This document shows, piece after piece, positions 1-64,000 of a stretch of DNA of 64,000 nucleotides (positions within the stretch are counted from its first letter, which is position 1; the number at the start of each line of letters is the position of its first letter). Origin of the DNA: Anaerolineae bacterium (GTDB lineage Bacteria; Chloroflexota; Anaerolineae; DRVO01); contig JABLXR010000031.1 in assembly GCA_013178015.1 (NCBI GenBank), forward strand, positions 21,108-85,107, in the 5' to 3' direction. A model generated the notes under the pieces. The model worked only from the letters and a program-made list of their open reading frames with translations, had not been told where the DNA came from and made no database searches. Both the position numbers and the translations under genes were made by a program.

Positions 1-428
1 CAGACGAGGTGGGGACGTTCCGGGGCCTGTGTGCTGAGTTCTGCGGGCTGCAGCACGCTCAGATGCAGTTCCTGGTGATCTCTCACCCGGAGAGCGACTA
101 CGTCGCCTGGCTGGGGCAGCAGGCTCAGCCGGCACCGACGCCCGGATTCGAGAGCACGCTGCGCGGCCTCGAGATCTTCCTCAGCTCGGCCTGTGTCGGC
201 TGCCACACCATCAGGGGGACCACTGCCATTGGCACGCTGGGCCCGGATCTCACTCACGTCGCTAGCCGAAAGGAGCTCGCTGCCGGCACAGTGGACAACA
301 CAGTCGGCAACCTCGCCGGCTGGATCCTGGATTCCCAAAGCCTCAAGCAGGGCAACCTCATGCCTCCCATGCCCATGCCTCCCGAGGACCTGCTGGCTCT
401 TCTGAGCTACATGGAGACGCTCCGGTGA
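1..428 (+). CDS. ctaC: cytochrome c oxidase subunit II with fused C-terminal cytochrome c domain (caa3-type); 5' end lies outside the window
   Basis: The CuA-centre motif is present (…LCAEFCGLQHAQMQF…), followed by a c-type haem motif CVGCHTIRG. The reading frame is open to base 1, and the next gene is subunit I. Confidence 0.85.
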   Translation, partial: DEVGTFRGLCAEFCGLQHAQMQFLVISHPESDYVAWLGQQAQPAPTPGFESTLRGLEIFLSSACVGCHTIRGTTAIGTLGPDLTHVASRKELAAGTVDNTVGNLAGWILDSQSLKQGNLMPPMPMPPEDLLALLSYMETLR

Positions 429-462
429 TGTCCATGCCCCTGCCGCCGACCGGGAGACCAGC

Positions 463-2334
463 ATGAAGGAAACCGTGAACTACCAGGAGCTGATGCGAGT
501 CTGGCGGAACCCCACCGGCCTGGCGTCGCTGACCCTGGTCAATCATAAGGCAGTCGGGCTCCGCTACATCGTGACCGCGTTCGTGTTCTTCGGATTTGGC
601 GGCCTCCTGGCCCTGACCATGCTGCTCCAGCTCTCCCGTCCCGGCCTCAGCATTCTGTCGCCCTACACCTACAACCAGTTCTTCACCATGCACGGGACGA
701 CTCAGATGTTCCTCTTCGCCGTCCCCGTCATGGAGGGCCTGGGTATCTACCTAGTTCCCCTGATGATCGGCGCCCGAGATGCAGCCTTTCCTCGCCTGAA
801 TGCCTTTGGCTACTGGGTGTACCTGATCGCTGGCGTCACTCTCTACGCCAGCCTGCTCCTGGGGCGCGCTCCAGATGCGGGCTGGTTCAACTACGTGCCC
901 CTATCGGGCCCCGAGTATTCCCCCAATGTGAACATAGACTTCTACACCGCTGCCATCTCCTTTCTGGAGATCGCCGCTCTGGTAGCGGCCGTCGAACTCA
1001 TAGTTACCATCTTCAAGCTGCGGGCCCCCGGCATGTCCATCAACCGCATGCCCCTGTTCGTGTGGGCCATCTTGGTAATGTCGTTCATGATCGTGTTCGC
1101 CTTCCCTCCGCTGGTGCTGGGATCCATCATGCTGCAACTGGATCGGATGGTGGGCACTCACTTCTTCAACGTGGCCGCCGGGGGCAACCCACTCCTATGG
1201 CAGCACCTGTTCTGGTGGTTCGGCCACCCCGAGGTCTACATCATTGCCATTCCCGCGTTCGGGATGATATCCATGGTCATACCAGTGTTCGCTCGGCGGC
1301 ACATCATCGGCTATCTGCCGGTGGCCCTGTCCCTCCTGACCATCGGCCTGGTCAGCTTCGGCCTCTGGGTGCACCACATGTTCACTACCAGCGTCAGCTT
1401 CCTGGGCATGAGCCTCTTCGCCGCTGCCAGCATGGCCATCGCCATCCCGAGCGGCGTCCAGGTGTTCGCCTGGGTTGGCACCATCTACGAGAGCCGGCGG
1501 CTCCTCTGGCGGACGCCCCTGCTTTTCTCCTCCGGGTTCGTGGTCCTGTTCGTGCTCGGGGGAATCACTGGAGTCATGGTAGCCTCGGTGCCATTCGATT
1601 GGCAGGTGCAGGACAGCCATTTCGTCACCGCGCACTTCCACTACGTGCTGATCGGAGGGGCTGTGTTCCCTCTCTTCGCCGGCCTGTACTACTGGTACCC
1701 CAAGCTCACGGGCAGGTTGCTCGACGAACGCCTCGGGCGCCTGAGCTTCTGGCTCATGTTCGTGGGCTTCAACGTGGCCTTCTTCACCATGCACTACACT
1801 GGCTTCATGGGGATGCCCCGGCGGGTCTCCACCTACATGTTCGGCCGCGGGTGGGACACACCTATGCTCATCACCGCAGTGGGCGCGTTCGTGCTGGCTG
1901 CAGGCATCGCCGTCACCCTGGTGGCGGCCATTAGCGCCCACACACGACCTGCTGACGCTCCGGCCGACCCCTGGGGTGGAGGCACGCTCGAGTGGGCTAC
2001 GGCGTCGCCTCCCCCGCCCTACAATTTCGAGATGATTCCGGCGGTGAACCACCGGACGCCCCTCTGGCCGGCCACGGGACAGGTGGGCCCGGCGGACACC
2101 TACTACCACCCTCGCGACGATCAGCGGGAGACCATTGGGACCTCAATTCTCGACGCTGAGCCCCAGCAGCGCGTTCTGCTGGCGGGCAATTCTGTCTGGC
2201 CTGTGTTGCTCGCTCTGGCAGTGGCAATCACCTTCATAGGCTCTATCGTCACTTTGGTCGCCGTACCGATCGGCGCCTTCCTCAGCTTCATCGCCATAGC
2301 GGGGTGGAACTGGCCCCGCGAGGTCGGTGCATGA
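463..2334 (+). CDS. ctaD: cytochrome c oxidase subunit I (haem-copper oxidase catalytic subunit), 623 aa with C-terminal extension
   Basis: Hallmark motifs WFFGHPEVYIIAIPAFG and HHMFT are present, with about 12 or more TM segments. It sits between subunits II and III. Confidence 0.95.
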   Translation: MKETVNYQELMRVWRNPTGLASLTLVNHKAVGLRYIVTAFVFFGFGGLLALTMLLQLSRPGLSILSPYTYNQFFTMHGTTQMFLFAVPVMEGLGIYLVPLMIGARDAAFPRLNAFGYWVYLIAGVTLYASLLLGRAPDAGWFNYVPLSGPEYSPNVNIDFYTAAISFLEIAALVAAVELIVTIFKLRAPGMSINRMPLFVWAILVMSFMIVFAFPPLVLGSIMLQLDRMVGTHFFNVAAGGNPLLWQHLFWWFGHPEVYIIAIPAFGMISMVIPVFARRHIIGYLPVALSLLTIGLVSFGLWVHHMFTTSVSFLGMSLFAAASMAIAIPSGVQVFAWVGTIYESRRLLWRTPLLFSSGFVVLFVLGGITGVMVASVPFDWQVQDSHFVTAHFHYVLIGGAVFPLFAGLYYWYPKLTGRLLDERLGRLSFWLMFVGFNVAFFTMHYTGFMGMPRRVSTYMFGRGWDTPMLITAVGAFVLAAGIAVTLVAAISAHTRPADAPADPWGGGTLEWATASPPPPYNFEMIPAVNHRTPLWPATGQVGPADTYYHPRDDQRETIGTSILDAEPQQRVLLAGNSVWPVLLALAVAITFIGSIVTLVAVPIGAFLSFIAIAGWNWPREVGA

Positions 2335-2942
2335 TGGCGACCGAGCCCCGAGTCGTATCTGCCGAGAGCCTTCCCCTCAACCTCAACGATAACCGCGCGC
2401 CTCTGTGGTGGGGCATGTGGGGGCTCATAGCCATCGAGGCCACGCTGTTCGCTGCCCTGCTGGTCAGCTACTACTACCTCCGGCACTCTGCTCCCGAATG
2501 GCCCCTTGGCGGCATCGAGGAACCCGAGCTTCTCCTCCCCACCGTCAACACTGCCATCATTCTGGTCAGCAGCGTCCCGGTGGCTTGGGCTGACCGGGGC
2601 ATAAGGCGGGGACTGCGGACTCGGCTCGCCGCCGGCTGGTCGGTGGCGGTCATACTGGGACTGGCTTTCCTGGCCATCAAGTACGTCGAGATGAGTAGCC
2701 TAGCGTACCGATGGGACACCAACGCCTACGGTTCCATCGTATGGACCATCATTGGGTTCCACACGGCCCACGTCATGGCCCTGATGCTCAAGACCGTGGT
2801 GGTGCTGACTCTGGCTCTGCGCGGCTACTTCACGGAAAGTCGCAACGTGGGGGTGCAGATCAACGGCCTATACTGGCACTTCGTGGTGGCTGTGTGGATA
2901 CCCATCTACCTTACGATCTACATCTCCCCCAGGCTGCTGTAG
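2331..2942 (+). CDS. ctaE: cytochrome c oxidase subunit III
   Basis: The ATG at 2331 overlaps the ctaD stop (ATGA). The TM-rich sequence MWGLIAIEATLFAALLVSYYYL… is typical of subunit III. The six-frame ORF from 2304 is an N-terminal over-extension. Confidence 0.85.
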   Translation: MMATEPRVVSAESLPLNLNDNRAPLWWGMWGLIAIEATLFAALLVSYYYLRHSAPEWPLGGIEEPELLLPTVNTAIILVSSVPVAWADRGIRRGLRTRLAAGWSVAVILGLAFLAIKYVEMSSLAYRWDTNAYGSIVWTIIGFHTAHVMALMLKTVVVLTLALRGYFTESRNVGVQINGLYWHFVVAVWIPIYLTIYISPRLL

Positions 2943-2955
2943 CACGGGAGGACCC

Positions 2956-3342
2956 ATGTGCGAAGGCGAAGCAGGCACCACTCAAGGCAACCGGGAGAGC
3001 CTTCGGCAATGGTTCGGCACCGTCGGGTCGGCAGCAGCCTGGGCCCTCCACCTGGCGATCACCTATCCCTTGGTGGAGCTCTCCTGCGCTACCGGAGGTC
3101 GGGTGTTCCTGTTCGCGGCCAGCGCGGTGCTGGGGCTGGTCGCCGTGGCCTCCTGGTGGGTCTCCTGGCGGCGCTGGCGCAGCATGAGCCCACAAGAGAG
3201 GGGCAGCCTGGTGAATTCGATGGAGGGAACCAGACAGGGGTTTCTGGTCTACGCCGGTGTGCTGGCCGGAGGGCTTTTCATGCTCGCCATCGTTCTGGCC
3301 ACGTTACCCGTGTTCTTCATAGACCCATGCGCCCGCTTCTAG
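2956..3342 (+). CDS. small 3-4 TM membrane protein, putative caa3 oxidase subunit IV
   Basis: A hydrophobic 128-aa ORF immediately downstream of ctaE in the same orientation. No motif was recognised; the assignment rests on position and topology only. Confidence 0.45.
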   Translation: MCEGEAGTTQGNRESLRQWFGTVGSAAAWALHLAITYPLVELSCATGGRVFLFAASAVLGLVAVASWWVSWRRWRSMSPQERGSLVNSMEGTRQGFLVYAGVLAGGLFMLAIVLATLPVFFIDPCARF

Positions 3343-3451
3343 CTCAGGGCCCAGGCCAGCCGCCGCCGGACCTTCCGACGGGGTGTGCCGTCCCAATGCC
3401 AGACCTCAGCTGCACCGGATCGGTTTCCAGCGAGTCGCAGGCCGGTCTGAC

Positions 3452-4000
3452 ATGAGGAAGAAGGCCGTGACCGGCTATCGCAGCAGCATGGCACGCAAGG
3501 CCGCCACACTCAGTCTGGCTCTGGTCATCTTGGCCTGTGGCTCTGCGCCCGGCCAGCCGGTGCACGAGGTGCCGGGAGGCGACCCTGTCCGCGCTGCCGA
3601 GGCCTTCCGGGTCCGCGGGTGTGTCTCGTGCCATACCATTCCCGGCATCCGCCTGGCCAACGCCACGGTAGGCCCGCCTCTGACCGATTTCGCTGATCGC
3701 ATGTACATCGCGGGCACCCTCTTGAACACCACCGACAACCTCCTCACCTGGATCCTCACCCCCCAGGCGGTGGAGCCCGGCACTGCCATGCCCAACATGG
3801 GCATGACGGAGCAGGAAGCACGCGACATGACCGCCTACCTCTATACCCTCACCCGTCACGGCGAGCCACGCACCCGCTCTAGCTCGGTTCCCAGTCACAC
3901 ACACGCCTCCGGCGGGGCATCGGCAACCTCGCGAGACGCGGTGGCCGTCGGGCAACGAGGGATCACGCTTACAGACCCGTCTCACCCCCCTCATCGGTGA
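3452..4000 (+). CDS. class I cytochrome c (c551/c552-like) lipoprotein with low-complexity C-terminal tail
   Basis: The ATG at 3452 is followed by a signal/lipobox (LALVILACGS), a CVSCH haem site and the conserved distal Met region (…GTAMPNMG…). The ORF from 3383 is probably an over-extension. Confidence 0.75.
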   Translation: MRKKAVTGYRSSMARKAATLSLALVILACGSAPGQPVHEVPGGDPVRAAEAFRVRGCVSCHTIPGIRLANATVGPPLTDFADRMYIAGTLLNTTDNLLTWILTPQAVEPGTAMPNMGMTEQEARDMTAYLYTLTRHGEPRTRSSSVPSHTHASGGASATSRDAVAVGQRGITLTDPSHPPHR

Positions 4001-4174
4001 GGCCGCGTCCATAGGCGCCTGACGACGGGTCTTGGCACGCCGGCCAAGCCTGTGTCCTTCTTCTCTGCCTCGCGTGCGCCAGCCTGGGGCAGGTTGGGGT
4101 ATAATAGCCTGACCCCACCCCATGGACCCAGGCCGCGTCAGGGTGACGCGGGAGGCCGCAGCAGAGAGGGAGGC

Positions 4175-4708
4175 ATGCCTGAACCGGAAACCATGAAGAG
4201 GCCGGCGCTACTGGACGTGCGCAAGCTGGCTTCGAGCGGCGCCCTGGGGACAGTGCGCTCCTACTATGAGGCCGGAAGCGCCTGGCTGGTTCCAGTGGCA
4301 CTGGCTGCAACTGTGATCTTCACCGCCATGGCGGTGGGCATGCTGCTGCTCTACGGTCAGGGTGGCGCTGCTCAGCCGGCGCCTAGCGCCACTGCGCTTC
4401 CCCTGCCCACCGACACGGCTACGCCCCCGCCCACCATAGAGCCAACGCCTACGGCCGAGCCCACCGCCACTGCCACCCCGGAACCGACCGCCACCCCCAG
4501 CCCGACGCCGCGCCCCACACCTACGCCCACCCCGCCGCCCACGGCCACGCCTGTCCCCATCACCTATACCGTGGAGGCAGGTGACACTCTGAGCGCCATC
4601 GCCCGGGCCCAGGATGTCTCTCTGCAAGCTCTGATAGAGGCCAACGACATCGAGGACCCCAATCGCATCCGCGTGGGTCAGGTCCTGATCATACCACGGT
4701 CGGAGTAG
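4175..4708 (+). CDS. LysM-domain membrane-anchored protein with Pro/Thr-rich linker
   Basis: AGAGGGAGG lies upstream of the ATG at 4175. There is an N-terminal TM helix and a low-complexity PTPTAEPTATATPEPTATPSPTPRPTPTPTPP linker. The C-terminal LysM motif reads YTVEAGDTLSAIA…ANDIEDPNRIRVGQVLIIP. Confidence 0.75.
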   Translation: MPEPETMKRPALLDVRKLASSGALGTVRSYYEAGSAWLVPVALAATVIFTAMAVGMLLLYGQGGAAQPAPSATALPLPTDTATPPPTIEPTPTAEPTATATPEPTATPSPTPRPTPTPTPPPTATPVPITYTVEAGDTLSAIARAQDVSLQALIEANDIEDPNRIRVGQVLIIPRSE

Positions 4709-4720
4709 AGGCGGCCGGCC

Positions 4721-5590
4721 TCAGACCCCGCTGTAGGCGCTGAAGCCCCCGTCTACGGGCAACACCACCCCGGTCACGTAGCGGGCCGCGTCCGACAGCA
4801 GGAACAGAGTGGCTGCTACCAGGTCCTCGGGCCCGCCGAAGCGGCCGGCGGGTGTGTGCTCGATGATCCGCTGCCCTCGCGCAGTCAACTCCCCCGAGCG
4901 CTCGTCCATGAGGAGATAGCGGTTCTGCGCGGTGAGGAAGAAGCCAGGCGCCAGGGCATTCACCCGGATGCCGGGCGAGTACTCCTGTGCCATGTGGACG
5001 GCCAACCATTGGGTGAAGTTGCTCACCGCGGCCTTGGCTGCCGAGTAGGCGGGGATGCGAGTAAGCGGCCGAAAGGCGTTCATAGAAGATACGTTCAGGA
5101 TGACACCCTGCCCGTGTTCCTGCATCAGGCGACCGAATACCTGACTGGCCAGGAACGTTCCCACGAAGTTGAGGTCAAACACCCAGCGGACGGCCTCCTG
5201 GGGCAGATCGAAGAACTCCCGCTCGGTCCCCGTGGTAGCCTCAGCCCGGTTGCCCCCGGCCCCGTTGATCAGGAAGTCCACCCGTCCGAATCGATCCACC
5301 ACGCGAAGCGCCGACTGTGCCAAGTCCTCCGGAGCGAGCACGTCACAGCGAACGCCTATCCCCTGCCCGCCTTGGTCCCGGATGGCAGAGGCGACCGCCT
5401 CGGCCGCCGCCTCCGATAGATCCAGAACCGCCACCTGAGCGCCGGCCCGAGCCAGTGCCTGGGCCACCGCGCCGAAGAGGACTCCCCCGCCGCCGGTAAT
5501 GACGGCCACCTTGCCTTGCAGGGCAAACAGATCGGCCAGGTACCGGGCTGGATCTCTCATAGACTCGCCAAGAGTGCCGGCGCCCATCAC
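4721..5590 (-). CDS. SDR-family NAD(P)-dependent oxidoreductase
   Basis: The Rossmann motif VAVITGGGGVLFG is present, with the catalytic YSAAK (YxxxK) and the SDR PG motif (NALAPGFF). Confidence 0.85.
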   Translation of the reverse strand: MMGAGTLGESMRDPARYLADLFALQGKVAVITGGGGVLFGAVAQALARAGAQVAVLDLSEAAAEAVASAIRDQGGQGIGVRCDVLAPEDLAQSALRVVDRFGRVDFLINGAGGNRAEATTGTEREFFDLPQEAVRWVFDLNFVGTFLASQVFGRLMQEHGQGVILNVSSMNAFRPLTRIPAYSAAKAAVSNFTQWLAVHMAQEYSPGIRVNALAPGFFLTAQNRYLLMDERSGELTARGQRIIEHTPAGRFGGPEDLVAATLFLLSDAARYVTGVVLPVDGGFSAYSGV

Positions 5591-6789
5591 CGACCGAACA
5601 CCCCCTGTCGGTCGAACTCGGCGATCTCCTCAGAGGAGTAGCCCAGCTCGGCCAACACCTCCTCGGTGTGTTGACCCAGATCCGGCGGAGGCATCCTTAG
5701 AGTGGCGGGCGTGCCGTAGAGCCGCACCGGCGTGCCGAACAGCTTGAGTGTGCCGGCGCGAGGGTGATCCATCTCTACCACCATCTCGTTGGCGGCCAAC
5801 TGCGGGTCCGCTGCCGCCTCTTCAAACGAGTTCACGTGCCCGCACAGGATGCCGAGAGGTTCCAGGTAGGCGATCCACTCATCGGTGGTCTTCTCCATGA
5901 ATCGCCCGGCGAGCACATCGTTGATTTCCTCCGCCCGCTCGAGCCGGTCGGCGTCGGTAGCGTACCGAGGGTCTTGAGAGAGATCGCCTATGCCCAAGGC
6001 CAGAGACAGATCCCGCAGAGCGTCGGAGGAGAACACCGGCGAGATCTCGATGAAGCTGTCGCGCGTGCGAAACGCCTTGCGAATGACCTTCTCCGTCACT
6101 TCGATGCCGACCTGCGCCGAAATGCGTTCCCGGTTCAGGATGCCCCCGCCCTCCCACGTATGGGCGTGGAAGGCGGCGCTGAAGAGGTCGGTAGTAACTA
6201 GCTGGCCTCGGCCGGTGCGTTCCCGGGCCAGAAGGGCCATGAGAATGCCCTGCACCAGCAGGAGACCGGCCGGGTAATCGGCCGACATGCCGACCGGAAC
6301 CGGCAGGCCATCTGCGCCCAGTGGTTCGAACCATCCTGCCTCGGCCCGGGCCAGCACGTCGTGGCCTCCTCGCCCACGCTCTACGTATGGTCCCCGATCC
6401 CCCCAGCCGCTGGACCGAGCGTACACCAGCCGCGGGTGCACCACCGCCAGATCCTCGTACCCTAGCCCCAGCCGTTCCATGGTGCCCGGTCGGAAGTTAT
6501 GCACCAGCACGTCCGCCGTGAGCACCAGCCTGTGGATGATCTGCTTGCCCCCCTCGGTACGCAGATCCAGAGCCACGCTGCGCTTGTTGCGGTTGAGGCT
6601 GGCGAACGGCATGCTAACCCCGTCCACGTACGGCCCCCAGCTTCGGCTCCAATCGCCCGATCCAGGGCGCTCAATCTTGATCACGTCGGCGCCGAAGTCC
6701 GCCATCAACTGCGTCCCTACCGGGCCCTGGTACACGTGACTGAAGTCCACCACCCGGATGCCCTCCAGGGCCGCCGTGCAACCGGCCAA
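5587..6789 (-). CDS. family III CoA-transferase (CaiB/BaiF family)
   Basis: The motif GIRVVDFSHVYQGPVGTQLMADFGADVIKIERPG is typical of CaiB/BaiF. The start was reassigned to the TTG at 6789, which follows GGGGAGGG and lies directly after the upstream gene stop at 6821. The ORF extending to 6924 overlaps the hydratase gene. Confidence 0.8.
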   Translation of the reverse strand: MAGCTAALEGIRVVDFSHVYQGPVGTQLMADFGADVIKIERPGSGDWSRSWGPYVDGVSMPFASLNRNKRSVALDLRTEGGKQIIHRLVLTADVLVHNFRPGTMERLGLGYEDLAVVHPRLVYARSSGWGDRGPYVERGRGGHDVLARAEAGWFEPLGADGLPVPVGMSADYPAGLLLVQGILMALLARERTGRGQLVTTDLFSAAFHAHTWEGGGILNRERISAQVGIEVTEKVIRKAFRTRDSFIEISPVFSSDALRDLSLALGIGDLSQDPRYATDADRLERAEEINDVLAGRFMEKTTDEWIAYLEPLGILCGHVNSFEEAAADPQLAANEMVVEMDHPRAGTLKLFGTPVRLYGTPATLRMPPPDLGQHTEEVLAELGYSSEEIAEFDRQGVFGR

Positions 6790-6820
6790 GTTTCCCTCCC
6801 CTTCCAGCGCTGGCCCTTCG

Positions 6821-7603
6821 CTATCGCCCCAGCCAGGTCGGCCGGCGCTTCTCGGCGAAGGCCCGCGGTCCCTCGATGTAGTCCTGCGACTGCCGCAACC
6901 GACGCACTGCCTCCAAGCTCTCAATCCGACTGGCAGCCGCTTCCGGAGCCAGGTCCAGCAGAGTCACCGCCGCTTGCTTGGCAGCCTGGACGGCGAGGGG
7001 GGAGCACTGCAGCACCTCCGCCGCCCAGCGCTCTGCCGCCGGCATCAGCTCCGGGCCCGGCACCACTTCATTCACCAACCCCATGCGCAGGGCCTCGGCG
7101 GCACTCACAAACCGGCCGGTCAGCAACATCCCCATCGCCAGATGATAGGGAATGCGCCGCACCAGCTTCACCACCCCACCCTCATCCGCAAGGAGGCCGC
7201 GTCGGGGCTCGGGAAGGCCGAACTGGGCGTGATCGGCCGCCACCAGTATGTCACATGCCAGAGCCAGCTCCAGTCCGCCTCCGACAGCGTAGCCGTTGAT
7301 CGCCGCAATGATGGGTTTCCAGCAACCGTCCAGGGCTGCCGTCCCCACCACTGCCGGCCCCCTTAGCACGGCTTCTTCTGACTGCGAGACTCGGTACTTC
7401 AGGTCGGCGCCGGCGGAAAAGGCCCGCTCCCCCGCCCCCGTGAGGATGACCACCCAGACTCCATCGTCGGTGACAATGTCCTCGAAGACCTGCGCTAGCT
7501 CAGAGCGGGCCGGTGGGTGTAGCGCGTTCATCACCTCCGGTCTATTGATGGTTACGTAACCGACGTGGTCCCTCTTCTCGTAGAGCAAGTACTCGTACGG
7601 CAC
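6821..7603 (-). CDS. enoyl-CoA hydratase/isomerase (crotonase family)
   Basis: The oxyanion-hole region VILTGAGERAFSAGADLK is present. The GTG start at 7603 follows GGAGG and the upstream stop at 7626. The ORF from 7699 overlaps the upstream gene by 74 nt. Confidence 0.85.
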   Translation of the reverse strand: MPYEYLLYEKRDHVGYVTINRPEVMNALHPPARSELAQVFEDIVTDDGVWVVILTGAGERAFSAGADLKYRVSQSEEAVLRGPAVVGTAALDGCWKPIIAAINGYAVGGGLELALACDILVAADHAQFGLPEPRRGLLADEGGVVKLVRRIPYHLAMGMLLTGRFVSAAEALRMGLVNEVVPGPELMPAAERWAAEVLQCSPLAVQAAKQAAVTLLDLAPEAAASRIESLEAVRRLRQSQDYIEGPRAFAEKRRPTWLGR

Positions 7604-7625
7604 CCTCGCCTCCAGCGGAACCGGC

Positions 7626-8087
7626 CTAGCCGTCCTTCCGGGCCCAGTCGTAAGGTATCTCAGAGGTATGGGCCGGCAGCCGATACTCGTCAGGATCATC
7701 GTAATTGTACAGCTCGGTAGGGACGTTCACGATGAGCGTGAGGCTCTCTCCGATACCCTTGAAGCCATGGTAGACGCCCCTCGGTATCTTCACCAGCATG
7801 GGGTTGCGCTCGCCGATGAAGAACTCGTTGATGGTGCCCTGCGTGGGCGACCCCTCTCGGGCATCATAGAGCACCACCTTGGCCATCCCGCTCACGCAGA
7901 TGAAGTGATCGTCCTGCTTGCGGTGGTAATGCCACCCCTTGACCACACCCGGGTACACGGCAGTCACGTATACCTGGCCGAAGCGGTCGAACTCTGGCCA
8001 ATCGCTCCTGAGCATCTCCATGAGATAGCCACGCTCGTCCGGAATCAGGCGCAGCGGGCGCGTCACCACCCCTTCGATCAAGGCCAT
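7626..8087 (-). CDS. RmlC-like cupin (dTDP-sugar epimerase/ketoisomerase family) protein
   Basis: About 150 aa with WHYH and cupin-strand motifs (…VKGWHYHRKQDDHFICVSGMAKVVLYD…). Confidence 0.55.
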   Translation of the reverse strand: MALIEGVVTRPLRLIPDERGYLMEMLRSDWPEFDRFGQVYVTAVYPGVVKGWHYHRKQDDHFICVSGMAKVVLYDAREGSPTQGTINEFFIGERNPMLVKIPRGVYHGFKGIGESLTLIVNVPTELYNYDDPDEYRLPAHTSEIPYDWARKDG

Positions 8088-8127
8088 CTACCGATCCTCC
8101 CCACCGGCAACCTTCCGCGGGCGTTCA

Positions 8128-8931
8128 TCACACCGCTCGGGCAACCGCCAGCATCCTGGGCGAGCCCTCTTCGTAATCCGAGCCATCGTAGTCTCCGAAG
8201 ACCCCCTCCACCGCAAACGCCGTCCTCTCCAGAAGCAGCTCTAGCTCGGGACGATAGAACAGGTACAGCTCCGCCAGACAGGTCTCGCGGATGATCCTGT
8301 CCGGCCGCGCCAAGTCGTACACGCACCTTAGGCGCATCCGTTGAGCCGCCCGGTCCACCTCGGTTACCGACCACTCGTACAGGACTCCCTCGTCTGTGTC
8401 CGTCACCTGCTCCAGCACACAGGCTCCCTGCACTCCCCTCTCCAGCTCGAGGTGGGGGTTAGGCAGGTCCAGCACCAGGCGGCCCCCGGAGCTCAGACTG
8501 AACCGAGCCGCCTCCAGAACCTGCACTTGCTCTTCTCGGTGACCGAAGTGGTTGAAGGTATTGAGCGCCAACAGGGCCAGCGACGCGCCCCGACACACCG
8601 GCCGGCGCAGGTCGGCCCGCACCAGCTGCACCCTATCCGCTGCTTCCTGGCCTTCTAGCCTCGACCGCGCCCGGCACAGCATGGCGGGCGAACTCTCCAC
8701 GCCCAGGACGGCGACGCCCTCGTCCGCCAGCGGCATCAGCAGCCGGCCGGTACCACACCCGAGCTCCAGCACTAGGTGGCTACCTCGGGCCAGGTCGCGA
8801 TAGAAGGCCAGGTCCTCGACGTAGGCACCATGTCGCAGATCGTAGTACCGAGCCAGTCTTTCGAGCTCGGCGAATCGCCCTCCGCCCTGCGCCTCGGCCA
8901 GTCCCAGTGTGTCCGCCTCCCCGCGTGTCAC
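8128..8931 (-). CDS. class I SAM-dependent methyltransferase
   Basis: Motif I reads [12 protein letters not shown]. The protein is about 267 aa. Confidence 0.8.
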
Positions 8932-10097
8932 AGTAGGATTCGATCGGCGAAGCTAGTGCCTGCGCCTCGGAAGCCCAGGCCCAGCAGCTCTGCCGCCGTA
9001 GCTCCCAAATCGGCGAACGTCCGCCTCACCCCGACATCTACGCCCTCCCGGAGGCCTTTTCCAAAGCAGAGCACCGGCACGTACTCGCGGGAGTGATCGG
9101 TACTAGCGGTAGTAGGGTCGCAGCCGTGGTCGGCACTGATGAACAGGACATCCTCCGGCCCGATCTCCTCCAACAGCGAGGGCAAGAAGGTATCGAACTC
9201 TACTAGCGCCTGGGCGAAGCCCTCGACGTCATTCCGGTGCCCGTAGAGCATGTCGAAGTCCACCAAGTTGCCGAAGATCAGCCCTCGAGGAGTGGACCGC
9301 ACGCACTGAAGCAACTGACGCAAGCTGTCCAGGTTGCCCGAAGTCTTGACGTCTTCGGTCAGCGATCGGTGGGCGAACAAGTCGCCCACCTTTCCCACAG
9401 CTACAGTCGGGAGGCCGGCCCGGTACGCGGCATCCAGAACGGTGTCGGCGGGAGGCTCCAGCCCGAAGTCCTTCCGCCTCTCGGTGCGGGTGAAGTGCCC
9501 CGGCTCCCCCACGAAAGGGCGGGCGATGACCCGCGCCACCCCGTGCTCCCCGCGGAGCAGCTCCCGCGCCACCCGACAGATGCGGTATAGCTCCTCGATC
9601 GGGATGACCTCCTCGTGAGCGGCGACCTGGAACACGCTATCGGCGCTGGTGTATACGATGGGAGAGCCCGTCCCAAGGTGCTCAGCGCCCAACTCCTGGA
9701 TGATCTCGGTACCCGATGCCACCTTGTTCCCCAGGACTCCCCTCCCGATGCGACCCGCGAACTCGGCGATGAGGTCCCTAGGGAAACCGTCGGGGTAGGT
9801 AGGGAACGGCCGTTCGGTGATGAGCCCGGCCAGCTCCCAGTGACCCACTATGGAGTCCTTCCCCGCGCTAGCCTCCGCCATCTTGCCGTAGCAGCCGCTC
9901 GGCTGCTCAGGGCAGGCCACCCCCTCGACCGGATGTAGACACCCGAGCCCGAGCGCCTCCAGGCTGGGCAGAGCCAGCCCCCCGAGATAGCGCGCGATGT
10001 TGCCCAGAGTGTCCGAGCCCTCATCTCCGTAGGCAGACGCGTCGGGGAGGGCGCCCACGCCCACGCTATCCAGAACCATCAAGATGCAGCGCTTCAT
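8928..10097 (-). CDS. deoB: phosphopentomutase
   Basis: The N-terminus [20 protein letters not shown]… and an alkaline-phosphatase-type metal site are present over 389 aa. There is a 4-nt overlap with the upstream gene. Confidence 0.9.
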
Positions 10098-10130
10098 CGC
10101 GACCCCGCGGGCCTGCCCCCCCGCGATGGC

Positions 10131-10970
10131 CTAGAGCACGGCAAGGAGTGAGTCCAGGGCGGCCTTGGCCGTCTCTGCCGCCTTCACCGGGCCCAGCGCC
10201 TTCACCTCGTCGCTAAAGGTCTCGATGGAGACCGTCCAGTCATACCCGGTAGCCTGCAGCGCCCGCAGCATGGGAACCAGCGGGATGGAACCCTGGCCGG
10301 GCAGCAGCCGCTTCAGGTCCTCGAGCTGAGCCCGGGGTACCCCAGGATAGGCATCGTTGATGTGGAACTGCACGATCCGGCTCTCCGGCAGCGAGGCCAG
10401 CTCCGTCAGCGTCGCTTCACCCACGTAGAGGTGATAGGAATCCAGAAGCAGGCCCAGGTTGTCCCGACCCAGCTTCTCTATGAAGTGCATCATCTCCGGC
10501 AGCGTGGCTATGAACTTGTACGGACGATCCAGGAAGTTGCCCTGCGGGCCCACGAACTCCAAGCCAAAACGGATGCCGCTTTCTGCCAGGGTGTCGGCCA
10601 CCGCCCCGAGTCGGTCTCGACAAAAGGCAAACGCCTCGGAGTACCGAAGGCCCCACCGGGGAGGCACCCATGTGCAGAGCCGGTCCAGCCCTACCCGTCG
10701 GCACAGCTCCAGGCGCCCTGGCAAGGCGTCCATGTCAGCCCTGAACTGCTCCTCCGTTCCCTGCCAATTGACCGGGATTCCTCCGGAGCCCAGCCTTAGC
10801 CCGCGGTCCCGAAGGTCCTGCACCAGGGTCTCGACCGATCTTGCGCCGATGTACCCTTCCAGGTTCCCCAGCCCCACCTCGATGGCGCCGAATCCGGCTC
10901 TGCTGGCTGCCTGCAGGAAAGCGTCGAAGCTGGCGGCTCCGATGGTGGCATTGTTGAGGCAAGGTATCAT
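10131..10970 (-). CDS. sugar phosphate isomerase/epimerase (xylose-isomerase-like TIM barrel)
   Basis: The ATG at 10970 is preceded by GGGAGG. The sequence is typical of AP-endonuclease-2/TIM-barrel family proteins. The ORF from 11051 is an over-extension that overlaps the upstream gene. Confidence 0.7.
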   Translation of the reverse strand: MIPCLNNATIGAASFDAFLQAASRAGFGAIEVGLGNLEGYIGARSVETLVQDLRDRGLRLGSGGIPVNWQGTEEQFRADMDALPGRLELCRRVGLDRLCTWVPPRWGLRYSEAFAFCRDRLGAVADTLAESGIRFGLEFVGPQGNFLDRPYKFIATLPEMMHFIEKLGRDNLGLLLDSYHLYVGEATLTELASLPESRIVQFHINDAYPGVPRAQLEDLKRLLPGQGSIPLVPMLRALQATGYDWTVSIETFSDEVKALGPVKAAETAKAALDSLLAVL

Positions 10971-11023
10971 CGTTCCTCCCCACCTGTCGGCTCGTCGCCG
11001 ACGGCATGCGTTCCGGTGGCCGG

Positions 11024-12406
11024 CTACCAGCCGTACTGCTCCGGGCCCCATGGCCTGACGGTCAGCTCCTGCTTCACTAGCGTCAGGGTGCGGTCCGGCA
11101 CGTCTTCGTAGAGAACCACCCCCGGCCCGACGCAGGAGTACGCTCCCACCTTGACCCCGGGCATGAGGATGGCATTCACTCCAGTGCGAGAGTAATCGCC
11201 TATGTAGGAGGCGTTGGCTCCCACCGGTGGGCGCTCCCAGGCTCCGCCCACCTGGTGCAGCTTCTCCGCGTCATCGAAGCGCAGGGTGCCGCACACGGTA
11301 GCAGCCCCGATGTCTACGCTGGCCCCGAGGACCCCAACCACCTCGCAGTAGTGATAGAGGTAGGTTCCGGCAAACATGACCCCGCTGAACTCGGCTCCAT
11401 GGCCCACGACGCAGTTCGGCCCCACCACCGCATCAGAAAGCTGGCAGTAGTCACGCACCCGCGCTCCCGCCCCCACGATCACCTGGCCCTGAAGGATGGC
11501 ACCGTTGTCCACTACTGCTCCGGCGCCAACGCTAACGTCGCCCCGAATGCGCACCCGGGGGCCCACCACTGCCCCCTCGGCCACCATCAGTCTCCCTTCG
11601 ATGTCGGCCGCTTCCGAGACCCACGCCGATGAGGCAACGCGATGCGACTTGAGTTCGGAGAAGAGCTGCTCGGCCTCATAGTGGTTAGCTTGGAGTATGT
11701 GCCAGGGTTTGTCCAGGTCCACGAAGGCCCCTTCGGAGCGAATGGCGCGCACGGTCGCCCCGTGCTGAAGGCCGAGCGCCATCGAGGCGGCCAAGTCAGG
11801 CTCCAGCGCCGGCATTCCCCCCACCGGCACGTTCTCCAACAGCCCCGGGTTCGCCTCGAGGTAGCGTCGAAAGGCGGGCGACAAGACACAAACCCCGGTC
11901 CAGCGTTCGCTCGCCTCCCGCGGGTGGCCAATCACCTCGACGAGCGCATCGCCCTCGGTCCGCACGCAAAGACAGCGATTGGGGTCCTCGCCCCCCATGG
12001 GCGCCACGAGCACCGATGCCTCGCCATCCAGCGCCTCCGCCGCCCGGCGCATCTGCTCCAGGTCGCCCACCGACACCAGGACGTCTCCCGGAACTACCAG
12101 CGCGGGCGAATCGTGGGCCTCACTCCAGGCTGCCAGTAGGGCCTGGGCCGAGCCGCGCACCTGGGCCTCCAGCACGCGGACTCCGTCCAGGTCCAGCAGT
12201 GCTGCCCGCACCGGGCCGCCCCTGGCATCTACTACCACGACCAGGCGGCTGACGCCGGCAAGGCGCAGGCGTTCGGCCAGCAGGCGAACCAGCGCCCGGT
12301 TCGCCACAGGCAGAGACGCCTTGGGGCGCACGGTGGCGAAGGGCCACATCCGCCTACCCTCGCCTCCGGCCAGCACGACACCCAGGACACCATCGCTCAT
12401 CGTCAC
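11024..12406 (-). CDS. GlmU-like bifunctional sugar-1-phosphate nucleotidyltransferase with C-terminal left-handed beta-helix domain
   Basis: The N-terminal NTP-transferase motif VVLAGGEGRRMWP…RPKASLPV is present. The C-terminus carries hexapeptide repeats (…IGDYSRTGVNAILMPGVKVGAYSCVGPGVVLY…). Confidence 0.7.
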   Translation of the reverse strand: MTMSDGVLGVVLAGGEGRRMWPFATVRPKASLPVANRALVRLLAERLRLAGVSRLVVVVDARGGPVRAALLDLDGVRVLEAQVRGSAQALLAAWSEAHDSPALVVPGDVLVSVGDLEQMRRAAEALDGEASVLVAPMGGEDPNRCLCVRTEGDALVEVIGHPREASERWTGVCVLSPAFRRYLEANPGLLENVPVGGMPALEPDLAASMALGLQHGATVRAIRSEGAFVDLDKPWHILQANHYEAEQLFSELKSHRVASSAWVSEAADIEGRLMVAEGAVVGPRVRIRGDVSVGAGAVVDNGAILQGQVIVGAGARVRDYCQLSDAVVGPNCVVGHGAEFSGVMFAGTYLYHYCEVVGVLGASVDIGAATVCGTLRFDDAEKLHQVGGAWERPPVGANASYIGDYSRTGVNAILMPGVKVGAYSCVGPGVVLYEDVPDRTLTLVKQELTVRPWGPEQYGW

Positions 12407-12421
12407 CGAGCCCCCCTCCGG

Positions 12422-12916
12422 CTAGCCCACCAGTGCTTGCAGCACCGATCGAACCAGAGAAGCAGCGGGGGCGCTCAGCAGGAGCGCTGTCCCTACCACC
12501 ATGCCGGCCTCCACCAGCCCGACCGCCACGTTCCCACGCTGCAGCTCGAGCTTCTCGTCAATGGGGCCGGTCATCAGGTTGTATAGCCCGGCCGAAAGAA
12601 TCACCGCCAGCGCTCCCACGCCTACCCCGAACAGCAGGCGCAGGCCCTCGATCAGGAGGACCACTGCCGCCTCCCCCGGCCCCAGATCCAGACCCTCCAA
12701 GGGCACCGAGACCACCGGGTAGATCACTAGCGCTACTCCGAAGATCACTCCAGCCAGAACCGCACCCACGGCCGCATTGCCCCGGGCAATCTCGTCCCAG
12801 ACGTCTACGCGCGGCGTCAGAGCCTGAAAGAGAGAAGCCGAGAGGTACACGCCGATGGCAGCAACTATGCCCACCACCACCAGGCGGGCCAGCGCGATGA
12901 CCAGCCACAGTCCCAT
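12422..12916 (-). CDS. DUF350-like integral membrane protein
   Basis: Four or more TM helices. A repeated D..EIARGNAAVG / ELQRGNVAVG motif pair is characteristic of DUF350. Confidence 0.5.
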   Translation of the reverse strand: MGLWLVIALARLVVVGIVAAIGVYLSASLFQALTPRVDVWDEIARGNAAVGAVLAGVIFGVALVIYPVVSVPLEGLDLGPGEAAVVLLIEGLRLLFGVGVGALAVILSAGLYNLMTGPIDEKLELQRGNVAVGLVEAGMVVGTALLLSAPAASLVRSVLQALVG

Positions 12917-12933
12917 ATCCTGCTCCCTACGGC

Positions 12934-14154
12934 CTACGGCGACCGGAAGCCAAACATGCGCCCGCTCTCGGTCGGCCTGGCCCCCAGCTCCACCGGCACG
13001 TCCAGTGTCTCATCACCGCGCACGATGGTCAGAACTACTACGTCGCCCACGGAGTATTTCTCCAGCCGGCTGATTAAGTCGTTCATGCCCGTGATACTCT
13101 GGCCATCCAAGGCGATGATGATGTCCCCACCCACCACCACTACGTCGTCGTAGCCCGGCACGTTGAGCGAGCGGTTGCCTCCTCGGAGGCCAGCTTCCTC
13201 GGCCGGGCCTCCCGATGTTACCTCGCCGATGAGAGCACCCCGGCTCACAGGCAGGTTCCCGACATTCGCCAAAGCATCGGTGATGGTCCACCCTCTGATC
13301 CCCAAGTGCGGGTGCAAGTACCGCCCATCCGTGATGAGGGCGGGCACCACCCTCTTCACAGTGTTGACGGGCACGGCAAAGCCGATGCCGCTGAACTCAC
13401 CCGTCTGGGAGTAGATCATGGTGTTCACCCCAATCACTCGACCGCGTATGTCGAACAGCGGTCCTCCGGAGTTGCCCGGGTTGATGGAGGCATCGGTCTG
13501 GATCAGGTCAGGTAGGGAGAAACCGCTCGCCTGCATGCTCACCCGGCCAAGCGCGCTCACGATACCCGCAGTCATGGTACCCTCAAAGCGGAAGGGGTTC
13601 CCGATGGCGACCGCCGTTTGACCCACCTGGACCAGCTCCGAATCCCCCAGCTCCAGCGGCACTAGAAGCTCCGGATCGGCTCCGACCTGGATCACGGCTA
13701 GGTCGCTGTCCCGATCGGTTCCGACGATGGTGGCCTCGAACTGGCGCTCGTCGGAGAACACCACCGTCACCCGAGAAGCTCCTTCCACCACGTGGTTGTT
13801 GGTCACGATGAAGCCGTTCCGGTCCCAGACCCAGCCGGAACCGGTACCAGTGATGCCAGCTAGGCCAGCCCCGGTGACGTAGATGTGGACCACGGAGCCG
13901 CTGAACCTCTCGTAGATGCTCGCCAGCGCCAGATCGCGAGCTTCCACGTAGCTAAGCACATCCTCGGACACCGGAGTGAGGGCAGGCCGGGGCGTAGGCG
14001 TTGGCACTGTGATGACGGGACGCGCCTCCAGCGTTGCCCTCTCGATCCGAGGCAGGGTGGGCGTCGCTTGCTGCAGTACGCCCAGGGAGGGAGCGCAAGC
14101 AAGACTCAACAGCAGAAGGCTCAGTGTGGCAGCGATCACCAACGGCCTACGCAT
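12934..14154 (-). CDS. HtrA/DegP-family trypsin-like serine protease with PDZ domain
   Basis: The catalytic triad regions are present (NNHVV, GNSGGPL), with a C-terminal PDZ domain and a signal peptide from the ATG at 14154 (MRRPLVIAATLSLL), which follows a GGAGG. Confidence 0.85.
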   Translation of the reverse strand: MRRPLVIAATLSLLLLSLACAPSLGVLQQATPTLPRIERATLEARPVITVPTPTPRPALTPVSEDVLSYVEARDLALASIYERFSGSVVHIYVTGAGLAGITGTGSGWVWDRNGFIVTNNHVVEGASRVTVVFSDERQFEATIVGTDRDSDLAVIQVGADPELLVPLELGDSELVQVGQTAVAIGNPFRFEGTMTAGIVSALGRVSMQASGFSLPDLIQTDASINPGNSGGPLFDIRGRVIGVNTMIYSQTGEFSGIGFAVPVNTVKRVVPALITDGRYLHPHLGIRGWTITDALANVGNLPVSRGALIGEVTSGGPAEEAGLRGGNRSLNVPGYDDVVVVGGDIIIALDGQSITGMNDLISRLEKYSVGDVVVLTIVRGDETLDVPVELGARPTESGRMFGFRSP

Positions 14155-14170
14155 GCACAACCTCCGCGCG

Positions 14171-15160
14171 CTACGCCTCTTGCGCGCTCTGCAGCGCACG
14201 AACTACGACCCGAAGGGCCCTCAGGCCGTCCTCCCCCGTGACGGCCGGGCGGGTGCCGGTGGCGCAGCAGTGCACAAAGTGGCGCATCTCGTCCAGGAAC
14301 ATGTTGTTCTTGCGGAAGACCTCCGGCCGCTGCACTTCCCCCGTGTCCAGCAGGTACATCCCCACCCCATCGGAGGACAGGTCAGCCGGTACCCGGTCCC
14401 GAGGCACAGAACCGGGAAAGAGGATAGAGCCGCCGGGGCCGATGGCGTCCTGCCCGGTCAGGCCGGAGGCCCCAGAAGGCAGCCCCCAGGTCCAGCTCAA
14501 CACTAGCTCGTCGCCGCCTTCGTAGCCTATGCTCACTGTGGCCGTGTCCCACGCCGTGGACTTGAACCGCCGTACCGCCCCCTGGGACCAGGCCATGTCG
14601 CCGAACAGCCAGTTGGCGAAGTCAACATCGTGGATGGCGCCATCCACAATGGGGCCGCCGCCCTTGTCCCGGTCCAGATACCAAGGGCTGCGCGGACCGC
14701 CACTGGCCGCAAAGTGTCGCCAGACTATCGGCCGACCGATCGCGCCCGCCTCCACCAAGCGCTTGAACGCGCCCCAGTCGTTATCGAACCGACGCACGAA
14801 GCCGACCATCAGGTGCACCCCAGCTCGCTCGCAGGCCTGGATCATGGCCTCGGCGTCAGCTTCCTTCAGAGCGATCGGCTTCTCGCAGAACACGTGTTTT
14901 CCCGCCTCGGCAGCCGCCAGCACTGCCAGTGGGTGCAAGAAGGTCGGCAGGCAGACTAGTACCGCATCCACACTTGGATCGCGCACCAGATGGCGGAAGT
15001 CAGTGTAGGTTCGCTCAGGCTCGAACTCGCGGGCGTAGGCCTCCAGTACCTCCTCATCCGCATCCGAGGCGGCGACGATGCCTACCCCTTCTATCTCCCG
15101 CAGTGATCGCGAGTGATACCTGCCCATGCCGCCACAACCGATGATACCGATCTTGACCAT
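14171..15160 (-). CDS. Gfo/Idh/MocA-family NAD(P)-dependent oxidoreductase
   Basis: The N-terminus MVKIGIIGCGGMGRYH and an EKP motif are present over 329 aa. Confidence 0.85.
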   Translation of the reverse strand: MVKIGIIGCGGMGRYHSRSLREIEGVGIVAASDADEEVLEAYAREFEPERTYTDFRHLVRDPSVDAVLVCLPTFLHPLAVLAAAEAGKHVFCEKPIALKEADAEAMIQACERAGVHLMVGFVRRFDNDWGAFKRLVEAGAIGRPIVWRHFAASGGPRSPWYLDRDKGGGPIVDGAIHDVDFANWLFGDMAWSQGAVRRFKSTAWDTATVSIGYEGGDELVLSWTWGLPSGASGLTGQDAIGPGGSILFPGSVPRDRVPADLSSDGVGMYLLDTGEVQRPEVFRKNNMFLDEMRHFVHCCATGTRPAVTGEDGLRALRVVVRALQSAQEA

Positions 15161-15380
15161 AATCCTGCTCCCAGTCCGGGAAGGCTGATTTGCCTCCCCG
15201 TCGTCGTGCCATATACCATCGGCCCGGACGTGCGCTCACTCTAGGCTGCGCCGGCAGGAGTGTCAAGATTCCTCAGAGGGTGCTTGCCAGGCCTCGCCGT
15301 GCATTGGCGACATAGCCGCCCGCTTCCTCCACGTTAACAGTGCGGCCACGCCCGACCTTACGCCCCGATCCGGTGATGAC

Positions 15381-16115
15381 ATGGCCTCAGACGGCTCCGA
15401 GCTGCAAGACAGGCCTGCAGCGACACTCTCGATCGAGACGATCCACCGGAGGCTCGCCGACGAGTACGGTGTGCCCGTCAACCGGGAACCCTCCGAGCCT
15501 ACGGAGGAACTCGTCCGCACCATCTTGTCTCAGAACACCAACGACACCAATAGAGATCGGGCCTTCCGACGGATGAGAACGCAGTATCGGTCATGGGAGG
15601 ACGTCGCTCGGGCCGACACCGCTGCCCTCGCCGACACGATCCGGCCGGGCGGCTTGGCCGATCTCAAAGCCCCCAGAATCCAGAGGGCCCTTGAGGAGAT
15701 CAGGAGCCGAGCTGGCGCCTATGACCTGTCCTTTGTTTGCAGCATGCCCACTCCCGAGGCGGATCGGTGGCTGCGAGCGCTCCCCGGCGTGGGGCCGAAG
15801 ACGGCAGCATGTGTTCTCCTCTTCTCCTGCCAGAAGCCGGTCATGCCCGTGGATACCCACGTCCGGCGCGTCAGCGACCGGTTGGGGCTGATCCCACCAG
15901 GCACCGGCGCTGACGCAGCTCACGCCATCCTCACCGCGCGCGTGCCCGCAGAGCTGATCTACCCGCTACATATCAACCTCATCCGCCACGGGCGCCTGAT
16001 ATGCCGCGCCGGCACACCGCTGTGCCATCGCTGCGTCCTGCGCGACCTGTGCGCCTACGCCCGCGCCCGAGGCCTCGACCACTACTCGCCTAGGACGCCA
16101 GAGAGCCGGGTCTAG
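15381..16115 (+). CDS. nth: endonuclease III family DNA glycosylase (HhH-GPD with 4Fe-4S cluster)
   Basis: HhH-GPD motif region …PGVGPKTAACVLLF… with the catalytic Asp region VDTHVRRV. The C-terminal cluster-binding motif is C-x6-C-x2-C-x5-C. Confidence 0.85.
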   Translation: MASDGSELQDRPAATLSIETIHRRLADEYGVPVNREPSEPTEELVRTILSQNTNDTNRDRAFRRMRTQYRSWEDVARADTAALADTIRPGGLADLKAPRIQRALEEIRSRAGAYDLSFVCSMPTPEADRWLRALPGVGPKTAACVLLFSCQKPVMPVDTHVRRVSDRLGLIPPGTGADAAHAILTARVPAELIYPLHINLIRHGRLICRAGTPLCHRCVLRDLCAYARARGLDHYSPRTPESRV

Positions 16116-16126
16116 GTGACCCGGCT
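16104..16126. terminator. candidate bidirectional hairpin between convergent nth and the dehydrogenase gene
   Basis: AGCCGGGTC-TAGGT-GACCCGGCT forms a 9-bp stem. The nth stop codon TAG lies in the loop. Confidence 0.3.
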
Positions 16127-16152
16127 CTGTCCACGGCGCCAGGAATGTCGCG

Positions 16153-17139
16153 CTACTTGATGCGCTTGGGCACCACGCCCGGGTTGACCTGAGCCGGCAG
16201 GGGCTCTCCCTTTAGCCCGGCGATCAAGTTGTTCGCCGCGATCTCCGCCATCTTGCCCCGCGTCTCTATGGAGGCGCTGGCGATGTGCGGACATACGATG
16301 AAGTTGCTGAGCTTGAGTATGGGATGGTCCGCCGGGATGGGCTCCGGATCCGTGACGTCCACTGCCGCATACGCGATCTCGCCATCGCGCAGGGCGTGAT
16401 ACATATCCTCGGTGTTTACGATGGGCCCCCGGGCGCTGTTCACCAGAATGGCCGTCTTCTTCATCTGCCTGAACCGCTCCGCGTTCACCATCCCTTCAGT
16501 CTCAGGGGTGAGCGGCGTGTGGACACTGAGAAAGTCGGCTTCACGGAAGAGGGTATCCAGGTCCACGTACTCTAGGTTCAGCTCCTTCTCCAGATCCTCC
16601 CGGCGGAAGGGATCGTAGTACAGAACGCGCATGTTGAATCCCTTGGCCCGCTGGGCCATGGCCGACCCGATCCGGCCCAGGCCCAGCAGGCTCAGGGTAG
16701 CCCCATGTACGTCACGCCCGAGAAGGAGCATGGGCCCCCAGGTCTTCCATCGCCCCGCCCGGACGTAGTCCATTCCCTCGACCACCCGCCGAGCCGCCGA
16801 CATGAGGAGAGCAAAGGCGAAGTCTGCCGTCGTGTCGGTGAGCACGCCCGGAGTGTTGCCTACGGCGACGCCCCGCTCAGTGCAGGCAGCCACGTCAATG
16901 TTGTCAAAACCAACGGCGTAGTTGGCTACAACCCTCAACTTGGGAGCCCGATCCAGCAACTCGGCATCTACTGTGTCGGTCAGCAACGACAACAGACCCT
17001 CACAGTCCCGCACTTTCTCTAGAAGCACATCCCTCGGAGGCGGGAGCTCCTCCTCCCAAACCTCGGCGTCGGCGAACTCAAGCACCAGATTGAGTCCCCG
17101 ATCGGGGATGCGACGCGAGACGAAAACCTTAGGCTTCAT
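16153..17139 (-). CDS. D-isomer-specific 2-hydroxyacid dehydrogenase (glyoxylate/hydroxypyruvate reductase-like)
   Basis: The NAD-binding motif GLGRIGSAMAQRAKGFNMRVLYYD is present with the catalytic R/E/H. The protein is 328 aa. Confidence 0.85.
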   Translation of the reverse strand: MKPKVFVSRRIPDRGLNLVLEFADAEVWEEELPPPRDVLLEKVRDCEGLLSLLTDTVDAELLDRAPKLRVVANYAVGFDNIDVAACTERGVAVGNTPGVLTDTTADFAFALLMSAARRVVEGMDYVRAGRWKTWGPMLLLGRDVHGATLSLLGLGRIGSAMAQRAKGFNMRVLYYDPFRREDLEKELNLEYVDLDTLFREADFLSVHTPLTPETEGMVNAERFRQMKKTAILVNSARGPIVNTEDMYHALRDGEIAYAAVDVTDPEPIPADHPILKLSNFIVCPHIASASIETRGKMAEIAANNLIAGLKGEPLPAQVNPGVVPKRIK

Positions 17140-17224
17140 GGCAATGCTCCTTGCGATGATACAGCACGAGTATGCGACGCTGCAGCTAGTGCGCGGGAGA
17201 GTATAGGGCGAACCCGCTCATTCG

Positions 17225-17911
17225 TCAACGCGCGTCCAAACCGCCACCCTGCGGCAGCCGCCCGTGCTGGAAGCCCCGCCTCTCCAGACTGACGGGCAGA
17301 CACAACTCCGACTGGCCCGTTCGGAGCCTTATGTCCAGTTGGGCCCCATCAGCCTGGAGGGCGGCGGCAAACCCGCCTCGCCGTTTGGCGACCTCACGTA
17401 GGGCAACAGGATCACCTATGGCCTGGATTGTCACCTGGCTGCCCAAAGGGTGGCCATCCATGATCGTCCCCTGCGGCCCCTCATAGAATGATGACCAGGC
17501 GGTCACTCTCCTGCCATTCACGGCGATAGCCTCAGCCCCGGCGCTCTTCAACTCGTTCACCAGGTCCCGCACTCCGGCGGCGGTAACGGAGCCGCTCACA
17601 GCCATCTCGATGCCGGGCCCCACCACAGCCACGGCCCCGTTGACGATTCTGAGCTGGTTCAGGCTGGCGGTCATGTCCTCCAGTCGGCCACCGCCCGAAG
17701 GCTCCGTCAGGGCGGCGAGCTCTCGGTCCAGTCTCTCGATCTCTTCCCTCAACGCCTGGTTGGCCGACACCAATGCACCCGCTAGCTCTACCTCCTCCTC
17801 CAGTGACACCGGCCTCGCCATCGACCCGTCGCGCCCCCAGCCGCCGGCAATCGCCACCAGTCCCACGACTGAGCACATGAGGAGGATCAGGTGGAATCGC
17901 GTAGCCCTCAT
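17225..17911 (-). CDS. DUF881-family membrane protein (paralog 2)
   Basis: An N-terminal TM helix and a coiled-coil region are present. The conserved core reads …GPGIEM…AIAVNGRRVTAWSSFYEGPQGTIMDGHPLGSQVTIQAIGDP…. The ATG at 17911 lies just 5 nt after the upstream paralog. Confidence 0.55.
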   Translation of the reverse strand: MRATRFHLILLMCSVVGLVAIAGGWGRDGSMARPVSLEEEVELAGALVSANQALREEIERLDRELAALTEPSGGGRLEDMTASLNQLRIVNGAVAVVGPGIEMAVSGSVTAAGVRDLVNELKSAGAEAIAVNGRRVTAWSSFYEGPQGTIMDGHPLGSQVTIQAIGDPVALREVAKRRGGFAAALQADGAQLDIRLRTGQSELCLPVSLERRGFQHGRLPQGGGLDAR

Positions 17912-17915
17912 GTCC

Positions 17916-18653
17916 CTACTCCCCGATCCGGGCGAACCGCACCGATATCGCCCCCACATAGGCGGGACACCAGACCATATCCCGCTGGTGCACTGCCATG
18001 CGCACCGCACGGCTCGCCACCCGCTGGCGCAGCGACGACAGCTCGGGGTCAACGTTCAGCATCCGCTCCAAGGCCTCCGCATCGCCCACCGCCCTGATGG
18101 TCAGCGGCGGGGTGACGCGCTTCTCCCCCACCACAATCGTACTGCCCACGCAGTACACATAGGTGCCGAAGGCAATCCGCTCCTCGCCCACGCACACCGC
18201 CTCGGCCCCGGCAGACCAGAGGGCGTTGATCAGGTCCCGGAGATCGTAGTCGTGCACGATGAAGGTTTCAGGCTCCTCACCCGCATGCGCCGGTCTGCCA
18301 CCGTCGGCCAGCACAATCTCCAACCCGGGGCCCTCTATCTCAGTAAGCCCCGCCAGTTGGCGCTCCCAGAGCAGCTCCCGCTCCAGTTGGTCCAGCATCG
18401 CGCCACCCTCGGGACTCATGGCCGCCCGCGCCAGGGCCCTGCGCCTCGTTTCCACTCCCTGGCGTAGCACCGCCTGCTCTTCCTCCAGACGGGCCACCAG
18501 ATCGAGTATCGGCTGGCTCTCTGCACTCTCGGCAGGCGCAACGGCGGGGCGGGCATCCGTGAGCCCCTGTGCCAAGAGGAGGCCCAGGAACGCCCCCAGC
18601 GCGATCAGGCTGAGGGAGCGTAGCAACGTGCGTGACAGCTGAGACGAGGCCAA
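17916..18653 (-). CDS. DUF881-family membrane protein (paralog 1)
   Basis: Same architecture as the neighbour (TM, coiled coil, …GPGLEIVLADG…AEAVCVGEERIAFGTYVYCVGSTIVVGEKRVTPPLTIRAVGDAEAL…). Confidence 0.55.
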   Translation of the reverse strand: MASSQLSRTLLRSLSLIALGAFLGLLLAQGLTDARPAVAPAESAESQPILDLVARLEEEQAVLRQGVETRRRALARAAMSPEGGAMLDQLERELLWERQLAGLTEIEGPGLEIVLADGGRPAHAGEEPETFIVHDYDLRDLINALWSAGAEAVCVGEERIAFGTYVYCVGSTIVVGEKRVTPPLTIRAVGDAEALERMLNVDPELSSLRQRVASRAVRMAVHQRDMVWCPAYVGAISVRFARIGE

Positions 18654-18696
18654 GGGCCGCTACTCCACCGAGCGCGAGGGCCTTACAGGGGGAGAC

Positions 18697-19254
18697 CTAG
18701 CCCAGGGGAAAACCCGGCGGTGTGATGGCTATCTCGTATTCGCCGCTGTTGTTGTCGAGATATGTCTCCTGTGGCCCAGGACGCACTGAGACCTCCAGGA
18801 TGTACGAGGGCAGAATCGGGACCACTCCCGAAGCCGGCAGTCTCACCACCTCCGCCTGTCCAGGAGCAAGATAAGGGGCAATCGTGCTTCCGCTGATGAG
18901 CACTCTGCCGCCTTGCGCGGCCGGTGCCCTAAGCCAGGCCTCCACGATCACGTCCCGTTCCGCCTGCCGGCCCCGGTTCTCGAGCGCCACCAGCAGTTGG
19001 AAGCGAGTATCCCCGTCGGGATATCCAATTGCCCCCGCCAAGGGAGGATCTATCTCTGCCCCCAAGAAGGCCAGATCGTGCTCGGGCCACACCGGAGCCG
19101 ACCCACGCCGAGCTTCGGGTGTCTTGGCCGCCTGTGACACTCTGACCTGCCCGCAACCGATGAGCACCAGGCACGCCGCTATCACGGCCACCGAACGGAG
19201 AAGACTGGCAGACCTCACGGTCGCCCCCAAAGCAAGACCAATGGGCACGGGCAT
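18697..19254 (-). CDS. hypothetical lipoprotein
   Basis: A signal peptide with lipobox LIGCGQ precedes a beta-rich domain of unknown family. Confidence 0.45.
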   Translation of the reverse strand: MPVPIGLALGATVRSASLLRSVAVIAACLVLIGCGQVRVSQAAKTPEARRGSAPVWPEHDLAFLGAEIDPPLAGAIGYPDGDTRFQLLVALENRGRQAERDVIVEAWLRAPAAQGGRVLISGSTIAPYLAPGQAEVVRLPASGVVPILPSYILEVSVRPGPQETYLDNNSGEYEIAITPPGFPLG

Positions 19255-19386
19255 AGGAACATCGAGAGGCGCATGGCGGGCATTCTAGTAACCATGGGTG
19301 CGCCACGCAACAAGCGGTAACTACCTCACCAGTCAGCCCCCCGAGCCTGCGTTGAACTCGGGGCCGCTTGCCGGTAGACTGGGAGT

Positions 19387-20568
19387 GTGAGCGTGACTGC
19401 AGCAAGCGACCAGCCACCGGGTAGCCCGGCTCTCGAGACCAGAGCGCCTAGCGTCCTGGTCAAGCCTGTGTCCGCCCGGTGCAACCTGGCTTGTCGATAC
19501 TGCTTCTATCGGGACCGGGCGAGCGACCCCTATCGAGGCGTACCGGCCGGAACCATGCCCCGCGAGACGTTGGCTGCCCTCGTGGCCCAGCACCTGCATC
19601 TCTCGGGGCCGGTCGCCGTGTTTGGCTGGCAAGGGGGAGAGCCCACTCTGGCGGGCCTCGACTTCTTCCGCCAAGTAGTGAACTTCCAGGAACGATACGG
19701 CGCCTCCGGTCAGGTAGTGTGCAACGCGCTGCAGACGAACGGTGTGGCGCTGGACGCCGAGTGGGCCCGATTCCTGGCTCGCTACCGGTTCCTGGTTGGT
19801 GTGAGCCTTGACGGCCCTCCAGAAGTGCACGATCGCTGGAGGCCCGGCCACGGTGGGGCGCCCACCTACGAGCGGGTCATGGCCGGCATCTCCATCCTGA
19901 GGCGGTATCGGGTGGAGACAAACATACTGGCGGTCGTGCACTCCGCCAATGCTCACCTCGCGGAGACCACTCTGTCGTTCTTCCACGCCCAAGGCCTGCG
20001 GCACCTCCAGTTCGTGCCGGCCGTGGACCGTCTCCCCGACGGATCCCTGGCGGCACACTCCCTCGCTCCGGCCGCTTACGGCGAATTCCTCTGCCGCCTA
20101 TTTGACGCCTGGTATCAGGACGGCCGCCCGGAGCTCTCCATCCGTCTCTTCGACAATCTGGTGGGTATCGCCGCCGGGCACCCCAGCGAGATGTGCGAGC
20201 TAGCAGCACGTTGCGACAGCTACTACGTGGTAGAGCACAACGGTGACGTGTATCCTTGCGACTTCTTCGTGGACCGGCCCCGCTACCTCGGCAACCTGCT
20301 TCGTGAGCCGGTGACCCAGATCCTGAAGAGCTCCCGCCGCCGAGCGTTCGCCAGCACCAGACAGACGCTGCCCCAGGGGTGCGCCGACTGCGTGTGGCTG
20401 ACCGTGTGCCACGGGGGCTGCCTGCGGTATCGCTTCGCTGGTACGGGCTCCCTCACCGGGGCCAACTGGATGTGCGAGGCCACCATCATGCTGCTCGAAC
20501 ACGCCTGGGAGCGGATCTGCACTCTAGCCGCAGCCATTCCTTCACATGCCAGCTCTCCCCCAGCGTGA
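19387..20568 (+). CDS. radical SAM/SPASM-domain protein (anSME-like maturase family)
   Basis: GTG start. The CNLACRYC (Cx3Cx2C) motif begins at residue about 31. The C-terminal SPASM cysteine cluster reads …CADCVWLTVCHGGCLRY…. Confidence 0.85.
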   Translation: MSVTAASDQPPGSPALETRAPSVLVKPVSARCNLACRYCFYRDRASDPYRGVPAGTMPRETLAALVAQHLHLSGPVAVFGWQGGEPTLAGLDFFRQVVNFQERYGASGQVVCNALQTNGVALDAEWARFLARYRFLVGVSLDGPPEVHDRWRPGHGGAPTYERVMAGISILRRYRVETNILAVVHSANAHLAETTLSFFHAQGLRHLQFVPAVDRLPDGSLAAHSLAPAAYGEFLCRLFDAWYQDGRPELSIRLFDNLVGIAAGHPSEMCELAARCDSYYVVEHNGDVYPCDFFVDRPRYLGNLLREPVTQILKSSRRRAFASTRQTLPQGCADCVWLTVCHGGCLRYRFAGTGSLTGANWMCEATIMLLEHAWERICTLAAAIPSHASSPPA

Positions 20569-20598
20569 GGGAGAGAAACACACCCGGAGGCCTTCCTG

Positions 20599-21534
20599 AT
20601 GCGCATCGTCTTCTTCTCTTACCGCGGCACCATCGGCGCCCGCTGCTTACAGTGGCTCCTGCAGCAGCCACAGGCAGAGGTGCTGGCGGTGGTCACCTGG
20701 CCTGATTACGTTCACCCGGAGATCAAGATCGCCGTCAAGGAGGTGCTCTACGATGCGCACCTTCCCCTCTACCAGCCGCGGGATGTGAACTCGAGTGCCT
20801 TCGTCGCCCTCCTGCATTCGCTCCGGCCGGACCTGTTCGTTTCCATGTACTTCGGCAAGCTCTTCAAGGCCCCGCTCCTTTCCGTCCCACCCCAGGGCTG
20901 TGTCAACATCCACAACTCGCTTCTGCCCCGATACCGAGGCCAGGCGCCCAACATCTGGGCGGTAGCCAACGGGGATACCGTATCCGGCCAGACCATGCAC
21001 TACCTGGATGAGGGGATGGACACTGGAGACATCATCGCCCGCAAAGAGATACCTGTGGACCCCGCCGACACCGGTTACACGCTGGGGGCAAAGCTGGAGG
21101 ACCTGGGGGTAGAGCTCTTCAAGGAGGCGTTCCCCGCCGTGCTGAATGGTACCGCTGGCCGCCAGAAGCAGGACGACTCTCAGGCTACGGTCTGCCGTGC
21201 GCCTCGTCCTCACGATGCTCGCATAGACTGGACCCGTCCAGCTCCGGCCATAGCCAACTTCGTCCGGGCCTTCACCAGGCCGTATATGGGAGCCTTCACC
21301 CGGCTGGGCGGGCTCACAGTCCGGGTCTGGTCCTCACGTCCCGCCCCCGAGCTTCCGTGGCAGGCGGATGCCGCACCGGGCGACGTGGCAGGAGTGGAGG
21401 CCGAGGGACCAATAGTGCGCTGCGGCCAGGGCCACCTCATCCTGACCGACTTTGAGGTAGAGGGCATCCAGGACCGGAGCTCGGCCCTGTCACTGCTTTC
21501 GGCAGGCAGGCGTAGCTGCGCCTCGTTCGCCTGA
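20599..21534 (+). CDS. formyltransferase-family protein (Fmt/ArnA-N-like)
   Basis: The N-terminus MRIVFFSY…, an NIHNSLLPRYRGQAPNIWAV (SLLP/HxSLLPxxRG) motif and an Fmt-like C-terminal domain are present over 311 aa. Confidence 0.8.
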   Translation: MRIVFFSYRGTIGARCLQWLLQQPQAEVLAVVTWPDYVHPEIKIAVKEVLYDAHLPLYQPRDVNSSAFVALLHSLRPDLFVSMYFGKLFKAPLLSVPPQGCVNIHNSLLPRYRGQAPNIWAVANGDTVSGQTMHYLDEGMDTGDIIARKEIPVDPADTGYTLGAKLEDLGVELFKEAFPAVLNGTAGRQKQDDSQATVCRAPRPHDARIDWTRPAPAIANFVRAFTRPYMGAFTRLGGLTVRVWSSRPAPELPWQADAAPGDVAGVEAEGPIVRCGQGHLILTDFEVEGIQDRSSALSLLSAGRRSCASFA

Positions 21535-21682
21535 GCCCATCGGGCGAAGGATGGCACGGCGATCCGCCTCTTCTGCCCGCCCAACCTCTCGATGGCTTTC
21601 CCTGTGGCTGTGACCCCTCGCCCGTCCCTACAGCCTGGCCAGCGTTGCCCAGAAGCGTCCGCCCCCTCATAACTGCGTCAAG

Positions 21683-21741
21683 TTGCCGGATCCGGCAAAA
21701 AAGTCTGCCGGATCCGGCAATCAGATTTGCCGGATCCGACA
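21683..21741. promoter_or_regulatory. three tandem palindromic operator-like sites TTGCCG-GATC-CGGCAA (ComA-box-like 6-N4-6 geometry)
   Basis: A perfect 16-bp palindrome at 21683-21698 with near-copies at 21706-21720 and 21727-21741, spaced about 22-23 bp apart and lying in an intergenic region. The half-site TGCCGGA recurs at 22454-22488. Confidence 0.6.
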
Positions 21742-21920
21742 TGACGAACCCTGCCTCAAGCCCGGTATCATACACCTGCGGTGGAAGCAAGGCCGTTGCC
21801 GTGGACCGCGGCGACACTGCCGCCAGGGAGGGGAGCCGACCACCTCCAGACTCGCACGGCGGCGGAGGGCCGGGCCTGCGACAGCTTCCGCCATATCTGG
21901 CCAGAGGTGGAGAGGTACCG

Positions 21921-22244
21921 GTGACCGCTCAGAATGGTACAAGGGCACTGGTGTATATTCGGGTGTCCTCGGGCTTCGGCGTGGACGGCCAGCGGGAACG
22001 CTGCCTCAGAGAGGCGATGCGTGCCGGCTGGAGGGTGGAAGCTGGTGACGTGTACATAGACGTAGGGACGGAGGGCGGCCGCGCCTGGCGAGCCCTGCGA
22101 CGGCGGCTTCTGGACGACCAGTCCGTAGCGGCCGTGATCGCCCAGGATCAGACTCGGGTGAGCCAGCAGCGCGACGTCTGGCTCGCCATCGCCGCCGAGC
22201 TGCGCGACCTGGGCGTCGAGCTGCGCACTCCTAGTGCCAGTTGA
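21921..22244 (+). pseudogene. truncated serine recombinase (resolvase catalytic domain only, no DNA-binding domain)
   Basis: A GTG start follows GGAGAGG. The sequence ALVYIRVSSGFGVDGQRERCLREAMRAGW… matches the resolvase N-terminal catalytic-Ser motif. It spans only about 107 aa and lacks the C-terminal HTH. Confidence 0.5.
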
Positions 22245-22423
22245 CCCCTCATCCGGGTACGACGGCCACGGCCAGGGCGTCTCGGGCGGCTGAGCACCCA
22301 TCCCGCACGGGCGCCAGCGGGGCCGCCTGGTCCCTGGCTGGACCCTGTCGGACTCGGACAGGGGCAGAAAGACAGGCCAGGCCGAGGGGAGGCCAACTCG
22401 GACATTGCCGGGTATTGCTTGAT

Positions 22424-22453
22424 TTGACGTGTAATGGAAATCAGCTCTAGTAT
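22424..22453 (+). promoter_or_regulatory. candidate sigma70-type promoter for the precursor operon (TTGACG-N18-TAGTAT)
   Basis: An AT-rich island stands out in a GC-rich background about 170 nt upstream of the precursor ATG. It is followed by the split palindrome CTGCCGGA-N19-TCCGGCAG. Confidence 0.4.
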
Positions 22454-22620
22454 CTGCCGGAAGTGCGAAAGTGGTACCTATCCGGCAGCCAGGCTTGGTG
22501 GGTCCGGCACGGCCGCGGAAGCGGCGGTGGCGCGCTCTGATCGCCGGGGCAGGTAGTGGGGCGGCATACCTTGCCTCCGGAAGGTTACGGCGCCGCTCTG
22601 GAAGCGCTCAGGAGGTCCGT

Positions 22621-22911
22621 ATGAATCATCTGGCCCGCGCTGTACACGACGCACTCTCAGGCAAGAGGTCCATTGATCAGCTCACTGAGACCGAGGCGTT
22701 GGCCCTCGAGGAGTCGCTCAGAAGCCTCGGGCGAGCCCGGGGCTCTGTGGGTCCCCAGGAGGCCTGGGCCGTGTCGCCAATGGCCCAAGCCGGACCGGGC
22801 CCCCAAGAAGCCTGGGCCGTGTCCCCTATGGCTGAGGCCGGTCCGGGCCCTCAGGAGGCCTGGGCCGTATCGCCAGCAAGCAAGACGGACCCCAGCGCCG
22901 GGGAACTCTAA
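22621..22911 (+). CDS. ComX-like precursor peptide with three tandem 16-aa Trp-containing repeats
   Basis: AGGAGG lies 5 nt before the ATG at 22621. The 43-aa leader is followed by GPQEAWAVSPMAQAGP / GPQEAWAVSPMAEAGP / GPQEAWAVSPASKTDPSAGEL, encoded by 48-bp repeats at 22750-22908 that carry synonymous differences. The ORF from 22471 is an over-extension. Confidence 0.6.
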   Translation: MNHLARAVHDALSGKRSIDQLTETEALALEESLRSLGRARGSVGPQEAWAVSPMAQAGPGPQEAWAVSPMAEAGPGPQEAWAVSPASKTDPSAGEL

Positions 22912-23101
22912 GCCGGTTCGGCCGTCGAGGAGCCAATCACACGCCTTGCCTGAGCTGGCAGGTTCTGTTCCCACGACTGCCGCGCCGGACCCGGGGTCTG
23001 CAGGCCACCTAGAAGGCTTCCGTGCCAGAGCCCGTGCCCTGATCGGAGGTTGCCTCAGCGAGGCGGGCGTCGAGCAAGCCTGTGCCCGGCAGATCAGCGA
23101 C

Positions 23102-23968
23102 ATGGTGGCCAGTTGGTTGGATCAGAGCCGGCATCACCAGGGCATACTAGACCTGCCAGCTCTCGTCTGCTGGGCCGCAGGGGGCGACCCCGTCCAGGCG
23201 GCGCCGGCCGGCGCCGCCTGGTGGCTCATGCGGTTTGCTGCCAAGCTCTTCGACGATGTAGAGGACGGCGACCTGTCCCACGGGCTTCCGGAGGCGGTGA
23301 ATCTGGCTTCTGCTGCCCTGATGGCTGCCCAGGCGCTCATCTTGGGCTCGGCCTGGCCAGCCCCGGCTGGCCCTACCGCTGTCGGCCTCGAGTTCGCCCG
23401 CGCCTGCCTCGTAGCTGCCGGGGGGCAGCATCTGGACCTGGCGGTCGCGAGCGGCCAGGCACACATTGACCCGGACCTCTGGCTCTCCATGGCCCAGGGC
23501 AAGTCGGGCTCGCTCCTGGGCTGGGCCGCGTGGGCCGGAGCCGTGGCCGCAGGGGTAGACCCTGCCCTCGCCTGCCACTTCCGTGACTACGGCAGATGGC
23601 TCGGCGTCCTGGTGCAGATTGCCGACGATTACGCCGATACGTGGAGCCCGACCTCTCCGGCCGACCATGGCTTCCGCGGCTCCTCGTTGGCGCTCGCTTA
23701 CGGACATCTGGTCTCCGATGGCGACACGAGGGCGGAGCTCGAGCTGTGGCTGAAGAGAGCCAGGGATGGCGATTGCTGCGCCGCTGAGCTCCTGCGCCGG
23801 AAGCTTGCTTCCCTCGGTGCGCCGGCCTTCCTCGTGGTGGCGGCCAGGGATTGCCGGGAGCGAGCGACGCGTGAGCTCAGGAAGACAGGCTGCCAGGCAA
23901 GTCGCGGTGCTCCCCTGCTGGGCCTCCTGGGACACCCGCTGAGATCGGTCGAGCAGGCGGGGGTGTGA
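23102..23968 (+). CDS. polyprenyl synthase-like isoprenoid transferase (ComQ-like)
   Basis: Two DDxxD motifs are present (AAKLFDDVEDGD and LVQIADDYADTW, the latter in an FQxxDDxxD-like context). The stop lies 4 nt before the kinase start. The start is uncertain: the first in-frame ATG is at 23102 and an upstream TTG at about 22947 is an alternative. The 22673 ORF start overlaps the precursor and is rejected. Confidence 0.65.
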   Translation: MVASWLDQSRHHQGILDLPALVCWAAGGDPVQAAPAGAAWWLMRFAAKLFDDVEDGDLSHGLPEAVNLASAALMAAQALILGSAWPAPAGPTAVGLEFARACLVAAGGQHLDLAVASGQAHIDPDLWLSMAQGKSGSLLGWAAWAGAVAAGVDPALACHFRDYGRWLGVLVQIADDYADTWSPTSPADHGFRGSSLALAYGHLVSDGDTRAELELWLKRARDGDCCAAELLRRKLASLGAPAFLVVAARDCRERATRELRKTGCQASRGAPLLGLLGHPLRSVEQAGV

Positions 23969-23972
23969 CGTC

Positions 23973-26231
23973 ATGGACTTTGCGCCGACCACACAGCTCT
24001 CCCGGAGTTCTCGTGCATCGGCCCTGAGCGCCCTGCACATCGTCCTGATAGTTGCCTGCGCCCTCCTCGTCCTCTGGGCCGCCTCGGCGGCAGTTGGTCG
24101 GTCCTGCAGGCACGGCGGAGGCACCGCCCCCTTCCACGGAGGGGCCTGTCCTTCTTTGGCCGAGGACCTGGCGCCGTTAGCGGTCGCCCTCGGACTGGCG
24201 ATGATAGCCTGGCGACTGCGACACCTGCCCCAACCCTCTCCCTTCCTCACCTTCATAGGCTTCTCGATTGCAGTGGCCTCCGGCAAGCTCGGGCTGCTCG
24301 GCAGCGATGTGGGCATGAGGCTGTACTTCATCTCGCTGGCGGGGGCAGCACCAGCTTTCTTCCTCCTTCATCACCGCCTGCTCGGGGAGCCGTTGGGGCG
24401 CCGTTCCCGGAGGGTCCTCGCGGCGCTCCTCGGCCTGGCCCTGGGGCTCGCCCTGCCGCCGGCTCTGGCCTCCTTCGCCGTCCTGGCAGAGCAGCCCTGG
24501 TACTCCCTGTGGCGGGGAATGGTCCGCCTGTCGGCGGCCTTGTCTGTGTTGGTGTCCGGAGCCTGGCTGGTGTTCTCCTGGAGGCGGGACTGGCCCGAGG
24601 TGAAGCTGCGACCCCTGCGTCTGGTAACCTATGGCAACATCGTCGCCTTCGCCCCTCTGGTGTTGCTGTCCATGCTGCCCGACACCTTTCACAGCCCAGT
24701 CTACGTGCCCTACGAGATCACCCTCTTTGGCTCCCTCCTGAGCCCGCTCTGCTACTCCCACGCTTTCACTATGACCGGTGCCCCGGGGCACGGGGTCCGC
24801 CTGCGGTTCCTTTCTGTCTACCTGATGCTGGCCGTCCTGCTCACCTTCGTCCTCCTGGTGGCAATGGCCGCTTTCACTGTCGCTGGCCTGCCAGTAGGTC
24901 AGGCCTGGGCGATCGCTCTGCTGGTCGCTTCGGCTGCCATCGTTGCCGTCGGGCCGAGCACAAGGCGGTGGTTCACCGGCCTGTCCGAGTGGACCTGGTT
25001 CGGTCGCGGCCCTGGGTACGACCAGATCCTGGATCGCCTGTCCGAGACTCTTTCCACCACCTTGGACCAGGAGCGTCTGCGCCGCATGCTGGTTTCCGAG
25101 CTCGTTCGGGAGTTAGGCCTCTCCGGCGCCGCTCTGTTCCTCAAAGACAGCACCGGTCACCTGCGTCTGGTCGAGGCCGTGGGGTCGATGCACCTGGAGA
25201 ATGCTGACCTGGCTGTCCCCGTGGATGGCCCCCTGGTGGAGCATCTCTCCACCCACCCACGCCCCGTCACCCAAGACGGACTGCGGCAGGCACTTGCCTC
25301 ACACAGCCTTGGCATGGCGGAGCGGTTCCTGCTGGCCATGGAACCGCCTCTCTGGGTGCCGCTCGTCTCGGGGGGCGAGGCGTACGGCCTTCTGCTGGTA
25401 GGTCCCAAGACCGATGCCGACTTCTTCACCCCTGATGACGTGCGCCTTCTGACACTGCTGGGCTACCGCGCCGGGGTGGCAGCACACAATGTGCTGCTTA
25501 TGAAAGAGCTGCGCCGCAGCCACGAGCAGCTTTCCCGGGCTCACCAGCGCCTCCTCGATGCCGTCGAGCAAGAGAGGCGACGCCTTGCCCACGAGCTGCA
25601 CGACGGAGCAGTGCAGCAACTCCTCGCCGTCACCTACCACGTCGCCCACTACCGGCACACCCTTGCCGATGACGGCGGCGAGCAGAGCTCGGCCGTGCAG
25701 GCGGCTTCCGAGGCGCTAGACTCGCTCCGGCAGGAGCTGCTAGCAGTGGTTACCCAGCTGCGGTCCAGCATCAGCGGCTTGCGCCCGGCCGGGCTGGACG
25801 ACTTGGGCCTGGCGGCGGCGCTGGCCGGCTACGTGTCCCGACTGGAACAGGAGCATCTGGGCCGCATGCCCGAGATTGAGCTGGACCTGGATGAGGGTTC
25901 GGCTCGGCTGCCCTCTCGCGTGTCCCTCTGTCTGTTTCGAGTGGCCCAGGAGGCCCTGCGCAACGCCATCAGGCATTCGAGAGCCGATTTTGTGCGTGTC
26001 AGGCTGAGGGTGGAGGCCGAGCGCGTTCACCTCCTGGTGAGTGACGACGGACAAGGTTTCGTCGTACCCGAGCGCCTGAGCCAGCTGACCGGCGAGGGTC
26101 ACTTCGGCTTGCTCAGCATCTCGGAGCGCGTCTCCCTGTTGCCGGGCAAGTTGACCATTCGCTCCCGTCCTGACTACGGAACGGAGATCTCTGTTGATGT
26201 TGACCTCAGCGAGGTAGACCCCAGTGATTGA
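23973..26231 (+). CDS. multi-TM sensor histidine kinase, HisKA_3/HATPase (ComP-like architecture, with GAF domain)
   Basis: About 8-10 N-terminal TM helices and a GAF-like region. The H-box LAHELHDGAVQQLLAV is of HisKA_3 type (NarX/DegS/ComP type), and a C-terminal ATPase domain follows. The protein is 752 aa. Confidence 0.85.
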   Translation: MDFAPTTQLSRSSRASALSALHIVLIVACALLVLWAASAAVGRSCRHGGGTAPFHGGACPSLAEDLAPLAVALGLAMIAWRLRHLPQPSPFLTFIGFSIAVASGKLGLLGSDVGMRLYFISLAGAAPAFFLLHHRLLGEPLGRRSRRVLAALLGLALGLALPPALASFAVLAEQPWYSLWRGMVRLSAALSVLVSGAWLVFSWRRDWPEVKLRPLRLVTYGNIVAFAPLVLLSMLPDTFHSPVYVPYEITLFGSLLSPLCYSHAFTMTGAPGHGVRLRFLSVYLMLAVLLTFVLLVAMAAFTVAGLPVGQAWAIALLVASAAIVAVGPSTRRWFTGLSEWTWFGRGPGYDQILDRLSETLSTTLDQERLRRMLVSELVRELGLSGAALFLKDSTGHLRLVEAVGSMHLENADLAVPVDGPLVEHLSTHPRPVTQDGLRQALASHSLGMAERFLLAMEPPLWVPLVSGGEAYGLLLVGPKTDADFFTPDDVRLLTLLGYRAGVAAHNVLLMKELRRSHEQLSRAHQRLLDAVEQERRRLAHELHDGAVQQLLAVTYHVAHYRHTLADDGGEQSSAVQAASEALDSLRQELLAVVTQLRSSISGLRPAGLDDLGLAAALAGYVSRLEQEHLGRMPEIELDLDEGSARLPSRVSLCLFRVAQEALRNAIRHSRADFVRVRLRVEAERVHLLVSDDGQGFVVPERLSQLTGEGHFGLLSISERVSLLPGKLTIRSRPDYGTEISVDVDLSEVDPSD

Positions 26232-26913
26232 TCGGCGAATCAGAGTGCTCTTGGCTGATGACCACCCCTTCATGCGCGCTGGCATCCGAGCCACGCCGGC
26301 AAGCGAAGGGGACGTCAGCGTGGTAGGCGAGGCCAGCAACGCCGATGAAGCGCTGCAGCTGGCGATGCAGCTCAAGCCCGATGTGCTCCTCCTGGACCTG
26401 CACATGCCCGGGTCTCCGGCAGGGTCCGTGGTTGAGGAACTGAAGCGCCGTTGCCCGAACGTCCGGGTGTTGGTGCTCACCGCCTACGACGACGACGTCT
26501 ACGTACAGGGCATGCTGGCGCTAGGTGTAGCGGGGTACGTCCTCAAGGACGAAGTGCCTGAAGCACTCGTCCGAGCCTTGCGGGCCGTCTACCGGGGCGA
26601 CACGTGGTTCAGCACCCGCGCCCTGAACGCGTTGGCCCGCAGCCGGCAGGCCTACATGCCCCAGGACGGGCAGGGCCTCTTCACTGAGAGAGAGCTCGAG
26701 ATATTGCGCTTGATGATGGTAGGCAAGACGGACCGAGAGATTGCGGACGAGCTAGTCTGCGCGGAGAGGACCGTCCGGTATCACTTGCGCGGCATCTTCG
26801 GCAAGCTGGGCGTAGACAGCAGGGTGGAAGCGGCGGTGCGCGCCGCCCAGCTGAACCTCGGCGGCCGGGAGGGCACTGCTTCGGACTCGAGCGCCGGCCA
26901 ATCGCCCTCGTAG
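26224..26913 (+). CDS. NarL/LuxR-family response regulator (ComA-like)
   Basis: The GTG start overlaps the kinase stop (GTGA). The receiver domain (VLLADDHP…LLLDLHMPG) is followed by the LuxR HTH (TERELEILRLMMVGKTDREIADELVCAERTVRYHL). Confidence 0.9.
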   Translation: MIDRRIRVLLADDHPFMRAGIRATPASEGDVSVVGEASNADEALQLAMQLKPDVLLLDLHMPGSPAGSVVEELKRRCPNVRVLVLTAYDDDVYVQGMLALGVAGYVLKDEVPEALVRALRAVYRGDTWFSTRALNALARSRQAYMPQDGQGLFTERELEILRLMMVGKTDREIADELVCAERTVRYHLRGIFGKLGVDSRVEAAVRAAQLNLGGREGTASDSSAGQSPS

Positions 26914-26917
26914 CCGG

Positions 26918-28150
26918 TCACCCCGCCCCCACGCGAGCCTGCGCTACGGGAGCTAGGCCCAGGCAGCAGGCCCGGTACTGCTCCACGGCCTCGGCTGAGC
27001 GCAGGGAAACCGCGCTCCCTTGAGCGTGCAGGATATCCAGCTCAGGGAAGCATGACCGGTGCAGATAGTAGGCGTACTCCACTAGTTCCAGGGGGCCGTA
27101 GGCCCTCAGGGGCTGACCCGGTAGCTGCACGCAGGCCACGCACTTGCCCGCCTTCACCGCTGCCAGCACGGCTTCACTGCTACGCTCTCGAGCGAACGCC
27201 ACAGTCCAATACTGGCCCAAGGTGTGTTCCACCCCATGGGTGTCCGAGTTGCCCACGACGGGCAGCGACACCCCAGCCCTTAGCAGCTCCATGTGCAGGG
27301 CTATGGCGAGCAAGTTGTCCTCGAACTCCACCTCACCCAGCAGTTCGATCGCGTCCACCTCGCCATCGAGGCACAACCGCCGGCCCACCTCTCGATCCAG
27401 GTGGAACTCGCCCCCTGTCACCCAGAACGGGTGCGCCAAGATGGCCAAGCCGCCCAACTCCCGGATACTGCGAGCCGCCCACAGCGCCCGCGCATACCGC
27501 GCGGCGAGGTCGTCAGCGCAGCCCAGATGTCGCAGGTCTTCTTCGATCTCCGCCAACTGACGGCGATGCTCAGGCCTCTCCCGCAGTTCCGATATCCCCG
27601 CCCGGGTGCCCACTGCCACCAGGTGACCGCGCTCGAAGGTGACCTCCTCGCCCGGTATGACCACGATGGGCAGGGCCTCCCCCAGGGAGGCGGCCTCCGC
27701 GCCACCGTTCCAGTTGTCATGGTCGGTGACGGCCACGAAGTCCAAGCCTGCTGCCCAGGCCGCTCTGAGAAGCTCGGCAGGCGAGGACCGGCCGTCAGAG
27801 TACCAGGTGTGGGTGTGCAGATCTCCTCTCAGAGGCAGCAACCCCGCTAGGCCCGGCTCCACCGCGAACAGGGTTCCTACCCGGTGGCGGCGCCCTCCCG
27901 GAAACTCTAACGTGAGCCCCACCTCGCCAGCGAAGCGGGGAGCGTACCGGAAGCGCACCCGCCCGTCAGGCCCTCGTGCCGCTGCGGCTGTCGCCGGGCT
28001 CGAGGGCCACACCTTGGGATGGAGCTCACACCGGTAGTCACCCTCAGGCAGCCGGTCGTCGACAGCCCTGGGCGCGATAGTGAACTCGGTCTCCCGCCCC
28101 GTCGGCGCCACCAACGGGTAGACGCGCAGATGCACCAGCTCAGGCTCCAC
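26918..28150 (-). CDS. PHP-domain metal-dependent phosphoesterase
   Basis: The PHP motif is DLHTHTWYSDGRSSPAELLRAAWAAGLDFVAVTDHD. The GTG start at 28150 follows GGAGGGG and lies just after the xylulokinase stop at 28162. The ORF extending to 28453 overlaps the upstream gene. Confidence 0.7.
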   Translation of the reverse strand: MEPELVHLRVYPLVAPTGRETEFTIAPRAVDDRLPEGDYRCELHPKVWPSSPATAAAARGPDGRVRFRYAPRFAGEVGLTLEFPGGRRHRVGTLFAVEPGLAGLLPLRGDLHTHTWYSDGRSSPAELLRAAWAAGLDFVAVTDHDNWNGGAEAASLGEALPIVVIPGEEVTFERGHLVAVGTRAGISELRERPEHRRQLAEIEEDLRHLGCADDLAARYARALWAARSIRELGGLAILAHPFWVTGGEFHLDREVGRRLCLDGEVDAIELLGEVEFEDNLLAIALHMELLRAGVSLPVVGNSDTHGVEHTLGQYWTVAFARERSSEAVLAAVKAGKCVACVQLPGQPLRAYGPLELVEYAYYLHRSCFPELDILHAQGSAVSLRSAEAVEQYRACCLGLAPVAQARVGAG

Positions 28151-28161
28151 TTCAGCCCCTC

Positions 28162-29679
28162 CTAGGTCCCCGCTCCCATGCCTACGCGCCAGTCCGCCAG
28201 ACCCTCGAAGACTTGTCGGAGAGCCGGATACAGGGATCGGTACATGGCCGCCAGCCGCTCGTACTCTCGGCGCGCCTGTGGCTGTGGCTCGGTTGAGGGG
28301 CCATACATCACACACGCCTGCCGAGCCTCCTCGAAGGAGTGGAATACACCCGCTCCCATCCCGGCGAGCATGGCTGCGCCCACCACCGCCCTCTCCTGAC
28401 CGATCACTGTCGTCAGCGGCAGCCCCAGGACGTCGGCCTGGATCTGGCGCCACAACCGGCTCCTGGCCCCTCCGCCCGAGGCCACCAGCATGCTCGGGCG
28501 TGGAACCAGCTCGCTCAGGACCTCCAGCCCTTCGGCCAGCGCCATAGCCACCCCTTCCATGATGGCTCGAGCCAGGTGGCCACGCCCATGGCCCAGCGCC
28601 AGTCCCACGAAGGCTCCTCGGGCCCGGCTATCCATGTGTGGCGTCCTTTCGCCTAGGAGGTAGGGTAGGAAGAGCAACCCGCCGGCACCGAGCCCAGCCT
28701 CTGCCGCCTCCCCATCAAGGATCTGGTATCCGGTGTCGGCCGGCAATCCGAGCGTATCTCGCCACCAGCGCAGCGAAAGCCCCGCCGAGAGGATAGCTGC
28801 CATGAGGAACCACGTGCCCGGGACGGCATGCCGGAAGCAGTGCACCCTCAGCTGCGGATCGGGGCTGGGCGAAGCGGCCGGCTGCAGCAGTTGCCCTCCC
28901 GTTCCGACGGTGCAGGAGGCGGTCGAGGGCTCCAGCACACCGTTGCCCACCGCCTGGGCCGCCTGATCCCCTGCCCCAGCGACCACGGGCGTGCCTGCCT
29001 GCAACCCCAACACCTCTGCGGCGGCAGCAGTCAGCCGCCCGGCGACAGCATGAGAGGCGACGATTCCCGGCAGCAGCGTCGTCTCCACTCCTGCCGCCGA
29101 GGTCAGCTCCGCCGACCACTGGTCACGTGTTATGTCAAACAGAAGACTGGCGCTGGCGTCGCTTGGTTCCGAGGCGGCCTCCCCGGTGAGGCGCAGACGC
29201 AGGTAGTCCTTGGGCAAGAGCGCCCACCGTGCCTTCTCCAGCAACTCAGGCCGCTCCGTCCCCAGCCACCGCAGCGTCGCAGCCATGAAGCCGGGGGAAA
29301 CCCTGTTCCCAGCCATACACGCCAGCCGGTCCAGCCCGAGTTCGCAGTTGAGCCCATCGGCGACGGCAGCGCTACGTCCGTCGGCCCAGATGATCGCGCG
29401 CCCGATTGCCCGCCCATCGTCAGAGACGAGCACCGTGCCATGCATTTGCCCCGAGAGTCCGATGGCCCTCACCGATGCGGGCGGCACCTGGGAGCAGTGC
29501 AGCGCCTCGGAGCAGGCCGCAGCGGTGGCCCGCCACCACACCTCCGTATCCTGCTCGGCCCAACCTGGACAGGGCACCTCGATGGAGTACTCCCGCTGAC
29601 CCAAGCCCAGGATTCGGCCGCCCTGGTCCACCACGGCCACCCGAACGCTGGACGTCCCCAGGTCCATGCCGATGAGCAC
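28162..29679 (-). CDS. xylB: FGGY-family carbohydrate kinase (xylulokinase-like)
   Basis: GTG start. The N-terminal phosphate-1 motif is MLIGMDLGTSSVRVAVVD. The protein is 505 aa. Confidence 0.85.
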   Translation of the reverse strand: MLIGMDLGTSSVRVAVVDQGGRILGLGQREYSIEVPCPGWAEQDTEVWWRATAAACSEALHCSQVPPASVRAIGLSGQMHGTVLVSDDGRAIGRAIIWADGRSAAVADGLNCELGLDRLACMAGNRVSPGFMAATLRWLGTERPELLEKARWALLPKDYLRLRLTGEAASEPSDASASLLFDITRDQWSAELTSAAGVETTLLPGIVASHAVAGRLTAAAAEVLGLQAGTPVVAGAGDQAAQAVGNGVLEPSTASCTVGTGGQLLQPAASPSPDPQLRVHCFRHAVPGTWFLMAAILSAGLSLRWWRDTLGLPADTGYQILDGEAAEAGLGAGGLLFLPYLLGERTPHMDSRARGAFVGLALGHGRGHLARAIMEGVAMALAEGLEVLSELVPRPSMLVASGGGARSRLWRQIQADVLGLPLTTVIGQERAVVGAAMLAGMGAGVFHSFEEARQACVMYGPSTEPQPQARREYERLAAMYRSLYPALRQVFEGLADWRVGMGAGT

Positions 29680-29687
29680 GGGCCCTC

Positions 29688-30023
29688 CTACAGGTCCACT
29701 TTGTCCTCAGGGAGGAAGGGCGCCTTGATGAACACCAGCTTGAGGTCGTCGTCCGAGGTGTTGACGATCTTGTGATCGTCCCGCGGCTCCATGCGATAGG
29801 CATCGCCTGGGATCAGAGCGTGCTCCCGGCCACCAGAATGGAGCACCCCGCGTCCACGAACCACGAAGAACGTTTCCTCCACTTCGCTGTGATAGTGGGC
29901 GGGCAGGCTCTCTCCTGGTCTGAGCAGGATGACGCCCCAGTCCACGCGCGGCCCACGGAACAAGTACTTGACCCCGCTGTCGCCGCCCCGATAGGGTAGC
30001 TCGAACTCGTTCACTCGCTGCAT
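29688..30023 (-). CDS. cupin-domain protein
   Basis: A conserved cupin 2 barrel is present (…GESLPAHYHSEVEETFFVVRGRGVL…) over 111 aa. Confidence 0.7.
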   Translation of the reverse strand: MQRVNEFELPYRGGDSGVKYLFRGPRVDWGVILLRPGESLPAHYHSEVEETFFVVRGRGVLHSGGREHALIPGDAYRMEPRDDHKIVNTSDDDLKLVFIKAPFLPEDKVDL

Positions 30024-30033
30024 TGGCTGCTCC

Positions 30034-30726
30034 TCAGACGGCCTGGAAAATGGCTAGGATCAGAGGCGCGAACACCAGTGCGGGCAGGAAGTTGCCCACG
30101 CGCACCCCCCGAATACCGAGCAGACGAATCCCGATGCCGAGGACCATCACTCCACCGGTGGCGGTCAGCTCGGCCACCACCGGGGCAGTGAAGGCGGCCT
30201 CGGCCGCCCCGGCCAGCAGAGTGATGGCGCCCTGGTAGACCAGGATGGTCACCACCGAGAAGAGCACTCCTACACCCATAGTGGAAGCAAATGCTAGTGC
30301 GCTGAAGCCGTCGAGCACGGACTTGACCGCCAGCAGGGAGTAGTCCCCCCTCAGGCCATCGTCCAGTGCTCCCAGGATGGTCATCGGACCGACGCAGAAG
30401 AGCAGGCTGGCGGCCACGAATCCCTCGGTGAAGCGGGATCCATCTGTCCCCCGAACCCGTGCCCGTAGGGCATCGCCCAGCGACGCCAAGCGATCCTCGA
30501 TCTTAGCCCATTCGCCCACCAGTGCCCCCAGCAGCATGGCCAGCAGCACCACCAACGCGTTCTCGGTCCTCAGCGCCATCTGAGTGCCCAGCACGATCGT
30601 CACCAGCCCGATGCCGTCCATTACTGTCTCTCGGGGCCGTTCGCCCAGGCGGCTGCCCAGGAGAAGGCCGGCACCTCCTCCGACTGCCACGGCCCCCGCG
30701 TTGATGAGGGTTCCCGTCAAGCCCAT
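30034..30726 (-). CDS. DUF554 (YqgA-like) membrane protein
   Basis: The N-terminus MGLTGTLINAGAVAVGG…, the MDGIGLVTIVLGTQMAL motif and an overall pattern typical of YqgA are present over 230 aa. Confidence 0.75.
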   Translation of the reverse strand: MGLTGTLINAGAVAVGGGAGLLLGSRLGERPRETVMDGIGLVTIVLGTQMALRTENALVVLLAMLLGALVGEWAKIEDRLASLGDALRARVRGTDGSRFTEGFVAASLLFCVGPMTILGALDDGLRGDYSLLAVKSVLDGFSALAFASTMGVGVLFSVVTILVYQGAITLLAGAAEAAFTAPVVAELTATGGVMVLGIGIRLLGIRGVRVGNFLPALVFAPLILAIFQAV

Positions 30727-30949
30727 CCCCCCTCAGTATCGCCGTCGCGCCCGCATGCTGGGAGGCAGTCGCCCAGGCCGGCCAATTCGATACCGCTGAC
30801 CGCCCCAATCATAGCCACTCACTCTCGCCGAACTGCCCTCCGGTCTCTCTCGCGCTCTCCACTGGAACCACCAACTGACGCAGGCACCGGACCTTCGCGC
30901 GGAGGTCCGGTGCCCGCGTCAGTAAGGTCTGGCCTCTACGGGAGCGCGC

Positions 30950-31531
30950 CTAGCCGGTGAAGAACGGGAACTCGGTGTCGTCCCAGTAGGTGTTGTTGTC
31001 CTCCAGGTACTCCAGACTTCGCTGCAGCCACTGGTGATGACGGTTCTCCTCCTCCATCAGGAGGCGATAGGCAGCTCGAGCGTTGGGGTCGTCGGCCCGT
31101 TCGTAGGCATCCCGATAGAGGGCGAATCCGCGTTCTTCTGCCTTGAGGGCCAGTTCCAGCGCTTCGCGGTCGCCCGACCCGGCGTGAAGACCAGGGATCA
31201 CCCGGCTCGGATCCGGGAAGAGCCGCTCCTCGGGTATGGCAGCCCCAGGCACGTCGCCAGGGGAAACCTTGAACTGCTCAATCGGGGGAACAGAGGCGGC
31301 CTTGGCCTTCTCCACACTGATCCACCCACCGCCATCGAGCAGACTCTGATACTCGCCCGCTAGGACACGGTAGTGCTCCTCTTCGTCATGGGCCAAGCCC
31401 AGAAACATGCGCCGACCCATCTCGTCCCGCACGTGATGGGCAATCGCGAGGTAGTAGCGTCTACCTTCCTGCTCGTTGATGATCGCGTACGCCAGCGCTG
31501 CCAGCGCCGCCGCGTTCGATGCTGAGGACAT
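30950..31531 (-). CDS. ferritin-like/rubrerythrin-like domain protein (no obvious encapsulin targeting tag)
   Basis: Two E…EEH-type helix pairs (…DEMGRRMFLGLAHDEEEHY… and …EEENRHHQWL…) are separated by a Pro-rich linker. The gene is immediately downstream of the encapsulin gene. Confidence 0.55.
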   Translation of the reverse strand: MSSASNAAALAALAYAIINEQEGRRYYLAIAHHVRDEMGRRMFLGLAHDEEEHYRVLAGEYQSLLDGGGWISVEKAKAASVPPIEQFKVSPGDVPGAAIPEERLFPDPSRVIPGLHAGSGDREALELALKAEERGFALYRDAYERADDPNARAAYRLLMEEENRHHQWLQRSLEYLEDNNTYWDDTEFPFFTG

Positions 31532-31583
31532 CGGGCAAACTCCTCCGACTGACAGAATGTACTGACGCGGAAGGCACGATCGC

Positions 31584-32417
31584 TCACTCCAGAACGCAGA
31601 TTCCCTCGGGGCGCCGTATCCGCAGCGCCAGGGTCTCCAGCACCCGGAAGGGATGGTTCAGTTCCTCCGGGCCCTTGTAGGCGACCTGAATATCGCCGCC
31701 GATGGCCAGGTCCAAGACGTCAGGGCCGGATGAGACCAGAGCGCCTGTGCCGGCATCCAGAATGGGGCTCTGGAAGACCCCCGCCTCGGCCACCGACTTG
31801 ATAAGCTCCAGCTCCAGCCTACCTCCGTGCCCGAGAATGCGCAGGAGCTTGGTGTACAAGTCGGGCGCGAGCACCAGAGCGTACGGGCCCATGGCGGCGT
31901 TGGCCACCAATAGCGAGCGGGCCTGTGCCACCGCCGCCAGCCCACTTCCCGGCTCCTCCCAGCCAGCCTCGATCGCCACCGTCACGTGTCCGGGAACCCT
32001 CATGATTCCGGGGTTGTCGTCCGTGCCGTAGAACACCAGTCGGTCCTCCGCGCGGGCGAGCATCGCCCCCGCGGCTGCTCCGGCAGAGACGTCCAGGGGA
32101 GCGTGCAGGTCCCGCGCCGTGGCGATGTCCCGCCACGTGAGCCGAAAGTCCTTGTACAGCATCTCCAGCGCCAGCAGGCGCCTCTCCGTGGGCACGACCT
32201 CGTCGGTCTCCTCTTCGCCATAGGTGCCCATGGTGCCCGGGCTCACGCCCTTGACCTTGTCCACCCACACGGCCTGCACTCCCAGGCCCAGAGGCCCGTA
32301 CAGGCTGATGAACCGCCTCCCTACCAGGTTCGCCCGGGCGGCCTGCATCACGGCAGAATCAATCTGCTCCCACTCCTGGTCGCTCAAGGGAGCGTCCTGT
32401 CGCAACAACAACTCCAT
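31584..32417 (-). CDS. family 1 encapsulin nanocompartment shell protein (linocin M18-like, HK97 fold)
   Basis: The N-terminus MELLLRQDAPLSDQEWEQIDSAVMQAARANLVGRRFISLYGPLGLG aligns with the T. maritima encapsulin start ([20 protein letters not shown]…GRKF…GP.G). The protein is 277 aa with GGAGG upstream. Confidence 0.85.
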   Translation of the reverse strand: MELLLRQDAPLSDQEWEQIDSAVMQAARANLVGRRFISLYGPLGLGVQAVWVDKVKGVSPGTMGTYGEEETDEVVPTERRLLALEMLYKDFRLTWRDIATARDLHAPLDVSAGAAAGAMLARAEDRLVFYGTDDNPGIMRVPGHVTVAIEAGWEEPGSGLAAVAQARSLLVANAAMGPYALVLAPDLYTKLLRILGHGGRLELELIKSVAEAGVFQSPILDAGTGALVSSGPDVLDLAIGGDIQVAYKGPEELNHPFRVLETLALRIRRPEGICVLE

Positions 32418-32487
32418 TGTCTCACCTCCAACAGCGTTATGACTGGAAATCCTCGGCCCGTGGCAGACAGACTGGGCCGGCCTTCCC

Positions 32488-33573
32488 TTACCTAGACTTG
32501 AGGCTACCTACCGTGAATCCGGGCGCAGTGCGCCCAGAGGCGGGCCTCCCCTCCGCCGAGCTCAAGTCGGGCGCGGCGTCCGCCCTCTCCGCCGGTGTCC
32601 CGGTGCGGGCGTCGGCAACCGAGGCCGAATCCTTGCCGGATCCACGCTCCTTCGCCGGCTGAGTACGGCCCAGGCCCGGCCGCTGCGAGGCCGGATCATT
32701 CTCCCGCACTCGCCCCAGCATCAGGTCGAACATGTGAATGTGGAACTCCTCGTTCTCCCGGGCTCGGTCCAGGGTCTCCACCAGCTCGGCTTGATCCTCG
32801 TCGTTGCGCAAGCGGTCAGCGTATTCGGCGTAGGTAGCGGCCACGCTCTTCTCGGCCTCCAAATCCGCTCCCAGCATGTCCCCGGTGGCTTCCCCCTTGT
32901 GCACCAAGCCACGCGCAAACAGGGGGAAGTGACCCGACTCAGCAGCCAGTTCGCCAAACCAGCCCAGGTGCTGCATCTCATTGATAGAGATGGTCTCCAG
33001 CTCTCGGCTCGCTTCGTAGTCCGGGGTGACGAAGGAGTGGAACAGGTACTGGAGGATGACCGTGTATTCGTGCTGGGTAGCGTAGTCTAGCACTCTGGCT
33101 ACCTCAGCCGCCAAGCCCTCGCCCTGGTAGATCCCGGCGGGCTTCCCTTCGAGCTCGCCTCCCGGACCGAACTTCTCGCGGAAAGAAGTGAAGACCTCCA
33201 GGTGAGCACGCTCGTCCGTCAGGATGCGATCAATGAGGGCGACGATCTTAGGGTCGTCAATGGCCTTCTTGTGAGCCTCGTACTGAGCGATGGCGTCCTC
33301 TTCGGCCCGGATGTCCCTCGCCATCCATTCGAGTGGGGCCTTGCCGCCTAGCTCCATCTCGGTGCGGTCCAGAATGGGCTCCCCGCCCAGCTGGGTGATG
33401 GCCTGCGCCAGCCACTTGAAGTGGCGCATCTCATCCCGCGCTGTCTGTTCTATCTCGGCCGCCTCTTCCCCCTCCCCCAGCAGGTAGGCGTGCTGCAGGT
33501 AGAGAATGATGGCTCCGTGTTCATCACGCATGTCGTCGTACAGCATCTTGATGATCTCGTTCTTCGCTGCCAT
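32488..33573 (-). CDS. tandem ferritin-like (rubrerythrin/Bfr-like) encapsulin cargo protein with C-terminal targeting peptide
   Basis: The ATG at 33573 follows AGGAGGG. Two diiron-type ferritin-like repeats (…AYLLGEGEEAAEIEQTARDEMRHFKWL… and …YLFHSFVTPDYEASRELETISINEMQHLGWF…) are followed by a disordered tail ending …APGFTVGSLKSR, which matches the family-1 cargo-loading consensus (TVGSLK). Confidence 0.7.
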   Translation of the reverse strand: MAAKNEIIKMLYDDMRDEHGAIILYLQHAYLLGEGEEAAEIEQTARDEMRHFKWLAQAITQLGGEPILDRTEMELGGKAPLEWMARDIRAEEDAIAQYEAHKKAIDDPKIVALIDRILTDERAHLEVFTSFREKFGPGGELEGKPAGIYQGEGLAAEVARVLDYATQHEYTVILQYLFHSFVTPDYEASRELETISINEMQHLGWFGELAAESGHFPLFARGLVHKGEATGDMLGADLEAEKSVAATYAEYADRLRNDEDQAELVETLDRARENEEFHIHMFDLMLGRVRENDPASQRPGLGRTQPAKERGSGKDSASVADARTGTPAERADAAPDLSSAEGRPASGRTAPGFTVGSLKSR

Positions 33574-33584
33574 TCGCCACCCTC

Positions 33585-34457
33585 CTAACACTGATCGGAT
33601 CTGATCCGCAACCACGTATGCCAGAGCAGTACTGCGTCCTGATCGTTTGTCGGACTCTCGCAGATCACGCGCCCCGACACGCGCAGGCGCGCGAGAACGC
33701 CCAGGAGCCCCCTGTAGTTGAGGTCCGACTCCGGCAGAGGCACATGCCTGATTTCCCCTCGGGCGCCATACTCAATGCCGCTGACGTGTATGTGGACGTC
33801 CTGCAGGGCCTCGCTCCCCAGCGCCTGCCCCATGCGCTGCAGCACCTGCTCAAACTCGTCCTCCGTGTTCATCAGTCCTTGCCTGGCGTGCAAGTGCGCG
33901 AAGTCCAGGCAAGGTCTGACGCCGGGCACATCTTGCGCCAGCCGGAGCAGTTCGTCAAGGTCTCCGAACTGAGCCTGCTTGCCAGTCGTCTCCGGGCGCA
34001 GGCAAATGTGGACTCCCTCCTCTCGCAAGATGTGCGACATCTCAGCAACGTGCGACCGCACCACTTGGTACACGCGCTCAGGTGCGTCGTCGTGCCTCCA
34101 TCCGGCGTGGAACACGACCGTGTCGGCACCACAGAGATACCCGACCCGAGCGGCCTGCAACACCCGGTAGCGACTGGCCTTGACCTTGTCCGCCGACGGG
34201 GAGTTCAGGTTGATGTAGTAGGACGCATGGGCGCTGAGGGCCACGTCCAGCCGATGTGCCTGGGCCTGTACATCCGGTGCCTGATCCGGCCGCACGTTCA
34301 CCCGGTGCACGAAAGCCAGCTCCATGGCCTGCAGGCCAAGCCGCCGCACCTCAGCGATGCCATCCAGGTGGCTGGCTCCACTTAGGCTTCGAGGGACACC
34401 GGCGGTGCCGAAGCGCAGAGGCGCCCCGCATCCGGAGCGCTCCGCTGCCCCTGTCAT
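33585..34457 (-). CDS. nfo: endonuclease IV-like (AP endonuclease family 2, TIM barrel)
   Basis: HASYYINLNSPSADKVKASR resembles the Nfo HAPYLINLG region, with metal-binding H/D/E positions. The ATG at 34457 follows the upstream stop at 34471. The ORF extending to 34685 is an over-extension. Confidence 0.7.
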   Translation of the reverse strand: MTGAAERSGCGAPLRFGTAGVPRSLSGASHLDGIAEVRRLGLQAMELAFVHRVNVRPDQAPDVQAQAHRLDVALSAHASYYINLNSPSADKVKASRYRVLQAARVGYLCGADTVVFHAGWRHDDAPERVYQVVRSHVAEMSHILREEGVHICLRPETTGKQAQFGDLDELLRLAQDVPGVRPCLDFAHLHARQGLMNTEDEFEQVLQRMGQALGSEALQDVHIHVSGIEYGARGEIRHVPLPESDLNYRGLLGVLARLRVSGRVICESPTNDQDAVLLWHTWLRIRSDQC

Positions 34458-34470
34458 CGGCAGAGCGAGC

Positions 34471-35412
34471 TCAGTCGGAAGCGGTGCGAGGGGCGGCGGT
34501 ATCGCCGTCCCACGTCCACACGTACTCGGCGATCTGACCTGGCTCGCCCAGAGGACCCACGTCTTCGCCGTTGACAGCCACTTCCGTACCTCCGGCGTTT
34601 CCGGTGCGTAGGAGGACCGACTCACCGCCGAACCACTGGCGCACCTCACCCGCCTGGAGGGTGCCCTCGTACACCACCTCTCCATCGGCGACTACGCGCA
34701 GCCAGGCGGGACTGGTGATGCGCACCTGCAGCCAGATGCCCGGGACGGGCGTCGACGTGGGCGTAGGCGACGGAACCACTGGCACAGCCGTCGCCGTGGG
34801 TCCGGGGGTGGGAAGTGGCAGCGCGGCCGAGGTCGGCAGAGCTGGCAGGGTAGGCTCCTGCGTCGGATCCATCCTCGAAGGCGAAGCAGTGGGAATGGTG
34901 TCGCTGACCGCAACGGTAGCGGTCATCGTCGGATCGGACAGCGCCAGCGCGGCGGTCTCCGCCGTGAGCGGCAGAGTGGCGACGGGGTTCGTCGCGGGTT
35001 CCCAGCCGAACAGATCACGTCCCCAAGATTCGAGGACTGGCCAGTACCACCACAGAACGGCAGCTACGACGATAGCCGCCAGCACCAGAAGGCCAATGGC
35101 AAGGAGTAGGCGACCGCCACCGATGAGCGGCTCATTCAGCGGCTGGTGCGAGTCCACGCGGCCGCCACCCCGGGAGGCCCGCCCGTACTCCTTCTCCAAC
35201 AAGTTTCGCACCTCGACCGGGTCCAGCCCCAGATACCTGCCGTAGCTAGCTACCAAGCCCCTGAGATAGACGAGGTCAGGAAGGCTTTTCCTGCGACCTT
35301 CCTCGATCGCCTCCAGGTGCAGCTGTCTAATGTGGGTATCGGCGGCTGCCTCGGCCAGGCTTAGTCCCTTGGACTCACGCGCCTCGCGAAGCAGAGCGCC
35401 CAACTCACTCAT
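34471..35412 (-). CDS. rodZ: RodZ-like protein (N-terminal XRE-type HTH, TM helix, Pro/Thr-rich linker, C-terminal DUF4115-like domain)
   Basis: The HTH reads LSELGALLREARESKGLSLAEAAADTHIRQLHLEAIE. A single TM helix and a PT-rich spacer are followed by a C-terminal beta domain (…WLQVRITSPAWLRVVADGEVVYEG…). Confidence 0.65.
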   Translation of the reverse strand: MSELGALLREARESKGLSLAEAAADTHIRQLHLEAIEEGRRKSLPDLVYLRGLVASYGRYLGLDPVEVRNLLEKEYGRASRGGGRVDSHQPLNEPLIGGGRLLLAIGLLVLAAIVVAAVLWWYWPVLESWGRDLFGWEPATNPVATLPLTAETAALALSDPTMTATVAVSDTIPTASPSRMDPTQEPTLPALPTSAALPLPTPGPTATAVPVVPSPTPTSTPVPGIWLQVRITSPAWLRVVADGEVVYEGTLQAGEVRQWFGGESVLLRTGNAGGTEVAVNGEDVGPLGEPGQIAEYVWTWDGDTAAPRTASD

Positions 35413-35713
35413 CAGGCGAGAACTCCCCGCACCCCGGGCGGGGGGCATGGAATGGAGGGACTATACCAGTCGCTGGGCACTACGGCAAAGAGGTAGTCGC
35501 GGTAGATCCAGACCGACTCGGTGAGGTACTGGGGCTTCTGTTGTCCTCCAACAGCCTTTCAGAGCGTCGGATCCTGCACTCCGGCGCCCGAACGCGACAC
35601 GAAGAGGACGGCCATCACCAGCATACCGCTTATCAGGCCGACACAGAACGCCAAAGCGGCCAGCATCTCTACCTCCCGTCCGCGATTGCTGTCTGGGACA
35701 GGAGTTGTGCAGG

Positions 35714-35959
35714 TCATGTGCCATGGCCGCCACCCGCCGATCGGATGCGCTCCTCCGGTGCCCCCAGCCTCCTGAGCTCGTCCACCGTCTGCTCGTAATC
35801 CGTCAGAAGGCTGAGCCATCGCTCGAAGTAGTAGTCCGCCCGCTCGCCTCCTTGCTCCTCCTCCGCGCGGATCACCGAGCGGCCTTTGCCTAGTCGCTCT
35901 GCCAGCGTCGCAGCCTTGTCGAGCAGCTCCTCGATTCTCCCCGCTCCGCTCGCGTTCAC
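35714..35959 (-). CDS. hypothetical small charged helical protein (81 aa)
   Basis: ORF only, with a plausible composition (MNASGAGRIEELLDKAATLAERLGKGRS…). No motif was recognised. Confidence 0.25.
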   Translation of the reverse strand: MNASGAGRIEELLDKAATLAERLGKGRSVIRAEEEQGGERADYYFERWLSLLTDYEQTVDELRRLGAPEERIRSAGGGHGT

Positions 35960-36046
35960 TGCAGCTCGCCTCCCGTGCGCGGGCTTGACAGATCGAATCC
36001 AACCGGCGATGTTCCCCTAGTAGTCTCCAGTTGCAGGTAAGGGAAG

Positions 36047-36949
36047 ATGTCTCTCAAGATGAGCGATCTCATGCCTCGAATCCAGATCGGCCCTCACAGC
36101 CTGTCCCGGCTGATAATCGGCGGCAATCCTTTTAGCGGCAACTCCCACCAGACCTCTGAAGCCGACCGGGAGATGCGGGAGTACCACTCTGCCGCCCGCA
36201 TCCTCGCAACCCTCCGCCGTGCCGAGGGATGGGGAATCAACACGTTCCAGTCTCGCGGCGACAACCACATGATGCGCCTGGTGAACGACCACTGGCGGGC
36301 CGGAGGCAGGCTCAACTGGATCGCGCAGACTGCCAGCGAACGGGCCGACGTATTCGCTAACATCAGCCAGATAGCGCGGGCCGGGGCCATCGGCATCTAC
36401 CACCACGGGGCCCGCACCGATCAGCTCTGGCACCAGGGCCGGATAGACGAGGTGGAGCCCTATCTGCGCGCCATACGGGACACCGGTTGCCTGGTCGGCC
36501 TGGGCACCCACATCCCGCAAGTGCTGGCCTACGCCGACGAGCGCAGCTGGGACCTGGATTTCTACATGGCCTCCCTCTACAACCTGAGCCGTCCCCTGGG
36601 CCAGAGGCCATCGCCCGCGGGCCAGCGTACCACCGATGAGCGCTTCCAGCACGATGACCGGGAAGCGATGCTGGCCGCCATCCGTAACACAGTCCGCCCG
36701 GTCCTGGCCTTCAAGATTCTAGGAGCGGGTCGACTAGCCACGAGTGACGCCGCGCTCCGCTCCGCCTTCGCTCGGACCCTGGCTGGCATCAAGCCCACCG
36801 ATGCCATCGTGGTCGGGGTGTTCACCAAGTACGGCGACCAGGTGGCACGGAACGCCAGGCTGGTGCTGGAGCTGGCCGGGACTACCTCCCTGGGGCGCAG
36901 GCCGCGGCCAGAGGCGGCCGGAGCCACAGGCCCGGTGCCCTCCGCCTAG
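36047..36949 (+). CDS. hypothetical protein (300 aa), first gene of the tetronate-kinase cluster
   Basis: A long ORF with coding-like composition. No family was recognised from the sequence. Confidence 0.5.
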   Translation: MSLKMSDLMPRIQIGPHSLSRLIIGGNPFSGNSHQTSEADREMREYHSAARILATLRRAEGWGINTFQSRGDNHMMRLVNDHWRAGGRLNWIAQTASERADVFANISQIARAGAIGIYHHGARTDQLWHQGRIDEVEPYLRAIRDTGCLVGLGTHIPQVLAYADERSWDLDFYMASLYNLSRPLGQRPSPAGQRTTDERFQHDDREAMLAAIRNTVRPVLAFKILGAGRLATSDAALRSAFARTLAGIKPTDAIVVGVFTKYGDQVARNARLVLELAGTTSLGRRPRPEAAGATGPVPSA

Positions 36950-37848
36950 CCGCCCGTTCCCCCGCGCACCTCCACGTCTGACAGGCCCTCTATCACCTGA
37001 ATGATGGCGGAGTGGTCCAGCCTTCCCTTGCCGTGAGTCACCAGCGACTGGTACATCTGCCGTACCAGCGCCGTGGCTGGCAGAACCGCGCCGGACTCCC
37101 GGGCTGCTTCCAGGGCGATGCCCAGGTCCTTCAGGTGGTAGGCGGCGTAGAACCCCGGCTCGAAGTCCCGCTGCAGCACCTTGGGGGCGCGGTTCTCGAG
37201 CGCCCAGCATCGGGCGGCGCCGCCCGAGATCGCCTGCACCACCTTGGCTGGATCCACTCCCGACTTGGCCGCCAGCACCAGGGCCTCCGCCACGGCCGCA
37301 TGAGTGAGGCCAACCACGATCTGGTTGGCAGCCTTCGTCACCTGGCCAGCGCCGCTGGGGCCCACGTACACTATGTTCTTACCTATCACCTCCAGGATGG
37401 GGCGCACGCGCTCGAAGGCATCCTCCTCGCCCCCAACCATGATGGCCAGAGTGGCGTTTTCCGCCCCGATCTGGCCCCCGCTCACGGGAGCGTCCAGCAT
37501 GCGGACACCCTTCTCCTGCATGGCCCGAGCCACCCTCTTGGTGGTGACCGGTGAAATGGTGCTGGTGTCCACGTAGATGCTGCCAGGGCGAATCCCCGAG
37601 CTGATGCCCGCCTCGCCCAGGGCTACTGCTTCCACATCGGGGCTGTCGGGGAGGCAGGTGAACACAATATCGGAGACAGCCGCCACCTCCGCCGCCGATC
37701 GAGCCGGAGTCGCTCCCAGGCCAGCCAGCTCGTCCACGGCGCCGCGGCTGCGGTTGTGTACGGTCAGAGGATAGCCCGCTTCCAGTATGTGGCGAGCCAT
37801 GGGCTTGCCCATGATCCCCAGTCCGATGAAGCCTACTCGCTCCGGCAT
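36946..37848 (-). CDS. NAD-binding 3-hydroxyisobutyrate/tartronate-semialdehyde dehydrogenase family protein (possible L-threonate/2-oxo-tetronate dehydrogenase)
   Basis: The Rossmann N-terminus VGFIGLGIMGKPMARHILEAGYPLTVHNRS and a 6-PGDH-like C-domain are present over 300 aa. Confidence 0.85.
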   Translation of the reverse strand: MPERVGFIGLGIMGKPMARHILEAGYPLTVHNRSRGAVDELAGLGATPARSAAEVAAVSDIVFTCLPDSPDVEAVALGEAGISSGIRPGSIYVDTSTISPVTTKRVARAMQEKGVRMLDAPVSGGQIGAENATLAIMVGGEEDAFERVRPILEVIGKNIVYVGPSGAGQVTKAANQIVVGLTHAAVAEALVLAAKSGVDPAKVVQAISGGAARCWALENRAPKVLQRDFEPGFYAAYHLKDLGIALEAARESGAVLPATALVRQMYQSLVTHGKGRLDHSAIIQVIEGLSDVEVRGGTGG

Positions 37849-38015
37849 CTGATGTCCTCCTGCTCTCTATCCAAGCCGGCATTATGGCCCCGGCGGGCCA
37901 GCCGGTCAACGTGCTTCGCGCTGCCATTTGACACTGGTGCCCGATGGGGCCACTCTACATGACCGGCAGACGCCTGTCCGCGCCTCTGTCACCGCACTCA
38001 CAAGGAGGGAAGCTC

Positions 38016-38693
38016 ATGCCCAAACGGGTGGGAATGCTGCACACCAGCTTCGTCTTCATCCAGGTGGAGACCATGATCAACGACCTCTTTAGGGAGATCC
38101 TCCCAGATGTCGAGGTGCTGCACTTCGTGGATAGCGAGGTGCTCGCGGCCGTCATGCGCGCGGGGAAGGTAACGCCAGAGGCCGTTCGCCGCCTGACCTT
38201 CCTCGCCCAGGCGGCTCAGGCCGCCGGGGTGGATGCCATCTTCTCCGCCTGTTCCTCCCTCGGCCCCGCAGCAGACGTCGCCGCCCTGTTCGTGGATCGG
38301 CCCCTCATCAAGATAGACGAGGCCATGGCGCGCGAGGCAGTCAGCCGCGCGGCGCGGATCGGCGTGCTAGCCACGGTGCCTACTACCCTGGGCCCCACCA
38401 CCGACCTCATTCGACGGAAGGCAGCCGACGTGGGGAAGACGGTAGAGGTGTTCCCCCGGCTAAGCGAAGGCGCCTTCGAGGCGCTCATGGGAGGCGACAA
38501 GCAACGGCACGATCGCATGGTCCTGGAGGGCGCCCTCGACCTGGCTCCTCAGGTGGAGATTCTCACCCTGGCCCAGGCTTCCATGACGAGGCTAGCGCCC
38601 TGGCTGTCCCAAGAGACCGGGCTCGAGGTCCTCTCCAGCCCTCGCCTCGGCATCGAGCACCTGAGGGACGTGCTGGAGCAGATGGGCAGCTAG
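38016..38693 (+). CDS. Asp/Glu/hydantoin racemase-family protein
   Basis: The ATG at 38016 follows AAGGAGGG. The fold is typical of the arylmalonate-decarboxylase/racemase family (…AGVDAIFSACSSLG…EILTLAQASMT…). Confidence 0.7.
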   Translation: MPKRVGMLHTSFVFIQVETMINDLFREILPDVEVLHFVDSEVLAAVMRAGKVTPEAVRRLTFLAQAAQAAGVDAIFSACSSLGPAADVAALFVDRPLIKIDEAMAREAVSRAARIGVLATVPTTLGPTTDLIRRKAADVGKTVEVFPRLSEGAFEALMGGDKQRHDRMVLEGALDLAPQVEILTLAQASMTRLAPWLSQETGLEVLSSPRLGIEHLRDVLEQMGS

Positions 38694-38701
38694 AGGCCCA
38701 C

Positions 38702-40156
38702 ATGAGTGTGACCCAGCCTGAGGCTAGAGACCGACACTCACCTCTTAGGGCATCTGACGCCTTTGCCGCTCTGCCCCCGCCCTGGACCGATGGCGATCTC
38801 CGCCTTGATATCCGCCGCTGCCTGGAAGCATCCGGCACGGCAGTGGTGGTAGTAGACGACGACCCCACCGGCACTCAGACGGTGCACGACGTGCCCGTAC
38901 TCACGACCTGGGGCCCGGCCGAACTTGGGCGCGAACTGGCGGCCGGCACCTCGGTCTTCTACGTGCTCACCAACTCCCGCGCTCTACCGGTCCAGCGAGC
39001 CGTCGCCCTGGGGCGGGAGCTGGGAACCAACCTGCGCGCTGCTTCGCAGCAGACCGGACGTCGCCTGGAGGTCATCAGCCGCAGCGACTCCACTCTCCGG
39101 GGGCACTACCCGGCCGAGACCGATGCCCTGGCGGAGGGGCTTCAGTTCGAGCCCGATGGCCTTCTCATCGCCCCCTACTTCCGGGAGGGCGGACGCTTCA
39201 CTCTCGATGACGTCCACTACGTCCTCCAGAGAGACACCCTGGTCCCAGCAGCTCAGACGGACTTCGCTCGCGACCCGGCTTTCGGCTATGCCCACTCCAA
39301 CCTTCGCCATTGGGTAGAGGAGAAGACGGGTGGGCGGTGGCCCGCAGACCAGGTGGCAAGCATATCGCTCGATGCCATCAGACGCCGTGGGCCCGAGGGG
39401 GTGCTGCCCCAGCTGCTGGCCCTCAAGGGAGGCCAACCATCGATCGTCAACGCTGCCGACGACCGAGACCTGGAGGTTGTCGTCCTGGCCCTCGCGGAAG
39501 CCGAGAACCGTGGCAGGCGATACCTCTGCCGTACCGCTGCCTCCTTCGCTAAGGTGCGTGGGGGCATCACTGACCGCCCGCTACTGCAGCCCGCCGAAGT
39601 GCGCTCCCGCAGCACCGACGCCCGTGGTGGACTGGTCGTGGTAGGCTCATATGTTTCCCAGACCACTCGGCAGCTGGAGAGGCTCCTTATCGAGCCGGGA
39701 TGGGTATCCGTCCAGCTAGATGTGCCCACCGTGCTCGACCCAGCTCAGCGTCGGGCCTGCCTCGAGAAGGCCGCTGCTTCCCTGGCCAACGCCCTCTCCA
39801 ACGACGCCAACGTCGTGCTCTTCACCAGCAGAGAGCACGTAGGCGGTGGAAACCGAACGGAGGCCCTGGCCGTGGGCCGCTCGATTTCAACGGCTCTGGT
39901 GGAGCTGGTCCGCGGGCTTCCGGTCCGACCCCGGTTCCTGATCGCCAAGGGAGGGATCACGGCCAGTGACCTAGCTACGGACGCCTTGGCCGTCCGCCGA
40001 GCCCTGGTCCTGGGGCAGATCGCCCACGGGGTGCCGGTATGGAGCCTGGGCCAGGAGAGCAAGTTCCCCGGCCTGGCCTATGTCGTCTTCCCTGGCAACG
40101 TGGGCACGGACGACACCCTCGCCGAGGTGGCGCGGTCGCTCTCCCAAGGGCAATAG
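38702..40156 (+). CDS. four-carbon acid sugar kinase family protein (OtnK-like 3-oxo-tetronate kinase; DUF1537/DUF1357)
   Basis: The N-terminal motif VVVVDDDPTGTQTVHDVPVL and a C-terminal nucleotide-binding domain are present over 484 aa. Confidence 0.8.
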   Translation: MSVTQPEARDRHSPLRASDAFAALPPPWTDGDLRLDIRRCLEASGTAVVVVDDDPTGTQTVHDVPVLTTWGPAELGRELAAGTSVFYVLTNSRALPVQRAVALGRELGTNLRAASQQTGRRLEVISRSDSTLRGHYPAETDALAEGLQFEPDGLLIAPYFREGGRFTLDDVHYVLQRDTLVPAAQTDFARDPAFGYAHSNLRHWVEEKTGGRWPADQVASISLDAIRRRGPEGVLPQLLALKGGQPSIVNAADDRDLEVVVLALAEAENRGRRYLCRTAASFAKVRGGITDRPLLQPAEVRSRSTDARGGLVVVGSYVSQTTRQLERLLIEPGWVSVQLDVPTVLDPAQRRACLEKAAASLANALSNDANVVLFTSREHVGGGNRTEALAVGRSISTALVELVRGLPVRPRFLIAKGGITASDLATDALAVRRALVLGQIAHGVPVWSLGQESKFPGLAYVVFPGNVGTDDTLAEVARSLSQGQ

Positions 40157-40211
40157 CCGCCACCGGCAGGGGTGGCCCCAGCCCGGACCATGCTCCTTCG
40201 TTCTGACGGGG

Positions 40212-41600
40212 CTAGACCGCTACATCGCCCAGATCCAGCGGGCAGGTAGTGGAGGTCCAGCCGGCCACGCCTCCGAGCACCACCGTGAGGTCGTCGTGGC
40301 CCTGCTTCTGCAACAGAGAGGCAGCGATGGTGGAGCGCAGCCCACTGCCGCAGAACACGAACACCGGTCTATCCCGCGGGATCTCGTCCAGGTGGCCGGG
40401 AAGCTGCGTGATGGGGACGTGATGCGCCGCCGGGATGCGCCCCTCGCCCTCCAGCTCTCGCTGGCTCCGGACATCCAGGATCCACAGCCGCTCGCCCGAA
40501 TCTAGCACCCCGCACAGCTCCTGAACGGTGATCATACCGATGCTGTCGCTATCCAGGCCGGAAGTGTGCCAGCCCACCATACCCTCGCCCAGGTAGCCCA
40601 CCAAGTCGTCGTAGCCCAGCCGGATCAGGTAGCGCACGGCCTGCTCCGGCGTCGCCGGGTCGGTAACCAGCAGGATAGGTCGCTCGTAGTCTAGGAACCA
40701 TCCGGCGAAGGAGGGCACGCCCTGCTCCCAGATGGACAGCGCCCCGGGGACGTGGGCGGCGTTGAAGGCCAGCTCCATGCGCGTGTCCAGCACCTGAGAG
40801 CCGGACGCGTGGTCGGCGAAGACGTCGGGTGGCAGCGGTGGAGGCACGGGAAGACCACCCAGGACGGGGGGACCGTCGCGGTTGAGCTGCTCCATCATAC
40901 TGAAATACGGCGGCCGTTCCAGGCTGTGGGACACGAACCGGATGAAGCCATCCCGATCAGAGTGCTGCAGGGCGGCATTGTGACGCCTCTCGATGCCCAC
41001 CGTCGTGATCGGCCGGTCGGCGACCCTCTCGCTCCCACACACAGATCCGGCACCATGGGCCGGACACACGATCACCTGATCCCCCAGGGGCAGTATCTTC
41101 TCGAAGATGGTGTCATACAGGAGGCCGGCCATCTCCTCCTGCTTTTCCTCGTCTAGCAGATCAGTGCGCCCCACGTCGCCCGGCAGCAGAGTGTCGCCGG
41201 TGAAGACCATCCAGGGAGCGCCGGTGCCGTCGTGGAGGACGTAGTTCATCATGCCTTCAGTATGCCCCGGGGCGTGGAAGGCGCGCAGAGCCAGCCCCCC
41301 AATGTCGAATCGCTGTCCGTCTTCCACCGCCTGGCCGTAGCCGTAGTCCAGCTGAGAGTCGGCGTGCCACACCTCGGCGCCGGTGAGCCCAGCCAGCTCC
41401 AGGGACCCAATCACGTAGTCCTCATTGCGGTGGGTCTCCAGGACGTAGCGGAGGTGGTATCCCCGCCGTGCTGCTAGGTCAACGTAGACCTGGCAGTCCC
41501 GACGCGGGTCAATCACGGCAGCGATACCATTGCGACCGACGACGTAGGAGAAGTGCGACAATCCTGGGGATCGCACCTGGTCAAACATTATCTGCTTCAT
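40212..41600 (-). CDS. MBL-fold metallo-hydrolase fused to rhodanese domains (persulfide dioxygenase/CstB-like)
   Basis: The ATG at 41600 follows GAGGGAG. Metal-binding histidines lie in …LETHRNEDYV…FHAPGHTEG…. The C-terminal rhodanese domain carries the active-site Cys loop VFVFCGSGLRS. The ORF extending to 42020 is an over-extension. Confidence 0.8.
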   Translation of the reverse strand: MKQIMFDQVRSPGLSHFSYVVGRNGIAAVIDPRRDCQVYVDLAARRGYHLRYVLETHRNEDYVIGSLELAGLTGAEVWHADSQLDYGYGQAVEDGQRFDIGGLALRAFHAPGHTEGMMNYVLHDGTGAPWMVFTGDTLLPGDVGRTDLLDEEKQEEMAGLLYDTIFEKILPLGDQVIVCPAHGAGSVCGSERVADRPITTVGIERRHNAALQHSDRDGFIRFVSHSLERPPYFSMMEQLNRDGPPVLGGLPVPPPLPPDVFADHASGSQVLDTRMELAFNAAHVPGALSIWEQGVPSFAGWFLDYERPILLVTDPATPEQAVRYLIRLGYDDLVGYLGEGMVGWHTSGLDSDSIGMITVQELCGVLDSGERLWILDVRSQRELEGEGRIPAAHHVPITQLPGHLDEIPRDRPVFVFCGSGLRSTIAASLLQKQGHDDLTVVLGGVAGWTSTTCPLDLGDVAV

Positions 41601-41850
41601 ACTTAACTCCCTCAAGCGCTTCAGGCGACCGTCAACGCCATGGCCGAAGAATAGGGCGCGCCCCAGATCCTGTCTACCACGGGCTCGGATCACAGGCGAA
41701 GGGCCTCGGCCACGTCTCCCCTCTCGCGCACAGTGCCGCAGGCCCCGCGGCGGTGACGGAAGCGGGGTAGGAGGCGGGCCCGCGCGTTCGTCGCCGGGCA
41801 GGGACGGTGCCCGTCTGTGCCAACTACAGCTTGTCAGATGACGTTCTCGA

Positions 41851-42938
41851 CTATGCTGCATGAGCTTGCGGTTGCGATGGGCGCTTGAGACCGAACCCGA
41901 ACGGAGAGAGGTCTTGTTGTTGGTCTTGGGCCACGAGAACCAGTTCGCGTTCGGCCGAGTCAATCGGCAAGGTGAAGGTGGGGGAGTAGCGATTGTGGGT
42001 GGCGTGGCGCTTGACCGCACGCCAGAGAAACTCGATCGGGTTGCAGTCGGAGGAGTACATGGGCAAGTGGTAGACGCTCAGGCGTCTGGCCTGCTCGCAG
42101 AGGAACTGCTTCACCTTGGCAGCCAGTTGGTAGGGAGCGTTGTCTTGGATCAGGGACGGGCGTTGGTGGGTCTGGGCCAGCACCCGGCGCAGAGAGGCGA
42201 TGCAGCTATCGGCATCGCACTTGCCTTCAATGCCCTGGTGGAAGAAGCGACCGCCAAAGGACTGGATCAGTGCGAAGACGCTGTAAGCCCTGCTCCTGCC
42301 GCTGGTCTCGAGCACAGGCTGCCAGCCCACCGGGGCCCAGCTGTGGCCCAGTGAGCCCCACTGGGCGGAGTTGGCCTCGTCGCCAAAGAGGATAAGGGCT
42401 CTCCTGCGCCTGCCCCGCTCCAGCAGTGCTGGCCAGGTCCGGTCCAGCCATTGCTGGCGGGCCGCTTCATGCTTCCCATCGGCAGAGAAACGCGCCTTCT
42501 GGAAGAAGAAACCCAGTCGATCCAGCAGCTCGGCCAGTTAGTGCACATTCTAGAGGACGCTGGACTCACGCTCGATCAACCTGTGGATGAGCAGGGCGTT
42601 CCAGCAGCCACCAGCACAGCTGGCCGCCTCCGGCCCTGGCCTGAAGCAGCTCCACCAGACGAGCCTTCTGGGTGGCAGCCAGTTTGCCTGGCCCACCCCC
42701 TTTCCACTCTACCCGCAGACCCACCACTCCCTCCGTCAACAAGCTTCTCCGCCAGTTGCACCCGGTGGCGACCCCCGTGATTCTCCCCCAGGCTCGCCAC
42801 CGACGCACCCTGGCCCACAGCCAGCAGGGCGGAGGTGCACTTGGTCAGACTCACCCCAGCCCCCCTGTAGGCCAACCGCATCGTCTCCGCCAAACCCTGG
42901 ACCGTCTCCCTTCTGATGCGTATCCTGACGATGACCAT
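41851..42938 (-). mobile_element. degenerate IS630-family transposase gene (multiple frameshifts)
   Basis: Three or more overlapping ORF fragments in different frames make up the element. The HTH N-terminus reads MVIVRIRIRRETVQGLAETMRLAYRGAGVSLTKCTSALLAVGQGASVASL. The DDE_3 C-terminus reads …DNAPYQ…LPMYSSDCNPIEFLWRAVKRH…. Confidence 0.6.
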
Positions 42939-43273
42939 CGTTGACCCCCGGATCGGCGCCCGGAGTCATGGCTGCTGTCGGCCTGCCAACAATGGCCATT
43001 CCTGTCACCACTTCCCCATGCAGTGTCCTGAAGGTCCATACCCGCAGTGGTTGAGCCTGCGGCCAGGACCATGCCCCTGAAGGAGGCCCGCTTTCGTGAA
43101 GCGGCGCGAGAACAGGTGGAGTTGGTACCTCGCAGCCTTTCAGGCGAGTCTCGCATCCGTGTACACGGCACGGGGCGGCACAAGAGGGTGGCTGCTCTTG
43201 ACGGGCGCCGACACGGGGGCTAGAAGGGTGGCAGGGAGGCGCGCTGCCGGCAGCAACGTAGGGAGAGAGGTCT

Positions 43274-43567
43274 ATGGTCACTTACTGCGTGCTTTACCAG
43301 TTCACCAGCGCGGGCATGGCGAATGTCAAAGAGCTGCCACGAGGGATTGCAGAGGCCCACCAGGCCGTCGAGGCCATGGGCGGCAGGGTGGTGGCCTGCT
43401 ACGTGCTGATGGGCCAGTATGATTCGGTGGGTATCTATGAGTTCCCCAGCGACGAAGTGGCCTTGGCGTTCTTGTTGGGCATGGGCAGCCGGGGAGTGGC
43501 AAAGACGACGTCCCTGAGGGCATTCACCCCCGAGGCCCTGGCGGAAGTGGTCAAGAACGTGCCCTAG
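43274..43567 (+). CDS. GYD-domain protein
   Basis: 97 aa. MVTYCVLYQFTSAGMANVKELPRGIAEAHQAVEAMGGRVVACYVLMGQYDSVGIYEFPSDEVA… fits the GYD family pattern. Confidence 0.7.
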   Translation: MVTYCVLYQFTSAGMANVKELPRGIAEAHQAVEAMGGRVVACYVLMGQYDSVGIYEFPSDEVALAFLLGMGSRGVAKTTSLRAFTPEALAEVVKNVP

Positions 43568-44167
43568 AAGGGCGCGGACCCCGTCTGCGATAGTATGGCC
43601 GTGAGCCATGGAACACGGGCGTGCCTCCCCCTTGGTCTCCGCCCTCCATGGCCGACCTCTGTGACTCCGCTGAGTGCACAGATCTATGGACGCCAGCTCG
43701 CCTGTCGGAAGCGATGAGTGAGTGCGCCCCGGAGCCCTACAGGCAGGTCGGAACGCTGTAGAGACGGGGAAGGGTTGTGCCCCGTCAATGGCGGAAGAGC
43801 TTGCCGTACCCCACTTTCATGCCGGGGGGGGCCACCAGCAGCGCAGACGATGGCGTAGTGGTCGTGCTGTCCAGAGGAGGGTGAAGGGCTAGAGGAATAT
43901 GCCGAGCCAAGGAATGGCTCGGCGCACCGGTGGCCCCAGGTCGCTCAGGCGCGACCTATCCACTCCAAGGCGGACGGAGCTGAGATGATCGCGCACGGCG
44001 AAGGGGCGCGGCCACCAAGCCAGCGTGGAGGCGCGGCCACGGTGGGCGACGGCAGGAGGTGGTTAGGCCAGTTCTTGCCTGAGCCGGTGGGCAGCTTGTG
44101 GTGGAGACGTGGGAGCCCGCTCCAAGGGGGAGGCCGCCGGGGCTGTTATCTGGTCGCTTTGGGGAGA

Positions 44168-44665
44168 TTACCCCTGTGGCAAGCCGTGCTGGGCTAATTG
44201 GCTGGTGAGAGCAGTCAGCCGATGCAGCAGGAAGTTGGCCAACAGCAGGCGGTGGAGACGGAGGACAGCTCTGAGTTGGTGAGGGTCGCCCCATTGCCTG
44301 AGGATGATGCCGCTCTTCTCATCCCGATACCCCGGCTCGGCGCGGATGCGCCAGCGGTAGAGGATTTCGATCATCTCGGCGCCGGTCAGGTCGGAGCCCA
44401 GGTACCAGGGTTCCTGGTGGCCCCGCTCCCAGAGAGCCAGTACCGCCACCGGCACCTGTTCCTGCTGGCCGCAATGGGTACTAGGCAGCCACAGCCTCTG
44501 CCCTGGCTTGAGGGCCAAGAGCGTGTGCGCCGGGCCGGCCCTGCCATCGGGTGGCGTGAGCCAGGTGTCACCATCGGAGGCGATGACGAGGGAGCGGTTC
44601 CTGACCACGAGCCACCGCACGAGGCTGGCTCTGGCGAAGCCACGGCCGGCAACGACAACGGCCAA
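44168..44665 (-). mobile_element. IS4/IS701-like DDE transposase C-terminal fragment
   Basis: …EMIEILYRWRIRAEPGYRDEKS… matches the conserved Y..RW.IE..F...K C-terminal region of IS4-type transposases. No intact N-terminal part is present, and the upstream frames are broken. Confidence 0.45.
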
Positions 44666-45128
44666 CAGCCCCGGGGCAAGGAAGGACTACGGGTAGTCCA
44701 GCAGTTGTAGCTCGATCAGGTTCTGGCTGAGCCGGGACGCAACCCGATCGCTGGCGACCACAGCCGGTCGGCCTCTCTTGCCAGGCAGAGGACATAGGGC
44801 AGTACCCAGATTGGGCCAAGTGTGCTCAGACGGGAAGCAACCTCGCGGGCTGGAGCGGTCATAGGTGGTGAAGATGATGGGCAAGGGACGACCACTGCAG
44901 GGCGCACTAACGATGAGGGCGGCAGAGCGTTCAAGGTAAGTCGTGTCCAACAATGGCGGCAACAATAGCTCCCCTTGGGTAGGGCTTTCTCGAAGTCGAG
45001 CCTGCGTTGGGCGAGCTGCCATCTGGCGCGGGCCACGAACCACCACCGGCCAGCCAGCACGTATGGCACAGAGGCGATGCAGCGTTCGACAGCGCCCAGC
45101 CTGGCTCCGATAGCCATCTCCGGTAGCC

Positions 45129-45340
45129 TGCCCCAGCGCTTCGACAACGCCCTAGCCGTAGGGGCGAACCTTGTGTTCGCCCGCAGTATTCTCCAGTAGT
45201 CATCTCTGGTGGCCTGCCGCAGCACTGTGACAACGCCCTAGCCGTAGGGGCGAACCTTGTGTTCGCCCGCAGTATTCTCCAGTAGTCATCTCCAGTGGCC
45301 TGCCACAGGACTTTGACGACGCCCTACCCCCTTGGGGCAT
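45129..45340. repeat. about 90-bp tandem direct repeat (about 2.5 copies), each with an internal hairpin GGGGCGAAC-cttgt-GTTCGCCCC
   Basis: The sequence cgacaacgccctagccgtaggggcgaaccttgtgttcgcccgcagtattctccagtagtcatctc occurs twice nearly identically (about 45150-45215 and 45233-45298), with a diverged third partial copy. Confidence 0.5.
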
Positions 45341-45645
45341 ATGGGGCAAGCTTGCCGCGAAGTGGCAGATGGACTCAAGCAGCGCACGAAGACAGCGCCC
45401 TCATACAGCCTGGGGTTAGCGAGGAGGCGTTCCCGGCGCTTGAGCCCGCCGTGCAGGGAGCAAGTTGCACTGGCCCCTGGCCCCGGCGGCAGGGAGCGAG
45501 CGATCTCAGTCTCGCAGTGAACACGTCCGACGGCCCTGCAGCCATCGGCAACTCCTGAGGGTCGGGTTTCTCAAGCCCTACAATGCCTCAGAGCTGCCGC
45601 GATATCCACATCCCAAGAGTGGGGTACCGCAAGGTCCGGTGGCTT

Positions 45646-45674
45646 TTGACACCACTCCGCGCCCCCGATATAAT
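45646..45674 (+). promoter_or_regulatory. consensus sigma70 promoter TTGACA-N17-TATAAT upstream of rplU
   Basis: Exact matches to both hexamers with a 17-nt spacer, ending about 33 nt upstream of the rplU GTG. Confidence 0.5.
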
Positions 45675-45707
45675 CGTTGGGTTGAGCTACTGAGGAGGAC
45701 CGCACCC

Positions 45708-46019
45708 GTGTATGCTGTCATAGAGAGCGGCTCGAAGCAGTACCGGGTCGAACCAGGAATGGTCGTGGAGGTGGATCGCCTCTCGGCAAACCCAGGTGAA
45801 GAAGTCGTGTTCGACCGCGTGCTTTTGGCTAGCGACGGCCGTGACGTCTCCATAGGCACCCCGGTGGTGGACGGCGCTCGCGTCACTGGCGAGGTAGTGG
45901 GACAGCACCGCAGCCGCAAGATCGTGGTTTTCAAGTACAAGCCGAAGCAGCGCTACCGGGTCAGAGGCAGCCAGAGACGGGCCGTTACCCGGGTGCGCAT
46001 CACTGGAGTATCAGTCTAG
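45708..46019 (+). CDS. rplU: 50S ribosomal protein L21
   Basis: A GTG start follows GAGGAGG. The sequence (M)YAVIESGSKQYRVEPGMVVEVDRL… is typical of L21. The ORF from 45465 is an over-extension. Confidence 0.9.
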   Translation: MYAVIESGSKQYRVEPGMVVEVDRLSANPGEEVVFDRVLLASDGRDVSIGTPVVDGARVTGEVVGQHRSRKIVVFKYKPKQRYRVRGSQRRAVTRVRITGVSV

Positions 46020-46162
46020 CCTCCCTGGAACATGGGGTTCGTACCCTGCAGGGCAACACGAATAACCGGAACGATGTCGTAAGGCAGACCCCATGTTGGC
46101 CCTCCTGGTGGGGAGAGGTGTCTGCCCTTACGGGCTGTCTTAAGGTCAGAGGGAGATGAGGC

Positions 46163-46432
46163 ATGGCCCACAAGAAAGGTGGCGGGAGCAGCCGCAATGG
46201 CCGCGACACAGCCGGCAAGCGGCTAGGAGTGAAGCTCTTCGGCGGCCAGCTGGCTCGGCCGGGAGCGATCATAGTGCGCCAGCGAGGCACCCGGTTCCAC
46301 CCCGGCCGTAACGTCGGAATGGGGCGGGACTACACGCTGTTCGCGCTGGTGGAAGGCGCCGTTCAGTTTGAGCAGAAGGGCTCGCGTCAGTACGTGAGCG
46401 TGGTGGCTCCGGATTCGGTGGTTGCGGCATGA
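46163..46432 (+). CDS. rpmA: 50S ribosomal protein L27
   Basis: [24 protein letters not shown]…. Confidence 0.95.
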
Positions 46433-46674
46433 AGGAAGGCATTCATCCCAAGTACTACAAGAACGCGCAGGTGATCTGTGCCTGCGGCAACACCTGGACC
46501 ACGGGCTCGACCAAAGAGGTGATCCGCACCGATGTGTGCTCTCAGTGCCATCCCTTCTACACCGGAGAGCAGCGTATCGTGGACACCGCAGGCCAGGTGG
46601 ACCGTTTCATGCGTCGCCTGGAGCGGAGCCGTGGAGAGGAGGCCGAGGGACAGCAGGAGCAGGCGGCCGAGTGA
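46429..46674 (+). CDS. rpmE: 50S ribosomal protein L31 (zinc-ribbon type)
   Basis: [10 protein letters not shown]…CACGN…[10 protein letters not shown]. The start overlaps the rpmA stop (ATGA). Confidence 0.9.
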
Positions 46675-46708
46675 ACCTCGCTCCGAGCGCAATTGTCCAC
46701 GCCTGACC

Positions 46709-47650
46709 ATGAGCGACCGTCGGCCTCGATCATGTGATACTGCCCAGCCCGCCAACTACGGCGGGCAGGCTGTTATTGAGGGGGTGATGATGCGTAACCG
46801 CGAGCGGATGGCGATCGCGGTCCGTCGCCCCGATGGCGGTATCGAGATCCGCACCGAACCTATGGGTGCCGCCTACCGATCCCGCTGGGCTTCCTGGCCT
46901 TTCGTCCGTGGCCTCTTCACTCTGTGGGACTCGCTGGTCATCGGCATGCGGGCCCTCATGTTCTCGGCCGACGTGGCTGCGGGGGAAGAGGTGGAGCTGG
47001 GCGGGCCGCTCATGTGGGGTACTATGGGGGTGTCGCTGGCCCTGGGCCTTGGGCTGTTCTTCGCCCTGCCTGCCCTTGTCACCTCTTTGATCGAGAGCCT
47101 AGTGCCTGCCGCCTGGGCAACCAACCTGGCCGAAGGCCTCGTCCGCCTACTTCTCTTTCTGGGATACCTGGTTGCGATTTCCCGCATCGAGGACATCGAG
47201 CGCGTGTTTGCCTACCATGGGGCAGAGCACAAGGTGATCAATGCCTACGAGGCGGGAGAACCGCTCGAGACCAACGCTGTCCGTCGCCACAGCGTAACCC
47301 ACGCCCGCTGCGGCACCGCCTTCCTGCTTATAGTGGTTATGGTTTCAGTACTGGTGTTCGGGTTCCTCGGCCGCCCACCACTTCCCCTTCTTCTGGCGAG
47401 CCGGCTCGTTCTGATTCCAGTGATCGTGTCCGTTTCTTACGAGCTAGTGCGTGTGGCCTCCCGCCACCGCGATAACCTGTTGGCGCGCCTGCTGGTGAGC
47501 CCTTCGCTCCGCCTGCAGGCCCTCACCACACGACCGCCCTCGGATGACATGATCGAGGTCGCGCTGGCGGCACTTCGGCAAGTCCTCGACTCGGCACCCG
47601 AGACACCGCCCGCACCATCGTCAGCAGAAGCGCCAGCCACCACCGCCTAG
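46709..47650 (+). CDS. DUF1385 (YqhQ-like) membrane protein
   Basis: The ATG at 46709 is followed by the conserved YGGQAVIEGVMMR and by TM helices. The ORF from 46532 is an over-extension. Confidence 0.8.
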   Translation: MSDRRPRSCDTAQPANYGGQAVIEGVMMRNRERMAIAVRRPDGGIEIRTEPMGAAYRSRWASWPFVRGLFTLWDSLVIGMRALMFSADVAAGEEVELGGPLMWGTMGVSLALGLGLFFALPALVTSLIESLVPAAWATNLAEGLVRLLLFLGYLVAISRIEDIERVFAYHGAEHKVINAYEAGEPLETNAVRRHSVTHARCGTAFLLIVVMVSVLVFGFLGRPPLPLLLASRLVLIPVIVSVSYELVRVASRHRDNLLARLLVSPSLRLQALTTRPPSDDMIEVALAALRQVLDSAPETPPAPSSAEAPATTA

Positions 47651-49305
47651 CCAGCTCGAGCGCTCCCACCCCCGTCGAGTGCTCCCTCATCCGAGGCCGT
47701 CGCTCCCCGCTCATCTGCTTCCTCGACCTCGCGCCGTCCCAAACCCTTGACGAGGGCGTATTCCAGGCTGTCCGCCAGCGCGATCCAGGAAGCCTCGATG
47801 ATGTTCGCCGAGCTGCCCACCGTAGTCCATTTGCGGTATCCGTCGGTGGAGTCAATCAGGACCCGCGTGACTGCCGCAGTGCCGCTGGCCTCGTTCAGTA
47901 TGCGTACCTTGAAGTCAGTCAGGTGCACGCTCGCCAACTGGGGATAGAGGGGCACGAGTGCCTTGCGTGTAGCCTGGTCCAGCGCGTTCACCGGCCCCTC
48001 TCCCTCGGCCGCGGTCAGGAAGGTATCCCCGTTCACCTGCAACTTGACGGTGGCCTCCGCTAGCAACCCTCTGCCCCGGCGCCTTTCCACCAGCACCATG
48101 AAGTCAACCAACTCGAAGGGCGGACGGTATCCGTCCAGGGCTCGAAGCATCATGAGCTCGACCGAGCCCTCTGCCCCCTCGAAGGCAAAACCCCGCGACT
48201 CAAGGCCCTTGATCCGCTCCAGGATCGCTCGCAACGCCTCCTCGTCCAGATGTCCGGCCAGCCCAAACTCCTGAGCCTTGCGCAGGATGTTGCTGCGACC
48301 GGACAGCTCCGACACCAGGATCCGCTTGTGGTTGCCCACCAGCTCCGGATCCACATGCTGGAAGCTGCGCTCCGTCTTCATCATGGCGTCAACATGCATG
48401 CCGCCCTTGTGGGCGAAAGCGCTGGTTCCGACATATGGCATGGTCGGGCTGGGGGCCATGTTGGCCAGCTCGGCCACGTACCGCGACAGGTCTGTGAGGT
48501 GGGCCAAAGATTCCGGCGATACTGCCTGGCGGCCCATCTTGAGCTGCAGGCTCGGAATGATGGTGCACAGGTTGGCATTGCCGCAGCGCTCGCCGTAGCC
48601 GTTGATCGTCCCCTGCAGGTGGGTGGCACCTGCCTCCACCGCTGCCAGCGTGTTGGCAACCGCCAGATCGCCGTCGTTGTGGCAGTGGATGCCGATGGGC
48701 AGGTCGGTCGTCTGCCGCACCCTCTTGGTGATCTCCGACACCTCCGCTACCAACGAACCACCATTGGTATCGCATAGCACCAGGGTGGAGGCGCCACCTC
48801 GCACAGCCGCCTGGAGCGTCTCCAGAGCGTACTCCGGATTAGCCTTGTATCCATCAAAGAAGTGCTCGGCATCAAAGATCACCTCGCGGCCATGGGAGCG
48901 CAACAGGGCCACGCTCTGCTCGATCATCCGCAGGTTGTTATCCAGGGTGGTGCGAAGCACCTCGAACACGTGCAAGTCCCAGCTCTTGCCGAAGATCGCC
49001 ACGGCTGGCGTCTCCGCTTCCAGAAGCATGCGGAGGTTGGCATCGTCCTCAGCCGCCACGCTCGCCCTGCAGGTGCTGCCGAACGCGGTGAGGACCGCAT
49101 TCTCCAGGTGGAGGTGGCGGGCCGCCTGAAAGAACTCGACGTCCTTAGGGTTCGATCCTGGCCACCCACCCTCGATGTAGTGCACCCCGAACCGGTCTAG
49201 CCGGCGAGCCACCTTGATCTTGTCGTCCAGCGAGAACGAAATGCCTTCCTGCTGGGCGCCATCCCTCAGAGTAGTGTCGTAGAGGATGATCCGATCCATG
49301 CCCAC
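47647..49305 (-). CDS. cimA: (R)-citramalate synthase-type LeuA homolog (2-isopropylmalate/homocitrate/citramalate synthase family)
   Basis: The N-terminus MGMDRIILYDTTLRDGAQQEGISFSLDDKIKVARRLDRFGVHYIEGGWPGSNPKD matches the CimA-type subfamily signature (GWPG.NPKD). The protein is 552 aa. It is distinct from the canonical leuA present in the same operon. Confidence 0.75.
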   Translation of the reverse strand: MGMDRIILYDTTLRDGAQQEGISFSLDDKIKVARRLDRFGVHYIEGGWPGSNPKDVEFFQAARHLHLENAVLTAFGSTCRASVAAEDDANLRMLLEAETPAVAIFGKSWDLHVFEVLRTTLDNNLRMIEQSVALLRSHGREVIFDAEHFFDGYKANPEYALETLQAAVRGGASTLVLCDTNGGSLVAEVSEITKRVRQTTDLPIGIHCHNDGDLAVANTLAAVEAGATHLQGTINGYGERCGNANLCTIIPSLQLKMGRQAVSPESLAHLTDLSRYVAELANMAPSPTMPYVGTSAFAHKGGMHVDAMMKTERSFQHVDPELVGNHKRILVSELSGRSNILRKAQEFGLAGHLDEEALRAILERIKGLESRGFAFEGAEGSVELMMLRALDGYRPPFELVDFMVLVERRRGRGLLAEATVKLQVNGDTFLTAAEGEGPVNALDQATRKALVPLYPQLASVHLTDFKVRILNEASGTAAVTRVLIDSTDGYRKWTTVGSSANIIEASWIALADSLEYALVKGLGRREVEEADERGATASDEGALDGGGSARAG

Positions 49306-49326
49306 CTCACCAGCCGCGTGCTAATC

Positions 49327-50253
49327 CTACTCCCAAAGTGGCGTGAGCCACCCATGCCTGTCTGGAACCCGCCCCTGCACGATCTCGAAGAAGGCCGACT
49401 GAAGGGCCTCGGTTATCGGCCCGCGCTCTCCACTGCCCACGCTGATCTTGTCCACCGAGCGAATCGGAGTGATCTCCGCTGCCGTGCCGGAGAAGAACAG
49501 CTCGTCGGCCAGGTAAAGCATCTCGCGGGTGAGAACAGACTCCTGCAGGTCGTAGCCTAGGTCGCGGGCAAGAACCATGACACAGTCGCGGGTTATCCCT
49601 CCCAGCACCGAGTTGGACAGCGGCGGAGTGTAGATTCGCCCCTTCTTCACCAGGAACAGGTTCTCGCCACTACCCTCGGATACGTACCCGTTTGTGTCGA
49701 GCACGATGGCCTCGGCGTAGCCATTCTCCAGCGCCTCCATCTTGATCAGCTGGGAGTTGGCATAGTTGGCCGCCGACTTGGCGAGAGTGGGAAAGGTGTT
49801 GGGAGCCGCTCGGTGCCAAGACGAGACGCAGACGTGAATGCCCTTCTCGATGGCATCCGCCCCCAGATAGGCGCCCCATTCCCAGGTGGCGATGGCCACC
49901 TGCATGGCACAGCCTCTCGGGTCCACCCCCATTTCACGGTACTCGCGCATGGCCAGCGGACGAATGTAGCAGCCCCTGTGGCCGTTCGCCCGCACCGTGT
50001 CCTTCACCGCCTGCCGCAACTCCTCCAGGCTGTAGCGGATGGGCATGCGGTAGATCTTGGCCGAGTCCAGCAGGCGCTGCAGGTGCTCGTCCAGCCGGAA
50101 GCCGGCCGGGCCTTCCGGCAAGGGGTAGGCACGCATCCCCTCGAACACCGCCGAACCGTAGTGCAACGCGTGAGTCAAGACGTGCACCTTGGCCTCGGCC
50201 CAGGGAACCAGTTCGCCGTCGAACCAGATGTACTTCGCCTCAGGTATGGGCAT
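49327..50253 (-). CDS. ilvE: branched-chain amino acid aminotransferase
   Basis: A 308-aa PLP fold type IV protein (…YIWFDGELVPWAEAKVHVLTHALHYGSAVFEG…). Confidence 0.9.
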   Translation of the reverse strand: MPIPEAKYIWFDGELVPWAEAKVHVLTHALHYGSAVFEGMRAYPLPEGPAGFRLDEHLQRLLDSAKIYRMPIRYSLEELRQAVKDTVRANGHRGCYIRPLAMREYREMGVDPRGCAMQVAIATWEWGAYLGADAIEKGIHVCVSSWHRAAPNTFPTLAKSAANYANSQLIKMEALENGYAEAIVLDTNGYVSEGSGENLFLVKKGRIYTPPLSNSVLGGITRDCVMVLARDLGYDLQESVLTREMLYLADELFFSGTAAEITPIRSVDKISVGSGERGPITEALQSAFFEIVQGRVPDRHGWLTPLWE

Positions 50254-50294
50254 GCTCTGCCTCCTTGATTAGTGCCTTGTGACGCACGCCCCGG

Positions 50295-51374
50295 TTAGCC
50301 GCCGATACGCTCGGCCACCAGGGTACCCATGGCATCCGTCCCTACGCGCACTTCCTCCGCCGACCCGCTGTGAATGTCCCGGGTGCGGTATCCCTCGGCC
50401 AGGACCCGCTCCACCGCCAGCTCCACCGCGGTCGCCTCTTCCTCCAGCCCGAGAGAGTGGCGCAAGAGCATGGCGGCGCTGAGAACGGTGGCCAGGGGGT
50501 TGGCTACGTCCAAGCCGGTGTACTTGGGCGCTGATCCATGTATCGGTTCATACAGTCCTAGCTTGCCCCCTCCCAAGGAGGCGGAGGGCAGCATCCCCAT
50601 GGACCCCGCGATCATCGAGGCTTCATCCGTCAGGATGTCCCCAAACATGTTGCCCATCACCAGGACGTCGAAGGTGCTCGGGCGGCGCACCAGGAACATG
50701 GCGCAGGCGTCCACCAGTACGTGCTCGGTCTCCAGGTGGGGATACTCGGAAAACACCCCGGCCGCCACCTCGCGCCACAGACGCGAAACCTCCAACACGT
50801 TGGCCTTGTCTACCGACGACACCAGCTTGCGACGTCGCCCCGCTAGATCACAGGCGAACCGGACTACCCGTTCGATCTCGTTCGCGGCATAGTCCATGGT
50901 GTCGTAGGCCCGCTCCACGCCATTCTCCCGATAGCGACCGCGCTTGCCGAAGTAGATGCCTCCCGTCAATTCGCGTACCACCACCAGATCTACGTCGGCC
51001 ACCACCTCCGGCCTCAGGGGAGATGCGTGCAGCAGGTGAGGGCTGACCTTAACCGGCCTCAGGTTGGCGAAAAGATCCAGCAACTTGCGCAAGCCCAGCA
51101 GCCCCTGTTCGGGCCGGACAGCTGCGCGCGGGTCATCCCACTTCGGGCCGCCCACGGCCCCCAATAGCACCGCATCGCTGGCCTGGCACAGCTCCGCCGT
51201 CTCATCCGGCAAAGCCGTGCCAAACTGGTCGATGGCGATGCCACCGATGGGTGCCTCCTGGACCTCGAAGTCGTGCCCAAACACTGCGGCCACACGGTTC
51301 AGCACCTTGAGGCCCTGCCTGACGATCTCCGGTCCGATCCCATCACCCGGTAGTGCGGCGAGCTTGGCTTGCAT
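50295..51374 (-). CDS. leuB: 3-isopropylmalate dehydrogenase
   Basis: The ATG at 51374 is followed by [18 protein letters not shown]…. The ORF extending to 51908 overlaps leuD in another frame and is rejected. Confidence 0.9.
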
Positions 51375-51376
51375 GT

Positions 51377-51895
51377 CTACTCCTGCGATCGCTCGGTCTG
51401 GGCCAGGCCCAGGTCGCGGCGGGTCTTCTCCACCAGGCCACCCGCCTCGATGATCTCCATCATGAACTCGGGGTACGGCTGCGACTGGTACACGGCGCCG
51501 GTGTCCAGGTTCTCGATCCTGCCGGACTCCAGGTCCACCTGCAGCCGTTGCCCGTCCTCCGTACCGGCAACGGCCTCGGGCGAAACCAGGATGGGAAGCC
51601 CAATGTTGATGGCGTTGCGGTAGAAGATGCGGGCGAAGCTCTCCGCTATCACCGCGCTCACGCCCGCTGCCTTGATGGCCAGCGGTGCATGCTCGCGCGA
51701 GGATCCGCAACCGAAGTTCGGCCCCGCCACTATCATGTCGCCTCTCCGAACCGCTGCAGCGAAGCGGCCGTCTAGGTCCTCCATGCAGTGGCCAGCTAGC
51801 TGATCCGGTTCGGAGACGTTCAGGTAGCGAGCCGGTATGATGGCGTCTGTGTCCACGTTTGCCCCGTACTTCCACGCCCTTCCTTGCAGCTTCAT
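51377..51895 (-). CDS. leuD: 3-isopropylmalate dehydratase small subunit
   Basis: 172 aa. …[14 protein letters not shown]…. Confidence 0.9.
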
Positions 51896-53238
51896 CGAGA
51901 TTCCCCACCTCCAGAGGCTACCACTCGATCAAGTACTCTCATGACCTCGTCGTAGCTCGCTTCCAGCTCGACAGGGGAGTTGGCGTAGCGCGACTGCACG
52001 CCCGGCAGCGACCGTTGGTGGTAGCCCACCTTGAAGTCCGTGAACTTGAGGCCGTGAGCGGTGCTGACCACGATTACCCTGTCGCTACTGCCGATGTCCC
52101 CCCGCTCCACCATCTTGAACAGAACTGCTAACGCCACGCCCGTATGAGGGCAGGTGTACATGCCCGTCCGGTCCGCCCGGGCAGCGGCGTTGGCCAGTTC
52201 GTCCTCGCTGGCCTGCTCCACCACCCCGTCGAACTGGCGCAAGACCTTGACCGCCCGCTCGTAACTCACCGGGTTGCCGATCTGGATGGCGCTCGCCAGC
52301 GTCCGCTGCGCCTGGACCGGGCGGTACTGCTGGAACCCGGTCAGGTAGCTCAGGTACAGAGGGTTGGCCCGTTCCGACTGAGCGCACACCAGCCGAGGGA
52401 GCTTACTGATGAGCCCCAGCTCCCTCATGAGCAGCAGCCCCTTGCCGATGGCGCTGACGTTGCCCAGGTTCCCCACGGGGATGATGATGAAGTCGGGCAC
52501 CTCCCAATCGAATTGCTGCACCATCTCCACGCCCACGGTCTTCTGCCCTTCCATGCGCAGCGGGTTCATGGAGTTGGCCAGGTAGATGGTCTTGTCTTCG
52601 GCTACCCTCTGCACGATGGCCATGCACCCGTCGAAATCGGTGTCCAGAGATAGAACCACCGCCCCATTGGACATGGGCTGCACCAGTTGGCCGGTGGACA
52701 CCTTGTCCTTCGGCAGGATGACAATCGTCGGTATCCCCGCCGCCGCCCCGTACGCCGCCAGAGCAGCCGAGGTGTCCCCCGTAGAAGCACAGGCCACGGC
52801 CCGTATGGGCACGCCATCGGCGATCATCTGCTTCACCGAGGAGATCAGGACCGTCATGCCCAGGTCCTTGAACGAGCCGGTGTGGCTGTTGCCGCACAAC
52901 TTGACCCATAGGTCGGGGACACCGATCTCCTTGCCCAGCCGCTCGGCCCAGAACAGGTTGGTATGGCCCTCGTACATGGAGACGACGTTGTCGTTCTCCA
53001 CCCAGGGGGCCACCCATTCCTTCTTGCCCCACACGCCACTGCCGTACGGCCATTCGTTGGTCCGCAGCCGGTCGTAGAAGAGACGCATCCAGGCCGCGGG
53101 CGAGCGCCTCTTGAGCTCCTCCACATCGTGCTCCACGTCGAGGAGCCCGCCACATTCCTCGCACCGGTAGACTACCTCGCCGATGGCGTACCTTCGGCCA
53201 CAGCCCCTGACGCACTCCAACCAGGCACGATAGGCCAC
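51892..53238 (-). CDS. thrC: threonine synthase with N-terminal zinc-ribbon
   Basis: PLP-lysine motif [11 protein letters not shown]-terminal Cys4 ribbon (C..C…C..C). 448 aa. Embedded within the leu genes. Confidence 0.85.
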
Positions 53239-53248
53239 AGGGTGTCTC

Positions 53249-54265
53249 CTACCTCAACCCCATCTCGATCATCTTCTCCGCTATCTGCACCGCGTTCAGC
53301 GCCGCTCCCTTGCGTATGTTGTCCGCCACCACCCACAAGTCCAAGGCGTTCTCTGCACTCGGGTCCTGGCGGATGCGCCCGACCATCACCTCATCTCGGC
53401 CCGATGCGGCGCGCGGCGTGGGATAGAGCGCCTCCTCCGGCTTGTCCACGACCAGGACGCCCGGAGCGCGCGCTAGCACTTCTCTCGCTTCCTCCGCCGA
53501 AATGGGAAGCTCGAATTGCACATTCACGGCCTCGCTGTGACCACTGAAGACCGGTACCCGGACACACGTGGCGGTCACGGCCAGGTCGGGCTCCCCGAGG
53601 ATCTTCCGCGTCTCTTTGATCATCTTGATCTCTTCGCCGTAGTAGCCTGGGTACTCGTCCCTCAGGCCGGAGATGTGCGGGAAGCAGTTGAACGCGATCG
53701 GGTGGGGATAGACAGACGGCTCTACCGGTTCGCCACGCAGCACGGTAGCGACCTGATTCATCAACTCGTCCACAGCAGCCTTCCCTGTGCCCGATACCGC
53801 CTGGTAGCTGCTGACCACCACGCGCTTGATGCGAGCCACGCGGTGTAGCGGAGCCAACGCCACCACCATCTGAATGGTGGAGCAGTTGGGGTTGGCCACG
53901 AACCCATGGTGGTTCCGAAGGGCATCCGGATTGACCTCGGGAACCACCAGCGGCACCCGAGAGTCCATCCGGAAGTCGTCACCGTTGTCTATGACAATGG
54001 CCCCCGCTTCAACCGCTCTCCAGCCCCATTCGCGGGAGGCTCCTCTGGCTCCCTCTGTTCCGGCAAAGAAGGCGAAGTCAACGCCCCGAAAACGGTCCAA
54101 GCTGGCAGCGGTGACCTCGTAGGTCTCTCCGTCTATGTCCTCCTCTCGATCCCGGGTGGCCATGATCCGGAGTTCGGACAGAGGGAACTCGCGTTCTTTC
54201 AGGACACGAACGATCTCAGTGCCCACCAGGCCGATCCCTACCAGTGCAACGACGTACTTCCTCAT
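53249..54265 (-). CDS. asd: aspartate-semialdehyde dehydrogenase
   Basis: The ATG at 54265 is followed by [19 protein letters not shown]…, and the active-site Cys lies in …NPNCSTIQ…. The start overlaps the leuC stop (ATGA). The ORF extending to 54433 is an over-extension. Confidence 0.9.
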
Positions 54266-54266
54266 G

Positions 54267-55526
54267 TCATAGCTCCTGTGGCGTGCCGATGCGCCCCAGC
54301 ACCGCGGAGGCGGCCGCCACAGCCGGTCCGGCCAGGTATACCTCGCTGGTGCGTGCACCCATCCTGCCCACGAAGTTCCGATTGGTGGTCGACACGCAGC
54401 GCTCACCTTCCGCCAAGACACCCATGTGCCCACCCAGGCAGGGCCCGCACGTGGGGGTGCTCACGGCTGCCCCCGCCTCGATCAGAGCCTCTACCAGACC
54501 TTCGCGTACCGCCTGGAGGTAGATGCTCTGAGTGGCCGGGATGATGATGCAGCGCACGTACGGATGCACTCGGCGCCCTCGCAGCAGTTCCGCTGCCACC
54601 CGGATGTCCTCCATACGCCCGTTGGTGCATGACCCGATCACGACCTGGTCCACACTCACGCCCGACAGCGACTCCGCAGGCGCAGTGTTGCTCGGAAGGT
54701 GCGGCCTCGCCACCGTGAGCGGGATATCGGCCGCATTGTAGTGCCGGACCTCAACGTAGGCGGCATCCGCATCGCTGTCATACGCTCGGTAGGGCTGATT
54801 CGCCCGACCGTCCAGATACCGGCGTGTAGTCTCGTCAACGGCGAACATCCCCGCCTTGCCGCCCGCCTCTATGGCCATGTTGGCCATTGTCAGGCGGCCA
54901 TCCATACTCAGCCCTTCGATGGCCGATCCCCGAAACTCCATGGCCCGATACAGCGCGCCATCCACCCCGATGTCCCCGATGGTATGCAGTATCAGATCTT
55001 TGCCTCCCACCCAGGGTTGCAGTCGGCCGTCTATCACGAAGAGCATGGACTCGGGGACCCGCATCCATATGTGGCCGGTAGCCATGGCCACCGCAATGTC
55101 AGTGGAGCCCATGCCAGTGGCAAATGCGCCCAGGGCTCCGTAGGTACAAGTGTGCGAATCGGCGCCTACTACGAGCTGTCCGGGCAGCACCAGCCCCCGT
55201 TCGGGAAGCAAGGCGTGTTCGATGCCCACTTGGCCCACGTCATAGAAGTTCGGCACGGCCTGCTCGCGGGCGAACTGCCGCACCTGTTTGCACTGCTCCG
55301 CCGAGCTGATGTCCTTGTTGGGAGTGAAGTGATCGCACACCAGCGAGATCTTCGCCGGATCGAACACCCGCCTCACCCCTATGCGATGGAACTCGCGAAT
55401 GGCGATGGGCGCGGTGATGTCGTTGGCCAGCACCATGTCTACCGCCGCCTCAACGAATTCGCCCGCGCCGACCTGGTCCCGACCGCTGTGGGCGGCCAGG
55501 ATCTTCTCCGAGATCGTCATGCCCAT
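54267..55526 (-). CDS. leuC: 3-isopropylmalate dehydratase large subunit (aconitase family)
   Basis: 419 aa. MGMTISEKILAAHSG…. Fe-S Cys ligands in …GSCTNGR… and …TCGPCLG…. Confidence 0.9.
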   Translation of the reverse strand: MGMTISEKILAAHSGRDQVGAGEFVEAAVDMVLANDITAPIAIREFHRIGVRRVFDPAKISLVCDHFTPNKDISSAEQCKQVRQFAREQAVPNFYDVGQVGIEHALLPERGLVLPGQLVVGADSHTCTYGALGAFATGMGSTDIAVAMATGHIWMRVPESMLFVIDGRLQPWVGGKDLILHTIGDIGVDGALYRAMEFRGSAIEGLSMDGRLTMANMAIEAGGKAGMFAVDETTRRYLDGRANQPYRAYDSDADAAYVEVRHYNAADIPLTVARPHLPSNTAPAESLSGVSVDQVVIGSCTNGRMEDIRVAAELLRGRRVHPYVRCIIIPATQSIYLQAVREGLVEALIEAGAAVSTPTCGPCLGGHMGVLAEGERCVSTTNRNFVGRMGARTSEVYLAGPAVAAASAVLGRIGTPQEL

Positions 55527-55598
55527 GGGTGTCTTCCCGCCCTCTGGTTTATGTGCCAGGCGGCGGGAGGCGCCGCCCAGGCCACCTCCCGCCTCTCT

Positions 55599-57194
55599 CT
55601 ATCCACAACCCGAAACCGACTTGGGCGTGTCGGCCTCCCCAGCGCCCTGCCTGCGGGCCGCCAGAAGCTTGTTCAGCGCGCTGACGTAGGCCTTGGCACT
55701 GGCGACGATGATATCGGTGTCGGCGCCTCGGCCGCTGTACACCCGCTGCCGCTTGCCTCCGTCGGCTCCCGGCACGTCAGCCTGTATGCGGATGGTCACC
55801 CGGCCTACCGCATCAATGCCTTCGGTCACCGACTGCACCGTGAACTCGATCAGCTCGTTCTCCTCTCGGACGATGCGGTTGATGGCGCGGTAGACGGCGT
55901 CGACCGGCCCGGTGCCCAAGTCGGCGTCCTGCAGCGTGCCCGAGGGCCCGCTCAGGCGCACGGTGGCGGTGGGGATGCTGTGGTCACCACAGGTAACCTG
56001 CACCTGCTCCAGCCTGTAGGTCTCCTCAGGGTGATAGAGCTCATCCTCGATCAGGGCCTCGATGTCCGCATCGCCCACCGCCTTCTTCTTGTCCGAAAGC
56101 TCCTTGAAGCGGGCGAATACCTGGTCCACCTGAGGGTCACTGAGGTCGTACCCCATCTGCCGCAGGTGCGCCTTGAAGGCATTCCGCCCCGAGTGCTTGC
56201 CTAGCACCAGGGTACTCTGGCCCAACCCTACCGACTCCGGCGTCATGATCTCGTACGTCATGCGGTTGCGAAGGTAGCCAGCCTGGTGAATGCCGGACTC
56301 GTGGGCAAAGGCATTGGCTCCCACGATCGCCTTGTTGGGCTGCACCCGGAATCCGGTGTAGCGGGAGACCATTTGGCTGGTTATGTGAATCTGTTCCGTT
56401 ATCACATCGGTGTGGCAGTTGAACTCGGTGGGGCGAGTTCGCAGAGCCATCACGATCTCTTCCAGGGCCGCGTTCCCTGCCCGTTCGCCAATGCCGTTCA
56501 CCGTGCACTCGACCTGCCTTGCCCCGGCTTTCACCGCCATTAGCGAGTTGGCAGTCGCCAGCCCGAGGTCGTTATGGCAGTGCACCGATATGATGCACCG
56601 GTCTATCCCCCGGACGCTCTCGCGTATCCCCCTTATTAGGGCCGCAAACTCGTCAGGCATGCAGTACCCAGTGGTGTCGGGGATGTTGAGGGTAGTGGCT
56701 CCCTCCTCGATCACCGCCTCCAGCACCTGGTAGAGGTACTCCGGGTCGGAACGCCCGGCGTCCTCGGGAGAGAACTCCACATCCTCACACAGCGAACGAG
56801 CGTATGCTACCATCTCGCGCGCCGTCCTCAGCGCCTGCTCCCGAGTCATCCGGAGCTTGTGCTCCAGATGAATGTCCGAGGTCCCGATGAAAGTGTGGAT
56901 CCGAGGCCGCGCGGCATGACGGACCGCCTCCCAGGCGCGGTCTATGTCGCCCCTGAGCGTGCGCGCCAAGCCGCAGATCACCGGGCCTTCCACTTCCACC
57001 GCGACCTGCCGCACTGCGGCCAGGTCCCCGGGCGAGGCTGCCGGGAACCCGGCCTCGATTATGTCGACATTCAGACGCGCCAGCTGTTTGGCAACGTCCA
57101 GCTTCTCCTCGATGGTCATGGTGGCGCCCGGTGACTGCTCACCATCCCTGAGGGTGGTGTCGAAGATGACTACCTTCTCGCTGTCTGTACCCAC
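55599..57194 (-). CDS. leuA: 2-isopropylmalate synthase
   Basis: 531 aa. [30 protein letters not shown]…HCHNDLGLA…. Confidence 0.9.
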
Positions 57195-57317
57195 TTCCTC
57201 CTCCGGTACTGCCAGAGTTCGTCAGGTCACTGCTGCCGATGTGGCTTCGAGTAAGATCAGCAAGGCCGTCGTCCAGCGACATCACCCCCTTTCCCCAGCG
57301 CCCAGATGACCATCGAG

Positions 57318-58316
57318 CTACTTGCGCTTCTTCAGCCAGGGCATCATAGCTCGGAGCTCCGCCCCGACCCTTTCGATGGGGTGCTCGCGCTCCCGCCGCC
57401 GCATGGCGTTGAAGCTCGGCCGCCCGGCCATGTTCTCCAGTATCCACTCGCGGGCGAACGTGCCATCCCGAATCTCGGCCAGCATGGCCCGCATCTCTTC
57501 CCTCGTCTCCTCGGTGATGACGCGAGGCCCGGCGACATAGTCTCCGTACTCGGCCGTGTCGCTCACCGAGTAGCGCATGTAGCTCAATCCACCCTGGTAC
57601 ATCAGGTCCACAATCAGCTTTAGCTCGTGCAGGCACTCGAAGTAGGCGATCTCTGGCTGATAGCCCGCCTCGAGCAGGGTCTCAAACCCGGCCTTGATCA
57701 GCGCCGTCACCCCACCGCACAGCACCGCCTGCTCCCCAAAGAGGTCCGTCTCCGTCTCCTCAGCGAAGGTGGTCTCTATGACACCGGCCCGAGTACATCC
57801 CAGTCCCTTGGCGTAAGCAAGGGCGTGGGCGCGGGCGCGCCCGCTGTAGTCCTGGTGTACGGCCAGAAGCGCGGGCACCCCGCCGCCCTCGGTATAGACC
57901 TGCCGCATCATGTGGCCGGGGCTCTTCGGTGCCACCATGCTCACATCCACATTCGGAGGCGGGCTGATCTGGCTATAATGGATGTTGAAACCGTGGGCGA
58001 ACATGAGCGTCTTGCCTTCGCTCAGGTTCGGCTCGATGTCCCGCTCGTAGACACTGCGCTGCACCTGGTCCGGAACCAGCATCATGATGGCGTCGGCCTC
58101 GGCCGCTGCAGCGGCCGTCTCCAGCACCCGCAGCCCTGCCTGCTCGGCGTCGGCCCGGGACCGACTGCCAGCATACAGACCCACCCTCACGTCGAGCCCG
58201 CTGTCGCGCAGGTTGAGCGCATGAGCGTGCCCCTGGCTGCCGTAGCCAATCACGGCGATCTTGCGGTCCTTGAGCAGCCCCAGGTCCGCGTCAGCGTCGT
58301 AGAACATAGTGGCCAT
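57318..58316 (-). CDS. ilvC: ketol-acid reductoisomerase
   Basis: 332 aa. [36 protein letters not shown]…. Confidence 0.95.
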
Positions 58317-58356
58317 GAAGTCCCTCCTTGAACGGACGCAAGGTTATCTGATACTG

Positions 58357-58827
58357 CTATCCTCGCGCCAGGGCCAGGATGCCCGTGCGCGTTAGCTCCT
58401 GAACACCGTACGGTCTCAGCAGCTCCAGCAGCGAGTCCACCTTGTCCTCGGTTCCGGTGATCTCGATGATCAAAGACTCGGGCGAGACGTCTACTATGTT
58501 CGAGCGGAAGATGTTGGCCAGTCCGATGACCTCGGAGCGGTTCGCAGGAGTGGCGTGGACCTTCACCAGAGCCAGCTCTCGGCTCACGTTGGCCCCATCC
58601 AGGTCGAACACCTTGGTGACGTTCACCAGCTTGTGCAGCTGCTTGGCCACTTGCTCCAGGGTGCGGTCGTCGCCAGTGACCACCACCGTCATGCGCGATA
58701 TGCCCGGGGTCTCGCTATGTCCGACCGCTAGGCTGTCAATGTTGAACCCCCGGCGGCGAAAGAGATTCGCCACCCGGTTGAGGACCCCCGGCTTGTCTTC
58801 CATCAGAGCTACTATGGTGTGACGCAT
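58357..58827 (-). CDS. ilvN: acetolactate synthase small (regulatory) subunit
   Basis: 156 aa with an ACT domain. MRHTIVALMEDKPGVLNRV…. Confidence 0.9.
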   Translation of the reverse strand: MRHTIVALMEDKPGVLNRVANLFRRRGFNIDSLAVGHSETPGISRMTVVVTGDDRTLEQVAKQLHKLVNVTKVFDLDGANVSRELALVKVHATPANRSEVIGLANIFRSNIVDVSPESLIIEITGTEDKVDSLLELLRPYGVQELTRTGILALARG

Positions 58828-60536
58828 TACGCCCTCTCCTCCACCAGACAGCGCTCCGTAGGTAACGGCCTGCGGATCATCTCGCGAATGGTCTGGCCGG
58901 CTGGCACCATCGGGTACACGTTCTCTTCCCCTTTGACTCGGAACTCGAGCAGGAAGGGTCCGGGCGTGCTGGCAGCTGTGTCTATCGCAGCATCCACCTC
59001 ATCCCTTCGGTCAACTCGCAGGCCCGGCATGCCATACGCCTCGGCTATCTTGCTGAAGTCCGGGCTAGTGATAGCAGTGGCGCTGTAGCGCCGGCGGAAG
59101 AAGATCTCCTGCCACTGGCGCACCATGCCCAGGTATCCATTGTTGAGGACGACGATCTTTATCGGCAGGCGCTCCTGAACGATGGTGCCCAACTGGTTGA
59201 TCGTCATCTGAGCCCCACCGTCTCCCGCCACTACCCAGACCGGCACACCGGGGTTGCCGACCTGAGCCCCGATCGCGGCCGGAATAGCGTACCCCATGGT
59301 GCCCAAGCCGCCCGAGGTGCACAGCCCGCGAGGCCGGTTGTGCTGGTAGTACTGGGCCTCCCACATCTGATTCTGGCCCACATCCGAGACCATAAGCGCC
59401 TGGCCTCCGGTGACTCTGGATATGCGGTCAATCACATATGGGGGTAGGATCTCGTCGCTCTCTCGATTCAGGATGTCGCGCTCTGCCTCTTCCCGCTTCC
59501 ACTCGCGGATCAGCTCCCACCAGGGCTCAAACTCACAAGGCTGAACCAGGGGAACCAACTGCTGCAAGGCGTACTTTGCGTCGCCAACGATGGGCACCGT
59601 GGGCGCCACATTCTTGCCCACCTCAGCCGGGTCCACGTCAATGTGAATGATCTTGGCATTCGGAGCCCAGGCAGAGGGCCTGCCCGTAACCCGATCACTG
59701 AACCGCATGCCCACGGCCAGGATCAAATCGGCCTTGTCAGCCGCCATGTATGCCGAAGCAGCGCCGTGCATCCCGATGAAGCCCAGACTCTGAGGGTCCG
59801 ACTCGGGGAAGCTGCCCAGCCCCAAGAGGGTCATGGCCACTGGAGCCCGGTACTTGCGCGCTAGCTGCGCCAGTTCCTCCCAGGCACCTGCACGATTGAC
59901 GCCGCCTCCCGCGATAATCAGCGGCCGCGCCGCCGCATTCATCAGCTCGGAAGCCGTCTTCAGTTGGCGGGCGTTCGGCCTCACGGTGGGACGATAGCCC
60001 GGCAGGTCAACTCTGTCCGGGTACTCGTAGACGGTCTTGCCCAGGGCCACGTCGCGAGGCAGATCAATGAGCACCGGCCCCGGCCTTCCCGTGCGGGCGA
60101 TGTGAAACGCCTCCTTGATCACCGTGGCCAACTCCTCGACCCGGCCGACCAGGTAGTTGTGCTTGGTGATGGGCAGCGTGATGCCGGTGATGTCAGTCTC
60201 TTGGAAGGCATCCTTGCCCAGCACTGACGTAGCCACCTGGCCCGTGATGGCGACTATGGGGACCGAATCCATGTACGCAGTGGCGATCCCTGTCACTAGG
60301 TTGGTCGCGCCCGGCCCCGATGTGGCCATGCAGACGCCCACCTTGCCCGTGCTCCGAGCGTAGCCGTCCGCCGCATGGGCGGCCCCCTGCTCATGCCGCA
60401 CCAGGATGTGGCGGATCGGGTAGTCCATCATGGTGTCGTATACGTCAATGATCTGGCCGCCAGGGTATCCGAAGACAACCTCCACCCCTTCTCTTAGCAG
60501 CGATTCCCAGACTATCTGTGCACCGGTCAGTTCCAT
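58827..60536 (-). CDS. ilvB: acetolactate synthase large subunit (ThDP-dependent)
   Basis: 569 aa. …GYPGGQIIDVYD…. ThDP motif GDGGAQMTINQL…. Confidence 0.9.
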   Translation of the reverse strand: MELTGAQIVWESLLREGVEVVFGYPGGQIIDVYDTMMDYPIRHILVRHEQGAAHAADGYARSTGKVGVCMATSGPGATNLVTGIATAYMDSVPIVAITGQVATSVLGKDAFQETDITGITLPITKHNYLVGRVEELATVIKEAFHIARTGRPGPVLIDLPRDVALGKTVYEYPDRVDLPGYRPTVRPNARQLKTASELMNAAARPLIIAGGGVNRAGAWEELAQLARKYRAPVAMTLLGLGSFPESDPQSLGFIGMHGAASAYMAADKADLILAVGMRFSDRVTGRPSAWAPNAKIIHIDVDPAEVGKNVAPTVPIVGDAKYALQQLVPLVQPCEFEPWWELIREWKREEAERDILNRESDEILPPYVIDRISRVTGGQALMVSDVGQNQMWEAQYYQHNRPRGLCTSGGLGTMGYAIPAAIGAQVGNPGVPVWVVAGDGGAQMTINQLGTIVQERLPIKIVVLNNGYLGMVRQWQEIFFRRRYSATAITSPDFSKIAEAYGMPGLRVDRRDEVDAAIDTAASTPGPFLLEFRVKGEENVYPMVPAGQTIREMIRRPLPTERCLVEERA

Positions 60537-60555
60537 GGTTGCCTCCTCTGGCCCG

Positions 60556-62232
60556 TCAGTCCTCAGCCAGAACGGCGCCGGTGTTGGCCGACGTGACGAG
60601 CTTCGCGTAACGCCTCAAGTAGCCCCGTTTCACCCGCGGCTCCCACACCGGAAGCTCCGCGAGCCGCCTCCGTATCTCCTCGTCCGCTAGCTCTACCTCG
60701 ATCAGCCCAGCCTCGATGTCCATGGATACTATGTCGCCGTCCCGTAGAGCAGCGATCGGGCCCCGTTCGGCCGCTTCGGGAGAAACGTGCCCCACGGCAG
60801 CCCCCCGAGTGGCACCCGAGAACCGCCCGTCCGTCAGAAGTGCGACCTGCCCGTCTAGTCCCATCCCTGACAGGATCGAAGTGGGAGTCAGCATCTCCCG
60901 CATTCCCGGCCCTCCCTTGGGGCCCTCGTACCGGATCACCAGCACTTCTCCTTTCTCGAACCGACGCGCCAGGAAGGCCCTGGTGGCCTCCTCCTCGCTA
61001 TCGAACACTCGCACCGGACCACGCAGTCTCATGCGGTCGGCGGCTACGGCGGCCTTCTTGATCACTGCTCCCATCGGGGCCAGGTTGCCGAAAAGCACCG
61101 CCAACCCTCCGGTACGGCTGTATGGATCTGCCAGAGGGCGAATCACGGCCGGGTCCTGCACGGCAGCCGCCTGCACCACGGACTCAATCCCACCCGGCGC
61201 CACCACCTTGGCGGACAAGTTCAGCAGCCCGGCGTCTGCCAATCTCCTTTGCACCGCCGGAATCCCGCCTGCCAGGTGTAGCTCCTCCAGTCGGTGCCCG
61301 CCCACCGCCGGGCTCATCTTGGCCAGGTGCGGGGTACGGGCGCTGACCTCATTGACCTGCTCCAGCGAGAGAGGTACCCGGGCCTCCCGGGCTATGGCCA
61401 GCAAGTGCAGCACGGTGTTGGTCGAGCCGCCCAGCGCCATGTCCACGCTCAGGGCATTGGCGAAGGCCGCCGGACTAAGGATGTCCAGAGCCCTCACCCC
61501 CTCCCGGATGAGGTCCATCACCCGCATTCCCGTCCGCCGGGCTAGACCCAGGCGGTCGCCCGACACGGCCGGAACGGTACCATTGCCAGGCAGCGCCATC
61601 CCCAGGGCCTCCGTGAGGCAGTTCATGGTGTTGGCGGTGAACATCCCCGCGCATGACCCGCAACCTGGGCAGGCGGCCCGTTCCAGCCGATCGAGTTCGT
61701 CCTCCGTCATAGCGCCACTCGCGACGGCGCCCACGGCCATGAACACATCATTGAGGTCCACCAGCCGGCCTTCGTGTCGGCCAGCTAGCATGGGCCCACC
61801 GGAGACAATGATGCAGGGCACGTTCAGCCGGGCGGCCGCCATCAGCATGCCCGGCACGATCTTGTCGCAACTGGCCACCAAGACCAGGCCGTCGAACGCG
61901 TGCGCCTCCGCCAAGCTCTCCACCGAGTCCACCACTAGTTCCCGACTGGCCAGGGAGTAGCACATGCCGGCGTGGTTCATAGCGATGCCATCGCAAATGG
62001 CCGGCACATTGACCTCGAAGGGAGTCCCCCCGGCCATGCGTACCCCAGCCTTGACCGCCTCGGCTACCCGGTCCAGGTGTTGATGCCCCGGTATTACTTC
62101 GCTGTAGGAGTTGACCACCCCTACCAGCGGGCGGGCCATCTCCTCGTCGGTGACCCCGAGCGCGCGGAGTAGAGACCGGTGGGGGGCCCGCTCGATTCCT
62201 TTGGTGACGGCGTCGCTACGGCTGGTACCCAT
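60556..62232 (-). CDS. ilvD: dihydroxy-acid dehydratase
   Basis: 558 aa. …[12 protein letters not shown]…. Fe-S ligands in …[17 protein letters not shown]…. Confidence 0.95.
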
Positions 62233-62526
62233 GTGTCACTCCTGTGCAGTCTGAATGAAAGAGGCGCACTCGCCTCGCCTTCCGGCTGAAGAGTGCGCCC
62301 TCGCTGTGAGGCCCTTCCCTCACGCTCTTCAGAAGAGAGCTCCGCACACAACAAAGAACCTCCCTTGTCGGGAGGTTCGTACGAACTGATCTATGCTACT
62401 TGGCGCTCAGGCCTACTTCCTCCCGACAAGCGGCGACCGCTCCTCAAGTACGAGGAGCACGGTAATTACGAGGAGTAGGCCCTTAGGTTGGCCGGGTGTC
62501 TGGTCCAAATCCCACCTCGGACGAAT
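62233..62526 (-). promoter_or_regulatory. structured 5' leader of the ilv-leu operon (two terminator-like hairpins; candidate attenuator/T-box-like element)
   Basis: The leader is about 290 nt between the predicted promoter and the ilvD ATG. A 13-bp long-range stem GCUUGUCGGGAGG/CCUCCCGACAAGG is followed by UUCUUUGUUGUGUG. A second hairpin GGCGCACUC…GAGUGCGCC followed by UCUUUCAUUC lies about 25 nt before the RBS. Confidence 0.4.
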
Positions 62527-62532
62527 GGCGCC

Positions 62533-62561
62533 ATACTACCACGCCGCGATGGACCTGTCAA
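62533..62561 (-). promoter_or_regulatory. candidate sigma70 promoter (TTGACA-N17-TAGTAT on minus strand) for the ilv-leu operon
   Basis: The reverse complement of 62533-62561 reads TTGACAggtccatcgcggcgtggTAGTAT. Confidence 0.4.
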
Positions 62562-62974
62562 ACGGGCCACAGCTCGAGATTGCGTGGGCCGGTGCCCACC
62601 AGCATAGCCGCTCGGGTGCTTCCCCACGTTCGGCCCACGAGAGCAGTCCCCGACAACCCTGCGGGTATACCCCCCTTCGAGCGTTGCGCGCCCCCACGCG
62701 CGCCCTGCCTCCACCCGAAGACCGTCGCCTTGCCGCCGCCGCCAACCGCGGAGCCTGCTCTGAGAGGCTGCGCGCAGACCGCCTACGCCGCTTCACCCGT
62801 ACTGCTGCCGGGTGAACACACTTGTGCCCTCGTTCGTGAACTCCTGCTCGGACGGAACTTGCGAGCCTCGCCCCCGAGCCGACGGCCGCTACCGGCACGC
62901 AGCCAACTAGGCTATAATCCCTGCTGAAGACCCGGCTTCCACGTCGTTTGCTCCCCTCGTCGAAGGAGAGACTC

Positions 62975-63838
62975 ATGTACACCGTCAGGACCGTCAACGG
63001 GATCCCCTATCGCCTCCTCGGCTCCACTGGCGAAGAGGTCAGTATCATCGGTGTCGGTGGGTTCCATATCGGCCGCTACCGCGACCGGGAGCTGGGGGTG
63101 CGCATTGTACGCACGGCGCTGAACGAAGGCGTCAACTTCCTGGACAACGCCTGGTGCTACAACGATGGGCTGAGCGAGGAGATAATGGGTCTCGCCCTGC
63201 TGGGCGGCTACCGCGACCAGGCTTTCCTCATGACCAAGAACCACGGGAGGGACGCGCCCACGTTCCGCGCCCAGCTGGAGCAGAGCCTGCGAAGGCTCCA
63301 GACCGACAGAATTGACCTTCTCCAGCTTCACGAGATCATTGACGATGGCGTTCCTCAGCGCATTCTCTCCCAAGGCGTCGTAGAGGCCGCGCTGGAGGCC
63401 AAGAAGCAGGGCAAGATCCGTTACGTCGGGTTCACCGGTCATCGCTGGCCCCGACTACTGGAGGAGATGCTCGAGGGGAGCGACATCTGGGACGCGGTCC
63501 AGCTCCCCGTCAACCTGCTGGACCACCACTACCGGAGCTTCGCCCGCTCCCTGATCCCACGCCTGAGCGAAGCCGGCATCGGGATCATCGGGATGAAGAG
63601 CCTTGCCGGAGGCAACTTGCTTCGGGCGGGTGTCTCCGTGCGAGAGGCGATTTCGTACTCGCTATCGCAGGCGGTATCCACCCTGGTCTGCGGCATGGAC
63701 TCCCTTGACGTCCTGGAGCAGAACCTGGCCATAGTGAGAGACTGGCACCCCCTATCGGCCGAAGAGCAGAGCCGGCTCCTCGACCGAGTAGCGCTGGCAG
63801 CAGAGACCGGGCATCTAGAGCACTACAAGACTGGCTAG
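62975..63838 (+). CDS. aldo/keto reductase
   Basis: The ATG at 62975 follows GAAGGAGAG. …IIGVGGFHIGRY…, NAWCYNDGLSEEIMG and the AKR catalytic tetrad region are present. Confidence 0.85.
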   Translation: MYTVRTVNGIPYRLLGSTGEEVSIIGVGGFHIGRYRDRELGVRIVRTALNEGVNFLDNAWCYNDGLSEEIMGLALLGGYRDQAFLMTKNHGRDAPTFRAQLEQSLRRLQTDRIDLLQLHEIIDDGVPQRILSQGVVEAALEAKKQGKIRYVGFTGHRWPRLLEEMLEGSDIWDAVQLPVNLLDHHYRSFARSLIPRLSEAGIGIIGMKSLAGGNLLRAGVSVREAISYSLSQAVSTLVCGMDSLDVLEQNLAIVRDWHPLSAEEQSRLLDRVALAAETGHLEHYKTG

Positions 63839-64000
63839 CGTGGGCAGGCTTCTCCCTCTGTCGAAAGGGGGCCAGCCTGCGCTGGCCTCCCAGGCTTCGG
63901 CCCAGCCCGCGTGGCCACCTCTTCAGCACCGCGCAGGCGCTCACGGGGAGCCATTAACCCATCCCACGGCCGGTTCAGTGGAGGAGAAGATGAGACAGCG

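Follow-up and report, generated by a model that had tools for sequence, protein, structure and literature searches.

The closest described parallel to the locus examined here is the ComA module of Bacillus subtilis, in which the inverted repeat TTGCGG-N4-CCGCAA is accompanied by degenerate promoter-proximal elements, RE3 and RE4, situated beside a weak -35 region (PMC4797271). At ComA promoters the inverted repeat acts as a class I element and the degenerate elements as class II elements, with contacts to alpha and sigma (PMC4797271), and the ComQXPA system of B. subtilis works without signal-dependent positive feedback (PMC7794433). The Chloroflexota are abundant and mostly uncultured, and cell-to-cell signalling is almost unexplored in this phylum. 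A ComQ-type prenyltransferase from the Chloroflexota was first characterised in 2026, with the description of ComQ-type Trp prenylation of a peptide by the StheQ/StheX pair of Sphaerobacter thermophilus (bioRxiv 10.64898/2026.08.29.745113). When the main text of that paper was searched for ComA, for a histidine kinase and for a response regulator, none was found, and what a comparative survey recorded for the Chloroflexi was limited to a ComP/ComA-like pair (PMC8895600).

We analysed a stretch of 64,000 nucleotides from a metagenome-assembled genome (MAG) of an Anaerolineae bacterium (hereafter the window; G+C content of 65 %), containing a gene cassette that resembles ComX/ComQ/ComP/ComA, with the gene order X-Q-P-A. 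A ComX-like precursor peptide (22621-22911; 96 aa, with three 16-aa repeats that each contain a Trp) is followed by a polyprenyl-synthase-like, ComQ-like enzyme (HPY83_12960, 22946-23968), a ComP-like sensor kinase (23973-26231; 752 aa, with a multi-TM N-terminus and GAF, HisKA_3 and HATPase domains) and a NarL-type response regulator (26224-26913; receiver plus GerE HTH, with the recognition helix AERTVRYHLRGIFGKL). No other GerE protein is encoded in these 64 kb. Upstream of the cassette are genes for a radical-SAM/SPASM protein (19387-20568), a formyltransferase (20599-21534) and a resolvase N-domain fragment (21921-22244), all the listed genes being on the + strand. The array of palindromes described here lies 180 bp upstream of this last gene.

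Several features of the window lie aside from the array. The precursor gene contains a 48-bp tandem repeat (22749-22875), with 16-aa repeats GPQEAWAVSPMAQAGP; the precursor of a relative, L002 (loci are designated by L numbers), has four such units and that of L006 has two QPWM units, which suggests, from their sequences, that these are multi-core ComX-like precursors, one precursor yielding several prenylated peptides. The L163 precursor is like StheX in that it ends in ...QQPWF, with the Trp second from the C-terminus. Far below the cutoff, the NCBIfam family that fits the ComQ-like protein best is the family-2 encapsulin cargo polyprenyl transferase. The window also has a gene for an encapsulin shell (Linocin_M18; ~30950-33615, L001 16978-19601), situated between rubrerythrin- and ferritin-like genes, and this pairing is probably coincidental. 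There is also an 86-bp tandem repeat at 45111-45326 (2.5 copies, 90 % matches, TRF score of 355), where the GC3-based scan listed no ORF.

The array (21683-21742, + strand) consists of three tandem palindromes in the order TTGCCGGATCCGGCAA-aaaagt-CTGCCGGATCCGGCAA-tcagat-TTGCCGGATCCGACAT. The distal site 1 (21683-21698) is a perfect 16-bp palindrome, TTGCCG-GATC-CGGCAA; the middle site 2 (21705-21720), CTGCCG-GATC-CGGCAA, has one mismatch; and the promoter-proximal site 3 (21727-21742), TTGCCG-GATC-CGACAT, has two, its left half-site being intact and its right half degenerate and abutting a weak -35. Each site starts 22 bp after the one before it, and Tandem Repeats Finder recovered the array with a period of 22, 2.7 copies and a score of 79. 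No further copies with three or fewer mismatches occur in the 64-kb window; the chance expectation for such copies anywhere in the window is 0.43, and all three were found in phase within 60 bp. The half-site TGCCGGA appears 31 times in the window versus 14.8 expected, 8 of the 31 being inside 21684-22509. Among the loci described below, the central 4 bp vary (GATC, GTTC, GACC, CATC, AAAG) and the hexamers TTGCCG/CGGCAA are kept, and this confirms the 6-N4-6 geometry. Both this geometry and the three tandem palindromes had been recognised in a first-pass annotation of the DNA, whose coordinates are correct for site 1 and differ by one base at most at the ends of copies 2 and 3. The GATC centres attracted a reading related to Dam methylation or restriction, which was rejected: the window shows no avoidance of GATC (343 versus ~205 expected), and the tetramer is not a conserved feature, because the L006 and L165 arrays lack it at the centre. 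The GATC or BamHI sites of the array are thus incidental.

The same two- or three-site array was found at 14 promoters from about 11 lineages, each beside a NarL/LuxR-type regulator. In the relative represented by L002, L004 and L005 (GTDB copy L092) the gene order is the same as in the window, with amino-acid identities of 80 % (formyltransferase), 74 % (regulator), 70 % (kinase), ~60 % (ComQ) and 59 % (precursor). At the DNA level, the array matches that of L002 with 91.4 % identity over 70 bp, the resolvase-fragment gene is 74.2 % identical and the remaining intergenic DNA cannot be aligned; by this comparison, the array is a phylogenetic footprint. It occurs with ComXQPA-like cassettes in L002/L092, L006, L007, L163, L168 and L169, with a kinase-regulator pair among pilus genes in L161 and L165, and with a NarL-type regulator in L154, where the regulator gene is followed by the array. 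Two copies, TTGCCGGATCCGGCAA/T, are situated directly upstream of the precursor in L007, with a ComQ 44-46 % identical and a fucosidase neighbour, and the same position is occupied by TTGCCGGTTCCGGCAA and TTGCCGGAAGCAACAT in L006, with a Ser/Thr kinase neighbour. Across these unrelated genomic contexts, the array travels with the regulator rather than with the neighbouring genes. Site 1 is kept in L002 and L092, and equivalent distal sites exist at the array locations of L168, L169, L161 and L165. A single palindrome with a single half-site is the minimal unit that is conserved; in the window, with its three palindromes, this unit looks to have been duplicated.

Searches with individual components varied in their yield. 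Only five homologues were returned with the ComQ-like protein, a count that understates the family, since look-ups based on the regulator gave four more cassettes, and the N-terminal sensor region of the kinase returned no homologues. An nhmmer profile made from the arrays identified exactly one array promoter in the window and had no match in L003, L008, L160 or L167. The motif is absent upstream of the precursor in L008/L009; these are not counter-examples, because their short contigs stop before the post-regulator region that holds the array in their close relative L168. It is also absent from L160, which is too distant to inform (29 % ComQ-like protein, low GC, a regulator without GerE).

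A metagenome scan with the palindrome plus a half-site gave 30 loci, of which L154 and the L018 lineage were informative beyond the window and the L006 lineage. In the L018 lineage, a Dehalococcoidia MAG, the array is placed between the gene for a LuxR-type regulator and a lanthipeptide precursor with its synthetase. This region (L018 5400-6091, - strand, and likewise L136, L156 and L157) has a palindrome plus half-site at the same distance from the -10, ahead of a lanthipeptide cluster with the precursor MSRILALQRLELPQDLGFEVGVIGGSGASISCPSCCSCDSTGCC, a 902-aa kinase/LanC-like synthetase and an ABC transporter; the operator-like array of L018 comes directly after the LuxR-type regulator gene and is partly inside its last codons. 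A second TGCCGG pair in L018 was dismissed as due to chance because it is inside the ABC-transporter gene. A scan of genome contigs with the degenerate pattern TTGCCGGNNCCGGCAAN{5,9}TGCCGG produced at least 120 loci. Among the matches listed, nearly all were coding DNA (e.g. ...IAGAGKAFCAGHDLKEM... in enoyl-CoA-hydratase-like frames) or TTTTGCCGG..CCGGCAAAA terminator hairpins from Proteobacteria and Bacteroidota, the informative ones being limited to L018 and to L092, which belongs to the L002 relative. A motif of that degeneracy lacks specificity, so the scan is unable to define a regulon; chance alone makes degenerate versions frequent in coding DNA rich in GC and in terminators of other phyla.

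Intergenic arrays of a TTGCCGGnnCCGGCAA-like palindrome were also seen in Proteobacterial, largely sphingomonad, loci (L144, L146, L148 and L150; also L141 and L158), with copies in the L144 group ca. 20 bp apart by eye, and in the genome loci L020, L033, L063, L083 and L122, with an 11-bp offset between + and - strand matches. By eye, the palindromes of L146 and L158 are flanked by FlgB/FlgC-like rod proteins and a MotA-like protein. These sphingomonad-type palindromes are a separate system, sharing the palindrome by convergence or chance.

The position of the array points to a promoter, designated P1, immediately downstream. A predicted -10, TATCAT (21766-21771, +), begins 23 nt after site 3, with a predicted start near 21778, and a putative weak -35 region, ATGACG / GACGAA (21741-21748, +), is overlapped by site 3. 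This -10 places the centres of the three sites near -43.5, -65.5 and -87.5, with site 3 in a class II and site 2 in a class I position. When the 14 arrays were aligned on their last 16-mer, a TAnnnT hexamer (TATCAT, TATGCT, TATGAT, TATAAT, TAGAAT, TAGTAT and others) started 22-23 nt past the proximal 16-mer in every one of them, the background being 0.0032 per position. The proximal site is conserved in its left half alone, [TC]TGCCG (14/14 arrays), its right half decaying into, or abutting, a weak -35-like TTACGC / TGACGA / TGACGC. The fixed distance to the -10, the poor -35 and a proximal centre near -42 from the predicted start correspond to an activator-dependent sigma-70 promoter of class I/II, and the -43/-65/-87 phasing together with the poor -35 has the appearance of a classic activator layout.

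The association between the array and one type of regulator was evaluated with six loci (L161, L163, L165, L167, L168 and L169) fetched solely via regulator homology, recognition-helix type and length of available sequence. All five loci whose regulator has the ERTVR helix start carry arrays with palindromes that are perfect or have one mismatch. In L161 and L165, with a kinase-regulator pair by pilus genes, a three-site array comes after the regulator stop codon and ahead of a 123-aa ORF; L163, a new cassette, has two arrays, one before a 197-aa ORF and one before the precursor; the L168 cassette has a three-site array after the regulator; and the L169 cassette has three separate three-site arrays, each ahead of a gene. 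The remaining locus, L167, has a cassette with the helix KERTVEFHVGNVLRKL (KERTVEFHV) instead of ERTVRY..., and TTGCCG-N4-CGGCAA does not occur within its 15.2 kb. Helix type and site covary, with L167 as the one negative case. Every array locus encodes a GerE-HTH regulator in the cassette or beside the array, and the ERT[VI]R helix start is common to all motif-linked regulators whose gene is on the fetched DNA, the contig of L007 ending before its regulator. The same helix position reads KRSIE in ComA (sequence checked against PDB 2KRF) and ESTVK in NarL. The ERTVR start is present in 70 of the best 120 regulator homologues.

Further details were observed at some of these loci. In L167 (3045-7200), the DNA upstream of the precursor lacks the TTGCCG palindrome and has repeats of CATTGACA in its place, a candidate operator for this lineage. 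The three arrays of L169 (8705-13110; TTGCCGGATCCGGCAG / TTGCCTAAAGCGGCAA / half-site) are nearly identical to one another and lie in the 4.5 kb downstream of the cassette. They precede genes for proteins of 216, 303 and 219 aa without a Pfam match, interspersed with small GerE-only proteins, in what looks like a compact local regulon. The 5′ UTR before the 123-aa ORF in L161 (8800-8900) and L165 (8790-8900) holds five to six copies of an 8-mer, ACTGATAG or AGCGATAG, at ~12-20 bp intervals.

The comparison with ComA, whose box the first-pass annotation had likened to these palindromes, brings out both likenesses and differences. As in the ComA box, inverted hexamers are separated by a 4-nt spacer, the half-sites matching in 5/6 positions, and the degenerate element on the promoter side, adjoining a poor -35 in a class I plus class II layout, appears comparable to those of ComA. 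The regulator of the window, which presumably binds the array, is like ComA a NarL-family protein whose gene is grouped with those for a prenyl-transferase-like enzyme, a multi-TM kinase and a precursor that contains Trp, and the two recognition helices have in common R, S/T, I/V, Y and IF-KL positions. In contrast, the hexamer is TTGCCG in 14/14 arrays instead of TTGCGG, with a change from G to C at position 5; RE3/RE4 of ComA form a direct repeat, TTGCGG-N5-TTGCGG, whereas the proximal element of the array looks like a decayed inverted repeat ~22 bp downstream; and the array has up to three full-size sites. The best PDB matches of the regulator are NarL, VraR and DevR (E from 1e-33 to 1e-31), the ComA C-terminal domain reaching E 1.3e-7; the regulator is a generic NarL-family protein, no nearer to ComA than to those three, and not a ComA orthologue. 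The array thus seems to be a functional analogue of the ComA box and not a ComA box by membership. The lux/tra boxes of LuxR/TraR and the NarL/DevR arrays are likewise palindromic sites for dimers of GerE-type HTH proteins, and in them the proximal site is near -42, overlapping the -35, with upstream sites helically phased. These sites are unlike those of the array in sequence and half-site length, and the proposed binder of the array is a response regulator controlled by phosphorylation, not an acyl-homoserine-lactone receptor. No report of the motif as an operator turned up in the literature that was searched.

The first-pass annotation placed the array upstream of the precursor operon, which is correct except that it is not immediately upstream: the 107-codon resolvase-fragment gene lies in between, and ~900 bp separate the array from the precursor. 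The product of this first gene after P1 has a serine-recombinase catalytic domain with an RVSS motif and no HTH. Its gene has a ribosome-binding site, GGAGAGG, seven bases ahead of its GTG start, and the protein, which is without E-helix or HTH, is 77-78 % identical in amino acids to that of the relative (L002 6802-7116); because of this identity and its own ribosome-binding site, the fragment looks to be under selection and not decaying. No + strand terminator was detected in 21400-22700, and with none detectable before the precursor P1 probably reads into the precursor/ComQ-like/kinase/regulator operon; such read-through over the resolvase-fragment gene is plausible. The operon has its own sigma-70-like promoter, P2 (22424-22453, +; TTGACG-18-TAGTAT), which is conserved in L002 as TTGACC...TAGCAT and is recognisable in L163 ~110 nt past the array promoter of that locus. 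The simplest history is the insertion of the resolvase fragment between P1 and P2, with the additional gain of a 116-aa ORF there in L002.

Autoinduction is predicted where the precursor has an array upstream of it, as in L006, L007, L163 and probably the window, whereas the ComQXPA system of B. subtilis lacks signal-dependent positive feedback; L168 and L169 are like Bacillus, with arrays only before other targets. Isolated half-sites are present around the start of P2: TGCCGGA at 22455-22461 (+) and TCCGGCA at 22481-22487 and 22503-22509. The first two correspond to a split inverted repeat that had been annotated at 22454-22488 and is indeed there, starting directly after the -10 (TAGTAT) of P2. 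The 5′-leader hairpin proposed for it gained no support, since the segment folds no better than shuffled sequences (z = -1.3) and its first arm is mostly upstream of the predicted P2 start. The three half-sites lie across the P2 start or beyond it. L002 retains the first and the third of them, and L163 is without them. Their occurrence is non-random, and they may be auxiliary regulator sites over the P2 start, giving feedback damping.

We consider that the array is probably the activator-binding region of P1, bound by the NarL-type regulator encoded at 26224-26913. This agrees with the operator role assigned in the first-pass annotation, and the phylogenetic footprint, the linkage to the regulator, the outcome of the helix prediction and the fixed -10 distance all argue for it. 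We deem it unlikely that the array is a genuine promoter operator with another binder, such as a NarL/LuxR paralogue or a different HTH dimer, or that it is a repressor array. A paralogue could be the binder because the ERTVR start is common to many Chloroflexota paralogues, and no fewer than three kinds of system have the palindrome (ComXQPA-like cassettes, a pilus-linked two-component pair, and a LuxR-type regulator with a lanthipeptide cluster); yet the array always adjoins a regulator of the ERT[VI]R helix type, there is no second GerE protein in the window, and the L167 cassette, with its changed helix, has lost the motif. The isolated half-sites that overlap the P2 start are in a repressor-type position, which would fit negative control, whereas sites phased at -43/-65/-87 beside a poor -35 form the classic layout of an activator.

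That the array is only a structural repeat, either a REP/BIME-like element or a hairpin terminating or stabilising the upstream transcript, with no operator role, is improbable in our view. Its RNA fold is strong (-39 kcal/mol, z = -6.6), similar GC-rich palindromes are terminators in other phyla, and several arrays come directly after the regulator stop codon, where hairpin terminators or REP-like elements also sit. A match to the REP-derived Rfam family naRNA4 reaches 27 bits, below the threshold of 59.5, and no Rfam family exceeded its threshold with the array. The intrinsic terminator test gave hits on the - strand only, where the annotation of the interval has no gene; there is no T-run on the transcribed strand, the + strand hairpins being followed by A-runs. 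Furthermore, the proximal copy cannot pair, because it keeps only one half-site (14/14 arrays), the bases are conserved without compensatory changes across lineages with 44-62 % protein identity, the distance to the -10 is fixed and there is a single array in 64 kb. The adjacent serine recombinase also raised the idea of a res-like recombination site at the border of a mobile element, given three palindromic subsites 180 bp upstream of a Resolvase-domain gene, like a Tn3-family res beside tnpR. This we regard as extremely improbable: the subsites of res differ in size and spacing, whereas those of the array are equal in size with a 22-bp period; the adjacent gene encodes ~100 residues of catalytic domain without a DNA-binding HTH; no transposase or inverted ends were seen; and no resolvase gene is near the arrays of L006, L007, L018, L154, L161, L163, L165, L168 and L169. 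The res-site reading is thus largely refuted and can be set aside for practical purposes.

For the activator-binding region that we favour, dimers of the phosphorylated NarL-type regulator (26224-26913) would bind the full palindromes near -87.5 and -65.5 and, likewise, the third, half-degenerate site near -43.5, over the poor -35. P1 would then transcribe the resolvase-fragment gene, and its transcript would read on into the precursor/ComQ-like/kinase/regulator operon, the net effect being that P2 supplies a basal level of expression, which P1 amplifies in response to the signal. A wider reading, which we put forward tentatively, is that TTGCCG-N4-CGGCAA arrays at -43/-65(/-87) could be the operator code of a large, Chloroflexota-specific clade of ERT[VI]R NarL/LuxR regulators. 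Such a clade would link prenylated-peptide quorum sensing to autoinduction, RiPP (lanthipeptide) clusters, pilus-linked genes and small proteins, and also to a domesticated, catalytic-domain-only fragment of a serine recombinase.

Palindrome arrays that bind dimers at activator-dependent promoters are a textbook kind of element, and what is new is therefore a matter of scope and not of principle. A cis-element for the cognate regulator makes these cassettes testable circuits, predicting a signal-activated promoter and a pattern with which to search for targets; L169 already has three target promoters beside its cassette. Autoinduction, absent from the Bacillus paradigm, is predicted in some lineages, and the presence of the same array before a lanthipeptide cluster suggests a regulatory code shared by peptide natural-product clusters. 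The main value of the array is as a handle for finding regulons of quorum sensing in uncultured Chloroflexota: if the clade-wide code is true, the motif alone would let the quorum-sensing regulons of uncultured Anaerolineae and Dehalococcoidia be read from metagenomes.

Follow-up and report, generated by a model that had tools for sequence, protein, structure and literature searches.

The ComQ-ComX-ComP-ComA locus, for which a Firmicutes-wide census is available (Dogsa et al. 2014, PMC4008528), is organized in Bacillus subtilis as four adjacent genes on the same strand in the order Q-X-P-A, with the kinase and regulator genes overlapping. ComQ-type chemistry is already known beyond Bacillus from two systems. 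In the PalP-PalX-PalQ cluster of Paenibacillus alvei the genes for a precursor and, after it, a trans-IDS-like Trp prenyltransferase are grouped with one for a histidine kinase; modification is enhanced by the leader, and the three-gene cluster lists no response regulator (Miyata et al. 2023, PMC10853753). In Sphaerobacter thermophilus, a precedent within the phylum Chloroflexota, the IPPS-fold enzyme StheQ attaches a farnesyl group in vitro to the Trp of StheX, the peptide of about 70 aa encoded next to it (bioRxiv 10.64898/2026.08.29.745113, Aug 2026). The authors left the biological role of StheQ/StheX open, and neither a kinase nor a regulator is mentioned in the text of the preprint (0 occurrences). 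Every characterised trans-IDS-like peptide prenyltransferase targets Trp (PMC13290415). The all-alpha indole prenyltransferases Ord1 and XiaM (PMC12510300; PDB 9V4G) also possess the IPPS fold; the substrates of Ord1, an enzyme of indolosesquiterpene pathways, are free indole or small molecules of the Trp type, with neither a peptide precursor nor a two-component system accompanying the enzyme. Here we compare these systems with a cassette in a 64,000-nucleotide stretch of DNA (the window) from an uncultured Anaerolineae MAG, whose phylum, Chloroflexota, sets it apart from the Bacillus loci.

Organization of the Anaerolineae cassette

Four co-directional genes on the + strand at 22621-26913 encode a precursor, a modifier, a kinase and a regulator, as a preliminary description of this DNA had proposed. 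Their order, X-Q-P-A, in which the precursor gene indeed comes before the modifier gene, differs from the Q-X-P-A order of B. subtilis. A sigma-70-like promoter, TTGACG-18-TAGTAT (22424..22453, + strand), is located some 165 nt before the ATG of the precursor and stands as the single promoter-like match within 21500-27600 (about 6 kb; 0.3 expected from shuffles); position 22424, from which the preliminary description had counted the module, corresponds to its -35 hexamer. Both hexamers are kept in the relative L001 (62% identity), where the rest of the upstream region is poorly conserved, and no conserved regulator-binding palindrome was detected upstream of the module.

The precursor gene (22621..22911, + strand), with an AGGAGG 5 nt upstream of its ATG, encodes 96 aa that comprise a helical leader (residues 1-42) and a disordered region; in the AF2 model helices 3-13 and 23-42 have a pLDDT of 78-88 and the remainder about 50. 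The Trp-containing repeats noted earlier resolve into three tandem copies of the core GPQEAWAVSP (22750-22779, 22798-22827 and 22846-22875, + strand), each with a single Trp, which TRF registers as a 48-bp period with 2.6 copies and 81% DNA identity. The three cores are identical as peptides and their codons differ by 12 synonymous and no non-synonymous changes, i.e. they are under purifying selection. Like ComX, this is a short precursor with Trp, the essential residue of ComX, in its variable part; unlike ComX, it carries three internal cores in its 96 aa and has no match to PF05952 (ComX), nor did it match any of the NCBIfam models, in contrast to the NHLP-type leader of PalX. StheX likewise has an ordered helical leader and a disordered C-terminal core, but its gene follows stheQ and its core is single, with WW at the C-terminus. 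The Trp residues of the window precursor are internal, at least 15 residues from the C-terminus, whereas those of ComX and StheX lie near the C-terminus and that of PalX at the C-terminus itself; PalQ is strictly specific for a terminal Trp.

The sensor histidine kinase (23973..26231, + strand; 752 aa) shows about 9-10 TM segments with short loops in residues 1-335 by hydropathy, in agreement with the 8-10 N-terminal helices given before, followed in Pfam by GAF_2 (366-503), HisKA_3 (534-607) and HATPase_c (654-745). ComP is of similar build, its roughly 750 aa comprising about 10 TM helices and a cytoplasmic alpha/beta domain along with HisKA_3 and HATPase_c (763 aa and 10 TM in B. amyloliquefaciens; PMC9620489), but the 85-aa extracellular loop that separates TM1 from TM2 in ComP is missing from the window kinase. 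The GAF-like domain that had been described as extra is present but may not be an addition, as the modelled ComP of B. amyloliquefaciens has its alpha/beta domain at the same position (PMC9620489). The response regulator (26224..26913, + strand; 229 aa) combines Response_reg and GerE domains (Pfam), as does ComA, and is of the NarL/LuxR type to which it had been assigned; its NarL/MadR-like NCBIfam matches fall under the equivalog cut-offs. The modifier and kinase genes are 4 nt apart, the value first reported, whereas the overlap of the kinase and regulator genes, previously read as a 4-nt GTGA, is in reality 8 nt (GTGATTGA).

A divergent synthase-fold enzyme

The modifier gene (22946..23968, + strand) encodes 340 aa with a trans-isoprenyl-diphosphate-synthase fold, and its product is a predicted peptide Trp prenyltransferase. 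The ATG at 23102, originally taken as its start, has to be replaced by the TTG at 22946 on the basis of the public annotation (HPY83_12960: 340 aa, 100% identity and coverage), the family alignment and the AF2 model, in which helices begin at residue 19; the downstream start would cut off two conserved N-terminal helices. The model is all-alpha (pLDDT 86), and Foldseek aligns it to polyprenyl synthases and Ord1 with TM 0.7-0.8 and about 20% identity. Ord1 (TM ~0.7, 20-23% identity) does not rank above ordinary synthases in this search. The search against PF00348 proposed earlier gave 41 bits (cut-off 27), and both anticipated DDxxD motifs are present, the conserved elements being DDVED (103-107), GQxxD, K186-S and Q224-xx-DDYAD. 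The fold, both DDxxD motifs, GQxxD and the Lys of KT/KS are shared with canonical trans-isoprenyl diphosphate synthases (FPPS, GGPPS, octaprenyl-PP synthase); the PF00348 match and an intact first Asp-rich motif are also seen in ComQ.

These features, together with the polyprenyl synthases being its nearest structures and public labels such as 'polyprenyl synthetase family protein' or 'geranylgeranyl pyrophosphate synthase', might suggest an ordinary chain-elongating enzyme of the GGPP or octaprenyl type that lies by chance beside an unrelated two-component system and a spurious ORF. We regard this reading, already disfavoured, as very improbable. Against curated NCBIfam synthase models with cut-offs of 275-600 bits the modifier scores 14-59 bits (best 59, cut-off 450), and it falls under all of these cut-offs. 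A profile of its own family separates members (157-424 bits) cleanly from generic synthases (at most 104 bits), which answers in the negative the earlier question of whether it groups with genuine FPP/GGPP synthases. The modifier has also lost residues that all the aligned generic synthases have in common: the window enzyme is devoid of GGKRxRP, of RRxRP after the first motif and of the GKP loop, and family-wide xLPxLxC takes the place of GGK[RA]xRP and the other two elements are missing, with the first motif, GQxxD, KS and QxxDDxxD retained. No isoprenoid genes were found co-located with the module, its partners being instead a peptide and a two-component system, and this link to precursor, kinase and regulator is kept across dozens of species. 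Neither the Shine-Dalgarno site, the conserved leader nor the selection on the cores would be expected of a spurious ORF. The missing basic residues are taken, from the alignment, to be the isopentenyl diphosphate (IPP) contacts of canonical synthases, and their loss from the IPP-binding site would favor transfer to Trp rather than elongation.

The second Asp-rich motif distinguishes the modifier from its characterised peptide-modifying counterparts. It is canonical (DDxxD) in the window and in 149 of the 152 family members examined, whereas ComQ has NDxxx or GDxxx, where the first position requires Asn or Gly (PMC5331326), and StheQ has DExxD with an NDxxD pseudo-second motif in place of DDVED and DDYAD. 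N-to-D mutants of ComQ/StheQ lose 90-98% of their activity (PMC5331326; bioRxiv 10.64898/2026.08.29.745113), the figure for StheQ N215D being 98% (bioRxiv 10.64898/2026.08.29.745113). ComQ-type chemistry therefore cannot simply be assumed for an enzyme with DDYAD. However, the second motif of Ord1, DDxxA, also starts with two Asp and is preceded by Gln, which makes DD compatible with indole prenylation. By published description and residue positions, the basis on which StheQ was compared, its spacing from first motif to Lys and from Lys through Gln to second motif is similar, with 38 residues separating K174 from Q212 and, in the window enzyme, K186 from Q224. PalQ belongs to its own sequence cluster in Firmicutes.

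It is conceivable that the modifier acts on a target other than the adjacent Trp, making a prenyl group for, or attaching one to, some lipid or small molecule that is the actual signal, or working as a cyclase-type enzyme, with the small ORF serving as chaperone, regulator or kinase partner. The statement that a canonical second motif is unfit for ComQ-type Trp prenylation (PMC5331326), the prenylation of free indole by the same fold in Ord1 (PMC12510300) and the derivation of the proposed enzyme-peptide contact from sequence are all in accord with this. Yet Trp is the sole invariant residue of the variable C-terminal part in three precursor types from more than 40 loci, the combination of conserved leader and variable core is a signature of RiPP substrates, the repeated cores are subject to purifying selection, and StheQ and PalQ both bind and modify their own adjacent peptides. 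We hence consider another target quite unlikely.

Conservation across Chloroflexota

In 15 related loci, with modifier homologues at 62% to 36% identity, the flanks are unrelated (Ser/Thr kinase, fucosidase and others) and only these four genes are shared. A leader-homologous small ORF lies directly upstream of the modifier except in L015 (truncated) and L017 (contig end), and on all contigs that extend far enough the modifier is followed by a kinase whose sensor is homologous and, after it, by a REC+GerE regulator, the latter in 9/9 clade-A loci with a sufficiently long contig. Homologues of the TM sensor domain occur only in clade-A kinases following a modifier. The neighborhood survey suggested earlier thus finds the X-Q-P-A set recurring in relatives with its Trp-bearing precursor; this recurrence amid unrelated flanks and the purely synonymous divergence of the cores argue that the set is not a product of chance.

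The leader pattern MNxLAxxVhD...L[ST]xxExxAL is kept in at least 10 homologues, each directly upstream of a modifier. Except for the Trp, the cores are hypervariable across related loci (EAWAVSP, QPWMTA, PNWPAP, QDWLSAP, EIWLSP, SEWWSNP, KGWTIG, QEWPVAP); GPQEAWAVSP itself is single-copy in L010 and present in 3-4 copies in L001/L004. Mean pairwise identity declines from the regulator (0.56), the kinase catalytic core (0.51) and GAF (0.42) to the modifier (0.41), the TM sensor (0.37) and the leader (0.35), the same A > P > Q > X gradient as in ComQXPA. The TM sensor varies about as much as do the modifier and leader, as expected for a ligand-receptor pair. The modifier family comprises 898 clusters (50% identity, E<=1e-30), nearly all from Chloroflexota. 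In a second, larger clade the enzyme is paired with precursors of about 50 aa, which end in WxxW in 26/26 cases, and adjoins HisKA_3 kinases and REC+GerE regulators in another gene arrangement; the precursor of an ND-type member from Dehalococcoidales ends in ...MIMWP.

These comparisons also bear on the proposal that the product is a prenylated RiPP natural product, for instance a lipopeptide with antimicrobial or surfactant activity, that serves mainly for something other than self-signalling, with the kinase and regulator only controlling expression or providing the producer with sensing or immunity. Tandem precursors with 3-4 cores are typical of high-output RiPP pathways and commoner in natural-product RiPPs than in known bacterial pheromones, and PalP-PalX-PalQ was described as a RiPP cluster and not as a quorum-sensing one (PMC10853753). 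On the other hand, most family members have a single core, the membrane sensor varies to about the same degree as modifier and leader, and no protease, exporter, transporter, immunity or further tailoring gene is conserved beside the module among the loci compared. We judge a primarily natural-product function unlikely, though it could coexist with signalling, as the two roles are not mutually exclusive.

A candidate pheromone system of Chloroflexota

In the favored scenario, the synthase-fold enzyme would bind the 96-aa precursor via its helical leader, while the two Asp-rich motifs of the enzyme would hold an allylic prenyl diphosphate (geranyl or farnesyl type). Each GPQEAWAVSP core would then receive a prenyl group on the indole of its only Trp, without chain elongation; we infer the prenylation itself as well as its regiochemistry and the length of the chain. 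If proteases cut on either side of the cores, one precursor could yield as many as three identical lipidated peptides, which would be exported and build up outside the cell. As putative ligands of the adjacent HisKA_3 kinase, they would be sensed within the membrane by its ~10-TM domain, leading to phosphorylation of the NarL-type regulator and altered transcription of its presumed regulon.

The similarity to ComQ, ComX and the ComP sensor lies at the domain or superfamily level, with no sequence link shown. With DDYAD instead of NDxxx, a precursor that does not match PF05952 and the order X-Q-P-A, the modifier is not a strict member of the ComQ family; it appears ComQ-like in logic without being demonstrated to belong to that family. 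The novelty of the family, which had been called undescribed, is lowered by PalPXQ (2023) and the 2026 preprint on StheQ/StheX of Sphaerobacter; what stands of that claim is that the literature searched yielded no description of the coupling to a sensor kinase and regulator, of a precursor with several tandem cores or of how widely the family occurs in Chloroflexota. The comparative evidence supports a ComQXPA-like reading, and the cassette is probably a peptide-pheromone system of the quorum-sensing type that shares its logic with Bacillus ComQXPA. The retained precursor, the divergent enzyme and the Anaerolineae source accordingly lend support to the original suggestion of a new pheromone family in a genome of the Chloroflexota type.

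Organization of the cassette and its neighborhood

Four genes on the plus strand of the window, whose G+C content is about 65%, encode a precursor peptide, a modifier, a sensor kinase and a response regulator behind a sigma-70-like promoter match (22424-22453, +), both hexamers of which are kept in L001, the closest related locus. The precursor ORF (22621-22911, +; 96 aa), with AGGAGG 5 nt upstream, is separated by 34 nt from the modifier ORF (22946-23968, +; 340 aa), which is in turn separated by 4 nt from the kinase ORF (23973-26231, +; 752 aa; Pfam GAF_2, HisKA_3 at 38 bits and HATPase_c at 44 bits), and the latter overlaps by 8 nt (GTGATTGA) with the regulator ORF (26224-26913, +; 229 aa; Response_reg at 73 bits and GerE at 63 bits). 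The four-gene arrangement of the preliminary description, including its 4-nt modifier-kinase gap, is confirmed after two corrections of coordinates: the kinase-regulator overlap had been read as a 4-nt GTGA, and the modifier had been started at ATG 23102, which is too far downstream, TTG 22946 being backed by the gene model of the public annotation, by the alignment of the family and by an AF2 model with its first helix at residues 19-39. The modifier is identical to the protein HPY83_12960 of an Anaerolineae MAG, and the proposed search against PF00348 recovered the Pfam polyprenyl_synt domain at 41 bits (cut-off 27). A search upstream of the promoter for a regulator-binding palindrome yielded just GC-rich chance palindromes, none of them kept in L001 or in the related locus L010.

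The cassette forms the end of a plus-strand island (19387-26913, radical SAM gene through response regulator), flanked at ~3.3-19.3 kb and 26.9-35.4 kb by large ORFs that for the most part lie on the minus strand. GC skew is positive in 22001-24000 only (+0.046 versus about -0.1 elsewhere), where G+C also reaches its maximum of 0.686; the strand island and the compositional anomaly are compatible with an inserted segment. Just upstream of the cassette, at 19387-21534 (+), a gene for a radical SAM/SPASM protein is followed by one for a Fmt/ArnA-like formyltransferase, a pair also seen in L001 (2312-4443) and in L003 (1-1754), another close relative. The radical SAM protein passes the cut-off of the anaerobic sulfatase maturase model TIGR03942 (370 bits versus 349) and has similarity to DynA/DarE-type peptide maturases as well. 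As candidate members of the module the two genes were set aside: they are probably not part of it, because they are syntenic in the closest relative (L001/L003) only and absent from the related loci L005, L006 and L012-L018, and they could conceivably act in further modification of the Trp peptide. Directly upstream of the precursor, an ORF at 21645-22244 (+) encodes the N-terminal catalytic domain only of a serine recombinase (Resolvase, 33 bits). With counterparts at L001 4719-5033 and L010 1379-1759, it occurs in three lineages, precisely those having the GPQEAWAVSP core in common, and in L001, L003 and the related L004 it is followed by a 116-aa hypothetical ORF; it could be a mobile-element remnant or an accessory gene.

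The precursor peptide and the predicted modifying enzyme

The precursor comprises MNHLARAVHDALSGKRSIDQLTETEALALEESLRSLGRARGSV followed by three GPQEAWAVSP units at 16-residue spacing. At the DNA level its repeat is just 81% identical, and because its nine-codon cores show 12 synonymous versus 0 non-synonymous differences, the peptide sequence of each core copy appears to be under selection. All three Trp residues are internal, the last one lying 15 residues from the C-terminus. An alignment of nine precursors from clade A, which unites the window locus with its closer relatives, shows M1, A5, L21, L29 and the Trp to be invariant, the last being the sole invariant residue of the core. Around this Trp the clade A cores vary, taking the forms EAWAVSP (1, 3 or 4 copies), QPWMTA/QPWMAA (2 copies), PNWPAP, Q[DN]WLSAP, EIWLSP, SEWWSNP, [SK]GWT[LI]G and QEWPVAP. 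Identical copies in tandem are not known to us from any other pheromone precursor of bacteria; the eukaryotic analogue is provided by the yeast alpha-factor precursors. In the AF2 prediction the leader is helical (helices 3-13 and 23-42; pLDDT 78-88) and the repeat region is disordered, the same layout of ordered helical leader and disordered core as in StheX of Sphaerobacter thermophilus (bioRxiv 10.64898/2026.08.29.745113). The precursor gave no match to PF05952 (ComX) in Pfam at E<=0.1 and matched no NCBIfam model; DUF6459 was disregarded as a candidate, since its score of 16 bits is below the cut-off (27).

An identical modifier, P0002, is encoded on contigs of different metagenomes beside precursors with 4 cores (L001 5638-5982) or 3 cores (L004 1373-1669; also L003), which suggests that the copy number of the pheromone repeat is polymorphic within one population or species. 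P0014, a 72-aa clade A precursor with the single core GPMQNWLSAPKA, is present on 62 contigs (the longest of 284 kb) from several sources, and its host is evidently abundant. The related locus L015 has an ORF upstream of the modifier (5625-5735) that opens with a recognizable leader (MNLLAYVVYSLMTG...), yet is 36 aa long and without a Trp core. A frameshift in the precursor, its decay or an error of assembly might account for this ORF.

The modifier is modeled by AF2 (pLDDT 86) as an all-alpha IPPS fold. Its Foldseek neighbors, at TM values of 0.7-0.8 and ~20% identity, include many polyprenyl synthases as well as Ord1, an indole prenyltransferase, and sequence and fold searches of the PDB recovered generic synthases and Ord1 only. 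When aligned with five generic synthases, the family is seen to retain the first Asp-rich motif (invariant; DDVED at residues 103-107 of the modifier), GQxxD, the KT/KS Lys and Q-x-x-DDxxD. The family has xLPxLxC in place of GGK[RA]xRP and is devoid of both the GKP loop and the RRxRP that follows the first motif; in the modifier the RRG/RRxRP is replaced by DGDLSHGLPE and the GKP loop is deleted. We take the basic residues of GGKRxRP, RRG/RRxRP and the GKP loop to be the contacts of the IPP diphosphate, as in established IPPS enzymology. Because the Asp-rich motifs are kept and these IPP-binding residues are lost, donor binding by the modifier looks intact and its elongation substrate site looks rebuilt. 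Both in the conserved basic residues and in NCBIfam scores (13-41 bits against the synthase equivalogs, none of whose cut-offs of 275-600 is reached) it falls outside the canonical trans-IPPS enzymes FPPS, GGPPS and OPPS, and the GGPP or octaprenyl synthase labels that such proteins carry in databases are probably mistaken. A family profile scores members at 157 bits or more and generic synthases at 104 bits or less, as evaluated on 8000 word-sharing candidates from a set of 5.8 billion proteins, which is a sample and no census; no Sphaerobacter protein was returned by this search.

The best NCBIfam score of the modifier, 59 bits, was with the family 2 encapsulin cargo polyprenyl transferase model (NF041169), and a role as encapsulin cargo was considered because an encapsulin gene lies 5 kb from the module. 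This reading was rejected: the cut-off of the model is 450 bits, and the relatives have no encapsulin nearby. The Linocin_M18 shell gene (31584-32417, -) belongs to a group at 30950-33615 (-), in which it is flanked by genes for a ferritin-like/rubrerythrin protein (32488-33615, -) and a rubrerythrin-domain protein (30950-31531, -); the group has the appearance of a nanocompartment for iron storage or oxidative stress and is unrelated to the module.

According to a 2026 review, all characterized trans-IDS-like peptide prenyltransferases act on Trp, and recognition of the indole is aided by a Gln that precedes the second motif and by the first Asp of that motif (PMC13290415). The corresponding stretch of the modifier is Q224-I-A-D227-D228, in which Q224 and D227 are invariant or nearly so across the family, the Gln being found in canonical synthases as well. 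With its IPPS fold, this Gln and an adjacent Trp precursor, the modifier has the features of the broad class of trans-IDS-like peptide Trp prenyltransferases that includes ComQ, PalQ and ChrPC-P (PMC13290415), and judging from its sequence it most likely prenylates Trp.

Its second Asp-rich motif sets it apart from ComQ. ComQ requires NDxxx or GDxxx in this region and loses almost all activity when the N is mutated to D, and DDxxD has been called unsuitable for Trp prenylation (PMC5331326); likewise, the N215D substitution lowers the activity of StheQ, the enzyme acting on StheX, by 98% (bioRxiv 10.64898/2026.08.29.745113). Ord1 shows that indole prenylation is compatible with DDxxA (PMC12510300). 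The modifier has DDYAD at 227-231, and DD is present in 149 of the 152 family members examined, with ND in P0030 and P0188 only. Compared with ComQ and StheQ through their published descriptions, the modifier is not to be filed as a member of the ComQ family. Because the canonical second motif is kept, the family may stand closer to chain-elongating synthases than ComQ does; its prenylation chemistry may therefore be different, and regiochemistry and metal use may differ from those of ComQ. P0030 and P0188 (the latter from a Dehalococcoidales MAG) combine a ComQ/StheQ-like QxxND pseudo-second motif with the LPxxxC motif of the family. In L065 (1389-5842) the gene for P0030 comes after that for a 68-aa peptide with the C-terminus ...MMIDPMIMWP and before that for a PAS/HisKA/HATPase/REC hybrid kinase of 1067 aa. 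These two proteins may link the DD-type Chloroflexota family to ND-type enzymes.

Relatives of the cassette and its predicted signaling components

A word-indexed search indicated that close homologues of the modifier are rare (six proteins). All six have a small ORF with a homologous leader upstream, and a GAF/HisKA_3 kinase and a REC+GerE regulator downstream, in flanks unrelated to those of the window (L005 has a Ser/Thr kinase there, L006 fucosidases). When one genome per GTDB species was scanned, 56 loci were obtained, all but two bearing names of Chloroflexota or subordinate taxa (Anaerolineae, Herpetosiphonaceae, Ardenticatenaceae, Caldilineaceae, Litorilinea), the exceptions being L064 (Streptomyces, with generic-synthase motifs) and L043 (on a contig binned as Sideroxydans). 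High-scoring members in non-Chloroflexota bins, namely L043 and P0053 from a Thermoanaerobaculia MAG, could reflect horizontal transfer or mis-binning.

Our own ORF and HMM analysis divides the family into two clades. Clade A (the window and L001-L018) has the order X-Q-P-A (precursor, modifier, kinase, regulator) on one strand; this order, for which a neighborhood survey had been proposed, was found in the window and in all clade A relatives. These four are the only genes common to clade A loci, and their kinases share the TM sensor domain of the window kinase. The larger clade B (L021-L063; 20-30% identity) has the order kinase(-), precursor(+), modifier(+), regulator(-), with HisKA_3/HATPase_c kinases, some of them containing GAF, and REC+GerE regulators. 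Its precursors, of ~50 aa, have a leader of the form MQxF[HY]xxL...LTR and a WxxW within the last 25 residues in 26 of 26 unique sequences, the frequency of Trp being 8.5% in the tail versus 1.6% in the leader; a third leader type (..TIEEFNxLL..) is also accompanied by a terminal WxxW. In all, a Trp-bearing precursor adjoins the modifier in more than 40 loci. The rest of the window contains neither a second copy of the module nor a precursor of the clade B type. Tandem modifier paralogues, two downstream of a single WxxW precursor, occur in L033 (995-2952) and L048 (5872-7849), and in the latter a kinase of 1339 aa and a regulator come after them. When 1.84 billion cluster representatives were searched exhaustively with HMMER, 898 matched at E<=1e-30; the best 150 of these all score at least 222 bits and by motif include ~130 clade B-like, 19 clade A-like and 2 ND-type proteins.

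A hydropathy scan of kinase residues 1-335 points to 9-10 TM segments joined by short loops. The modeled ComP of B. amyloliquefaciens has 763 aa, with 10 TM helices, a cytoplasmic alpha/beta 'Part 1' (388-543), HisKA and HATPase (PMC9620489), and the window kinase is co-linear with it, except that it lacks the 85-aa extracellular loop of ComP. Because of this co-linearity the GAF domain, earlier described as an addition to the ComP architecture, is probably no extra module. Among seven complete clade A loci the mean pairwise identity decreases from the regulator (0.56) through the kinase DHp/CA (0.51), GAF (0.42), modifier (0.41) and TM sensor (0.37) regions to the leader (0.35). This gradient reproduces the order ComA > ComP > ComQ > ComX of comQXPA and fits ligand-receptor co-evolution.

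Relation to ComQXPA and biological implications

Dogsa et al. (2014) describe comQXPA as four adjacent same-strand genes, for an isoprenyl-transferase-like protein, a short peptide, a kinase and a regulator, in the order Q-X-P-A with comX between comQ and comP (PMC4008528). The genes at 22621-26913 are likewise adjacent on one strand, but in the order X-Q-P-A, as in all clade A relatives. The kinase, with HisKA_3 and HATPase_c after 9-10 hydrophobic segments, and the 229-aa regulator agree with the description of ComP (PF07730 and PF02518 after multiple TM helices) and ComA (PF00072 and PF00196, ~196-245 aa), whereas ComX is a peptide of 52-73 aa, assigned to PF05952 or hypothetical, with its Trp in the last 5-10 residues (PMC4008528), and the precursor has 96 aa, no PF05952 match and internal Trp. 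The modifier shares with ComQ the first motif, DDxxD in the ComQ family and DExxD in StheQ (PMC5331326; bioRxiv 10.64898/2026.08.29.745113), and has DDYAD where ComQ proteins have the pseudo-second motif. The earlier ComQXPA-like reading stands at the level of a system that works like ComQXPA; strict membership fails on gene order, on ComX family and Trp position, and on the pseudo-second motif.

The 2014 census found comQXPA-like loci in Firmicutes only (PMC4008528), and a kinase-linked Trp prenyltransferase system, PalP-PalX-PalQ, was reported from Paenibacillus in 2023 (PMC10853753). In August 2026 StheQ of Sphaerobacter (Chloroflexi) was reported to farnesylate StheX, with kinase and regulator unmentioned and the biological role left open (bioRxiv 10.64898/2026.08.29.745113). 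Full-text literature searches combining ComQ with Chloroflexota terms returned nothing further. The literature searched holds no description of the Chloroflexota proteins as a family or account of its size and phyletic spread, no two-component-coupled cassette in Chloroflexota, no tandem multi-core precursor with variable copy number or canonical second motif as in this family, and no cell-to-cell signaling system for Anaerolineae or other filamentous Chloroflexota.

On balance, we regard the full mechanism, which joins the inferred chemistry to signaling, as rather probable. A broader proposal is offered tentatively: the Chloroflexota, among them the filamentous Anaerolineae that abound in sludge and sediments, might possess a phylum-wide family of Trp-lipidated peptide pheromone systems that either descends from chain-elongating synthases or has remained nearer to them than ComQ has, and in which the precursor of the window lineage would yield three or four identical copies, their number varying within populations. 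Hundreds of IPPS-fold enzymes with DDxxD appear to act on an internal peptide Trp; such a family calls the requirement for NDxxx into question and adds to the enzymes available for lipidating peptides. The cassette also supplies the predicted receptor and regulator missing from the StheQ/StheX preprint. Anaerolineae and other filamentous Chloroflexota, which are difficult to grow in culture, are dominant in mats and sediments as well as in activated sludge and anaerobic digesters. For their social behavior, a four-gene cassette whose ligand can be predicted, with a core sequence legible in the genome, offers a direct point of experimental access.

Follow-up and report, generated by a model that had tools for sequence, protein, structure and literature searches.

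Of the systems described so far, the locus analysed here most resembles ComQXPA in Bacillus and, in Sphaerobacter thermophilus, the StheQ/StheX pair. A census published in 2014 found no ComQXPA loci outside the Firmicutes (PMC4008528). A preprint of August 2026 then described a Chloroflexota ComQ homologue, StheQ of S. thermophilus, which prenylates the Trp of a neighbouring peptide, StheX; its main text makes no mention of a histidine kinase, a response regulator or a promoter (bioRxiv 10.64898/2026.08.29.745113). On the DNA side, the ComA box of Bacillus subtilis consists of the inverted repeat RE1/RE2 (TTGCGG-N4-CCGCAA) together with degenerate downstream half-sites, RE3/RE4. Spacers other than 4-5 nt in the inverted repeat abolish ComA binding in vitro, and extra half-sites between the inverted repeat and the -35 element help activation (PMC4797271). 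NarL of E. coli is a further regulator to be considered. It represses frdA via a 7-2-7 site, of high affinity and located at -4/+6, and via individual heptamers at the start of transcription; elsewhere, for example at narG, it activates from upstream sites (PMC4549865).

The window, by which we mean the whole 64,000-nt stretch of DNA that was analysed, from a metagenome-assembled genome of an Anaerolineae bacterium (Chloroflexota), has the four components of such a locus next to each other, all on one strand and in the order X-Q-P-A (Table 1). Like Bacillus ComQXPA and StheQ/StheX, it pairs a short Trp-containing precursor with an adjacent enzyme of the polyprenyl synthase family, and like Bacillus ComQXPA it includes a membrane HisKA_3 kinase and a GerE-type regulator. 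It is unlike both in that the precursor gene comes before the enzyme gene, the precursor has three tandem cores and there is a recognisable operator. The precursor is one of at least 23 related proteins that have the leader MNxLAxAVHD and in which the Trp is invariant; in the ComQ-like protein the FDDVEDG and ADDY motifs are invariant. By analogy with StheQ and StheX, the precursor Trp may be prenylated and the peptide may be sensed by the kinase. The resolvase-like protein encoded upstream is 73% identical in the one orthologous lineage found (the L004 group), and a search of 5.8 billion proteins returned no other relative beyond that ortholog.

Table 1. Features of the com-like locus and of its two putative control regions (window coordinates; predicted elements are given with their basis)
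Feature	Position	Strand	Basis or remark
Triple operator array, TTGCCGGATCCGGCAA, CTGCCGGATCCGGCAA, TTGCCGGATCCGACAT	21683-21742	+	22-bp period; reference motif for the split copy
P1, -10-like TATCAT	21766-21771	+	23 nt past the last operator; presumed regulator-activated promoter
Resolvase-like protein, 107 aa, resolvase N-terminal domain only	21921-22244	+	Between P1 and P2; domain and gene calls
Extra forward half-site, TTGCCGGG	22405-22412	+	11 nt upstream of -35; 16-mer 4.7 bits, rank 59; absent from ortholog
P2, sigma-70-type promoter of the precursor gene, TTGACG (22424-22429)-N18-TAGTAT (22448-22453)	22424-22453	+	Consensus search; kept in ortholog
Arm 1, CTGCCGGA	22454-22461	+	Forward operator half-site; about -6 to +2 of P2 (predicted +1)
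opA	22454-22469	+	10/16 operator matches; 5.5 bits, rank 48 of 64,000 positions; contains arm 1
Inner 4-bp stem GUGC/GUAC with 7-nt loop, within the repeat spacer	22463-22477	+	Fold prediction; matters only if the region is transcribed
opB	22473-22488	+	9/16 operator matches; -4.6 bits; contains arm 2
Arm 2, TCCGGCAG	22481-22488	+	Reverse operator half-site; about +22 to +29 of P2 (predicted +1)
opC, TTGGTGGGTCCGGCAC	22495-22510	+	12/16 operator matches; 8.7 bits, rank 15 of 64,000; contains TCCGGCA (22503-22509)
ComX-like precursor, 96 aa, three tandem QEAWAVSP cores, leader MNxLAxAVHD	22621-22911	+	Gene call, family alignment
ComQ-like polyprenyl-synthase-family protein	22946-23968	+	Domain and gene calls, homologue searches
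ComP-like histidine kinase: N-terminal region without Pfam match, then GAF, HisKA_3, HATPase_c	23973-26231	+	Domain search
ComA-like response regulator, REC plus GerE helix-turn-helix	26224-26913	+	Domain search

The intact operator is a 16-bp palindrome (TTGCCGGATCCGGCAA) made of two hexamers with a 4-nt spacer (6-4-6), and the three copies in the window score 22-26 bits in a PWM scan, which makes them its top three positions. The array is near-invariant between the window and the ortholog and its flanks are divergent, so that it stands out as a conservation island. A TAnnnT hexamer follows the array at 22-23 nt in all five lineages that carry one (the window, L004, L007, L010 and L023). By standard promoter geometry, the operator centre would fall near -42.5 of P1, the position of a class-II activator. 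P1 is presumed to be activated by the regulator and to read into the resolvase-like gene, possibly onward; a search for + strand terminators from P1 to the precursor gene found none, and read-through from P1 is therefore possible. Rfam matches on the palindrome array were sub-threshold only. The idea that the palindromes are res-like sites of the resolvase-like gene was rejected, given that the same arrays occur without that gene in L007, L010 and L023; it is also countered by the resolvase-like protein being a catalytic domain only.

Across the five related Chloroflexota ComX/Q/P/A-like lineages with arrays, whose ComQ-like proteins are 41-62% identical to that of the window, the arrays follow the com-like locus and not the resolvase-like gene. 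The position of the operator has moved between lineages: three copies precede the small resolvase-like gene in the window and in the ortholog, two copies stand directly upstream of the precursor gene in L007 and in the L010 group, and three copies lie just downstream of the regulator gene in L023. The recognition helix ERT[VI]RY[HC]LR is common to the operator-bearing lineages compared (all but L007), and three lineages with a clearly different recognition helix are without the operator. In L019 the helix is present and there is no array within the 7.8 kb examined. A cognate regulator is thus found in the locus, with a recognition helix that co-varies with the motif, and its closest solved relative is NarL (E = 4.6e-33). 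Because of the fixed spacing to the -10 hexamer, the conservation island, the tracking of the com-like locus, the shared helix and the likeness to NarL, we take the palindrome, by co-occurrence, as the operator for the NarL/FixJ-type ComA-like regulator of the locus, which would presumably read the TGCCGG half-sites.

Some 740 bp downstream of this array, a sequence-only reading of the region had pointed to a split inverted repeat of TGCCGGA half-sites that adjoins a TTGACG-N18-TAGTAT promoter in an AT-rich island, and each of these elements is present as described. The repeat, CTGCCGGA-N19-TCCGGCAG at 22454-22488, has arms that are complementary at 8/8 positions with exactly 19 nt between them. 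Arm 1 starts at the first base after the -10 element of P2, which is the sole consensus promoter match in the 2 kb from 21500 to 23500 (0.1 expected). GC content dips to 0.44-0.48 over 22400-22474, against 0.6-0.8 in the surroundings. From the standard spacing between -10 and +1, the P2 start is predicted at about 22460, within arm 1. The repeat lies 132 nt upstream of the precursor start codon and makes no contact with the ribosome-binding site. In other lineages GTAC-rich repeats precede the precursors, and the likeness of GGTACC in the loop of the repeat to them was taken as coincidence. A recent insertion that split one palindrome was rejected, since the corresponding spacer in the ortholog is about as long.

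As a bare 8-nt inverted repeat, the element is unremarkable and not beyond chance. The window has 0.78 perfect repeats with 8-nt arms and 3-30-nt loops per kb, and after dinucleotide shuffling the 376-nt intergenic region contains one in 406 of 2000 cases (20%). The arms as copies of a specific motif are another matter. Both match the conserved operator half-sites of the locus: arm 1 is the left half of operator 2 (21705-21712), and operators 1 and 2 both have TCCGGCA as their right half. In the 58 nt downstream of arm 1, the chance expectation for the exact 8-mer TCCGGCAG is 0.006 occurrences, and a third exact heptamer, TCCGGCA at 22503-22509, lies 22 bp past arm 2, which is the period of the array. 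At least three exact heptamers within 60 bp are found at only two places in the window, 21684-21734 and 22455-22509, and in 0 of 400 window shuffles. As copies of that motif, the arms are more than chance; the repeat is non-random because its arm sequences are those of operator half-sites, not because of the repeat itself.

Aligned with the operator, the repeat is the left half of one putative degenerate unit, opA, and the right half of the next, opB, and the third heptamer falls in opC (Table 1). As dimer sites all three score weakly, and their equivalents in the ortholog stay below 4.6 bits. Five of the 65 best operator-like 16-mers in the 64 kb fall in 22405-22961, at 4.7-10.9 bits as against 22-26 for true operators. 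The segment 22479-22509 aligns ungapped, with 21/30 matches, to part of the intact array (operator 3, the spacer before it and the right half of operator 2), a similarity only marginally above chance, since it was matched by 23 of 500 shuffles. From the degenerate array to the precursor ATG there are 110 nt in the window and 98 nt in the ortholog; the intact arrays of L007 and L010 stop 90 nt and 68 nt short of theirs, respectively. Operator matches are concentrated in the three perfect heptamers and the partner halves are near random (P ~1.5e-4 under random placement, in a post hoc test); because of this concentration, plain neutral decay does not describe the pattern.

The two arms of the repeat could not make up one dimer site, because as hexamers they are 23 nt apart (19 nt as octamers), whereas the intact operators have a 4-nt spacer and ComA binds none but spacers of 4-5 nt. 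At best, either arm is a putative hemi-site. We looked for a regulator-dependent promoter downstream of opC and rejected it, as no TAnnnT occurs at 22-23 nt in the window or the ortholog; the nearest -10 candidate past opC, TCTGAT, is offset by 25 nt and has no A at the key position. A 22-bp register, or helical phasing, over all the P2 half-sites was likewise rejected, since arm 1 is off by 3 bp and the register is kept by arm 2 and the third site alone.

More P2 orthologs were sought with ComQ-like, precursor-profile and resolvase-like searches of the 5.8 billion proteins, which gave one further lineage only, and comparison of a ComQ-like alignment with genome and metagenome contigs yielded no P2 ortholog beyond that lineage. 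The seven contigs covering the P2 stretch in it are identical there (7/7) and so amount to one sequence for comparison. The ortholog keeps the -35 element (ATTTGAC; TTGACC), the 18-nt spacer length and a -10 element, TAGCAT, and it keeps TGCCGG of arm 1 immediately past the latter. The third half-site is invariant (GGGTCCGG); this half-site had not been part of the sequence-only reading, and it is conserved alongside arm 1. At the place of arm 2, the ortholog has TTCAGCTA, with 4/8 matches. Arm 1 and the third site are 48 nt apart in the window and 46 nt apart in the ortholog, a difference that alters the helical phasing, and matches to the operator over the three units number 31/48 and 27/48, respectively. 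Conservation alone is weak evidence here, because by our estimate ~55% identity over ~170 nt would produce conserved blocks of 6-8 nt by chance and there is a single independent comparison.

The earlier proposal had two branches, a regulator site overlapping the start of transcription and an RNA stem-loop in the 5' UTR of the precursor mRNA, with conservation of the repeat in orthologs as the check. As a unit the repeat is not conserved, for arm 2 is lost in the only ortholog. The regulator branch is plausible for arm 1, a half-site kept directly after the -10 element, and weak for the whole repeat, whose arms are too distant from each other and of which one is lost. The stem-loop branch is disfavoured: from the predicted start, arm 1 would be largely untranscribed from P2, and the hairpin is absent from the ortholog, where the fold comparison pairs arm 1 with the third half-site instead.

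The isolated 35-mer RNA folds to -18.1 kcal/mol with z = -4.4, a circular result in that the segment was chosen as an inverted repeat, and folds in longer context are not beyond shuffles (z = -1.3 for 62 nt and -0.6 for 187 nt), nor are the ortholog and consensus folds (z ~-1.2). The hairpin does persist when the whole leader is folded. In the minimum-energy fold of the ortholog, arm 1 pairs with the third site, and RNAalifold picks that pairing for both sequences; arm 1 thus pairs elsewhere in the consensus fold and its partner in the repeat is not kept. No covariation was seen in the helix between arm 1 and the third site in these two sequences, the paired columns being invariant or changed on one side. 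There is no alignable equivalent of the inner 4-bp stem in the ortholog, and no Rfam match at 22454-22488 at E <= 1. A terminator was rejected, as no U-tract or T-run follows the hairpin. Stabilising stem-loops at the 5' end of bacterial mRNAs, such as that in the ompA leader of E. coli, have to start no more than a few nucleotides past +1. The P2 element is like them in having a stable hairpin near the predicted 5' end of the mRNA and unlike them in that its 5' arm lies before or at the predicted +1 and the hairpin is not kept in the ortholog. Because the predicted +1 at about 22460 is inside arm 1, P2 transcripts would lack the 5' arm except for 2-3 nt at most. Read-through transcripts from P1 would contain both arms, and it is only for these that an RNA stem-loop is possible.

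The reading we favour, with a probability of roughly 45%, is that the repeat represents the outer half-sites of two adjacent degenerate operators of the locus's own regulator, which either mediate weak feedback repression of P2 or are on their way to loss. The degenerate array would sit at the ancestral position before the precursor gene, as the intact arrays do in L007 and L010. Immediately upstream of opA, opB and opC, P2 looks like a consensus-type promoter that would work independently of an activator, so the half-sites would cover about -6 to +51 relative to its presumed start. The phosphorylated regulator may bind these hemi-sites weakly, either as a monomer or as a dimer with one good half for its anchor, and at the start of P2 a bound regulator could only get in the way of RNA polymerase, so that basal transcription of the precursor gene would come under mild negative feedback. 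The intact triple array at P1, 740 bp upstream, would supply activated transcription. The P2 half-sites could equally be on their way to loss. The conserved TGCCGG right after the -10 element could also be a GC-rich discriminator that shapes promoter kinetics instead of a binding site.

It is possible, if somewhat unlikely, that the repeat is a vestige without present function, a chance survivor of the decay of an ancestral autoinduction array that became redundant after P2 arose and the P1 array upstream of the resolvase-like gene was in place. The position matches that of the intact precursor-side arrays in L007 and L010, the 21/30 alignment with the intact array is colinear, the PWM scores of the P2 units are weak, and the ortholog is further decayed, having lost arm 2. 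Against simple decay, the matches are packed in three perfect heptamers instead of being evenly spread, and two of the three heptamer cores are kept in both lineages. That the similarity arose by coincidence, with a GC-rich discriminator that happens to resemble a half-site and an unrelated chance complement downstream, is very improbable. Inverted repeats of 8 nt are indeed common in this region, and TGCCGGA is over-represented in the genome (31 copies versus 14.8 expected), mostly as single copies scattered through the window outside the two clusters. The low expectation for an exact complementary 8-mer and the lack of any comparable heptamer cluster in the shuffles argue against it, however, and the sole other such cluster in the 64 kb is the intact operator array of the same locus.

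A functional RNA structure, whether at the very 5' end of the precursor mRNA as a hairpin or within P1 read-through transcripts, in which arm 1 pairs with arm 2 or with the third site and affects mRNA stability or processing, is unlikely. The energy of the 35-mer and its survival in the whole-leader fold are in its favour, as are the inner 4-bp stem, with a G-U pair that only the + strand allows, and the pairing of arm 1 with the conserved third site in the ortholog; the 2-nt difference in loop length between the lineages is immaterial for an RNA, and in the stretch from P1 to the precursor gene no + strand terminator was found that would prevent read-through. It has to contend with the predicted P2 start, which leaves hardly any of the 5' arm in P2 transcripts, with the loss of arm 2 and the absence of covariation, with extended folds that are no better than shuffles, with the lack of an Rfam match and a U-tract, and with a distance from the start codon that keeps the repeat clear of the ribosome-binding site. 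A further reading, which we consider improbable, is a two-promoter circuit in which the regulator would activate P1, with read-through into the pheromone operon, and shut the constitutive P2 through the hemi-sites from +1 to +51, as a switch of pheromone production from basal to induced; in addition, arm 1 might pair as RNA with arm 2 or, alternatively, with the third site, in the induced read-through transcript only. If true, this would join positive and negative autoregulation in a way that is not described for ComX-type systems.

The repeat at P2, then, is an ordinary candidate weak regulatory site of a familiar type, and the quorum-sensing family with its mobile operator array is more interesting than the repeat itself. 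For this uncharacterised Chloroflexota ComX/Q/P/A-like signalling family a candidate operator is now defined, as arrays of TTGCCGGATCCGGCAA at 22-23 nt from the -10 element. Even for Bacillus ComX, the sign of feedback on pheromone production is still debated. The two control regions provide concrete DNA fragments with which to ask whether pheromone feedback is positive, negative or absent in these uncultured bacteria.

Among known regulators, ComA and NarL offer close comparisons. The operator described here, TTGCCG-GATC-CGGCAA, has the same 6-4-6 dyad as the ComA box, from which it differs in the inner CG/GC alone; its presumed regulator shares the class of ComA, with REC and a GerE-type four-helix helix-turn-helix, and is likewise encoded in a ComX/Q/P/A-type locus. 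As at ComA boxes, well-conserved sites are accompanied by degenerate half-sites nearby. Unlike those, the half-sites at P2 lie downstream of the -10 element, where binding, if it takes place, can only interfere, and the N19 repeat is not a dimer site of the ComA type. The host also differs, an anaerolinean of the Chloroflexota and not a Firmicute, with the gene order X-Q-P-A. NarL differs in the sequence and spacing of its half-sites (7-2-7, versus 6-4-6 here), and where frdA has a high-affinity site, P2 would have only hemi-sites, with a role in repression that we infer. The logic of NarL, activation from upstream sites, as at narG, and repression at the transcription start, isolated heptamers included, as at frdA, is the arrangement proposed here for P1 and P2.

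In the window, the operator (a 16-bp palindrome that is the presumed site of the ComA-like response regulator) occurs as a triple array upstream of a -10 element. The distance between such an array and its -10 is 22-23 nt in five lineages, and this constancy suggests a conserved promoter of the class-II type that would depend on the response regulator. The gene directly downstream of the window array is, because of that position, a candidate quorum-sensing target. Its product, a lone resolvase N-terminal domain, is 73% identical to the copy in the ortholog, the one other lineage with the same promoter arrangement; beyond the ortholog, a search of 5.8 billion proteins turned up no further relative. 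Synteny of the radical-SAM/SPASM and formyltransferase genes on the other side of the array is also kept in the ortholog. Their products may be peptide modifiers or simply unrelated neighbours.

Operator copy number differs among contigs of the orthologous lineage, with three copies in L004 and L028 versus one in L027, which represents one strain. The single copy could result either from recombination between the 22-bp repeats, and thus from copy-number variation, or from assembly collapse. In contig L023, which comes from another, related lineage, the array is followed by TAGAAT, and no credible ORF was found in the ~150 nt beyond it, a stretch closed by a strong hairpin. This region may encode a small RNA under quorum-sensing control. 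In the window, the operator-like 16-mer ranked nine (10.9 bits), TTGCCTGAGCTGGCAG, overlaps the ComQ-like gene's start codon as well as a hairpin that resembles a terminator and lies just 3' of the precursor gene.

Different motifs accompany different regulators elsewhere in the family. The relatives L016, L021 and L025 carry repeated GTAC/GGTAC-containing motifs upstream of the precursor gene (100 nt 5' of it in L021 and L025), and their regulators have a different recognition helix, which suggests that operator and regulator co-diverged.

Features of the window and of related contigs
Sequence	Position	Feature
Window	19387-21534	Radical-SAM/SPASM and formyltransferase genes, just 5' of operator array
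Window	21683-21771	Three 16-bp palindromes, 22-bp period; TATCAT 23 nt on
Window	21921-22244	107-aa protein, resolvase N-terminal domain without DNA-binding domain
Window	22555-22620	Predicted leader stem
Window	22621-22911	Precursor gene
Window	22945-22962	Operator-like 16-mer
Window	22946-23968	ComQ-like gene
L004	1804-1862	Three operators
L027	8920-8935	Single operator
L016	5400-5625	GTAC/GGTAC-containing repeats
L023	3951-4196	Triple operator array directly 3' of regulator stop codon; putative small RNA
L023	4161-4196	Strong hairpin and T-run

The precursor gene has three tandem 48-nt repeats, each with one QEAWAVSP core (four repeats in the ortholog), and may encode a multi-core pheromone precursor. 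The L010 precursor has two PW motifs, most family members having one. RNAalifold, run on window and ortholog, pairs the ribosome-binding site CAGGAGGTC with the upstream leader; two double-sided changes between just these two sequences lend the stem very weak backing.

In an alignment of the ComQ-like proteins, the second Asp-rich motif is ADDYxD, with A226, D227, D228 and Y229 invariant. A possible counterpart in StheQ, the ComQ homologue of Sphaerobacter thermophilus, is the pseudo-second motif given in a preprint, which begins with Asn, N215-D216-xx-D219 (bioRxiv 10.64898/2026.08.29.745113).

Follow-up and report, generated by a model that had tools for sequence, protein, structure and literature searches.

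A tryptophan-repeat peptide as the probable multi-core precursor of a ComX/PalX-type signal in an Anaerolineae bacterium

In a 64,000-nucleotide stretch from the genome of an uncultured Anaerolineae bacterium, hereafter the window, the open reading frame at 22621..22911 (+) probably encodes the precursor of a ComX/PalX-type, Trp-prenylated signal that would be released from several tandem core units. It opens a same-strand cassette whose order, shared by all close relatives, is precursor, enzyme, kinase and regulator (X-Q-P-A). A likely Trp-prenylating enzyme and a membrane sensor are encoded next to the peptide gene, which makes its product a probable multi-copy ComX-type signalling precursor. 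The sequence-only reading had suggested a multi-core pheromone from the repeats, and with a polyprenyl-synthase-like enzyme, a HisKA_3 kinase and a LuxR-type regulator as neighbours this is still the best reading.

The precursor gene and its tandem Trp units

The ComX/PalX-like precursor gene 'X' comprises 96 codons plus a stop, and its stop-free translation consists of MNHLARAVHDALSGKRSIDQLTETEALALEESLRSLGRARGSV, GPQEAWAVSPMAQAGP, GPQEAWAVSPMAEAGP and GPQEAWAVSPASKTDPSAGEL in this order. The first 43 residues (22621..22749, +) form a leader that had been described as helical; its length follows from the translation, and helices were recovered by AlphaFold2 at residues 3-12 and 23-40 with a pLDDT of about 80. 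The leader is predicted by the model to be ordered and the repeats disordered. Across the precursor family the leader has the consensus MNxLAxxVHxLVxG...LSxxExxAL.

Translation bears out the unit boundaries proposed earlier (22750-22797, 22798-22845 and 22846-22908). The accompanying claim of three near-identical 16-aa units holds for the first two, which were also detected by tandem-repeat and pattern scans and have the form GPQEAWAVSPMA[Q/E]AGP: core unit 1 is GPQEAWAVSPMAQAGP (22750..22797, +) and core unit 2 is GPQEAWAVSPMAEAGP (22798..22845, +). It does not hold for the third, which keeps only the ten residues GPQEAWAVSP (22846..22875, +) and runs into an unrepeated C-terminal tail, ASKTDPSAGEL (22876..22908, +). 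In single-core relatives the tails after the Trp are similarly variable and reach about 16 residues. The Trp residues of the three window units are W49, W65 and W81. Tandem Repeats Finder reported a 48-bp period with 2.6 copies, 81% matches and a score of 170, and the degenerate core pattern was counted three times in the window, where shuffled sequences would give 0.03.

The differences between the units are mostly silent. Units 1 and 2 differ by eight synonymous and one non-synonymous changes (pS 0.67, pN 0.03, Fisher p = 1e-5), unit 3 differs from both at third codon positions only, and in the common 10-codon block all three unit pairs show 3-6 synonymous and no non-synonymous differences. 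Counted by codon position 1/2/3, the pairwise differences are 1/0/8, 0/0/3 and 0/0/6. As almost all of them fall at third positions, each unit is under purifying selection, which agrees with the earlier proposal that the synonymous differences reflect selection on the peptide. The same pattern was seen in the syntenic relative L001, where units 2 and 3 differ by five synonymous and no non-synonymous changes, and between the APTQSEWW cores of P0017, where the differences are again mostly synonymous. Purifying selection of this kind would also fit a single extended product with several modifications, or a role of the units as enzyme-binding modules.

A spurious open reading frame can be ruled out, since the unit differences sit at the third positions of the 22621 frame and the ORF is kept in relatives. 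Two overlapping frames, 22673-23968 (+) and 22657-23103 (-), were rejected on the same third-position pattern, and the former is further contradicted by the TTG at 22946 that NCBI gives as the start of the enzyme gene. The GC content at codon positions 1/2/3 of the precursor is 0.72/0.59/0.72, a pattern shared by the neighbouring genes. With these coding signals in agreement, the peptide is, as first supposed, a real and conserved one of the precursor type. A protein identical to it is on record (P0001), and the region recurs at 99.85% identity on an independent metagenome contig (L079), where the three-unit peptide is unchanged. The precursor matched none of the curated Pfam or NCBIfam families, and an Rfam search over 21500-23500 gave sub-threshold hits only and no non-coding RNA.

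A Shine-Dalgarno sequence, AGGAGG (22610..22615, +), can be read 5 nt before the ATG, and it is likewise kept in L001 ahead of the MNRLAY start. A sigma-70-like promoter candidate, TTGACG and TAGTAT with an 18-nt spacer (22424..22453, +), precedes the precursor start by about 170 nt. It is the only such site in 22100-23100, where shuffled sequences led us to expect 0.0, and in L001 both hexamers are kept in the orthologous intergenic sequence, amid poorly conserved surroundings. The precursor gene may thus have a promoter of its own. A consensus scan picked up a weak hairpin with a T-rich tract behind it (22945..22962, +) in the gap that separates the precursor stop from the enzyme gene; the feature overlaps the TTG start of that gene and could, with low confidence, be an attenuator of the cassette.

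The enzyme, kinase and regulator of the cassette

The gene that follows (22946..23968, +) encodes a 340-aa trans-isoprenyl-diphosphate-synthase-like protein, the putative Trp prenyltransferase 'Q', which is identical to the NCBI MAG protein HPY83_12960, also in its start. It matches the Pfam family polyprenyl_synt (PF00348) with E = 8e-11 and 42 bits against a cut-off of 27. The FARM (DDVED), Q224 and the SARM (D227-D228-Y-A-D231) are kept in six of six enzyme relatives; within the stretch Q224-I-A-D227-D228-Y-A-D231 the Q, D and D are invariant. The IPP-site motifs KRxR and RRG are absent in the alignment with relatives, and with this site lost the enzyme is predicted not to elongate chains. 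An AlphaFold2 model (pLDDT 86) has the IPPS fold with a TM-score of 0.70-0.78, and in a Foldseek search of the PDB peptide prenyltransferases could not be told apart from ordinary IPPS enzymes, with TM-scores of 0.6-0.78 throughout. In a profile search of the PDB with the enzyme family, the indole prenyltransferase Ord1 was the second-best match (E = 5e-18). Among relatives of the enzyme, a Trp-containing ORF of 45-120 aa lies directly upstream of the enzyme gene in five metagenome loci and in nearly every one of 56 loci from GTDB genomes, which are almost all from Chloroflexota.

Downstream are a polytopic sensor histidine kinase 'P' of 752 aa (23973..26231, +), with GAF, HisKA_3 and HATPase_c domains after a membrane region, and a NarL/LuxR-type response regulator 'A' of 229 aa (26224..26913, +), with Response_reg and GerE domains. 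The start of the regulator gene overlaps the kinase stop by 8 nt. Hydropathy places about 9-10 membrane segments of the kinase within residues 1-330, and in L001, L006, L007, L009 and L012-L020 the enzyme is followed by a kinase whose N-terminal membrane region is homologous to this one. Wherever the contig reaches far enough, a HisKA_3 kinase and a LuxR-type regulator are adjacent or within about 3 kb.

No protease, exporter/transporter, immunity or further tailoring gene was found in the cassette. This bears on whether the product is a signal at all, as it might instead be an antimicrobial or other secondary-metabolite RiPP whose production or immunity is regulated by the two-component system. 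Regulators are frequent in RiPP clusters, and the biological role of the StheX and PalX products is likewise open. However, the lack of transporter, immunity and tailoring genes speaks against such a product, as does the minimal precursor-enzyme-kinase-regulator set, which is kept over wide divergence. The large membrane domain of the kinase also co-varies with the cassette, with hits of its profile (HK_N) confined to the X-Q-P-A clade. We therefore consider a non-signalling RiPP very unlikely.

The sequence-only reading had linked the repeats to a radical SAM (rSAM)/SPASM protein, identified by domain search, that is encoded 2 kb upstream on the same strand (19387-20568). Repeated aromatic motifs could then be cross-linked into cyclophanes, and the enzyme does show distant similarity to cyclophane and darobactin/dynobactin maturases. 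Its best family, however, is the anaerobic sulfatase maturase TIGR03942, with 370 bits against the NCBIfam equivalog cut-off of 349, and it falls far below the cut-offs of all cyclophane and peptide maturases (150 against 445 for YhhB, 118 against 450 for XyeB, 117 against 310 for GrrM and 129 against 370 for FxsB). A crude regular-expression search for the C/S-x-P-x-R sulfatase signature found no ORF of at least 250 aa in the window, so a substrate for the rSAM enzyme is not evident, a point that counts for the cyclophane explanation. Of the relatives, only L001 to L003 and L011, the closest syntenic ones, have the precursor and the rSAM gene together, and as L001 is syntenic over 20 kb, the co-occurrence there is uninformative. 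The rSAM gene is absent from all other, more distant cassettes, including the multi-core loci L006 and L067, for which upstream sequence is available. In the window, a formyltransferase gene, a triple palindrome, a resolvase-domain gene and the separate conserved promoter-like site lie between the two genes. On both the maturase family and the co-occurrence the radical-SAM cyclophane RiPP class was rejected; the link to the upstream enzyme did not stand, and we give this explanation hardly any credence.

Core copy number in the precursor family

A family profile search retrieved 104 representative proteins at E <= 1e-3, and the family comprises about 100 sequence clusters, with the located loci almost all in Chloroflexota. 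One protein from the search, P0111 (606 aa with 'VEQKEWSSSPKEKDVC' repeats), was judged a spurious low-complexity match. Copy-number variation among homologues, which had been put forward as a check on the repeats, was found, with one, two, three, four and at least 12 units. Nine of the 119 collected members are multi-core with 2-4 copies, in several separate lineages, and about 92% are single-core. Two copies are present in P0026 and P0116, three in the window precursor, P0030, P0031, P0033 and P0052, and four in P0017 and in P0002, the syntenic orthologue of the window precursor. A more distant locus, L021, has at least 12 near-identical units, while the single core of L012/P0020 is the same GPQEAWAVSP as in the window. 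The copy-number variants span at least five leader lineages, and their nearest neighbours are mostly single-core.

Several multi-core members repeat the end of the leader as well; P0031, for example, carries RDLARTLAAEGPQVQWWSPPS three times. The repetition of a recognition sequence together with the core is seen in other multi-core RiPP precursors. Some distant Chloroflexota precursors end in Trp. Strain-level polymorphism in copy number was not found in a metagenome scan with the degenerate DNA pattern for P-[QE]-E-A-W-A-V-S-P, because 23 of its 24 hits were due to chance and the sole real one, L079, is the same organism with the same three units. The chance hits sit in unrelated ORFs, such as a nitroreductase-like one.

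The predominance of single-core members could mean that in the window, too, just a single unit, perhaps the C-terminal one, is the pheromone, as in ComX or PalX, and that the others are leader, spacer or enzyme-binding modules. Consistent with this, the last unit differs from the rest both in the window precursor, with its ASKTDPSAGEL tail, and in P0002. The Bacillus ComX pheromone is the C-terminal segment of its precursor (PMC4008528), and PalQ requires a terminal Trp. On the other hand, the Trp block is strictly kept in every unit despite saturated synonymous divergence, which would not be expected of a spacer or leader, and the array in L021 is hard to read as a leader. A single signal per precursor is thus unlikely.

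The repeat region might also remain intact and be lipidated several times, as a membrane-anchored, surface-active or multivalent ligand. The lack of a protease gene in the cassette would suit such a product, no familiar cleavage motif, GG or KR for instance, stands out in the units, and selection on every unit is equally compatible with it. It fits less well with the conserved partner, a polytopic kinase like those to which short ComX peptides bind, or with the single-core L012, whose product, made from the same core, would be very unlike it although the receptors are homologous. Moreover, the linkers between cores diverge faster than the cores in the family, as expected of excised spacers. 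An uncleaved poly-prenylated product is therefore distinctly improbable, and we return to the release of several peptides as the preferred reading.

Known Trp-prenylating systems and a model for the cassette

A census in 2014 found no ComQXPA system outside Firmicutes (Dogsa et al. 2014, PMC4008528), while the window comes from Chloroflexota. The cassette shares with ComQXPA four adjacent same-strand functions, namely a polyprenyl_synt enzyme, a Trp precursor, a HisKA_3/HATPase kinase and a Response_reg plus GerE regulator. ComQ was defined there as a single-domain PF00348 protein of about 300 aa, which agrees with the 340-aa window enzyme, and the domains of ComP and ComA (PF07730, PF02518, Response_reg and GerE) are all present, the window kinase having an extra GAF. 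In contrast, the order is X-Q-P-A rather than the Q-X-P-A of Bacillus, and the SARM is a canonical DDYAD in place of the pseudo-SARM NDxxx of ComQ. The precursor also departs from ComX (52-73 aa, PF05952, Trp 5-10 residues from the C-terminus), as it has 96 aa, three internal Trp cores and 15 residues after the last Trp. In the Bacillus-type system the Trp is geranylated or farnesylated at C3 and a pyrroloindoline ring is closed. None of 22 precursor-family members matched PF05952, even at E <= 1, and none gave a credible match to NHLP, Nif11, thiovarsolin or FxSxx models.

In Chloroflexi, StheQ/StheX is a demonstrated case of ComQ-type prenylation, in which the Trp of a neighbouring small peptide is modified (bioRxiv 10.64898/2026.08.29.745113). 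This system was not retrieved in our pattern scan of GTDB genomes, as Sphaerobacter was missing from its hits. It resembles the window in phylum, in the ComQ-like enzyme next to a Trp peptide and in the ordered leader and disordered core, whereas stheX lies downstream of stheQ and encodes a 69-aa, single-core peptide with the Trp next to the C-terminus; the window precursor is upstream and multi-core. The enzymes were compared by published features for ComQ and StheQ and through mutagenesis primers for PalQ. StheQ has a DExxD FARM and a pseudo-SARM with N215, the N-to-D exchange of which costs 98% of activity; N-to-D mutants of ComQ and StheQ lose 90-98% (bioRxiv 10.64898/2026.08.29.745113). 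As the window enzyme naturally has D where ComQ and StheQ have Asn, it departs from the standard ComQ and may have another mode of action.

A parallel in gene order is PalP-PalX-PalQ of Paenibacillus alvei, in which Trp prenylation has been demonstrated and the kinase, the precursor and a trans-IDS-like enzyme follow each other (PMC10853753). As in the window, the precursor is directly upstream of the enzyme and a histidine kinase belongs to the cluster (PMC10853753). PalQ has Q197-M-N-D200-D-W-A-D204 where the window enzyme has QIADDYAD, and both keep the FARM, the SARM and a Gln three residues before the SARM; a conserved Gln just upstream of the SARM has been described in review (PMC10853753, PMC13290415). 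PalX differs in its NHLP-type leader and its one core ending in a C-terminal Trp, while the window precursor has no NHLP match and repeated, internal Trp residues. PalQ accepts only a terminal Trp and not a C-terminally extended one (PMC10853753, PMC13290415), and the members named for its similarity cluster are confined to Paenibacillaceae, Clostridium and Geobacillus, all of them Firmicutes (PMC10853753). Ord1, an all-alpha-helical Trp/indole farnesyltransferase (PDB 9V4G, 9V4J), shares with the window enzyme the fold and the Q-x-x-D-D motif implicated in indole activation, yet it acts on free tryptophan and keeps a longer loop with RR after the FARM that is deleted in the window family.

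Tandem conserved cores, more variable linkers and varying copy number, which characterize multi-core precursors, are all found here. The yeast alpha-factor MFalpha1 and cyanobactin PatE are likewise multi-copy precursors. Rap-Phr (RRNPPA) propeptides have been described as having tandem copies in variable number, each released by proteolysis (PMC11343458), which makes them similar to the window precursor in carrying several cores in varying number. Phr peptides are unmodified, exported by Sec and sensed intracellularly after import, whereas the window cores are predicted to be Trp-prenylated and sensed by a membrane kinase. Our literature searches returned no report of a multi-core ComX-type precursor.

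We infer the following course, from the prenylation of the peptide, with its regiochemistry and donor length, to the sites of cleavage and the export. The cassette would be transcribed from its own promoter, and, on the analogy of StheQ-StheX and PalQ-PalX, the helical 43-aa leader would dock on the neighbouring trans-IDS-like enzyme. A geranyl, farnesyl or longer diphosphate may be bound through the intact FARM and SARM, and in each GPQEAWAVSP unit the Trp indole would be alkylated with the help of the Q-x-x-D pair common to Ord1 and PalQ. Some protease from outside the gene set of the cassette, for which the HtrA-like gene at 12934-14199 is a candidate, could then cut the disordered repeat region between the units, giving two to three copies of essentially one prenylated peptide of about 10-16 residues. 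Three signals may be released per precursor, with the third unit being a shortened one. Several peptides per precursor would be expected because purifying selection acts on every unit and copy-number expansion is recurrent. Once exported, the peptides would be sensed by the polytopic kinase, which would phosphorylate the LuxR-type regulator; this step is suggested by the conserved gene linkage. Extra copies would raise the signal output per translated precursor, as with yeast alpha-factor and tandem Phr propeptides.

ComX-type signalling was known only in Firmicutes until the Sphaerobacter preprint of 2026 (bioRxiv 10.64898/2026.08.29.745113). The window and its relatives contain a complete precursor-enzyme-kinase-regulator cassette in Chloroflexota, a group in which cell-cell signalling is scarcely described and most members are uncultured. 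Anaerobic digesters, sediments and sludge are frequent habitats of filamentous Anaerolineae. Tentatively, and with the balance slightly against it, Chloroflexota and especially Anaerolineae could have a widespread, undescribed prenyl-Trp quorum sensing, with an enzyme that retains the SARM and lacks the IPP site and with repeated arrays of 2 to at least 12 cores, each unit giving one lipidated pheromone. If true, this would be the first multi-core ComX-type precursor and a bacterial counterpart of yeast alpha-factor in which copy number sets the signal dose. The enzyme may also serve peptide lipidation, because it appears to accept an internal Trp in short, repeated, proline-flanked motifs, and the multi-core precursors offer a direct experimental handle on the prenylation of internal Trp residues, on their number per precursor and on the position of cleavage.

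Selection on the repeat units of the precursor

The precursor gene (22621-22911, +) translates as an uninterrupted ORF of 96 codons, with a Shine-Dalgarno-like AGGAGG 5 nt 5' of the ATG. The ORF carries a coding signal, as its GC content follows much the same pattern over the three codon positions as in the adjacent genes. The leader, comprising the first 43 amino acids (MNHLARAVHDALSGKRSIDQLTETEALALEESLRSLGRARGSV), is followed by the units GPQEAWAVSPMAQAGP, GPQEAWAVSPMAEAGP, and GPQEAWAVSPASKTDPSAGEL. The sequence-only reading had placed these repeats correctly (22750-22797, 22798-22845, and 22846-22908), but its description of three near-identical units holds only for units 1 and 2, as unit 3 shares just the first ten residues. 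Tandem Repeats Finder gave a 48-bp period with 2.6 copies, and the degenerate core pattern matched three times in the 64 kb against 0.03 expected. The leader is predicted to be ordered and the repeat region disordered, as is likewise the case for the leader and core region of StheX of Sphaerobacter thermophilus (bioRxiv 10.64898/2026.08.29.745113). No Pfam or NCBIfam model matched the precursors.

Units 1 and 2 differ by eight synonymous changes and one non-synonymous change (pS 0.67, pN 0.03, Fisher p = 1e-5). In the shared ten-codon block, three to six synonymous and no non-synonymous differences were seen in all three pairwise comparisons. By codon position 1/2/3, the unit-to-unit differences number 1/0/8, 0/0/3, and 0/0/6. 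Because they concentrate in this way by its codon positions, the frame starting at 22621, and not an overlapping ORF, is under selection. The synonymous excess and the invariant shared block bear out the earlier proposal of selection on the peptide rather than recent duplication; as judged from the nucleotide differences, the repeats are old and maintained by peptide-level selection. The same three units are present in L079, a contig of another metagenome with 99.85% identity over 3.3 kb. A precursor with a single active unit is a rival explanation to be set beside this constancy of the block in every unit.

Cassette conservation and copy-number variation

The precursor cassette consists of four consecutive genes, all on the + strand. 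The precursor is followed by a polyprenyl_synt-family protein (22946-23968, 340 aa; identical to HPY83_12960 of an Anaerolineae MAG at NCBI), a histidine kinase (23973-26231, 752 aa), and a Response_reg+GerE regulator (26224-26913), with an 8-nt overlap of kinase stop and regulator start. The kinase has about 9-10 hydrophobic segments within residues 1-330, and GAF, HisKA_3, and HATPase_c domains follow this membrane region. The sole sigma-70-like promoter candidate in the kilobase around the precursor is located at 22424-22453 (+; TTGACG, 18-nt spacer, TAGTAT), and both hexamers are kept in the orthologous intergenic region of contig L001, which otherwise diverges. Further downstream, translation and synteny with the annotated L001 identified adjoining genes for an encapsulin (Linocin_M18-type shell) and a ferritin/rubrerythrin-like cargo protein (30950-32417, -), which are unrelated to the precursor.

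The sole close precursor homologue, P0002 (58% identity), is encoded on L001, which is syntenic over 20 kb, and has four units: GPNEAWAVSPMAEIDP, KPEEAWAVSPMAEIDP twice, and KPEEAWAVSPLTETSKGLA. All enzyme homologues found by protein search have a small ORF directly 5' that has a related leader and in which one Trp is invariant; the precursors of loci L007, L008, and L009 are single-core, and that of L006 has two cores. Scanning GTDB species genomes with patterns derived from the enzyme alignment yielded 56 loci, all but two in Chloroflexota (Anaerolineae, Anaerolineales, Herpetosiphonaceae, Ardenticatenaceae, and Caldilineaceae); as the patterns were built on the first and second Asp-rich motifs (FARM and SARM), these loci are no independent evidence of a universal SARM. 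Nearly all have a Trp-containing ORF of 45-85 aa immediately 5' of the enzyme, and in L012 its single core is identical to the window core (…VDGPQEAWAVSPAAVATGA). In the closer clade (L001, L006, L007, L009, and L012-L020), the enzyme is directly followed by a kinase whose membrane domain is homologous, and the regulator comes next wherever the contig reaches far enough. Of the more distant loci with enough flank, most encode a HisKA_3 kinase and a LuxR regulator no further than about 3 kb away, usually on the opposite strand. A non-signalling RiPP is a further rival explanation, to be weighed against this recurrent company of kinase and regulator.

The more distant Chloroflexota enzymes (L022-L065) belong to a second branch of such cassettes, which is the larger one. 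Their upstream ORFs (45-60 aa) have another leader type (M..MQxFxxxL…) and C-terminal W-x-x-W, W-x-W, or up to four consecutive Trp; in several, as in PalX, Trp is the last residue. The kinase gene usually lies 5' and is read from the opposite strand; the regulator gene is 3' and convergent. The two non-Chloroflexota records are L045 (labelled an uncultured Sideroxydans MAG) and L066 (Streptomyces sp. NPDC002870), the sole cultured-strain locus. L066 matches the enzyme family weakly (30% identity, E = 1e-5), a small ORF with Trp is missing 5', and neither a kinase nor a regulator match was obtained; its protein probably represents another enzyme.

A profile of 22 precursors gave 104 matches (E <= 1e-3) among 1.84 billion representative proteins, almost all of 60-75 aa with the pattern MNxLAxxVHxLVxG…LSxxExxAL…LAxxLAxxxPxxW and then one or two prolines within a few residues. 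Multi-core precursors account for 9 of the 119 collected family members: two with two units (P0026 and P0116), five with three (that of the window, P0030, P0031, P0033, and P0052), and two with four (P0002 and P0017). At least 12 units of GPFPGWQGMELAE flank a scaffold gap in L021, so this count is a minimum. Copy number thus varies among related precursors (1, 2, 3, 4, and at least 12). As the multi-core members are spread over five or more leader lineages, with mostly single-core precursors as nearest neighbours, we infer, from leader similarity rather than a formal tree, that core expansion happened repeatedly. Across the four units of P0017, the eight APTQSEWW codons vary only synonymously, whereas divergence is seen in the linker residues. 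The repeat of P0031 and P0052 takes in the final leader helix, so that their unit comprises recognition sequence plus core. The L021 array (1472-2249) has another leader (MAHQFQHIVHALSTDRGFLIRFLREPEAVLQSF…) and near-identical 13-aa units, with 39-bp repeats 95-97% identical and the gap of 100 N inside it. It lies directly 5' of a related enzyme and appears to have expanded recently and on a very large scale.

The upstream radical-SAM gene

Upstream of the precursor lie an rSAM/SPASM gene (19387-20568, +), a formyltransferase gene, and a gene of a resolvase catalytic domain only. The sequence-only reading had suggested the rSAM protein as a possible cyclophane-forming maturase of the repeat peptide. 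In NCBIfam, however, the protein scores as the anaerobic sulfatase maturase equivalog TIGR03942 (370 bits, cut-off 349), far under the cut-offs of all maturases of cyclophane, darobactin, and dynobactin. No ORF with a sulfatase signature turned up in the window. The rSAM gene is set apart from the precursor gene by two genes, a triple palindrome, and a separate promoter candidate. The rSAM gene occurs solely where the entire 20-kb neighbourhood is syntenic, and is missing from all other cassettes, including the located multi-core loci with upstream sequence. Nothing links it to the precursor peptide, and the cyclophane substrate reading was therefore rejected.

The rSAM gene and the Fmt/ArnA-like formyltransferase gene, which starts 30 nt later (together 19387-21534, +), are kept as a pair in L001. 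The resolvase-domain protein (21933-22229, +, within ORF 21645-22244; about 100 aa) has only the PF00239 serine-recombinase catalytic domain with its YIRVSS motif, and no DNA-binding domain. Between the window and L001 it is more conserved (78%) than the enzyme (62%) or the precursor (59%). Its gene is also just 5' of the precursor in L012 (45%) and is missing from more distant cassettes. Between the formyltransferase and resolvase-domain ORFs, the palindrome TTGCCGGATCCGGCAA (15-16 nt) occurs three times within 60 nt (21683-21741). Rfam gave only sub-threshold, REP/naRNA4-like matches; possible roles of the palindromes are those of an operator array, of a REP-like element, or of a terminator.

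The enzyme and its relation to known systems

FARM (DDVED), GQxxD, the Lys-Ser pair, Q224, and a canonical SARM (D227-D228-x-x-D/E) are kept in all six close enzyme homologues, and GGKRxR and RRG are missing from all six. The latter two motifs bind IPP in chain-elongating trans-isoprenyl diphosphate synthases. The motif pattern therefore indicates an enzyme that keeps an intact donor site and has lost the IPP acceptor site. An IPPS fold is seen in its AlphaFold2 model (pLDDT 86), which Foldseek did not tell apart from ordinary synthases. Among PDB sequences searched with a profile, Ord1, a tryptophan/indole farnesyltransferase, ranked second (E = 5e-18), with Q-x-x-D-D preserved in the alignment.

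The comparisons with ComQ, StheQ, and PalQ rest on published descriptions and motifs, not direct alignment. For the 2014 census, a comQXPA locus was defined by PF00348, a ComX of 52-73 aa carrying Trp close to its C-terminus, a HisKA_3/HATPase kinase in the membrane, and a regulator with Response_reg/GerE; no loci were found outside Firmicutes (PMC4008528). An August 2026 preprint shows that in S. thermophilus, a member of Chloroflexi, StheQ prenylates the last Trp but one position of StheX, a 69-aa peptide encoded next to it, and that ComQ enzymes have a pseudo-SARM NDxxx with an important Asn, as StheQ N215D loses 98% of activity (bioRxiv 10.64898/2026.08.29.745113). The window cassette would work like ComQXPA but differs in gene order, pseudo-SARM, ComX length, and ComX model. 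In Paenibacillus PalP-PalX-PalQ, a kinase and then an NHLP-type precursor precede an enzyme that carries FARM, SARM, and an important Gln (PMC10853753); PalQ accepts terminal Trp only (PMC13290415). Its SARM, read from mutagenesis primers (QMNDDWAD), has the same pattern as QIADDYAD of the window enzyme, and the precursor-before-enzyme order is alike, but the window precursor has neither an NHLP leader nor a terminal Trp.

It is quite probable that the precursor is the substrate of the adjacent enzyme within a signalling cassette. As a whole, a ComX/PalX-like prenyl-tryptophan signal system with three cores is the best-supported reading, and we moderately favour it. By analogy, the leader would dock on the enzyme, the core Trp residues would be prenylated, and proteolysis would free two to three copies of essentially one peptide built on GPQEAWAVSP, which would be exported and sensed by the polytopic kinase. 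The chances that every unit is freed as a separate pheromone seem about even; one rival explanation is an uncleaved, multiply prenylated product. Among unmodified propeptides, tandemly duplicated pheromones are documented for Rap-Phr (PMC11343458). Literature searches turned up neither a ComX-type precursor with several cores nor this Chloroflexota precursor/enzyme family. Given these departures from ComQXPA and PalPXQ, we file the system as a Chloroflexota family of precursor, isoprenyl-synthase-like enzyme, kinase, and LuxR-type regulator (X-Q-P-A) with its own precursor family and a SARM-retaining enzyme without the IPP site, and the window gene as a three-core member of it.
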